From positions 1-32,000 of the forward strand of contig SUPR01000016.1 in NCBI GenBank assembly GCA_005191425.1: DNA of 32,000 nt. The letters are read 5' to 3'. Origin of the DNA: Candidatus Helarchaeota ASGARD archaeon Hel_GB_B (GTDB lineage Archaea > Asgardarchaeota > Lokiarchaeia > Helarchaeales > HEL-GB-B). The translations under genes were made by a program, and so were the position numbers. Positions 1 to 32,000 of the stretch are shown here, piece after piece (the first letter of the stretch is position 1; every line of letters begins with the position of its first letter). The notes beneath the pieces were generated by a model. The model worked only from the letters and a program-made list of their open reading frames with translations, was not told the origin of the DNA and searched no databases.

Positions 1-277
1 TTTTTCATTTAATAAATTTCTAAAACTTTTTCTATTCAGTTTTTGAATCAATAATTTATTTAATTTTTTTAAATCTTTTGTTATATTATTTTTGAAGTAT
101 AATTAAAAAAAAATTAATTAATTTATATTTATCTTTTTAGAACCTAATATAAGTCCATGCAAGAGATTTGAAACTAAAATAGAAAATAATTTAATATTTT
201 GATCAAAAAATTAATTATATTTAAATTGAAATATCAAAATATTTAATATATCAAATAATTAATACCGCTTATCCAGA

Positions 278-1102
278 TCAAGTTTTATGTTCCTCTTTAT
301 ATTTTCTCATTTTGTTTATTATATCAATTATATCATCGCAAATTTCATTATATTCACATTCTGAGCAACTCCATTCGTAATCACATTCAAACCTTTTCTT
401 ATCTCCTGCCATATCTGCGGGTATTTGACCAGCCTCTATTTTTTCTACTTTTTTTCGAATTTCGGTATCTGCATATATTTCCTTGATACTATCCGATATC
501 TTTTCCAAATCTGAAATTTTTTCCTCTGAAGTTGTTATAAAAACAATTTCAATCTTGGAAATTTCAAAAAATTGCTTCTTTATATGAAATACTAAAAATT
601 CTCCCAAATATTTCAAATTAAACCCTGATTGGACAATTTCCTTGTTTAAACGAATCCAAAATTTGCGAGGAATAGCTCTAATCATAAAACCCTTTATTAT
701 ATTAAATACTGATAAATGAATTTGGAGTTTTCTATATAAATCTGGAGAAATCGGTCGTTCTGAATAAATAAAAATTATTTGTGAAAAAGGGAAAACTGAT
801 TTTTCAGGTATATCTTTGGAAATTTCGGGCCCAAAAACTGTTATCTTACCATCAGATATCTCATCATTTTGAATAACAGGGACTAATAATCTACAGCTCG
901 GCGTTTGGGCGTTTCCAAGTTCTAAATATGTATCTTCACCTAATACCAAGGAAAATTCATCGTCAGATAGAAAATTAGTTTGCAAATTATTAAATAATTC
1001 CTTAATATTTGTATTTATTTTATATTCATGTTTATATTCGGGTCCTAAATCGTTTCCTATGTTAAATATTAATTCTCTGATTTTATTAAGTAATTCTTCC
1101 AT
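278..1102 (-). CDS. Stand-alone protein homologous to the middle domain of acetyl-CoA synthase beta/alpha (CdhC/AcsB-like), with a C-terminal Cys motif
   Basis: Segments LELG...ISDGKITVFGPEI, GFMIRAIPRKFWIRLNKE..GFNL..LG and KIEIVFIT recall the ACS middle domain (ELGG..IEDGKIEVIGPD..W.RISK..GF.L.H.G..KVQVTIYT). No A-cluster domain (TSCGCFE) is present. The C-terminus has CX5CX2CX5C. Confidence 0.7.
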   Translation of the reverse strand: MEELLNKIRELIFNIGNDLGPEYKHEYKINTNIKELFNNLQTNFLSDDEFSLVLGEDTYLELGNAQTPSCRLLVPVIQNDEISDGKITVFGPEISKDIPEKSVFPFSQIIFIYSERPISPDLYRKLQIHLSVFNIIKGFMIRAIPRKFWIRLNKEIVQSGFNLKYLGEFLVFHIKKQFFEISKIEIVFITTSEEKISDLEKISDSIKEIYADTEIRKKVEKIEAGQIPADMAGDKKRFECDYEWSCSECEYNEICDDIIDIINKMRKYKEEHKT

Positions 1103-1279
1103 TTTTGAGTCATCAAATCCATAAATAACGATTTGATTATTTTTTAGTCTTTTAATAATTTCTCTAAAATTTTCCTCTAAAAATTAGATCAATAGATGTA
1201 CTATTTAAAAAAATATAATTCAGATATATGAAATTAGATTATAGATAAATTTTTAATAACCAATTAAATTAATTTAATT

Positions 1280-2509
1280 ATGTCACAAATTGTTGTCTTA
1301 GGTGGTTGTGGAGCTGTTGGATCTCATGCCGTTAAAACATTAGTATCGTTTGAAGATTTTTCAGAAATTATTATTGGCGATGTAGCTTCCCAAAAAGCTC
1401 AAGATTTAATTAAAGAAATAGGTTCTGATAAAGTTTCATTTTTAAAAGTTAATGCATTAGATCCAAACGATATAAAAAATGCAGTTAAAAATGCTGATGT
1501 TGTGTTAAATTGTATTGGCCCCTTCTATAAATTTGTTCCACTTATTTTAAAATCCGTTATTGAAGTAGGTATAAATTATATTGATATTTGTGATGATGTG
1601 GACGTGACTAAGGAGATATTGACATGGGATTCAATGGCAAAAGATGCGAATATCTCTGCTATAATTGGGATGGGGAGTAGTCCAGGTGTAACAAATCTAC
1701 TCACCAAATTTTGTGCAGATCAGTTATTGGATTCTGTTGAATCTGTTGATATTTATCATGCTCATGGGGGTGAACCTGTAGAAGGTCCAGGCGTTGTGGC
1801 ACACCGAATCCATGCTATGCTATTAGATATACCAATGTTTCTCGATGGAAAACTGAAATATGTTAAATATTTTGAAGATAGCGGTATTGCCCTTCAAGAA
1901 ATAGTAGAATTCTATAAGTTAAAAGGAAAATATAAAGTTTATCCATACCCACACCCTGAACAAATTACTATTCCTAAATATATAAAAAATATAAAAAGAG
2001 TTACAAACAAAGGTACTGTTCTACCACAAGAATATTACGATTTAACAAGAGAAATAGTAAAATTGGGGATAACAAGTGATATCCCAATAGATGTAAATGG
2101 TCAAATGGTAAAACCAATTGATTTTGCAATATCATACATAATTAATCAGCGCGAAAAAATATTAAAAAAATTAAATTTTGGTAAACAAAGAGGGTGCGTT
2201 AAAATTATAGTCAAAGGTCTAAAGAAAGGTAAAAATCATACATATATTTTTCAATTAGCTTCAGAAGGAGGGCAAGCAATGGGCGAAGGAACTGGAATCC
2301 CTGCAGCTTTTGGTGCAATATTAATGAAAAAAGGCAAAATAAAAAATAAAGGTATTTTTCCTCCTGAAGGTGGAATTAATCCCTTAGATTTTATAGGCAT
2401 GATGCAAAAATTTCTTAAACTTAAAAAAGTAGGCGATGAAAAAGAAGGTTCACCACTAATAATTGAATCCATTAACGCAGATGGAAAAATCAATCGATTA
2501 ACATTTTAA
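1280..2509 (+). CDS. Saccharopine dehydrogenase / carboxynorspermidine synthase family NAD(P)-dependent oxidoreductase
   Basis: N-terminal Rossmann motif VLGGCGAVG, plus VLNCIGPFY, YIDICDD, GMGSSPGVTNLL, YPYPHPEQITIP and a C-terminal TGIPAA...G..PPE. Confidence 0.87.
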   Translation: MSQIVVLGGCGAVGSHAVKTLVSFEDFSEIIIGDVASQKAQDLIKEIGSDKVSFLKVNALDPNDIKNAVKNADVVLNCIGPFYKFVPLILKSVIEVGINYIDICDDVDVTKEILTWDSMAKDANISAIIGMGSSPGVTNLLTKFCADQLLDSVESVDIYHAHGGEPVEGPGVVAHRIHAMLLDIPMFLDGKLKYVKYFEDSGIALQEIVEFYKLKGKYKVYPYPHPEQITIPKYIKNIKRVTNKGTVLPQEYYDLTREIVKLGITSDIPIDVNGQMVKPIDFAISYIINQREKILKKLNFGKQRGCVKIIVKGLKKGKNHTYIFQLASEGGQAMGEGTGIPAAFGAILMKKGKIKNKGIFPPEGGINPLDFIGMMQKFLKLKKVGDEKEGSPLIIESINADGKINRLTF

Positions 2510-2671
2510 GTTAGATTTCTATGCTTAAAATAAAGTGTATTTTATAAATTCTTTTTAAAAATTCACTCAATTTATTTTCTAAATAATAATTTTTTAAATC
2601 ATTAAACTCATTTGGTCATCTTTAGAAATATATTAATAATTTTAAAAAAATAAATACTAAACTTCAAAATA

Positions 2672-4102
2672 TTGAGAGTATTAATTTTGGCAATTAAAAT
2701 TAAATCATCAAGTTTTTTATTAATTGGACTATCAATAAGCGTTTCCATGGTCTCACTTACTGATTCTATGGTGAATGTTGTATTACCTTACATTTTGAGT
2801 GATTTGAAAATTGCATTTACAATGGCAAGTTGGATAAATATTGCTCCCCTATTGTTAATAACTTGTTTGATTGTAATATTTGGAAGGCTAGGCGATTTAA
2901 CCGGTAGAAAACGATTTATAATTTTGGGAATTACTATTTATATGGTCGGAGCAATTTTATGTTCTACTTCAATATCCGGAATGTTTCTAATTGGTTATCG
3001 TGGAATACAAGGGGTCGGTTCTGCATTATTGATTTCAAATATTTATGCCATACCAAAAGATATTTTCCCACCCCATAAACATGGACAAGCAATATCTATT
3101 ATTACATTGGGCATTTATATCGGGCTAACTATCGCACCATTTTTGGGTGGTTTTTTAATTGATTACTTGAATTGGCGTTGGATATTTTTAATCTGTCTGC
3201 CAATTGAAATTATTGGTCTTATTATAATTCAATTTACTTATAAATCGAAAGTGAAAAGATTTAATAAAGAAAAATTTGACTATATAGGTGCAATTCTGCT
3301 TGCTTTAATGCTATTAACTCTTTACTTGGCTTTAACTCTTGGTAATCAAATTGGATGGGATGTTCCAATAATTATTATGTTTGTAATATTTGGGGGGACT
3401 TTGATAGGATTTATTTTATCTGAACGAAAAATTGAAACCCCCATGATACCATTAAATCTTTTTAAAAAACTTAATTTTACTACATCAACTTTTGCAGCAC
3501 TTTTATTTTATATATCAACAATGAGCGTTGGATTTTTATTGCCCATTTACTTTAAAGTATGTTTTGGATATTATGGACTTATTATTGGTTTAGTACTTTT
3601 CCCAATGCCCTTATTTATGAGTATATTTACTCCTATTTCAGGATTTTTGTCAGATAAATTTGTAAATAGAAAAATAAGTATATCTGGATTGATAATACTT
3701 TTCATTTTTTTTATATTTATGAGTTTTCTTGATTTTAATCCACCTTATTCATTTGTTTTTTTAAGTATTGGAGGAATAGGACAAGGCCTCTTTACTGCTG
3801 CAAATGTTGGAATGATAATGGACTCCGTAGATCCAAGAAAAAGAGGTATAGCATCTTCAATTTCTACAATGATGCGAACTATTGGCCAATCAAGTTCTTA
3901 TGCAATTTCAACTGCCATTTTGGGTGTATTTCTTCCTTTTAATATATTGAATGCAATCTTGTCGGGAAATATTTCTCTATCACCTGATCAAATCGAATTA
4001 TTTACTTCAAGCTTGCACACAACATTTCTATTTATGTCATTTTTCTCATTAAGTTCTTTAATTTTAATTTTAATTCAATTTTTTAATAAAAATAAAAAAT
4101 AA
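2672..4102 (+). CDS. MFS transporter, DHA2 (EmrB/QacA-like, ~14 TM) family
   Basis: Motif A GRLGDLTGRKR, RGIQGVGSAL, motif C GLTIAPFLGGFL, WRWIFLI, and many hydrophobic helices. The TTG start is uncertain. Confidence 0.9.
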   Translation: MRVLILAIKIKSSSFLLIGLSISVSMVSLTDSMVNVVLPYILSDLKIAFTMASWINIAPLLLITCLIVIFGRLGDLTGRKRFIILGITIYMVGAILCSTSISGMFLIGYRGIQGVGSALLISNIYAIPKDIFPPHKHGQAISIITLGIYIGLTIAPFLGGFLIDYLNWRWIFLICLPIEIIGLIIIQFTYKSKVKRFNKEKFDYIGAILLALMLLTLYLALTLGNQIGWDVPIIIMFVIFGGTLIGFILSERKIETPMIPLNLFKKLNFTTSTFAALLFYISTMSVGFLLPIYFKVCFGYYGLIIGLVLFPMPLFMSIFTPISGFLSDKFVNRKISISGLIILFIFFIFMSFLDFNPPYSFVFLSIGGIGQGLFTAANVGMIMDSVDPRKRGIASSISTMMRTIGQSSSYAISTAILGVFLPFNILNAILSGNISLSPDQIELFTSSLHTTFLFMSFFSLSSLILILIQFFNKNKK

Positions 4103-4313
4103 AAACTATCTAAATGATTATATCCTCTCATTTTTCAATTAGAACATCTTAAAAAGTTAGCCTAATTTAAATCAAAAAAATTATTAAAAATTGTTTATCA
4201 AATCAAAAAATTTTCGATTTTTTCATTATGACATTGTTATTTACGCCCTTTTATGAAATAAATATTTATATGTGATACTACCTAATTGTCTAAAAATGAA
4301 TTGTTTGATTTGT

Positions 4314-4318
4314 GGTGA
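4314..4318 (+). promoter_or_regulatory. Shine-Dalgarno site (GGTGA) of the 393-aa gene
   Basis: GGTGA lies 6 nt upstream of ATG 4325 and matches the archaeal anti-SD. Similar sites occur at 12840-12844 and 31405-31410. Confidence 0.55.
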
Positions 4319-4324
4319 GATAAA

Positions 4325-5506
4325 ATGAAAAATACTTTTGGAGATATTCCCGATTTTCCCACGAAAAAATATTTCCCTATGGCAAGAAATCTAATGACTA
4401 CATTATATGAATCTGGATGGGATTACTTAAAGATGGCTCTTACTGAAACAGTCTATAATTTCCAAGATATCGTAAATATTCGACTAGATGATGCAATTCA
4501 AACCTCAAAATTAATTTTGGATGGAAAACTTGGAATTCCACCTGAACTAGTCTTCACTTTTTCATTATTTGTACCAGTCCTAGGAATTAGGTCAGACCTA
4601 CAACAAGGTACAAATGTTCTATTATTTGGAAGGTCTGCAGATGTATCTTTTACTGTAATTGATGACCTTACTCGTGATATTTCTTTTATTTTAAATACAC
4701 ATCTAGAACAAGGACTCCCAGCAAATTGGTATATTGTAAATAATGAAGACGAATTTATGAATAGACGACACATGAAATTGGGTTTTAAAATAAAAGATAT
4801 CCCAAAAAAAACTAAAACACTTAAAAAAATGGGAGTCCATTTACGAGATATTTTAAAAGATGTACGTAATGAACGTACACCTCAATGGAGAACTAGCGAT
4901 TATTATTGCGTCATGTTATATTCTGGTGGTATGTGTAATGCAGGTCTTGAATCTTCAAATTATGAAATTTTAAGTTATATATGGGAAGGGATTAATATTG
5001 ATAAAATTGGATGGGACCAATATTTTACGTGGTATCCTTGGCCAACATTTCTTGAAACATTAATGAGAATGCCCAGAAGATCTTCTGTTTTGAGGTTTTG
5101 TGGTCTTATTTCCAATAATAAACACTATATTAACCAAATGCAATTTCCTGGAATTTGCGGAAATCCAGGTGATTGGTTTATAAAAACTATCCCTGAAACT
5201 ATTGATAAATTATGGTATGTAAAAATGGAAGAAGGTCTTCCAACTCCTGCTCAAACATTGGGGTTCTCGGCGCCTGATTGGAGAAAATCAAAAATATTTG
5301 AAGATAATAAATTTGATTATATCTATCCTAAAGGTGAAAAAATAACTCCTGAAGGATTAGGACTTACAAAAGAAGAAATGCTTAATGGTGTATATCTAGA
5401 TATTAATCATGAAACTCCATTAAATGAAAAAATTGATGAATCAAAAATAATTTCATTAGGAATGGGTAATAAAACAAAAATTATCAAAGATTTAACCGTA
5501 AACTAA
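4325..5506 (+). CDS. Hypothetical soluble protein (393 aa), family not recognised
   Basis: Long ORF in AT-rich DNA with an SD and a globular, Trp/Gly/Pro-rich composition. No motif recognised. Confidence 0.75.
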   Translation: MKNTFGDIPDFPTKKYFPMARNLMTTLYESGWDYLKMALTETVYNFQDIVNIRLDDAIQTSKLILDGKLGIPPELVFTFSLFVPVLGIRSDLQQGTNVLLFGRSADVSFTVIDDLTRDISFILNTHLEQGLPANWYIVNNEDEFMNRRHMKLGFKIKDIPKKTKTLKKMGVHLRDILKDVRNERTPQWRTSDYYCVMLYSGGMCNAGLESSNYEILSYIWEGINIDKIGWDQYFTWYPWPTFLETLMRMPRRSSVLRFCGLISNNKHYINQMQFPGICGNPGDWFIKTIPETIDKLWYVKMEEGLPTPAQTLGFSAPDWRKSKIFEDNKFDYIYPKGEKITPEGLGLTKEEMLNGVYLDINHETPLNEKIDESKIISLGMGNKTKIIKDLTVN

Positions 5507-5543
5507 TAAATTGAAAAAGTATTAAAGTAAATTATCCAATAAA

Positions 5544-5635
5544 GGATTTCTCACAAATCCTGTTGCCGATGATAAGCAGATGTTTTTATTTAAAAACTGC
5601 CTTTTTTCATTAGCAATGGAATTTGTAAAAAATCT
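5544..5635. repeat. 92-bp imperfect palindrome (MITE/REP-like), related to the ends of the repeats at ~15.2 kb and ~16.7 kb
   Basis: Ungapped pairing with i+j=11179 gives 31 of 45 Watson-Crick pairs; 10 of the 14 mismatches are G.T or A.C. AATAAA flanks both sides (5538-5543, 5636-5641). 5580-5627 matches 16654-16701 at 40/48 and 15178-15225 at 36/48 (hand counts). Confidence 0.8.
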
Positions 5636-5700
5636 AATAAAGTAGGTTCAATATTTATCATTTAAAAATTTAACATAAGCAATTTAAATAGTGATTTATT

Positions 5701-6222
5701 GTGATTAAAGAAATACAAAAAGAATTAGAAGAAGTTCGGTCAAAAATTCCGCCAGATTTGTTCTTAAAATTAATACAGGAATTATATTTTCAAACTTCTT
5801 GGGAATTAATAAAATATTTAATTGAATATGAAGATATTGACCCAGATATTATCTTTAAGCACCAATTAGAAATTTGTAAAAAAACTGGAAAACAAGGCGC
5901 AAATTTACTTAAGATTTTCCAGTTTTCTGGTAATTCTTTGGAAAAATTAGTTAAACAATTTGCATTTGCAGCCTATAATATGGGTATTAATGCCGAAATT
6001 AAATTTAAAAGCGAGGAAGAATGTGAATTGACTTTCAAAAAAAATTGTGGACATGGACTTAAAATTAAGGAATATAACCTACCTTTTAAATGTAATACTT
6101 GGTGTGAAACTCACTTTAATTCTGAGATTAAATCCTTAAATTCGCAATTTGCTATTAAATTAATCGAGGGTTTGCCACAAAATAAAAAGTATTGTCGATT
6201 TTTGATATATAAAATAAAATAA
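5701..6222 (+). CDS. Small V4R / ATC-hydrolase-like / methanogen-output-domain-like ligand-binding protein
   Basis: Helical N-half followed by ECELTFKKNCGHG...CNTWCETH...LIEGLPQNKKYCRF; this C...C...C...G...C.F pattern is typical of the V4R/ATC-hydrolase fold group. Confidence 0.55.
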   Translation: MIKEIQKELEEVRSKIPPDLFLKLIQELYFQTSWELIKYLIEYEDIDPDIIFKHQLEICKKTGKQGANLLKIFQFSGNSLEKLVKQFAFAAYNMGINAEIKFKSEEECELTFKKNCGHGLKIKEYNLPFKCNTWCETHFNSEIKSLNSQFAIKLIEGLPQNKKYCRFLIYKIK

Positions 6223-6752
6223 AATTCTTTTAATGATTAATCAAACCATGAGAATTAAAATAAAATATATTATTGATATTACTTTACTAAATTAATTGTT
6301 AAAAAGTTTCTATTAATACACCAATTAAGCAGAAATTATAAGATCAACGCAAGATTTGGGGATATTTATTTATAACTTTTTTAAATTTTTAATATTGATA
6401 AAATCAATTATGATTTTTGAATAATAATATTAATAATTAAATTTTTTTATTGGAATAATTTTTAAATTTGGATAAATATCGTAATACAAAACATTTTAAA
6501 ATTATGCTGTAAAATTGCTATTTAATTTCAATAAATTTAGTTCTTCTTTAATAAAGTTTCAAGTCAAAAAATAATTGATTATTGATTTTAAATTTTAAAA
6601 TTATATTTAAAATATAGATTTGTATCTTAGAATATATAAAATATAGGAGAATATGAAATATTAAATAAAGGAATTAAATTAAAAATTTTAAATTCTAAGT
6701 TTCAAAAAAATAAATTTTCTATGTAAAATGATAATAAAAGCATAAAAAGAAG

Positions 6753-8465
6753 GTGTTAACTTTTACAGATAAAAGAAAATGGATAGTTACATCTGCTTGG
6801 CCTTATATTAATGCAGTTCCTCATTTAGGAAATTTGATTGGATCTGTTTTATCAGCGGATGTTTTTGCACGGTATTGTAGGTTAAAAGGAGATGAAGTAG
6901 TTTTTGTTTCAGGCTCTGATGAACATGGGACACCAGTAGCTGTATCTGCCCTACAACAGAATTTGAGTTGCGAAGATTTAATTAAAAGAAACCATACATA
7001 TATAAAAAAATTATTTGAAAAATGGCAAATATCTTATGACAATTATACTGAAACACATAATCCAACACATATTGAATTTGTGAAAGAATTTTTTTTACAA
7101 GTTGAGAAGAATGGATATATTTTTGTAAAGGAAGAGGACGTTTTATTTTGTAAAAATTGTAAATTATACTTACCGGATCGATTTATTGAAGGGACTTGTC
7201 CATTTTGTCACTTTGAGAGTGCTAGGGGCGATCAATGTGATAATTGCGGGCATCTTTTAACTCCTACGCAGCTTATTGATTATCATTGTAAAAGTTGTGG
7301 CGGAAAGAATATAGAAATCAGAAAAACTAAACAATGGTATATGGATTTTCCAAAATTAGAGCCTAAATTAAAAAAATTTATTGAAAATGAAAAGTTTTCA
7401 ATCAATGCAAAAAATATTTGCAAAAATTTTATTAAGGATGGTATTCCCGCTCGTTCAGTAACGCGAGACTTAGATTGGGGAATTCCTGCACCATTTAAAG
7501 GAGCTGAAAATAAGGTTATTTATGTTTGGTTTGAAGCTGTTTTGGGCTATATTTCTGCTGTTAAAGAGTGGGCTGAAAAAATTAGAGATGATCCAAAATT
7601 ATTTGATTATTTTTGGAGAGATAAATCATGTCGATCAGTTTATTTCATAGGTAAAGATAATATTATTTTTCATTTAATTATATTTCCCGGTCTTATTTTT
7701 GCATATAACGAAAACCTTACTAAAAATGAGAAATTTACGCTACCATATAACATTTCAACAACTGAATTTTTAATGTATGAAGGTGGCAAATTTTCTAAAT
7801 CGCGGAATCGAGGGATATGGATTGATGAAGCATTAGAAATTGCACCATTAGATTACTGGCGCTACTATTTAATTAAAAACCGACCAGAAGCGAAGGACGC
7901 CTCATTTTTGTGGGACGAATTTATTGCATCAATAAACGAACTTAATGATGTTATCGGAAATTTTATCCATCGAATTTTAACTTTTATAAATAAATATTTT
8001 GACTCAACAATTCCGTTTCATCAAGAATTTGATAATGATGATATTAATTTAAATAATCAAATTAAAGATTCTATTAAAAAAGTAGAGGCATTTTATGAGG
8101 AAATTAAATTGAAGAGTGCATTAAAAGAAATTGTCGATCTTACTAGAATTGGTAATAAATATTTAAATGACAAACAACCATGGCACTTAATTAAAGAAAA
8201 TAAAACTAAAGCTGGAACAATTTTGTTTCTATGTGTTCAACTTGTCTATATTGTTGCCATTCTATTAGCCCCTATCATTCCTTCCTCTTCAAGAAAAATA
8301 TTCCAAATGTTAAATAAATCAGATGACCTTAATTCTCATAATTGGTCAGAAATTTTCAGTTATTCAATCAAATCAGGAGATAAAATTAATGCACCAATCC
8401 CTCTTTTTAAGAAATTTAAAAAGGCAGACCTTATTAATAAATATAATAAACTTAAAAAGAAATAA
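6753..8465 (+). CDS. metG: Methionine--tRNA ligase (archaeal/eukaryotic type, short form without C-terminal tRNA-binding domain)
   Basis: TSAWPYINAVPHLGN (HIGH), SGSDEHGTP, four CxxC zinc knuckles (CKNC, CPFC, CDNC, CKSC), TRDLDWG, YVWFEA, FIGKDNIIFH, KFSKS (KMSKS). GTG start. Confidence 0.97.
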   Translation: MLTFTDKRKWIVTSAWPYINAVPHLGNLIGSVLSADVFARYCRLKGDEVVFVSGSDEHGTPVAVSALQQNLSCEDLIKRNHTYIKKLFEKWQISYDNYTETHNPTHIEFVKEFFLQVEKNGYIFVKEEDVLFCKNCKLYLPDRFIEGTCPFCHFESARGDQCDNCGHLLTPTQLIDYHCKSCGGKNIEIRKTKQWYMDFPKLEPKLKKFIENEKFSINAKNICKNFIKDGIPARSVTRDLDWGIPAPFKGAENKVIYVWFEAVLGYISAVKEWAEKIRDDPKLFDYFWRDKSCRSVYFIGKDNIIFHLIIFPGLIFAYNENLTKNEKFTLPYNISTTEFLMYEGGKFSKSRNRGIWIDEALEIAPLDYWRYYLIKNRPEAKDASFLWDEFIASINELNDVIGNFIHRILTFINKYFDSTIPFHQEFDNDDINLNNQIKDSIKKVEAFYEEIKLKSALKEIVDLTRIGNKYLNDKQPWHLIKENKTKAGTILFLCVQLVYIVAILLAPIIPSSSRKIFQMLNKSDDLNSHNWSEIFSYSIKSGDKINAPIPLFKKFKKADLINKYNKLKKK

Positions 8466-8584
8466 TAACAAAGTTTACATTACATTTTTTCTTTTTTATA
8501 GATTTTTGATAAATATTCCAATTATTATTGATATTAATGAATAGTAAAAAAGGGTATTTATATAAATCTCAAATTTTTATTAAA

Positions 8585-8797
8585 TTACCAAACTTGAGGT
8601 TGTTCTTTTTTAAAAGGATGTACCTTAACTGCTTTTACAGGACAATATATTTCACAATTATAGCAAGTCATACAATCATCAAAATATACGATTTTTGCCT
8701 TTTTGGACCGATTGTCCAACCTAATTACATCAGTTGGACAGCAATCGACGCATATTCCGCAACCAATACATTTTTTTGTATCAATTTTTAAAATCAT
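8585..8797 (-). CDS. 2x[4Fe-4S] ferredoxin (AprB-like short partner of the upstream flavoprotein)
   Basis: Two CxxCxxCxxxCP motifs (CIGCGICVDCCP, CMTCYNCEIYCP), 22 nt downstream of the flavoprotein gene on the same strand. Confidence 0.92.
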   Translation of the reverse strand: MILKIDTKKCIGCGICVDCCPTDVIRLDNRSKKAKIVYFDDCMTCYNCEIYCPVKAVKVHPFKKEQPQVW

Positions 8798-8819
8798 TTT
8801 AATTCTCTTTTTAAAAATT

Positions 8820-10181
8820 CTAGATAAAATAAGATGGACTTATCTTCATTTCCTCAATAAAAAATTCTGGTTCATCAGTGTTTTTATTCTTTCTTACACA
8901 AATCCATTTTAACCAATTTTTATCATCTCTCTTAGGAAAATCTTCCCGATAATGTTCTCTACGGCTTTCTGTTCGTATCAATGATGCTCTTAAAAATAAT
9001 TCTGCACTGAGCAGTATATTTTCGACTTCTTTTATTTTAGCCAAATTGTGATAGTCTGTTGCAAATAAGTTGTTTAAATCATTTCTTTTCATTTCTCTAA
9101 TTTTATCTAATGCATTCTTTAATCTATTTTTGCGTTTGACAATTATTATATCATATGGAAAAATTATTTTTTGTATTTTATTAAGAAGTTCATCAGGTGT
9201 TATTCCCGATTTTTTATTCAACGGCTCAAATAATCTTATTTTTAACGATTCAATTAAATTATAATCTAATTGATAATCTTGGATATTTTTTATATATTTA
9301 GCAACTTCTATCCCTGCTTTAGCCCCACTAACATGACAATGAGCACTTGACATACCATTTAAAGAAGTAACACCAATATCTTGGCAATCTCCTACAGCAA
9401 ACAATCCTGGAATAGAACTTTGATATTTTAAATCTGTGACAATTCCGCCCATCATATTTTGAAAAGTAGGCATCCAAACATTTTTCATTTTTAATGGATC
9501 AATATTCAATTTTCTTAGTTTAGCCAAATGTAAAGGCATCCATCCACCCATTTCATCAATAAATAATCGGAATATATCATCAATTTTTGTACAATCTAAA
9601 TAAATTGGTGGGCCATGACCTTTTTTAACTTCTAATGCCATTGCTTTAACTAAATTTGAAACATCAGCTTTATCTTTAAGATTTGGTTCATATATTTCCA
9701 TAAATGGATAGCCTTCTCTATTTTTGAATTTAGCTCCAGCTTGACATAATGACCCTGTTCCTTCAAACCCCCAGTATGGTGAACCTGTATTAAAAAATAA
9801 GAATTCCATATTACGAAGTGTCGCACCTATTTTGTAGGCTAATTTATAACTTGATCCAGTTGTTGCTTGAGTACATGCATAATTTCCTCTAAAACTATTA
9901 TTTGATTCAGCTAATACTATTGTTTTTAATTTAAATATATAAAATTCACCTGTTATGCGGTTAAATCCAATAGTCCCAGCAATTTTTTCATTGCCTTTTG
10001 TTTTTAAAAGGTCTGTAATAAAGATTTTATTGAATATTTTTACTTTACGTTTTCTTGCTTGATCTAATAAAGCCTTTACAATAGCCTCCCCGCCAACTAA
10101 ATTCTTTCTTTTTAAACGTGGAAATATTAAATATTTTGCAAAAGGTACTCCTCTATTTGGTAATCTAATATATCTTCCCAT
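8820..10181 (-). CDS. FAD-dependent oxidoreductase, SdhA/FrdA/AprA-like family; C-terminal part of a frameshifted gene
   Basis: GGEAIVKALL, TGSSYKLAYKIGATLRNMEF, SSIPGLFAVGD, RTESRREHYREDFPKRDDKNW. It lacks the N-terminal FAD-binding motif, which lies in ORF 10205-10681. Confidence 0.85.
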   Translation of the reverse strand: MGRYIRLPNRGVPFAKYLIFPRLKRKNLVGGEAIVKALLDQARKRKVKIFNKIFITDLLKTKGNEKIAGTIGFNRITGEFYIFKLKTIVLAESNNSFRGNYACTQATTGSSYKLAYKIGATLRNMEFLFFNTGSPYWGFEGTGSLCQAGAKFKNREGYPFMEIYEPNLKDKADVSNLVKAMALEVKKGHGPPIYLDCTKIDDIFRLFIDEMGGWMPLHLAKLRKLNIDPLKMKNVWMPTFQNMMGGIVTDLKYQSSIPGLFAVGDCQDIGVTSLNGMSSAHCHVSGAKAGIEVAKYIKNIQDYQLDYNLIESLKIRLFEPLNKKSGITPDELLNKIQKIIFPYDIIIVKRKNRLKNALDKIREMKRNDLNNLFATDYHNLAKIKEVENILLSAELFLRASLIRTESRREHYREDFPKRDDKNWLKWICVRKNKNTDEPEFFIEEMKISPSYFI

Positions 10182-10204
10182 ATCTTTGGATTTAATAAAA
10201 TCCC

Positions 10205-10681
10205 CTATTTAGGATTAAATAGACCATTAGTACCTTTTGTTTTTTTATTCAATATTATTTTCTTAAAACACTTTAATACTGCCTTAACTATTGCAATTTT
10301 CAATTTACTTATAATTCGAATTATGTACCCTAACGAGATTTTTTGAAATTCGATTCCAAAATCTTCTAAATCTTTTAATCGTTGATAACTCATACTAATT
10401 ATATGGTTAAGAAATTTAGGCTCAATAATTCCCACCATGGTTTTTACAATTTCTTTCAAATATAACTCGTATTTTTCACCTGACTTTCCTAAATCTGAAG
10501 GAAAAATACATAACATTGCACCTGCTGAGAACCTTGATTGAGAACTCTTACCAACAAATCCCTTATCAACTATAATCACATCATTTACTCCATTATCAAC
10601 TGCTTTTATTGCAGTCCATAACCCTGCAAATCCTCCACCTATAATTAAAACATCAGTTTTTATTTCAGTTCCAAGCCTCAT
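10205..10681 (-). CDS. FAD-dependent oxidoreductase, N-terminal part of the same frameshifted gene
   Basis: TDVLIIGGGFAGLWTAIKA (GxGxxG) and VDKGFVGKSS. One extra base at the TTT run 10208-10210 fuses it to the downstream part (…NPKIGDFIKSKDMGRY…, 620 aa). Confidence 0.85.
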   Translation of the reverse strand: MRLGTEIKTDVLIIGGGFAGLWTAIKAVDNGVNDVIIVDKGFVGKSSQSRFSAGAMLCIFPSDLGKSGEKYELYLKEIVKTMVGIIEPKFLNHIISMSYQRLKDLEDFGIEFQKISLGYIIRIISKLKIAIVKAVLKCFKKIILNKKTKGTNGLFNPK

Positions 10682-11331
10682 CTATTTCACAATGATATAT
10701 TATTTTATTTACGAATTATAAATCCTATACGGAACATAGATCCATTTTTTTAATTATACTTTTAATTATTTAATTTATTAACGGTCTAAATAGAATTTGC
10801 TAATTAGCATTTAAATTATTATTAAAATTTGATTTAACTAATTTTGATTCATATAAAATTAAAAATCTGTTTAAAATAATATCCAATATTTAACTAAATA
10901 ATTTTACAATAATATATGTAAAGAAATCAATCATTTAAAATAAAAATTTAGTTTAATTTGAATAAAAATATTGCTATTTTCAAATTAATAATATCAAATT
11001 AGGTAATATAAAATAAAAATAACCTATATTATTAATTAGAAAGATTACAAATCCTTGAAAAATTAATAATGAGAAAAATTAAATTAAATAAAAAAATAAA
11101 TTTAGAAATCTACTAATGTTATGATTTTAATAACTTAGAAGAAAAAAATAAAGAATTGAGCCTAATTTTCGCAAAGTTCAAATACAACATACATGAAACT
11201 ATATATGGAGAAAATTAGAATAAAAAAGTAGTTTAATAAATATTTCAAAAAGTATTCACATTATTTTATTCGAGTTTAAATAAAAATTCAAATTAATTGA
11301 CGATAAAAATTTAATAATTCTTTCAATAGCT

Positions 11332-12768
11332 ATGATTAGTATGCCAATTTATACCATACTTATTCCAGTTGTCTTTTTAATAGTAATAGGATTAATAATG
11401 AGTGGAAAATTCTCTAGAGTAATAGTTGGTTTAAGTGGATCACTAATTATTATTATCATGATGCTTATTGAATCGGTACCTATGGCTACTATAATTGGAT
11501 TTCTTATAGGTACTCCGTCTAACAATTTTGTAAATTTTTTTTCTATTCTATTAATTTTTGGAATGTTAATTATTATAAGTATATGTCATAAATCAGGTGT
11601 ATTTTCAATAATTGCGTTTAAGATCGTCCAAAAGACGGGCGGAAACCGATTTATATTGTTTTCGGTGTTAAATTTATTATCATTTTTATTTTCAGCAATT
11701 CTAAATAACATTTTAACTATTCTTTTATTAATACCACTTACAATAACTATTTGTAAAATTTTAAATATTAATCCAATTCCTTATATTATTTCTGAAGCTC
11801 TAATTGTAAATTTGGGTGGGATTTTATTCCTTATCAGTTCAATTCCTAATATTCTAATAAGTGAAGCAATAGGTTGGACATTTGACCAATTTTTTTATGA
11901 AGTTGGGTTTTTTTCATTTATTTTATTGTTTATTACACTGATTTTTTTATTAGGATGCAATAAAACTAAATTAGAGATTCCTGATAAGAATTTAATAAAA
12001 GTCCTAAAAGAATATGACCCTTGGATTTTCGTTAAAGATAAAAAATCTTTTTATATTACATTTTTGATGTTAATAATCACTATTATTTGTTTTATTATTG
12101 TTCCCATAATAATTCCAATTAATATTGGCTTGATTGCTATTAGTTCTGGAGTAATATTAATTATAATCACAAAACAAGATATAAAATCATTAATTAAAAT
12201 TTTAGATTTTGAATTGATATTATACTTACTAAGTATTTTTCTAATTACAGATGCATTAGAGTTCACAGGCTTATTAAACTATATTTCAAATTTTTTGTAT
12301 TACTTAACGCAGGGTAATCCACTGACTACATCTCTTTTAATTTTATGGGGTTCAGCTTTTTTAAGTAGTTCTATTGACAATGCACCTATAACGAAGATTA
12401 TGATTCCTATTGTTGATGATTTAATAAGTATATCAGGTATACCAGAATCTTTAAGTCATGGTATTTTTGCATCTTTGGTTTATGGAGCAAATATAGGTGA
12501 TAATTTAACACCTATGGGTGATAATATTCTTACATTCCAAATATTAGAAGATTATAATATGAAAATTTCGGTCAAGCAATTTTTTAAAATAGGATTTATT
12601 TCCACGATTGTTCAATTAATTGGAATATCTATTTATATAGTTCTAAAATTTAATTTTTTGTTTTTCATATTTGGAATGATAATTTTGGTAGGTATTAGCC
12701 TATTTTTTCTAATTTATTTCTTTAAAACTGAAATTTTTGGTATAATAAAAAATATTTTTGTAAAATAA
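11332..12768 (+). CDS. ArsB/NhaD/CitMHS (IT superfamily, P-protein-like) membrane permease
   Basis: Highly hydrophobic with internal two-fold motifs SAILNNILT / SSSIDNAPIT, NLGG…PN and GANIGDNLTPMG. The start may be ATG 11341. Confidence 0.82.
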   Translation: MISMPIYTILIPVVFLIVIGLIMSGKFSRVIVGLSGSLIIIIMMLIESVPMATIIGFLIGTPSNNFVNFFSILLIFGMLIIISICHKSGVFSIIAFKIVQKTGGNRFILFSVLNLLSFLFSAILNNILTILLLIPLTITICKILNINPIPYIISEALIVNLGGILFLISSIPNILISEAIGWTFDQFFYEVGFFSFILLFITLIFLLGCNKTKLEIPDKNLIKVLKEYDPWIFVKDKKSFYITFLMLIITIICFIIVPIIIPINIGLIAISSGVILIIITKQDIKSLIKILDFELILYLLSIFLITDALEFTGLLNYISNFLYYLTQGNPLTTSLLILWGSAFLSSSIDNAPITKIMIPIVDDLISISGIPESLSHGIFASLVYGANIGDNLTPMGDNILTFQILEDYNMKISVKQFFKIGFISTIVQLIGISIYIVLKFNFLFFIFGMIILVGISLFFLIYFFKTEIFGIIKNIFVK

Positions 12769-12856
12769 ATTCTTAAAACTTTTTTATTTTGAATTCCGAA
12801 TAAATTCATTATCTAATTAATAATTTAATAAATAAATATGGTGAATAAAATAAAAA

Positions 12857-13771
12857 ATGACTTCTGGAAAATTATTAGAAATTAATGGTATTTTACAAAA
12901 AATGAGGATAAATCCTATAGCTAATAATGGTTATAGCGAATATTTCGAATGTAAATCAGGTGATAATCTATTTTACAGAGTTTGGAAAGCTGAAAATCAG
13001 ACAAGAATCGTAATTGGAATACATGGAATGGCAGCTCATTCTGAATATTATATTCAAGTGGCGGATCAATTAATAGATAAGGGAATTTCTGTTTTTGCCT
13101 TAGATTTAAAGCATCATGGGCATTCTACTGGCAAAATTGGTGACCTTAAAAATTTTCAAGAATTAATTGACCAAGTCCATGAATTTATACTAAAGATAAA
13201 AAATGAAAATAGTGGAATACCAATTTTTCTAATGGGAATAAGTATGGGTGGATGTTTGGCTATTAATTATTCAATTAAGTATCCAGAAGATATTAATGGA
13301 CTAATTTTAATGGCGCCTGCAGTTAAAGTAAATTTAAAATTTTCTTTTTACGATATTTTGAAATTACCAATTTTAGGAATTGTATATTTGGTCAATAAAA
13401 GCAAACCTATTATTAGCATAGAAAAAAGATCTTTAGATTTAGGGACTAGAAATCCTCTTCGTAAAGAGTATGATAAAAATGATGAATATCGAATAAAAAA
13501 AGTTTCTGTAAGATATCTATTACAAATTAATTCATGGGTTAAAAAAGCATTCAAAAACAGAAATAAAATATCACACCCGGTTATTATATTTCAAGGCAGC
13601 GATGATAAATTAGTATCTCCCGAAAGCGTTGAACAATTTTATAAGGACTTGAATATCAATGATAAATCTTTAATAATTTTAAAAGGAGCTTATCATACCC
13701 TATTTTCAGACCCTGCAATGGAGAATGAAAATGGCTGGAAAAAAATGTCTGAATGGATATTAGCACATTAA
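12857..13771 (+). CDS. Alpha/beta hydrolase, monoacylglycerol lipase / lysophospholipase-like
   Basis: IHGMAAHS, DLKHHGHS, nucleophile GISMGG, acid QGSDDKLV, His GAYHTLF; GGTGA upstream. Confidence 0.9.
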   Translation: MTSGKLLEINGILQKMRINPIANNGYSEYFECKSGDNLFYRVWKAENQTRIVIGIHGMAAHSEYYIQVADQLIDKGISVFALDLKHHGHSTGKIGDLKNFQELIDQVHEFILKIKNENSGIPIFLMGISMGGCLAINYSIKYPEDINGLILMAPAVKVNLKFSFYDILKLPILGIVYLVNKSKPIISIEKRSLDLGTRNPLRKEYDKNDEYRIKKVSVRYLLQINSWVKKAFKNRNKISHPVIIFQGSDDKLVSPESVEQFYKDLNINDKSLIILKGAYHTLFSDPAMENENGWKKMSEWILAH

Positions 13772-13791
13772 AGTTTAAATAAATAATTAAA

Positions 13792-14823
13792 ATGGTTAAA
13801 ATGATTAACAAATCTATAAAAGATGGAATAATTTCTATGTTTAAAGTTAATTTTAAGGTAAAACCTAGTGAATCGATTTTAATATTATCAGATTATCCTA
13901 CAGAAGATGATTTGATTAATTTATCAACTAATCAAATTAATGAAATGATACAAAGAATATATTTAGCCAGGGATATTTATGAAGTAGGGATCAATTTAGG
14001 TTATAATATTTTTTTAAAATTATATCCTGCTACTGGTCAATCTGGTAAGGAAATACCCAATGATATAGCTGATCTGATGCTGAAATATGATATTTTTATT
14101 GCCATTACTACTTATTCCCTTACTCATACTACTGCTCGTTTGAATGCGACTGAAAATATGAAGAGAGGTGCAAGTTGTCCCGGGATTCTGCCGCAAATGT
14201 TCGGAAAAGAAGGCCCAATGCAAGTAGATTATAATTTAATTTCTAAATTTACAATAGATTTAGCCGAAAAAGTGAATGAAGCATCTAAAGGCCTAATAAC
14301 TGCTCCAAACGGAACTAATGTTGAATTCCGAATAAATCCTAAAAGTTGTGAATACGATACCGGAATTATTGATAGCCCGGGAGATTTTTCAAATCTTCCT
14401 GCTGGTGAAGCATATCTTGCACCAATGCAAAATTCAACGAATGGAACATTAGTAGTCTCAAAAGGATGGTTTAAGGGACTTAAAAAAGATATGAGTTTTA
14501 AAATTGAAAATGGTTTAGTACAATCAATTGAAGGAGGCGGCGAAATTGGAGAAAAATTTAATAATTTACTTTTCAGTAAAAATATTGATGAATTAATATC
14601 ACTCTCAAGGAGAAATATCGCCGAAATCGGTATAGGTACCAATCCCAATGCCAAAAATCCCTTAAATATTCTTGAAGCAGAAAAAATTAAGGGAACATGT
14701 CACGTAGCTATCGGTGATAATCACACTTTTAGTGGTGGTACAGTTGAATCAGACATTCACATTGATTTTGTAATCCCAAATGCCCGATTATTTCTTGATG
14801 AGGAAGAAATAAAATTAAATTAA
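13792..14823 (+). CDS. Thermophilic metalloprotease / M29-type (leucyl) aminopeptidase
   Basis: NLPAGEAYLAP, IAEIGIGTNP, EAEKIKGTCHVAIGDN, SDIHIDFV. Confidence 0.87.
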   Translation: MVKMINKSIKDGIISMFKVNFKVKPSESILILSDYPTEDDLINLSTNQINEMIQRIYLARDIYEVGINLGYNIFLKLYPATGQSGKEIPNDIADLMLKYDIFIAITTYSLTHTTARLNATENMKRGASCPGILPQMFGKEGPMQVDYNLISKFTIDLAEKVNEASKGLITAPNGTNVEFRINPKSCEYDTGIIDSPGDFSNLPAGEAYLAPMQNSTNGTLVVSKGWFKGLKKDMSFKIENGLVQSIEGGGEIGEKFNNLLFSKNIDELISLSRRNIAEIGIGTNPNAKNPLNILEAEKIKGTCHVAIGDNHTFSGGTVESDIHIDFVIPNARLFLDEEEIKLN

Positions 14824-14825
14824 AA

Positions 14826-15232
14826 TGAGATTTTTCAAAATTCTTTATTCAACATAATTATATAAATATCAATTCTATTTTTTCGCAAATATATTCTTTA
14901 AGATCTTTATGTAAATTTTTAACTATTTCTTTATCTATAATATAATAGCATCTTAGAGAGTTTTAGAGCGTATAGAGATTTTGTTAACATAATATCATTT
15001 TTTATTGATTTATATATAATTATTGAATATATTTATAGGATCATTTCCATTTTTTGATATGAGAATTCTATGGATTAATGAAAAAATACTTAAAGAGATT
15101 TCAATTTGTCCTAGAATTATTAGAAAATCTGTTTGTCTATCGCTTAAAATTACTGATATAATATAATCTAAATCGGAATGCTTTTATTTAAAAACACGCA
15201 TTTTACATGGGCGACAGAATTTATAAAAACTC
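14826..15232 (+). repeat. Degenerate ~400-bp direct repeat, copy 1
   Basis: Collinear with ~16294-16704. 14976-15053 matches 16447-16524 at 65/78. 14901-14944 matches its counterpart at 38/44. taaatcggaatg is shared (15169 / 16645). Boundaries are approximate. Confidence 0.85.
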
Positions 15233-15266
15233 AGAATAAATAAAATATAATAAAAGAGAGAAACAA

Positions 15267-16121
15267 ATGAATAAAAAAGATTCCTATTCAAGAAACAAAA
15301 TATTACAAAAATTCTTAGATATACAGCCTTATTTTGAGTCAGTATTCCAAGAATTAAAATCTGACCATACCCATTTTTCCATGTACTATTGTAATGGGGT
15401 TATGCAATTTGTATCCTATCTCAAGAAATACGGTAAATCAATAGACAAAGGGCTTATTCATGACATATTCAAAGTATTTTTTTCACAATTAAAATATAAA
15501 GAAGAGGGAGTCGCGATCGAAAAAATTATGGGTAAAAAGAGGTTGGATATTTATAGGACAATTGCAGACGAAATAATAGAAGTAAAAACAATAAGCAATA
15601 TTTCTTTTAAAAAGATATATGGCACAGTTAAATCTGTATTTAAAATAATACCAAGAACTGATCGGTTATGGCTATTTTTCTTTATGAAGTTAGAACCTCC
15701 AATTCTAAAAAATAAGGAAAATAAAAAAGATAATGTGAAAGACTTGAAATGCAAATATTTTTTAATATTCCTTGATATATTACTATCAGGTGTAGACGAT
15801 TTGACCGAAATTAATAAGGAATTGGAGAATGGAATAAAAGAGTTGATAGAGAGTGGAGCAGAGGAATTGGATATATCAAAGGAAATAATAATTCCATTAG
15901 AAAATGTAGTGTTTGTGGAGGATCTAAAAAGAGAGTTAGAGGAAAAAAATAGGATAATAGAAGAAATAGAGAAAGAACTAATAAAAGAGAAACTTGAAAA
16001 AAAGAGGATATTAGAAGAAAAAGAGAAAGAGAAACTTGAAAAAATGAAAATAAAAAATAAACTAGAAAAAAAGGAAAAAGAGCTACAAGAACTTAGAAAA
16101 AAATTAAAAAACATAAAATAA
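15267..16121 (+). CDS. Hypothetical protein with putative PD-(D/E)XK motif and K/E-rich coiled-coil tail
   Basis: KKRLDIY-x-DEIIEVKT resembles the D…ExK nuclease core. The C-terminal ~70 aa are heptad-like, with a 19-nt exact repeat at 15984 and 16026. Confidence 0.65.
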   Translation: MNKKDSYSRNKILQKFLDIQPYFESVFQELKSDHTHFSMYYCNGVMQFVSYLKKYGKSIDKGLIHDIFKVFFSQLKYKEEGVAIEKIMGKKRLDIYRTIADEIIEVKTISNISFKKIYGTVKSVFKIIPRTDRLWLFFFMKLEPPILKNKENKKDNVKDLKCKYFLIFLDILLSGVDDLTEINKELENGIKELIESGAEELDISKEIIIPLENVVFVEDLKRELEEKNRIIEEIEKELIKEKLEKKRILEEKEKEKLEKMKIKNKLEKKEKELQELRKKLKNIK

Positions 16122-16293
16122 ACTAAAATATGGAATACAAACAGCAATAGATAATGATCCTTGATTCATTTTATAAAGTTATAACTGAAATATTTATCAA
16201 TAATATAATTAATATTATTTATATCAATCATTTAGAAAAAATCGGAAAAAATATATGATTATAGAAGGAATGATATATAAATTAAGAATTCCG

Positions 16294-16704
16294 TAAGTTT
16301 TTTCGAAATCCTTAGCAAGATAAGGATATATTAATAATAATTTTATTTCGTGAATATATTTTTTGATAAGATTTTTATATAAACTTCTAACTATTTCTTT
16401 TTCCATAATATAGGAGCAGAATCTTAGTGATCTTTATGATATAAATAGATTTTATTAATGCAATATCGTTTTTTATTGATCTGTATTTAGTTATTGAATG
16501 TATTCATATGATTATTTCCATTTTATAATGCGAGAATTCCCGAGATTGATAAAGGAAAAATTTGAAAAGGAGGTGAACCAAACCAAAATTGTTAAGAAGT
16601 ATACTTATCTTTTGTTTGAAATTACATATATTTGCAAAGAATTTTAAATCGGAATGTTTTTATTTGAAAACTTCCACTTTACATTAGCAACGGAATATAT
16701 ATAC
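16294..16704 (+). repeat. Degenerate ~400-bp direct repeat, copy 2
   Basis: See copy 1; the offset is about 1470-1476 nt. The end contains the hairpin GGAA-T-GTTTT…AAAAC-TTCC (16651-16675). Confidence 0.85.
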
Positions 16705-16749
16705 ATTAAAATCTAAAATATATAAAAAATTAATTGGTCATGTAAGTTT

Positions 16750-17862
16750 ATGGAACTTTTTTCTATAAACAATTTAATTAAAAAAGCAGTAGAAAATATA
16801 AATCAAATCAAGGAATCAGGTAGATTAGTAGTAGGAATTCCCCAGCACGGAATTATCCCAGATGAATTATTTCATGCAGGAGGTATATTTCCTCTACATT
16901 TGACTTTAGGAGGGCGGGCCGAGCAAGAAATCGGAGATGAATATTTATCACCCACAACATGTCCATTTGGTAGAGCTACAATTGGCTGTTTTGATGAGAA
17001 AAATGAATTATATAGCAAAATCGATTATTTATTAACCGGCACCTTTTGTAATGGAGTTCAAAATATAGGAAATTATGCAAAATATTTCGATCTCCCAGTA
17101 ATTAAATTTATTACACCACATACCACATCAAATTCAGCTTTTACTTTTTTTCTGGACGAAATTCTCAAATTAAAAGTTGAAATTGAAAAAATTACGGGAA
17201 AAAAGATTAGTAAAAATGAAATTAGCAAATCAATTAAATTATACAACAAAGTCAGAAAATTATTAAGAGAATTAAATTTGTATCGGATAAATATTCCTTC
17301 AAAAATTCAAGGTCTCGAATTATTTTATTTAGTCCATAAGGTCTTTTTATTAGGACCTGAAATAGTAATCCCAGAATTAGAACAAATATTGTCTGATATA
17401 AAAGACCGGGATCCAATTGAAAAAAAAGCCAGAATATTTTTAACTGGTAGTGGAATATGCTTGGAAGATAATTTTTATGAATTAATAGAAAATGAATGTA
17501 ATGGACTTATTGTAGGAGATGATCTTTGGTCTGGGTATGATTTTTATAGGGTTGATATTGAAGAAAATGGCGATCCAATAGAATGTATGGCTAAAAAATA
17601 TTTATTATATAATATGTGCGGTAGAATGATCCCAGATCCACGTATTAATTATATCTTTAATATTTATCGTGAATGTAAAGCTCAAGGAATTATTTATCAT
17701 ATTTTGAAATATTGCGACTCATATTCTGGACTTAAATATGAATTTAAAAAAAGCTTAGACAAAAAGCAAATACCGGTATTAGAATTAGAAAGAGATTTTG
17801 CAGAATCGAATATTGGTCAATTCAAGACCAGAATTGAAGCGTTTCTAGAGATGATACAATGA
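16750..17862 (+). CDS. 2-hydroxyacyl-CoA dehydratase family subunit (HgdB/HadC/FldC/BcrC-like)
   Basis: TTCPFGRATIG, TGTFCNGVQNI, ILKYCDSY (three Cys for the Fe-S cluster) and the C-terminal signature GQFKTRIEAFLEMI. Confidence 0.9.
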   Translation: MELFSINNLIKKAVENINQIKESGRLVVGIPQHGIIPDELFHAGGIFPLHLTLGGRAEQEIGDEYLSPTTCPFGRATIGCFDEKNELYSKIDYLLTGTFCNGVQNIGNYAKYFDLPVIKFITPHTTSNSAFTFFLDEILKLKVEIEKITGKKISKNEISKSIKLYNKVRKLLRELNLYRINIPSKIQGLELFYLVHKVFLLGPEIVIPELEQILSDIKDRDPIEKKARIFLTGSGICLEDNFYELIENECNGLIVGDDLWSGYDFYRVDIEENGDPIECMAKKYLLYNMCGRMIPDPRINYIFNIYRECKAQGIIYHILKYCDSYSGLKYEFKKSLDKKQIPVLELERDFAESNIGQFKTRIEAFLEMIQ

Positions 17863-19196
17863 AATACATGGAAATAAATAATTTTGTAACTGATTTTACT
17901 TATAAAAGTATATTAGATTTAGGCATTAAATATTTATTGGGTAATAAAGAAATTAAAGAAGCAAAAAAAAGCGGGAAAAAAATTATTGGAAGTTTTTTAC
18001 CACCCATAGATATGATTTATGCCTTTAAAAATGCTTTGCCAATCTTTCTGCCCAGATTAATTGAATTTGAATATGAAAAATACGTCCCGATTTTAAATCT
18101 ATTGAATAAATTTAACATTCTTAAATCAATTTTAAATTATTACATAAAAAACGAAAATGTTTTATTAAATCAGTTTTTTAAAGATTTTGATCAATCAGGC
18201 TATTCTCGAGTTTTTTCAAGTTTAATAGATATTGCAGCTAATTCAAATTATTATATGGATACCTGTGTTCAGACCAGAATATCTTATGGCGCTTTTCTTA
18301 AATATTTTAATTTAGTAGATATGATAATTGGTGGATTTGAAGGAAATTATTGTCTACATTTTGCAAAATTTTACGAACGAATCAACTTATATAAGCCCAC
18401 TTTTTATTTTGAGAAACCATATGGCGATGAGAATTCTCCCAATACTATTTCTATTATAGATAAGGAATTTAATCGGTTTATTAAATTAGTAGAAAAATTA
18501 ACTAAAGAAAAAATTGATGAAGATTTATTAATTAATATTTTACGAATACAACAAGAAATTAGAAAATATTTAATTCTTATTTATAAATTATTCAAGAGAG
18601 GTTATGTCCCTTTACAATCTGTAGCATTAACTTTAATTCATGGATGTTATGTCGATTTATTGTCAGATCCAATTTTTTGTAAAAATAAATTAAAACAACT
18701 TACAAATGAAATCTATCATAAATATAAAAAACATGAGCTTTATAATTATAAAAAAGAAGGGATACCAAGGATAATTATTACCGGGAGTCCTGGGTTTGAT
18801 CCGGCTCTTCCTTCAATTTTTCAAAACGCAGGTGCATCTTTATTATACTTGGATTTATTTCAGTCTGCCAAGGATTCTAAATTCAAATTAGACTTTAAAT
18901 TAAGCGGACTTGATTTATATAAGAAGTTTTTAGTAGAAACAAATTATGTAAATGGAATAATTGACTTAATTGACCTATGGTTGAATATTGCAAAAGAAAT
19001 TGAAGTGGACGGAATTTTATTCTCAAAAAGTTGGGGCTGTAGATTTACAACACCCGCTTTTAAGATCCTAAAAGATAGGGCAAACAGTGAATTAGCAATC
19101 CCAGTACTTGGGCTTGACTTTTACACACCTGGAGAGAATTTATCTCAGGTTCAGACGCGCATTGAGGCATTTATTGAAATGATCAAGAAAAAATGA
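17859..19196 (+). CDS. 2-hydroxyacyl-CoA dehydratase family subunit (HgdA/HadB/FldB/BcrB-like)
   Basis: DTCVQTR, GNYCLHFAK, SWGCRF, SQVQTRIEAFIEMI. ATGA overlap with the upstream subunit indicates translational coupling. Confidence 0.85.
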   Translation: MKYMEINNFVTDFTYKSILDLGIKYLLGNKEIKEAKKSGKKIIGSFLPPIDMIYAFKNALPIFLPRLIEFEYEKYVPILNLLNKFNILKSILNYYIKNENVLLNQFFKDFDQSGYSRVFSSLIDIAANSNYYMDTCVQTRISYGAFLKYFNLVDMIIGGFEGNYCLHFAKFYERINLYKPTFYFEKPYGDENSPNTISIIDKEFNRFIKLVEKLTKEKIDEDLLINILRIQQEIRKYLILIYKLFKRGYVPLQSVALTLIHGCYVDLLSDPIFCKNKLKQLTNEIYHKYKKHELYNYKKEGIPRIIITGSPGFDPALPSIFQNAGASLLYLDLFQSAKDSKFKLDFKLSGLDLYKKFLVETNYVNGIIDLIDLWLNIAKEIEVDGILFSKSWGCRFTTPAFKILKDRANSELAIPVLGLDFYTPGENLSQVQTRIEAFIEMIKKK

Positions 19197-19197
19197 A

Positions 19198-20052
19198 TCA
19201 ATAAATTTCGTCCTTGTATTCTCTAACTCTCAATTTTGAAACAGCGTTCTCAAAAAACATCATTATATAAGACTTGAGTTCAGATATCCGTTGATTTATT
19301 TGTAAGAAACCTTCATCAGTATCTGAATATTTCTTTTCAAGGTCATTTATAAGATTTGATAATTTAAAATCAATTTGTTTAATATTGTTATTAAACTCGT
19401 CTATTTTTTGTTCCAACCTTTTTATCTTCTCAGAAATAGATAAAATTGTATAAGGTACCGAAGAAGTTGAATATTGCCTTAAATTACTTTTTTTATTTAA
19501 CTCAGATTTTTTTCTTGGTGCTTTTGTATAATCCAAAATACATTCTCTTAAAATTGGTTCTCTATTTCCCCAAGGACTTTTGGCAGAATAAGCCCCAGAA
19601 ATCCTAAGTGATACTAAATGATTTGAGCTATAAATTATATAAACAGTTATACGTCCATCTAACTTATATTTATTATTAATAGTAATGTGTCCTCTTGTAT
19701 GACTTGATAAAGCATCCATTTGATTAATCTTTAATCGTCTATGAGGCGACCATTCTAACTCACAATTGGAATAGTTATTAATTTCGTTTATTTCTTTTTC
19801 CAGAGCATCCTTTAAAGCATCTTGTTCCAAAATATTTGGGTCAGTTCTTCCTAAATTCCTTATAATTACAAGTCCATAATTTTGCCAATCAATTTTCGTA
19901 TATTCTTTATTAGAATCAAAATCCCATTCTTTATTATATATAACAATAAACGGTGAATTTTTCATTTTACACGATTCAATTAAACCTGAAGAATTCCATT
20001 CATTCCAGATGCCACTTAATACTATATTATATTTATTTAATAATTCATTCAT
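19198..20052 (-). CDS. Hypothetical protein with C-terminal coiled coil
   Basis: 284-aa ORF 22 nt downstream of the acyltransferase gene on the same strand; heptads in ISEKIKRLEQKIDEFNNNIKQIDFKLSNL. Confidence 0.7.
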   Translation of the reverse strand: MNELLNKYNIVLSGIWNEWNSSGLIESCKMKNSPFIVIYNKEWDFDSNKEYTKIDWQNYGLVIIRNLGRTDPNILEQDALKDALEKEINEINNYSNCELEWSPHRRLKINQMDALSSHTRGHITINNKYKLDGRITVYIIYSSNHLVSLRISGAYSAKSPWGNREPILRECILDYTKAPRKKSELNKKSNLRQYSTSSVPYTILSISEKIKRLEQKIDEFNNNIKQIDFKLSNLINDLEKKYSDTDEGFLQINQRISELKSYIMMFFENAVSKLRVREYKDEIY

Positions 20053-20074
20053 TAGTTAAAAATCAATTATAGTC

Positions 20075-21316
20075 TTATTTAGATTTTTTCATTTCATCCC
20101 AAACATCTTGAGAATAATTAAAAAGTTGGTCAGTAAATTCTTCAAAATTAAAAACTTCACCTACTTTTCTTGCAAGAATACCTTCTACTTGTATATTTTC
20201 TGTGACATCACTTACTACAAATGCATATGGAAGTATTTCAGCATTATCATGAATTTCTATTCCAGGTAATAGTCCTGCACTAGGAGAAATCATGACATTT
20301 TTTCCAATTATAATTTTTCCTTTTCGAAACCCGCCTATTATTCCTTCGTATGTGGCTGATACCGAATGTCTTTTGATTACAGAATCGTCTCCAGTTTTTA
20401 TTAACTCGGGAAACCAACCATCTATATTAACATTTGGTACAATAATTAATCCTTTTCCAATTTTTACTCCTACAGCTCGTAGTATTTCTTTTCTCAAAGA
20501 ATTGGGTATTCGCGGCGACTTTTGTATTTCCAATAGAATATTATTAATCAGGGCTATAATTGGATCCCTAAATTTTCTCCAATCAAATAAAGTAAATGGA
20601 GTCTTTTCGAGTTTTCTTTTCGCGTTGCTTTTGGTTTTTCTCGAAAAGGGATGTCTTATAGGTTCTGGTAGGCCGATTACAAAAGTATTGGCTTCAACAT
20701 CCGAAGCAAGGACTCCTAGAGATAGTATTGAATTATCTCCAATTGAAACTCCAGGTAATATTACAGCACCAACACATATTAATATATTTTTACCAATATT
20801 TACTTCTCCAACTCTTAATTCTCCATCTAAAATTTCATGCGCAAATACACTTGATCCCATCCCTATTATTGTATTATTACCAATTGATATTTTTTCAGAA
20901 AAAATTGAGTCTATCGTGTTTCCATGTGTTATCATAACATCATTACCAATTTTTGCACCCAAAATACTTAAATAAGCTGCTTTAATTGATGGAATGCCAT
21001 ATTGTAACATTCTTATCCTTAAATTAAATCTCATCTTCCCAAGTAAAGAATTCATACAACGATATTTCTTTATTTCATCTTCAGTCACACTTCTTGTATC
21101 TCTTGTTTTATGTTTTTTGATACCTAAATATTCTTTACTCTTTATGACATTCTTATAAACTCTTCTAACCAGATCTCTCTGAAATTTTCTGATTCTCTCT
21201 TTAACTTTCTCAGTTTCTCCATCTTCTACTTAAACTGCTAATGGTGTAACAAAAGTGGTTTTTTCTAATAAAGGGTACATTTCATATATTTTTTCTAATT
21301 CTTTGGGGATTTTCAT
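20075..21316 (-). pseudogene. Tandem double left-handed beta-helix (hexapeptide) acyltransferase, YvoF/maltose-acetyltransferase-like, with in-frame TAA at codon 29; the track ORF 20075-21088 is the 3' part
   Basis: Two LbH modules (GAKIG…KISIGNNTIIG…FAHE…IGKNILI…ILPGVSIGDN; GVKIG…IKTGDDSVI…IGKNVMI…LLPGIEIHDN). The frame continues upstream from GTG 21088 through TAA 21230-21232 to ATG 21316. Confidence 0.7.
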
Positions 21317-21723
21317 ATTTATTCATAATATTTTTCAAAATTAGACTGTTTTATATATTGACCGTTCTATTTAAAAAATTTAACTAACCAATTTCATAAA
21401 AATTAAAAAATAAAATGTAAAATAATCTTACAATTTGATTTAATATTTATAATATCAAGATTAAATAATATCTATTGATATATAAGATAAATAACGTGAA
21501 ATATAAATTCTTTAAATTATCTATAAGTATCTAATTTAATTAATTAATCAAATTTTCATGGACCAGAAATTAAATTGATAAAATTAAGAAAGAAAAAAGC
21601 AAAAAGATTAACAATCACATCAATTTAATCATAATATGATTCTGTAATATATCAACAAAAATACAAAAATAAATTAGACACATAAAATTAACTAAAATTC
21701 TTATCCAAATCGAAGGTATCAGA

Positions 21724-22566
21724 ATGTATTTAGAAGTTGAAGATAATGTTAAAGTATATTACGAGGATAATGGTCCTCGTGATGGATTTCCATTAGTCTT
21801 AATTCATGGGTGGGGGGTTAGTTCTGCTTTATGGAGTGAACAAGTCGCTTTTTTAACAGATCATGGATACAGGACTATCGCAATGGACTCTCGAGGTCAT
21901 GGAAAATCCGATTATCATAAATATTCAAAAGATACAGATTTATTAAAAACAATAATTAATGACCTTCAAATATTATTATCTCATTTAGAAATCAATAAAC
22001 CATTTGGAATTATTGGTCATTCTGCTGGAGGTGGAATTGGTATATCAATATATTTGTCAAACCCAGATAATGTCGCTTTTTTATGTATTTTAAATTCATC
22101 TTACATCTTATATGAACGAATTGATGAACGAATCATTTGGTCTTTAGTACCAAACCTAATTAATTTGGGATATAATCCAATTTTAAGAGGTCCATATAGA
22201 TACTTAATAAGAAAATTAATCCATATTATTGCTGTCATTTTAAATAGACCAATAGAAAAAGTGAAAATTTGGGTAGAAGACATCCTTAATATTAATAAAG
22301 ATGTCCTTATTAGAGAATTGTACCATCTGAAAAAATATAACCTAAAAGAAGATTTGAAAAAAATAAATATCCCTTGCCTAATTATTGCAGGTGAATATGA
22401 TTGGTTAACTCCACCACTTAGGTCTAAAATTTTACATAAATATATTAATAATTCAGAATTACATATAATTAAAGGAACAGGACATTTGTCTAAAATTGAA
22501 AAATCTGGTATAGTTAATAATTTAATTTTGGATTTTATAAAAAGAGTAGAAAATAATGAATTCTAA
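21724..22566 (+). CDS. Alpha/beta hydrolase (Abhydrolase_1-like)
   Basis: LIHGWG, DSRGHGKS, IGHSAGGG, AGEYDWLTP, GTGHLS. Confidence 0.92.
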   Translation: MYLEVEDNVKVYYEDNGPRDGFPLVLIHGWGVSSALWSEQVAFLTDHGYRTIAMDSRGHGKSDYHKYSKDTDLLKTIINDLQILLSHLEINKPFGIIGHSAGGGIGISIYLSNPDNVAFLCILNSSYILYERIDERIIWSLVPNLINLGYNPILRGPYRYLIRKLIHIIAVILNRPIEKVKIWVEDILNINKDVLIRELYHLKKYNLKEDLKKINIPCLIIAGEYDWLTPPLRSKILHKYINNSELHIIKGTGHLSKIEKSGIVNNLILDFIKRVENNEF

Positions 22567-23048
22567 TTGTCTTCTTTTTTAATTTGATCTGGTGTATAAA
22601 TTAAAACTCTATACCGGCTTCTAAATCCCATATTTTTAAAATAGGGCAACATTTTTATAAATTCCTCCTCTAAATCGAGTTTAATAACTTCCGCACCCAT
22701 TTTCTCAAGATGTTCTATTGCATTTTCCACTAAAAAATGTCCAACACCCTTGTTTCTATATTGATTGTTTACCACAATAGCCGTAATACGCGCTTCACCT
22801 TCACCGACTGGATTTACTAAGATTTCTGCAATCAATAATCCTACTATAAAACTTTTACCAACTTCTGTTATATTTTCAGCAACTAATATCCCTTCTCGTT
22901 GTAATCGGTCTTTTAATCTTTTTTTGATACCCCATTCAAATCTTTTTTCGTTAAATGATATTCCATAATAATCATATAACTGCAGCATCAACTCTCTTAT
23001 TGCCCTAATATCTGCAATAGAAGCCGTCCTAACTTTTATTTCAGACAT
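22563..23048 (-). CDS. GNAT family N-acetyltransferase
   Basis: IKVRTASIADI start pattern and acetyl-CoA motif A VVNNQYRNKGVG. The likely start is ATG 23048; the track ORF extends to 23117. Confidence 0.88.
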   Translation of the reverse strand: MSEIKVRTASIADIRAIRELMLQLYDYYGISFNEKRFEWGIKKRLKDRLQREGILVAENITEVGKSFIVGLLIAEILVNPVGEGEARITAIVVNNQYRNKGVGHFLVENAIEHLEKMGAEVIKLDLEEEFIKMLPYFKNMGFRSRYRVLIYTPDQIKKEDN

Positions 23049-23233
23049 TGTTGATTTCCTATTATAATCAAATAAAAATATGATTACTAACATAAAAATT
23101 GAAAATCTAATATACAAAAGAAATTGAATTTAATATTTTATATTTAAACAAATGTAATTAAATACAATTTTTTTATAAATTATATTCCTATATATTTCAA
23201 TATATAAGAACTGATTGGAAAATGGATTATAAA

Positions 23234-23674
23234 TTAAAAAATTCTAAATTTCAATCCATCAAAATGAGTATCATAGCTAAAAATATAAATTAAATTTAAA
23301 CGATTCATTATACTTAATATAGTGCAGTCAGTAAAGCTCAATTGTTTATTTTTATAATTTAAAAAAAAGTTCCAAGCGTTTTTAAAGTCATCAATAGTAG
23401 TGAAAATTAGTTTAATTTTTTTTGATTTTAAAATATAGTTTCCAATATCTATCGAGATTTTCATATTTTTAGTTCTTCTCAATGCTAGAGTGATTGCTTC
23501 ATCAAAAACATAATCTGATGTGTAGATGGCCCCATAATCATTTTTTAAAATAGAATACATAACCTTTTTTGCATTCTCAAAATGGGTATCATCTTCATTT
23601 CTTAAAGCAACAAATCCACTTGTATCAATAAAAACTCCCAGGTTATTCACCATATACATATTTGTCAATTTCAA
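23234..23674 (-). CDS. vapC: PIN-domain toxin (VapC)
   Basis: VFIDTSGFVAL, TSDYVFDEAIT, LSFTDC, IFSYDTHF carry the conserved PIN acidic residues. The true start is probably GTG 23650, overlapping the antitoxin stop. Confidence 0.92.
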   Translation of the reverse strand: MKLTNMYMVNNLGVFIDTSGFVALRNEDDTHFENAKKVMYSILKNDYGAIYTSDYVFDEAITLALRRTKNMKISIDIGNYILKSKKIKLIFTTIDDFKNAWNFFLNYKNKQLSFTDCTILSIMNRLNLIYIFSYDTHFDGLKFRIF

Positions 23675-23918
23675 TAGAAGCGTCCTTAATACCCCATTTT
23701 AAGGGTTTTTCCAACATTTTCCATGCATAATCATCTTCAAAAGATTCAGAATCTTCTAATGAGCCAAAAATATTATCAACAAATTTTAATGAAAATTTTA
23801 ATAATTTATCAAGAATCTCTTGTTGAGTTAGTTTCCTATTTTGTTTAATAAGAATTTTTGCTTCTAATTTTTCAATTTCTCTTTTCATTTCATCGTTTAT
23901 TTTTATGGATTTAGTCAT
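23643..23918 (-). CDS. Putative antitoxin (VapB-type)
   Basis: Small ORF directly upstream of and overlapping the PIN gene. It has an N-terminal KSIKIND…LTQQEILDKLL DNA-binding-like segment and an acidic tail. Likely start ATG 23918. Confidence 0.8.
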   Translation of the reverse strand: MTKSIKINDEMKREIEKLEAKILIKQNRKLTQQEILDKLLKFSLKFVDNIFGSLEDSESFEDDYAWKMLEKPLKWGIKDASIEIDKYVYGE

Positions 23919-24001
23919 TTTTATACACTTCAAATACAATTTTTATAATATAAATTATAATGAATACTTTTATACTTTTCTACTAGTATTATTTATTGTA
24001 A

Positions 24002-24175
24002 TTATTATTAGGTTATGAAATATATCCAGATAACACTACAGGATCTGATGTTTTTATTAGTGAAAGTGGCGATGGTTCTGTAATAGTTTCTGGGCCTATT
24101 AGGACTATAATTAATAAAAGAATTTTCAATACAATTGAGAGTTCATATTTTCCTCTTTATATAATTGGACATTAG
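24002..24175 (+). pseudogene. Start-less open stretch, probable decayed gene fragment
   Basis: 57 stop-free codons (…GYEIYPDNTTGSDVFISESGDGSVIVSGP…) with locally higher GC than the flanks and no start codon. The antisense in-phase frame is also open, so the strand is uncertain. Confidence 0.3.
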
Positions 24176-24255
24176 ATTAAATATCATTATATAGCTAGTA
24201 AAGATATGATTATTGTAAAAGAATTAAATACTTTTGGACATTATAATATTATGAA

Positions 24256-24500
24256 CTATTTAAAAAATTCAATAACCTTATTTTTAGCAATATCTTTAAA
24301 TGCTCTATGATTTTCATATAAAATTTTAGCATCTTTAGCCGCTTCATCAATTATTTATTTTGGATTCATCCATCTATATTCGCAATAAAGTTGTAAAGGA
24401 GTTAAGCATTGACTTATATATTTTTGCACTTATCCCAATTAAATATCTCTCTATCTCAATTATCCATTTTCCATTAAATTTAAATTTTTTTTCTTTTTTT
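24256..24500 (-). pseudogene. Decayed fragment resembling the N-terminal domain of archaeal tyrosine integrases
   Basis: Reconstructed across a frameshift and a stop: IERYLIGISAKIYKSM / LQLYCEYRWMNPK*IIDEAAKDA…AKNKVIEFFK*. This recalls the (Y/F)CE…P.ELI.EA..D pattern. No catalytic domain was seen. Confidence 0.33.
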
Positions 24501-25049
24501 GTAGAAATTTTTTTGATTTATAATAAAAAATATATATTGTCATATTTGTAAAATTTCGCACTATAATACTACAATTTATTGTTAATTTAAAATGTTCGAT
24601 TTTATGAATTTCTTCAGAAGGATATGTTAGGAAAAACTCATATCAAGTTAAAATTGCAAAGAAATTGTGGGAATATTCATCCAATTCTGACAGGGGATGG
24701 TAAAAATATTATATAATATATTGGTAGCGAATGCCAATTTCAATATGCATTTAATTTCTAGATAAAAATATTAGAACTTTAATTAAAATATCAAAAACCA
24801 AGATTAAAAATAAGATAAGTAAAAAAGTGAATTTAATAAGATTAAGTCATTAAATCAATAATTAGTCAAAATATTATTTGTTAAAAAGATTTTTATATTA
24901 TTACAGAGAGATTAACTTACGATCAAAAATTATATTTAATCAACACTGTTAATTATTATTAAATATTAATACAAATAGTAAATTTATATCAAATATTTAA
25001 TATATCATCCTATTCAATAGTCTGAAATAATTTAAATATGGGATAATTT

Positions 25050-26204
25050 ATGAAGAAAAAGTCAAAATTAATTAAATTATTTTTAAGTATGCTATTAATC
25101 ACATCTACGTTTTATCCGTATGTACAAATATTACCAATAAGTTACGCTGATGAAGTTGTACCACCAACATATCAATGGATAAAAGAATCAAATCCATGGT
25201 ATGAATTAACTGAAGAACAAAGATTGGAAATAGTACCGCATCATCCAGATATTTATATAATAGAAAGCGCAAAGTTGGTAATATATTACCCTACTCAAAA
25301 TATCGATGTTGAATTTTTATGTCGAAAAATAGTAAATATACCATCTTGGGAGCCATCTGAGAGTAATAACTATTATATTCAACAAGATTTAGCATTATCG
25401 ATCTCATATTATGATAAAGGCGGGTCGCAATTGTGGTCTGGAATCTATATTGGAGGTGGACAATTTCGAGGCTACCACTGGGGTGACGAAGATATTCAAC
25501 AACAGCAACATTCAAATAGTTATACGGATGTTTATTTTATAAATAGTGGACGGACATTATGTTGGAATATGACTAGCACTTATTGGAATACTGCAGAAGA
25601 TTTTATACAAAAGCCAGTAGCCATTAATTATACTGTAGACTATGTCGTTAAAATTGATAATTATAAAAATGATACTTTATTCTTTGAAATCGATACTACA
25701 ATTCATTTTAATAAAACACATTCAGTAGATAGATTGATAAATTTAACTATGAGTTATGGGTGCGATCTATTTGATATATTAAAGTTTCAGATGGTCTATC
25801 CAGAGAACATGACAACGGGGGCTTTTTCAGGCTGGTATAAAATAGGGGATTATGATGTAATGACAATACTAACAGCAGAACAAGGAAGATTTATTTATGA
25901 TAATGGGACAGATATCTGGAAAAATTTGTCAAGAGGTATGATCATTGAGGAAACACCTCCAGAGCTAAATCCAGACATTAAACCATATGGGATAATATAT
26001 AATATATATATGAATAACTTGCCAGTAAATGATACTAAAGGGAATATTTCAACAATATATTATGACCCACTTGTGATCGGGTTCTATGAGGCTAGGGTTA
26101 ATTTTATCCTGGAAATTTGTATTATTCCGATAGGTGTGGGGATCATGGTCTATTTTATAAGTTATAAGAAAAAACAAGCAATAAAATCTGTCAAGGAGGA
26201 ATAA
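25050..26204 (+). CDS. Hypothetical secreted / surface protein with signal peptide and C-terminal membrane anchor
   Basis: MKKKSK + hydrophobic stretch + SYA cleavage-like site; N/T/Y-rich body; C-terminal TM ILEICIIPIGVGIMVYFISY followed by KKKQ. Confidence 0.75.
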   Translation: MKKKSKLIKLFLSMLLITSTFYPYVQILPISYADEVVPPTYQWIKESNPWYELTEEQRLEIVPHHPDIYIIESAKLVIYYPTQNIDVEFLCRKIVNIPSWEPSESNNYYIQQDLALSISYYDKGGSQLWSGIYIGGGQFRGYHWGDEDIQQQQHSNSYTDVYFINSGRTLCWNMTSTYWNTAEDFIQKPVAINYTVDYVVKIDNYKNDTLFFEIDTTIHFNKTHSVDRLINLTMSYGCDLFDILKFQMVYPENMTTGAFSGWYKIGDYDVMTILTAEQGRFIYDNGTDIWKNLSRGMIIEETPPELNPDIKPYGIIYNIYMNNLPVNDTKGNISTIYYDPLVIGFYEARVNFILEICIIPIGVGIMVYFISYKKKQAIKSVKEE

Positions 26205-26207
26205 ATA

Positions 26208-27044
26208 TTGGAAAACTCAACAAAAGCGGATTTAAATCTTGAAACTTCTAAATATGAGGTTTCAAATATACCTGGTAAATTTTCAATTTATACATTGAGC
26301 GGATTAGGCATAACTATTCTTGGAGTAATTTTTGGTATGTTCTATTACGAAGATCTTGGGTTCACAATAAGTATTATTGGACTTTTATTGATATTATTTA
26401 ATTTTTATTTTATAAACTCAGTTAAAAAGCCTAAAACAATTAATCAAATACCAAGTAAATATCTTGTTGCATTTCTTGGCGCCGTATTACTCGTAAATTA
26501 TTTGATTTATAACTTATATTATGGACTTATTTTACTCGCTTTCGGGACCTCTTTAATGCTTAGATCCATTAATATCACTTTAAGAAAACTCGAATTGAAA
26601 AATGACGTGCCAACAAGATATATACTTCTTATCCCAATAATAATAACTGGTACTATCTCTTTTTTATGCATATTTATGTTCCCAATAGCTTATCTCCTTG
26701 ACCCGCAAGCTAATATCATCGAACTAAACTGGATGATCGGTAAAATTTTTGGTTTAATACTTAATATAATGATCTACTCTTGCTGGTTCTTCCCAATATT
26801 AACTTGCATAAATGTTTCCTTAAATGCAGATAAAATCACAAAAGTGAGAAATAAGTTTATCACTTCCGGAATTAAAATAATGATACCATCAATTATTTTG
26901 GTCGTATTTTATTTCATAAACCAAATTGTTACATTTATATTAAATCCCTACATCCAATTAGGCGGATATCTAATGTTTATATCTGGGTCTATTCTGATTA
27001 TTTCAGGGCTTGTCTATTATTTTCTTAATAAAAATAAAAATTAA
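26208..27044 (+). CDS. Hypothetical polytopic membrane protein
   Basis: About 8 hydrophobic segments. TTG start 3 nt after the upstream stop, with AAGGAGG just upstream. Confidence 0.75.
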   Translation: MENSTKADLNLETSKYEVSNIPGKFSIYTLSGLGITILGVIFGMFYYEDLGFTISIIGLLLILFNFYFINSVKKPKTINQIPSKYLVAFLGAVLLVNYLIYNLYYGLILLAFGTSLMLRSINITLRKLELKNDVPTRYILLIPIIITGTISFLCIFMFPIAYLLDPQANIIELNWMIGKIFGLILNIMIYSCWFFPILTCINVSLNADKITKVRNKFITSGIKIMIPSIILVVFYFINQIVTFILNPYIQLGGYLMFISGSILIISGLVYYFLNKNKN

Positions 27045-27608
27045 ACAATTTACGTATCTCATTAAAAAATCAACAAATTCTTTTAATTTACACTTATTTT
27101 TTATTTTATCTTTTAAATTTGAAATTTGTTTGAAATAAAATAAAATCAATTGTAGTTGTTTATTATTGCATTCTTCTGGATAAAAATTATTAATAGTTAT
27201 TGCTTAATTTGGTTTTTTCTTCAATACATTAATATATAATTTGCGTAAAAATCGCTACCGTTATTTGTTGTTTTGGTAGATACAATATTAGTAGCCAAAT
27301 TTATTGCTTTTTAATTCTATCATGTGATATTTCGATGAATTCTAAATAGTCATTAACAAATTTATTAATTTTTAAGATAAGTATTCAAAACTTTTATTAA
27401 ATTTGATATTGAAATATTGAACTTCTGTTGAATATGATAAATTAACAAATTAATTAAAGATAATTATAACAATAACGGAATTTGTAAAAGCGCATTTAAT
27501 TTTTAAATAGAGTTTTTAAAGTATTGCACATTATAATAAAAAATGCAACACATAAATTAAAAAAAATAACACAATAAAATTAATCGAATTAGTGGACAGG
27601 TAAAGAGA

Positions 27609-28568
27609 TTGAAAACTAGATGTAAAGGTTTAAAATCTACGTGTGGAAAAGAAGCTACAGTCTATTTAGGTTATATTAGAAGAGGCTTTTGTGATGAACA
27701 TTTTATAATTTACGAAATAAAAAGAATGTCGCGCACCATTAAGAGATATAATATGATTAAAGCCACTAAGGACACAATTTTTGTAGCTTTAAGTGGAGGA
27801 AAAGATAGTTCTGCGTTATTAGATATGCTTATTTCTTATTATAATCAAATTGAAGAAAAATATAGACCCAAAATTGAAGGTATTCACATCAATCTTGGAA
27901 TTGATATCAATTCTTTTTCTGACAAATCTCAAAATATAGTAAAAAAACTGTGCAAACGATTAAATGTCCCTCTTCACATAATTGACCTTAAAAAAATATA
28001 TGGACATAATCTTCTTGAAATTAAGAAGAGTAATCAATTAAGATCGAAAAAGATATGTTCAATTTGTGGTACAATAAAAAGATATTTATTAAATAAATAT
28101 TCCATGGAATTAGGGGCGACAAAAATTGCAACTGGACATTTATTAGATGATGAAGTAGCTCTTTTAATGAAAAATTTAATTTTCGGGTCAATTGAATCAT
28201 TAACACGTATGTCTGCAAATTTAGAAACAATTAAAGAATACAATTTATTAGCAAAAATTAAACCTTTATATGAAATTTCTGAATATGAGACTTTAAATTA
28301 CGTTCAAATTAAAAATTTACCATATATATCAGAAAAGTGCCCGTTTACAAACCAAAAATCCAAGAAAATGAAAAATGTTATGCTTGATTTAGAAAAAGAA
28401 TACCCTAATGCACGATATTCATTATTAAGAAATTTCAATAAATACTACCGTACAATTTTTAAAACTCAAAATAATTTAAATACTAAACCAATTTCTAAAT
28501 GTAAGAAATGTGGGCAGCCCACTACGATGAAAATATGTTCGTTTTGTAGAATAATGGAAAAACTATAA
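27609..28568 (+). CDS. tRNA 2-thiolation protein, TtuA/NcsA/Ncs6 (TIGR00269-like) family
   Basis: PP-loop ALSGGKDS, CSICGTIKR, TGHLLDDE, EKCP, an N-terminal C…C…CDEH zinc site and C-terminal CKKCG…CSFC. Confidence 0.9.
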   Translation: MKTRCKGLKSTCGKEATVYLGYIRRGFCDEHFIIYEIKRMSRTIKRYNMIKATKDTIFVALSGGKDSSALLDMLISYYNQIEEKYRPKIEGIHINLGIDINSFSDKSQNIVKKLCKRLNVPLHIIDLKKIYGHNLLEIKKSNQLRSKKICSICGTIKRYLLNKYSMELGATKIATGHLLDDEVALLMKNLIFGSIESLTRMSANLETIKEYNLLAKIKPLYEISEYETLNYVQIKNLPYISEKCPFTNQKSKKMKNVMLDLEKEYPNARYSLLRNFNKYYRTIFKTQNNLNTKPISKCKKCGQPTTMKICSFCRIMEKL

Positions 28569-28609
28569 TCTATAAGTTTATAAACTATATACATCAATAA
28601 ATAAATAGT

Positions 28610-29059
28610 ATGACTATATTTAGAGTACTTACTTCTTTTCAAAAGAATTCAAAATTAAAATATAATGAAATATGGAATAAATGGAGTAAATGGCATAAGA
28701 TATTTAAGAACTTAATTAATTTATTTATAATATCAATTTTATCCTTAATTTTCTTACCGTTTATTTGGAATAGTATAGAAATCCCAAGCGATTATTTCAA
28801 CATGTTTATTATAATTTTTTGGATAATTTTAGGGGCAATGATTATGTCATTAACATTAATAATCGCTTTAGTCATCTATCGTAGAAAATATAACCAGTTT
28901 TTGACTGATCAATTAGAACAAGATTTATTTAATGGTACAAAAGAAGGTTTGCAAGAGGCTCATTCTTCTATTAATGATCCAGTTTTTTGTATTAACTGCA
29001 GAGCAAAAATAACAAATAATTTGAAATATTGTCCTAAATGTGGTAAAAAACAGGAATAA
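28610..29059 (+). CDS. Membrane protein with C-terminal zinc ribbon
   Basis: Two TM helices followed by CINC-x10-CPKCG. Confidence 0.8.
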   Translation: MTIFRVLTSFQKNSKLKYNEIWNKWSKWHKIFKNLINLFIISILSLIFLPFIWNSIEIPSDYFNMFIIIFWIILGAMIMSLTLIIALVIYRRKYNQFLTDQLEQDLFNGTKEGLQEAHSSINDPVFCINCRAKITNNLKYCPKCGKKQE

Positions 29060-29343
29060 AAAATAAAGTTAAAATTAATTAATAAACTCAAACTCTTATT
29101 TTTAGCCTAAAAACTTTTAAATACTATAAAGGCTTTTCAAATTCTTTACCTAATTACCATAATGAAATGGATACAATTGAAAAAATTACTTAATTATTTA
29201 AATCAGACATATTGCGATAATTTTAACTTCATTTATGTTTTAAAATTTTAATTTATTCTATTTCAAATCCAAATTTTTGAGGATATTTTATTAAAAAATT
29301 TTAAATATCTAATTAAATAAGTTCTTTTAATTTCCTAGTATTA

Positions 29344-30543
29344 GTGGTATTAATGAGTAAACAATTAAAGGAAATTTATGCGAAGATACTGCAATTAACG
29401 GAGTGGATGCGTAATAATAGACTAAAAGGTTTTATATTTCTCTTTGTTCTTGGTCTAATAATGCGAGTACTTGTATTATGGTACTATTTTTCAGTAGCGT
29501 GGATGGACTGGAATGATATGAACGAAAAAATTTGGTTAGGACTAAATTATTTACTAAATGGAATAAATCCATATGGGCAAGAATATAGAATGGAAGTATT
29601 ATGGCTAGTAGAGCCACATCCAAATGTAGAACCTTGGTTTCAATATCCACCGTTAGCGCTTCTCATACATTTACCTGTAGTGCTTTGGCCTGGGCCTTAT
29701 ACTGTTGGTATAATTGATTTTATGCCTGGTTTTTTTATTATACACTTTGTTATGGACTTTTATATTTTTTACAGATTATATAAGGCGGGATATATTTGGA
29801 GCGGAGGCGCAATCTGGTTTATAGCTGGCGCTCTATTTGTAGCGCTTGATTTTGTAACCTTTATATCTGTCCCTATATTCTTTTTGATCTTAGCTTATTT
29901 AAATATGGACAATTCTTTTAAATCAGCGTTATATATTAGCTTAGGTATTGCGACTTATACTTATTTAGTAATTCCAGGTTTATTTTTATTTATTTATCAT
30001 TTTAAAAAAAGTAAATGGAATGGATTTAAGAAGTTTTTACTTGGACTAATACCCACAATTATATGTATTCTCCCGTTTCTTATTTGGAATCCGTCCATTT
30101 TTATCCATGATATAATATTTTCGCAATCTGCTCGAAATACTGCAGGGAATTTCCTATATCCTAAGTATGGAGCTGGTTGGTGGTGGCTACATCTTTATTC
30201 AATAACTCCTTATATCAATTCATTGTACAATTTAATTGTAGACCCATCTCGGCCCTTATATATCAACAATTTAACAACAGTTTTGACAGGGCTTGCGCTT
30301 CTTTTTACTTTATACTATCTATATAAATTTTATAAAAAACCATATAGAGGAAAACTATTATATTGGTCATTTTTAACTTTATTAACAATTACTATCGTTT
30401 CTGCAGCTGGCTTTTTTTATTATCTATTACTCCCTATTATGATTTTGATATTTCTTATTGATTTAAGAAAGGAAATCAACGTTGAGGGATATACAGAAAA
30501 ATTTCTCACTCCTTATGAAAGAAATAAAAGTAAATTAAACTAG
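29344..30543 (+). CDS. Integral membrane protein, probable GT-C (GT87-like) glycosyltransferase
   Basis: TM1 is followed by an extracytoplasmic loop with DWND and FQYPPLAL (YPP motif of GT87-like enzymes), then multiple TMs. The start may be ATG 29353. Confidence 0.6.
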   Translation: MVLMSKQLKEIYAKILQLTEWMRNNRLKGFIFLFVLGLIMRVLVLWYYFSVAWMDWNDMNEKIWLGLNYLLNGINPYGQEYRMEVLWLVEPHPNVEPWFQYPPLALLIHLPVVLWPGPYTVGIIDFMPGFFIIHFVMDFYIFYRLYKAGYIWSGGAIWFIAGALFVALDFVTFISVPIFFLILAYLNMDNSFKSALYISLGIATYTYLVIPGLFLFIYHFKKSKWNGFKKFLLGLIPTIICILPFLIWNPSIFIHDIIFSQSARNTAGNFLYPKYGAGWWWLHLYSITPYINSLYNLIVDPSRPLYINNLTTVLTGLALLFTLYYLYKFYKKPYRGKLLYWSFLTLLTITIVSAAGFFYYLLLPIMILIFLIDLRKEINVEGYTEKFLTPYERNKSKLN

Positions 30544-31005
30544 AACTAATTATATTTAAATTTTTTAGTTTTTTTTCCAATAAATTACATATAGATATTT
30601 TTATTATTGAAAAAAGATCAACTTTAATGATAAAAATTATATATTTTTAACGAGATTTATTTTTATAATTAAGAAATAAAATAAATATAAAATAGAAAAA
30701 TCCAAATTAACTTTTACATAAAAATATCCGTTTTTTTTAATGATTATAGGAAAATTTACAAAAAATTTAACGCAATTCCTAAATATTCAAATATCTTAAT
30801 AATTAAGATCGACAAAATATTAATAATTAAATTTAAATCGGTCAAAATTGTAAGCCATATATTTCTATAGTTTTATAAAAAAATTTGTTTAAATTATAAA
30901 ATGTAAAAATAAGTCATAACTTATTAAATTGAGCAAAAAATATTGTATAAAATATAAAAAAAATTAAAAAATTAATAAAAAATAAATTCTAAAAAGGTAA
31001 ATAAT

Positions 31006-31383
31006 ATGCCAAGAAGAAAAAGAAGGTCGAGGTCAAAGTCACATGAATTTAGCAGTTGGGTGCGTGTTTTATCGATACTTGGTGGTATATTCGCAATTAT
31101 AATGGGAATAGTGATGATCCTTTTGTTGTTTCCAATCCCGTTTTCAATATTACCTTCAGTATTAGGTAGCATTATTATTGCCATTCTTTGCGGGATCGTA
31201 AATATTGTTTTGGGAGTAATTTTGCTAATTGCATACGGCGTAATAGAATCTACAAAAAAGTTTTCGGTAAATTGGCTAATTTTAATCGTGGTTGGAATTG
31301 TAATGTTAATTTTTGGAGGTATTCAAGGAATATTAGTTTTAATTGCAGGTATTCTCGATTTAGTTGGAGTAATTAAAGACTAA
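31006..31383 (+). CDS. Small hypothetical membrane protein (3-4 TM)
   Basis: Basic N-terminus MPRRKRRSRSK followed by Gly-rich hydrophobic helices. Confidence 0.75.
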   Translation: MPRRKRRSRSKSHEFSSWVRVLSILGGIFAIIMGIVMILLLFPIPFSILPSVLGSIIIAILCGIVNIVLGVILLIAYGVIESTKKFSVNWLILIVVGIVMLIFGGIQGILVLIAGILDLVGVIKD

Positions 31384-31414
31384 AATAAGTAAAACAAATT
31401 CAAAGGTGATTTAT

Positions 31415-31675
31415 TTGAAATGGACACGTGAAATTCTTGAAAAAGTTGCTAAAAAAAAGGGTTGGCGTCTCAACCCTGATGATGAGTATGTTGAAAGTAT
31501 TTTAGAAGGGCTAAATAATAACAAAGAAAAATATGGTTTTTTTTACTGCCCCTGTCGAGTGGTAGAGGGTGATAGAGAAAAAGACAAAGGTAAAATATGC
31601 CCATGTATATGGTCAGCCGAAGAAATCGAACGCGATGGACATTGCCATTGCCAATTATACTTCAAAAAAGAATAA
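31415..31675 (+). CDS. Ferredoxin-thioredoxin reductase catalytic subunit family protein
   Basis: YCPCR, ICPC and CHC.LY motifs plus LNPD. The track start GTG 31406 lies inside the SD GGTGAT (31405-31410), so the in-frame TTG 31415 is the likelier start. Confidence 0.92.
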   Translation: MKWTREILEKVAKKKGWRLNPDDEYVESILEGLNNNKEKYGFFYCPCRVVEGDREKDKGKICPCIWSAEEIERDGHCHCQLYFKKE

Positions 31676-31765
31676 CATAAATATTTTTTTTATAAATGAT
31701 TATTATTTCTATTTTTTTCAGATAAGCAATATTTTTTAATAATTATTTTTAAAATTAAAGTGAAA

Positions 31766-32000
31766 ATGACTGAAGATTATTCAAGAAGCCAATTGAGAAA
31801 GGGGCAAAAAGCATCAATAATAGTATTTTTTATATCAATTGGACTTGTTATTATTAAATTTATTGGTGGTATTATATCTAATAGTTCATCACTAATGAGT
31901 GATGCTCTAAATAGTGGATCTGATAGTATCGTTATGATTGGCACCTGGATTGGTCTGAGAATTGCGCAGAAAAAGCCCACAAATAAGTTTCAATATGGTT
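31766..32000 (+). CDS. Cation diffusion facilitator (FieF-like) transporter, 5' part truncated by the window edge
   Basis: Not in the ORF track. MTEDY…KFIGGIISNSSSLMSDALNSGSD…IAQKKPTNKFQYG matches CDF TM1-TM2 and the P…F.YG motif. Confidence 0.9.
   Translation, partial: MTEDYSRSQLRKGQKASIIVFFISIGLVIIKFIGGIISNSSSLMSDALNSGSDSIVMIGTWIGLRIAQKKPTNKFQYG

Follow-up and report, generated by a model that had tools for sequence, protein, structure and literature searches.

Tn9 is composed of direct IS1 copies around cat and shows cointegrate-type movement, with each IS1 measuring ~770 bp, generating 9-bp duplications and encoding a frameshifted two-ORF transposase. MITE-flanked composites, exemplified by the integron mobilisation units of Enterobacteriaceae and Acinetobacter, carry near-identical MITEs with clear target duplications. 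To our knowledge, composite transposons are seldom documented in Asgard archaea, and the mobile-element biology of these organisms is thinly described. In the IS6 family, direct-repeat pseudo-compound transposons occur alongside translocatable units, MITEs and IS-in-IS insertions, flanking target repeats are frequently lacking, and the inverted repeats at the termini, 15-20 bp long, have GG at the tip and caaa as an internal motif (Varani et al. 2021, PMC7986276). An N-terminal Zn ribbon in the transposase has been reported for a clostridial clade (PMC7986276).

The window, the whole 32,000-nt stretch of DNA analysed here (Candidatus Helarchaeota archaeon Hel_GB_B, contig SUPR01000016.1), contains a probable composite of the ordinary IS-passenger-IS type, a new instance in an Asgard archaeon. 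The passenger is a 284-aa gene (15267-16121, plus strand), bracketed in direct orientation by two copies of the same IS mosaic, dIS-A (14827-15232, plus strand, 406 nt) and dIS-B (16295-16714, plus strand, 420 nt). We interpret the module at 14827-16714 as a decayed, non-autonomous composite in the style of IS26 and Tn9, built on direct IS copies, in which the gene moved as a unit, and assign this reading a probability of about 0.65. As in IS6/IS26 pseudo-compound transposons, two direct IS copies surround the passenger, the transposase of the parent element matches DDE_Tnp_IS240, and the short termini carry ...TCAAA as far from the tip as the caaa of the family. Unlike in those systems, the flanking copies are devoid of a transposase, rendering the composite non-autonomous, the tip is GAG instead of GG, the parent transposase begins with a Zn ribbon, and the host is an Asgard archaeon with a nuclease-like passenger instead of a resistance gene. 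The locus shares with Tn9 the direct IS copies around one passenger gene, and the NCBIfam IS1 score of its parent transposase is near the IS6 score. With MITE-flanked composites it shares a passenger lying between transposase-less IS derivatives that retain both inverted repeats and are presumably mobilised in trans, but the copies here are ~30% diverged mosaics with no detectable duplications.

A preliminary description of this DNA had placed degenerate, collinear direct repeats of ~400 bp around the gene, and this observation stands. A repeat search recovers collinear blocks at a spacing of 1465-1476 nt, BLASTN against the whole genome gives 70.7% identity over 443 nt (E=6e-49), MAFFT a mean column identity of 74% across ~440 nt, and global alignment 300 identical positions in 439 (68%), against a chance identity of ~33% for this composition. 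The limits first proposed, 14826-16704, are refined by drawing both copies at the IS termini. Divergence (~32%) is uneven, with 62, 78 and 67% identity by segment; transitions are enriched, as had been described, though less than the best block had suggested (82 transitions and 57 transversions over the whole alignment). Neither copy holds an intact long ORF, and both are decaying as non-coding DNA, as proposed earlier. The two copies share no exact run longer than 13 nt, and independent assemblies carry an identical block; the repeats have ceased to be recombinogenic, and the earlier label of an amplifiable module no longer applies.

The termini of dIS-A pair at 15 of 18 positions, and the right terminal inverted repeat (TIR) of dIS-B is spoiled by a 6-nt insertion. 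Target-site duplications in the IS6 family are 8 bp long. Inspection of the sequence revealed no recognisable duplication around dIS-A, dIS-B or the whole block, whose flanks ATTAAAAT (14819-14826) and AAAATATA (16715-16722) are mismatched. This lack around the block weighs little, because the copies have undergone ~30% decay and IS26-type units often occur without duplications. With degraded ends, copies ~30% diverged and fixation in the species, the composite is now immobile debris.

Each repeat is a mosaic IS with an internal deletion, composed of an IS6-like left end, a foreign transposase C-terminal remnant, an IS6-like transposase C-terminus and a right inverted repeat. The dIS-A left end (14827-14915, plus strand), comprising the TIR and subterminal region, is 78-84% identical to left ends elsewhere in the genome (C93, C112, C149, C128, C90, C133 and C19), where a Zn-ribbon/DDE transposase ORF comes next; its alignment with 13 other IS left ends terminates at a sharp boundary at GAGATTTTTC. 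The foreign remnant (14925-15032, minus strand) retains the last ~36-37 codons of a DDE_Tnp_1-type (IS4/IS982-like) transposase with an internal stop codon, matching the C-terminus of the C117 transposase at 56% identity over 36 aa (tblastn, E=2e-09; nhmmer, E=2.3e-14), with a weak family call (Pfam DDE_Tnp_1, E=0.019). Its counterpart in dIS-B (16393-16503, minus strand; 59% over 37 aa, E=2e-11) occupies the same position with the same internal junctions.

The remainder of dIS-A (15042-15232, plus strand; nhmmer) comprises IS6-like transposase C-terminal codons, the right subterminal region and the right TIR, the last positioned at about 15216-15232 (plus strand) by right-end alignment. A tblastn-type comparison locates the IS6-like coding remnants on the plus strand at ~15042-15149 in dIS-A and 16513-16623 in dIS-B; C-terminal remnants are all that is left of a transposase in either copy, with no transposase ORF. 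In nhmmer searches this right part matches C108 (E=4.5e-16), where positions 2123-1923 encode an IS6-like transposase C-terminus, as well as C44 (5.5e-12), C116 (3.7e-05) and C152. The dIS-A right end matches the IS right ends of C116, C152, C105 and C108, and 16 further right-end matches are distributed genome-wide.

An nhmmer profile search of the genome detected no other full-length A+B mosaic, only pieces of the parent element, and copy A, compared as DNA with 20 relatives, returned short AT-rich matches only. A and B must be copies of each other, because their internal junctions coincide and so peculiar a mosaic is seen at no other place in the genome. The genome-wide non-autonomous element that the preliminary description had entertained is not supported, since the mosaic exists only as these two copies; dIS-A has the MITE traits of small size, both IS termini and no transposase, but not the many dispersed copies. 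A minus-strand shadow peptide, noted earlier in both copies, maps to an 85% conserved block (14899-14950 and its partner in dIS-B) that spans the junction of the IS6-like left end and the embedded second IS terminus; it is no gene remnant and does not represent the ancestral ORF. Rfam at gathering thresholds and ARAGORN yielded no match within the window, and the palindromic core of the IS right end folds no better than shuffles (z -0.98 to +0.89).

The repeat ends, which had earlier matched no recognisable IS, belong to an IS6-like DDE element that this genome carries in many copies, and correspond to its termini. The parent IS is bounded by terminal inverted repeats of ~17-27 bp (GAGATTTTTCAAATTCC...), with about 20 of 27 positions paired between C55/C93-type left ends and the C116 right end. 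The termini contain TCAAA, every full copy has a GAG tip, a GG tip is confined to a 92-bp mini-element, and the left flanks are AT-rich throughout. The parent transposase, composed of a Zn ribbon, an HTH and a DDE domain, lies closest to the IS6/IS240 profiles, with IS1 almost level: Pfam DDE_Tnp_IS240 matches at E=1.7e-08 (35.1 bits, cutoff 27), while the NCBIfam scores for IS6 (42.7 bits, cutoff 125) and IS1 (39.3 bits, cutoff 100) are both far under their cutoffs. NCBIfam additionally detects an IS1/IS1595-type Zn-binding N-terminus, and the assignment of the parent to the IS6 family is not secure. The two ends of a full-length IS never lie on one contig of the genome, and an intact transposase is therefore presumed. 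The mini-element (5545-5634), a 92-bp derivative with both IS termini and no transposase, is flanked by an 8-bp direct repeat (CAATAAAG / TAATAAAG; 7/8 match, register ambiguous by 1-2 nt), which indicates that non-autonomous derivatives have been mobilised in this genome.

The 284-aa protein consists of an N-terminal PD-(D/E)xK-like domain (residues ~1-213) and an E/K-rich coiled coil, tandemly repetitive, at the C-terminus. Residues H65, E85, D94, K107, W135, C162 and Y164 are invariant across the family, and E105 is near-invariant, being kept in at least 90% of 23 members. In the AF2 model (pLDDT 87), the E..D..ExK motif places E85 at strand 82-84, D94 just before strand 95-97, and E105 and K107 on strand 102-108. 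The N-terminal domain was refolded alone, because the C-terminal helix swamped the whole-protein structural search. Structural neighbours in three independent searches are almost all restriction-endonuclease-fold proteins, at low scores: 1gef (Z 5.1, the best value; rmsd 3.5, 95 aligned), 1a79 (Z 5.0) and 3k93 (Z 4.9), atlas TM scores of 0.34-0.43, all to PDDEXK/REase families, and Foldseek matches to PA-N (probability up to 0.97, E=0.026) and Cas4 (E=0.014).

Searches with the window's protein found no sequence-level family match, and a PDB sequence-profile search gave nothing significant; Pfam DpnII-MboI matches three family members weakly (best E=0.0012). PADLOC and NCBIfam matches (JetC, LmuB, SMC, RNase Y and others) were rejected as compositional, all lying inside the E/K coiled coil. 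The family resembles PD-(D/E)xK nucleases (archaeal Hjc resolvase 1gef, tRNA-splicing endonuclease 1a79, Cas4 4ic1, HamA and type II restriction enzymes) in its E...D...E-x-K signature, located on the expected helix and strands. It differs from them in having some ~40 additional residues at the N-terminus, in its conserved Cys42/His65/Cys162 and IIPLEN motif, and in a coiled-coil tail of 70-110 residues with variable repeat number. The protein is probably a metal-dependent nuclease oligomerising via its coiled coil; the nuclease-like label in the preliminary description holds at the level of motif and fold.

The family is Asgard-only, with 32 cluster representatives among 1.84 billion proteins. 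Elsewhere its distribution is patchy and single-copy, the homologs being solitary chromosomal genes; this genome contains three intact copies and two fragments. Mismatches between the gene and its paralog are distributed 23/17/55 over the three codon positions, and a frameshift allele of the gene is present in some populations. A second ORF of 284 aa, at 19198-20052, is unrelated.

The block occupies the spacer between two plus-strand genes. An M29/NicX-like peptidase gene (13792-14823; Pfam Peptidase_M29, E=4.7e-05; PF26233 NicX on identical products) ends with its stop codon 3 nt ahead of the insertion, and on the right lies the first of two 2-hydroxyacyl-CoA dehydratase D-component genes (16750-17862; Pfam HGD-D, E=1.3e-75). 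In the same-genus genome G001, the orthologs of the peptidase (66% identity) and the dehydratase (63%) adjoin, with a gap of 143 nt versus 1,926 nt in the window, revealing an empty site. The 35 nt ahead of the dehydratase (16715-16749, plus strand), with a TATA-like AAAATATATAA motif, are probably native; by eye they resemble the G001 sequence before the dehydratase start (GGTCAT...TTT(A)TG), a resemblance statistically inseparable from chance. In a comparison aimed at telling one insertion from two, no module segment matches the 143-nt G001 spacer convincingly above shuffles (best p=0.048, uncorrected). The near-identical strains L048-L051 all carry the block, and there is no closer empty site among them. 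Two metagenome runs contain sequence that breaks off at 14826, as a strain with an uninterrupted site would; L047, the only contig with those letters, is unrelated, having only an AT-rich run of ~20 nt in common with the peptidase 3' end. Runs with the locus include vent and sediment metagenomes, and no RNA run is listed among them.

The unit also resides at a second chromosomal site, represented by C104 of this genome and by L034/L035 of a closely related strain (97% identity over 3.7 kb). L034/L035 display the order partial dIS, gene, spacer and downstream IS derivative, collinear with window positions 15074-16358 at 77%. A paralog adjoins another copy of the repeat, an association the preliminary description had thought worth seeking. 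At both sites the gene is preceded by a right IS end and ~34 nt, and followed by ~173 nt and a left IS end. The 34 nt that separate dIS-A from the gene (15233-15266, plus strand) are 82% identical to L034 and C104, with a conserved junction. The 173-nt post-gene spacer (16122-16294, plus strand) is common to L034 (75% identity to positions 4934-5103) up to the left end of the downstream IS, with the junction of GAATTCCGT and (G/A)AGTTTTT conserved, and its first 88 nt are also present in C104. G001 is empty here as well, with a 653-nt gap containing an unrelated ORF. The two empty sites uphold the earlier proposal of an old repeat-gene-repeat composite between the peptidase and dehydratase genes; both come from one relative, with flanking proteins 63-70% identical, and loss of the block in G001 is a formal alternative.

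The flanking elements differ between the sites. The upstream element at site 2 retains only the right ~240 nt, at 23% divergence from dIS-A, less than the ~32% between dIS-A and dIS-B. The downstream element lacks the IS4-like insert and keeps more of the transposase, with 67% identity to dIS-B versus 68% to dIS-A. Since the elements of the two sites are no simple copies, extra steps are assumed, in the form of resident-IS targeting, deletions or conversion. C104 is rearranged right after the gene, where the 3' half of the gene recurs in diverged form and the VTT-domain neighbour is missing; its IS fragment is unassignable to the mosaic because only the IS6-like right part is present. One contig joint (16128>15740) corresponds to a C104-type partial duplication; at two others (13845>15570 and 16059>16715) the sides are shorter than 30 nt, and paralogs are their probable source.

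Evidence for the composite comprises same-mosaic, same-orientation flanks and a unit found at two sites, both empty in G001. In the proposed route, another IS, of the DDE_Tnp_1 type, would have inserted into one parent IS copy ~90 nt inside the left end, and the parent copy would then have lost the stretch from the intruder's end to the last ~60 codons of its own transposase, yielding a ~410-nt element with both termini kept and nothing encoded. Insertion and deletion may have preceded or accompanied the association with the gene. Movement by a replicative/cointegrate or translocatable-unit route, as known for IS26 and for IS1 in Tn9, would have generated the IS-passenger-IS structure with direct IS copies, with transposase supplied in trans from full-length copies; because neither dIS copy has a transposase ORF, the unit moved either through such trans-acting transposase or before the deletions.

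A segmental duplication without transposition, in which recombination, for example between dispersed IS copies, carried the gene with its IS debris from one site to the other and the remnants merely mark recombination-prone DNA, is an unlikely account, although it would accommodate the absence of target-site duplications, the structurally dissimilar flanks with a truncated, not terminus-bounded, upstream element at site 2, and the further rearrangement of C104 right after the gene. It is less compatible with homology that begins at site 1 exactly at the left IS terminus, 3 nt past the peptidase stop, and stops at the right IS terminus at both sites, and with both sites being empty in G001; moreover, IS-IS recombination alone puts no 1.9-kb block into an intergenic spacer. 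We consider it improbable that IS elements inserted independently on either side of a resident gene by repeatedly choosing the same positions beside the gene and its paralog in promoter-like, AT-rich targets. Right-end remnants do often lie 25-65 nt before co-oriented start codons, followed by AAAATATATAA-like sequence (window positions 5636, 15232 and 16714; C154; C137; C152), and IS left flanks are uniformly AT-rich, but the gene is missing from both G001 sites and so was not resident there, A and B share one idiosyncratic mosaic, and the gene junctions are conserved base for base between the sites.

The ~20 nt outside the termini are weakly alike (14803-14826 and 16264-16294, and ~20 nt past the right ends), and local duplications arise readily in the coiled-coil portion of the gene, both of which would fit a decayed tandem duplication of the upstream region and gene, with later deletion of the second gene copy. 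We regard this as highly improbable: both repeats are complete IS derivatives that retain the two inverted termini, no relative has a protein-coding gene at the repeat positions, the additional flank likeness is AT-only and recurs beside unrelated IS right ends, and what follows dIS-B is similar to the native sequence ahead of the G001 dehydratase. A more active role is also conceivable, with the protein acting as the module's own spreading or maintenance factor, such as a homing-type nuclease cutting empty sites or a selfish or defence gene selecting for retention. In the homing-type variant, the empty site would be cut and the block copied in, with the IS-derived flanks serving as homology. 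This role, which we judge improbable, would explain why a gene present once in other Asgard genomes has several copies and IS flanks in this lineage alone.

Under the composite reading, the locus represents a chromosomal gene mobilised by a Zn-ribbon DDE IS of the IS6/IS1 group in a Helarchaeota-like lineage, with two occupied sites and their empty counterparts, through the IS-passenger-IS architecture by which resistance genes spread among bacteria. For annotation, the two ~410-bp 'intergenic' regions and several short conserved motifs before genes are IS debris, not regulatory RNAs or novel repeats. A further outcome is the definition of a small family of probable nucleases, restricted to Asgard archaea, with a clear catalytic signature and a fast-varying coiled-coil tail.

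The nuclease-like gene (15267-16121, 855 nt) is bracketed by two direct repeats, dIS-A (14827-15232, 406 nt) and dIS-B (16295-16714, 420 nt). dIS-A begins 3 nt after the peptidase stop codon and is separated from the gene by a 34-nt spacer (15233-15266); a 173-nt post-gene spacer (16122-16294) precedes dIS-B, and a further 35 nt (16715-16749) reach the dehydratase start. Repeat search, MAFFT, BLASTN, and global alignment confirm the two collinear repeats noted in the preliminary description, with blocks spaced 1465-1476 nt apart in the window. The copies share 74% column identity over ~440 nt (MAFFT), 70.7% over 443 nt by BLASTN against the whole 3.54-Mb assembly (E=6e-49), and 300 of 439 globally aligned positions (82 transitions, 57 transversions), with ~33% identity expected by chance at such base composition. 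Rfam and tRNA scans returned nothing.

Each repeat is composed of three pieces, all with relatives elsewhere in the genome, and is almost certainly IS-derived. The first ~90 nt match at least 13 other contigs, many at contig ends; alignment including flanks reveals an abrupt common start at GAGATTTTTCAAATTCC, upstream of which the DNA is unrelated. Downstream of this piece, other copies carry an ORF with a CxxC...CxxC zinc ribbon and a VDETFIKI motif, scoring 35.1 bits against Pfam DDE_Tnp_IS240 (threshold 27), with IS6 as its top NCBIfam match (E=4.9e-11). From its sequence, the parent element appears IS6-like, within the IS6/IS1/IS1595 Zn-ribbon DDE group, and is not certifiable as IS6, since IS1 is nearly tied, both models fall below their own cutoffs, and NCBIfam detects an IS1/IS1595-type zinc-binding domain in the transposase ORF. 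On the opposite strand, piece 2 (repeat positions ~90-215) carries the final ~37 codons of a second, different transposase, present on contig C117 (copy B 59%, E=2e-11; copy A 56%, E=2e-09), whose family signal is weak (DDE_Tnp_1/IS4/IS982). Piece 3 (~215-406) corresponds to the right-hand part of the IS6-like element, from the codons for the transposase C-terminus to the right terminus (C108, E=4.5e-16; C44, 5.5e-12; also C116 and C152), and contigs C108 and C120 tie this stretch to the piece-1-associated transposase. The right terminus reads ...GGAAATTAAAAAAACTC in C116/C152 and ...AGAATTTATAAAAACTC in copy A; it repeats the left terminus in inverted, complementary form, with 15 of 18 positions pairing in copy A.

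Both repeats carry the three pieces in identical order, joined at identical points, and are thus copies of one ancestral mosaic, which would have formed when a second IS struck an IS6-like element ~90 nt from its left end and the interior was then lost. No further full-length mosaic was found in this genome or in 20 relatives, which argues against the genome-wide non-autonomous element proposed earlier. The repeat ends, previously said to match no recognised IS end, are termini of the IS6-like element present on other contigs, and the minus-strand "shadow peptide" is not a gene remnant, as it spans the junction of pieces 1 and 2.

Smaller derivatives of this IS occur elsewhere. A 92-bp miniature lies at 5544-5636, 64 nt upstream of ORF 5701-6222; its left terminus (GGATTTCTCACAAATCC...) and right end (...GGAATTTGTAAAAAATCT) pair over ~29 nt, and its flanks, CAATAAAG / TAATAAAG, match at 7 of 8 positions and may be an 8-bp target duplication. 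Right-end remnants recur at a distance of 25-65 nt before start codons of the same orientation, with similar TATA-like sequence (AAAATATATAA...) after them, in the window (15233-15266 and 16715-16749) and on contigs C154 (17373-17463), C137 (9292-9340), and C152 (19131). This pattern reflects either a preference of the IS for AT-rich targets near promoters or promoter elements carried in its right end. That end has a palindromic core, which folds no better than shuffles. The 5.7-kb contig C76 carries an IS right end at 1-78 and a left end at 5334-5422 in the same orientation, and the segment between these direct copies may be a second composite or reflect an assembly break at repeats.

The gene product is best read as a putative divergent PD-(D/E)xK nuclease with an oligomerizing tail, carried as a passenger. 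Its N-terminal domain matches no Pfam, NCBIfam, or PADLOC family, and exhaustive phmmer recovered only 32 relatives in 1.84 billion representatives, nearly all of 245-310 aa; those with a named source belong to Helarchaeota and Sigynarchaeota MAGs, where they are labelled hypothetical. The family alignment contains invariant (H65, E85, D94, K107, W135, C162, Y164, P210, and N213) and near-invariant (C42, E105, and D132) residues, followed by an IIPLEN motif and then by a coiled-coil tail in which the number of repeats varies. This tail (15921-16073) consists of tandem 42-54-nt units. Their number is not constant among paralogs and relatives (proteins of 284, 310, and 323 aa), which indicates that slippage or unequal exchange alters tail length rapidly. 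AlphaFold2 predicts the structure with confidence (pLDDT 87; domain pTM 0.85), and three structural searches were each dominated by proteins of the restriction-endonuclease fold, with modest scores: Hjc (Z 5.1), tRNA-splicing endonuclease (Z 5.0), phage exonuclease (Z 4.9), HamA, Cas4, Card1/Cdn1, and many type II enzymes in VIA-align; Cas4 and influenza PA-N in Foldseek (probability up to 0.97); and PDDEXK_9, PDDEXK_1, PDDEXK_3, McrC, DpnII-MboI, and Mrr_cat in Atlas (TM 0.34-0.43). Three family members weakly match Pfam DpnII-MboI. Mismatches to a paralog on contig C104 are distributed 23/17/55 by codon position, a spread that speaks for purifying selection.

In other genomes the homologs stand alone, with neither conserved neighbors nor a transposase nearby. 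A third intact paralog in this genome (C70:196-1020, minus strand; L003; 274 aa, 44% identical) has no IS6-like flanks; ~360 nt upstream of its start lies an 80-aa ORF resembling, by eye, the C-terminal end of yet another transposase. A 65-aa family fragment covering the IIPLE region (C9:16748-16927; L002 2264-2461) lies just downstream of two genes that look, by eye, like a HEPN/nucleotidyltransferase pair. In G001, a same-genus relative, a 44% identical homolog with an in-frame TAA (C51:9342-10196; L005) neighbors a gene that is by eye actin-like (lokiactin-type), with no IS remnants by nhmmer. The minus-strand ORF 19198-20052, just past the dehydratase genes, also encodes exactly 284 aa with a coiled-coil C-terminus; it is no relative of the nuclease-like protein (BLASTP E=10), and its only match, to FliD_C, is weak.

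An empty site, with peptidase adjoining dehydratase, had been suggested as a check and is present in G001, where the orthologs on contig C344 (66% and 63% identity) are adjacent, with a gap of 143 nt versus 1,926 nt in the window. This synteny is missing in more distant relatives, so the direction of change rests on parsimony and the IS nature of the ends. In line with another suggested check, a paralog accompanies another repeat copy: at a second site, on C104, an 80% identical paralog follows the right ~240 nt of a dIS and the same spacer. A closely related strain (L034/L035, 97% identical to C104 over 3.7 kb) has a more complete locus, composed of partial dIS, spacer, gene P0001 (310 aa), ~170-nt spacer, ~500-nt IS derivative, and VTT-domain gene. 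It is collinear with window 15074-16358 (77%), and because this stretch crosses the junction of post-gene spacer and left IS terminus, both gene-proximal junctions are common to the two chromosomal sites. The C104 locus points to a rearrangement or deletion beside its IS-derived flank; no VTT-domain neighbor turned up in this assembly, and the intact paralog is directly followed by a diverged (~76%) extra gene 3' half with post-gene spacer (C104:25707-26162; L001 4708-5163). In G001, orthologs of the site-2 flanking genes (64% and 70% identical) are separated by 653 nt that contain a small unrelated ORF and nothing of the module.

Shared junctions and an empty site 2 are expected if the IS-gene-IS unit moved whole, and we place the probability of IS-mediated movement as a composite at about 0.65. 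An alternative carrier would be an IS-plus-gene circle, with both junctions regenerated upon insertion. The history is not simple, because the site-2 downstream element lacks the IS4-like insert, retains more of the transposase gene, and is equidistant from A and B (67-68% identity), the upstream element lacks its left half, and A is less diverged from that element (77%) than from B (62, 78, and 67% by segment). To account for this, one has to assume insertion targeted at resident IS copies, subsequent deletions, or gene conversion. No target-site duplication is recognizable; IS26-type structures often lack one (PMC7986276).

Two other assemblies carry the block at 100% identity and a third at 99.9%; in three further assemblies, of near-identical strains (L048, L049, and L050), it differs at 2 of 1,926 positions. 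One of these differences removes an A from the AAAA stretch at 15642-15645, which breaks the gene into two ORFs, and recurs in two metagenome runs; this genome and three other assemblies keep an intact gene. Part of the population can thus dispense with the site-1 copy. A and B share no exact run longer than 13 nt, so that homologous recombination between them, whether amplification or excision, is now unlikely, and the module can hardly be called amplifiable.

An archaeal IS survey reports a mean of 8.5 IS per Asgardarchaeota genome; in its main text, the term "composite" is absent and MITEs are background only (PMC13343696). MITEs and IS-in-IS insertions are on record for the IS6 family (PMC7986276). 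The block is best read as a decayed composite transposon made of IS debris, resembling IS6/IS26 pseudo-compound transposons and Tn9 (IS1) in its directly oriented IS copies around a passenger gene, but differing in that its flanks are non-autonomous mosaics, its IS is not certifiable as IS6, its passenger is a nuclease-like gene, and its host is an Asgard archaeon.
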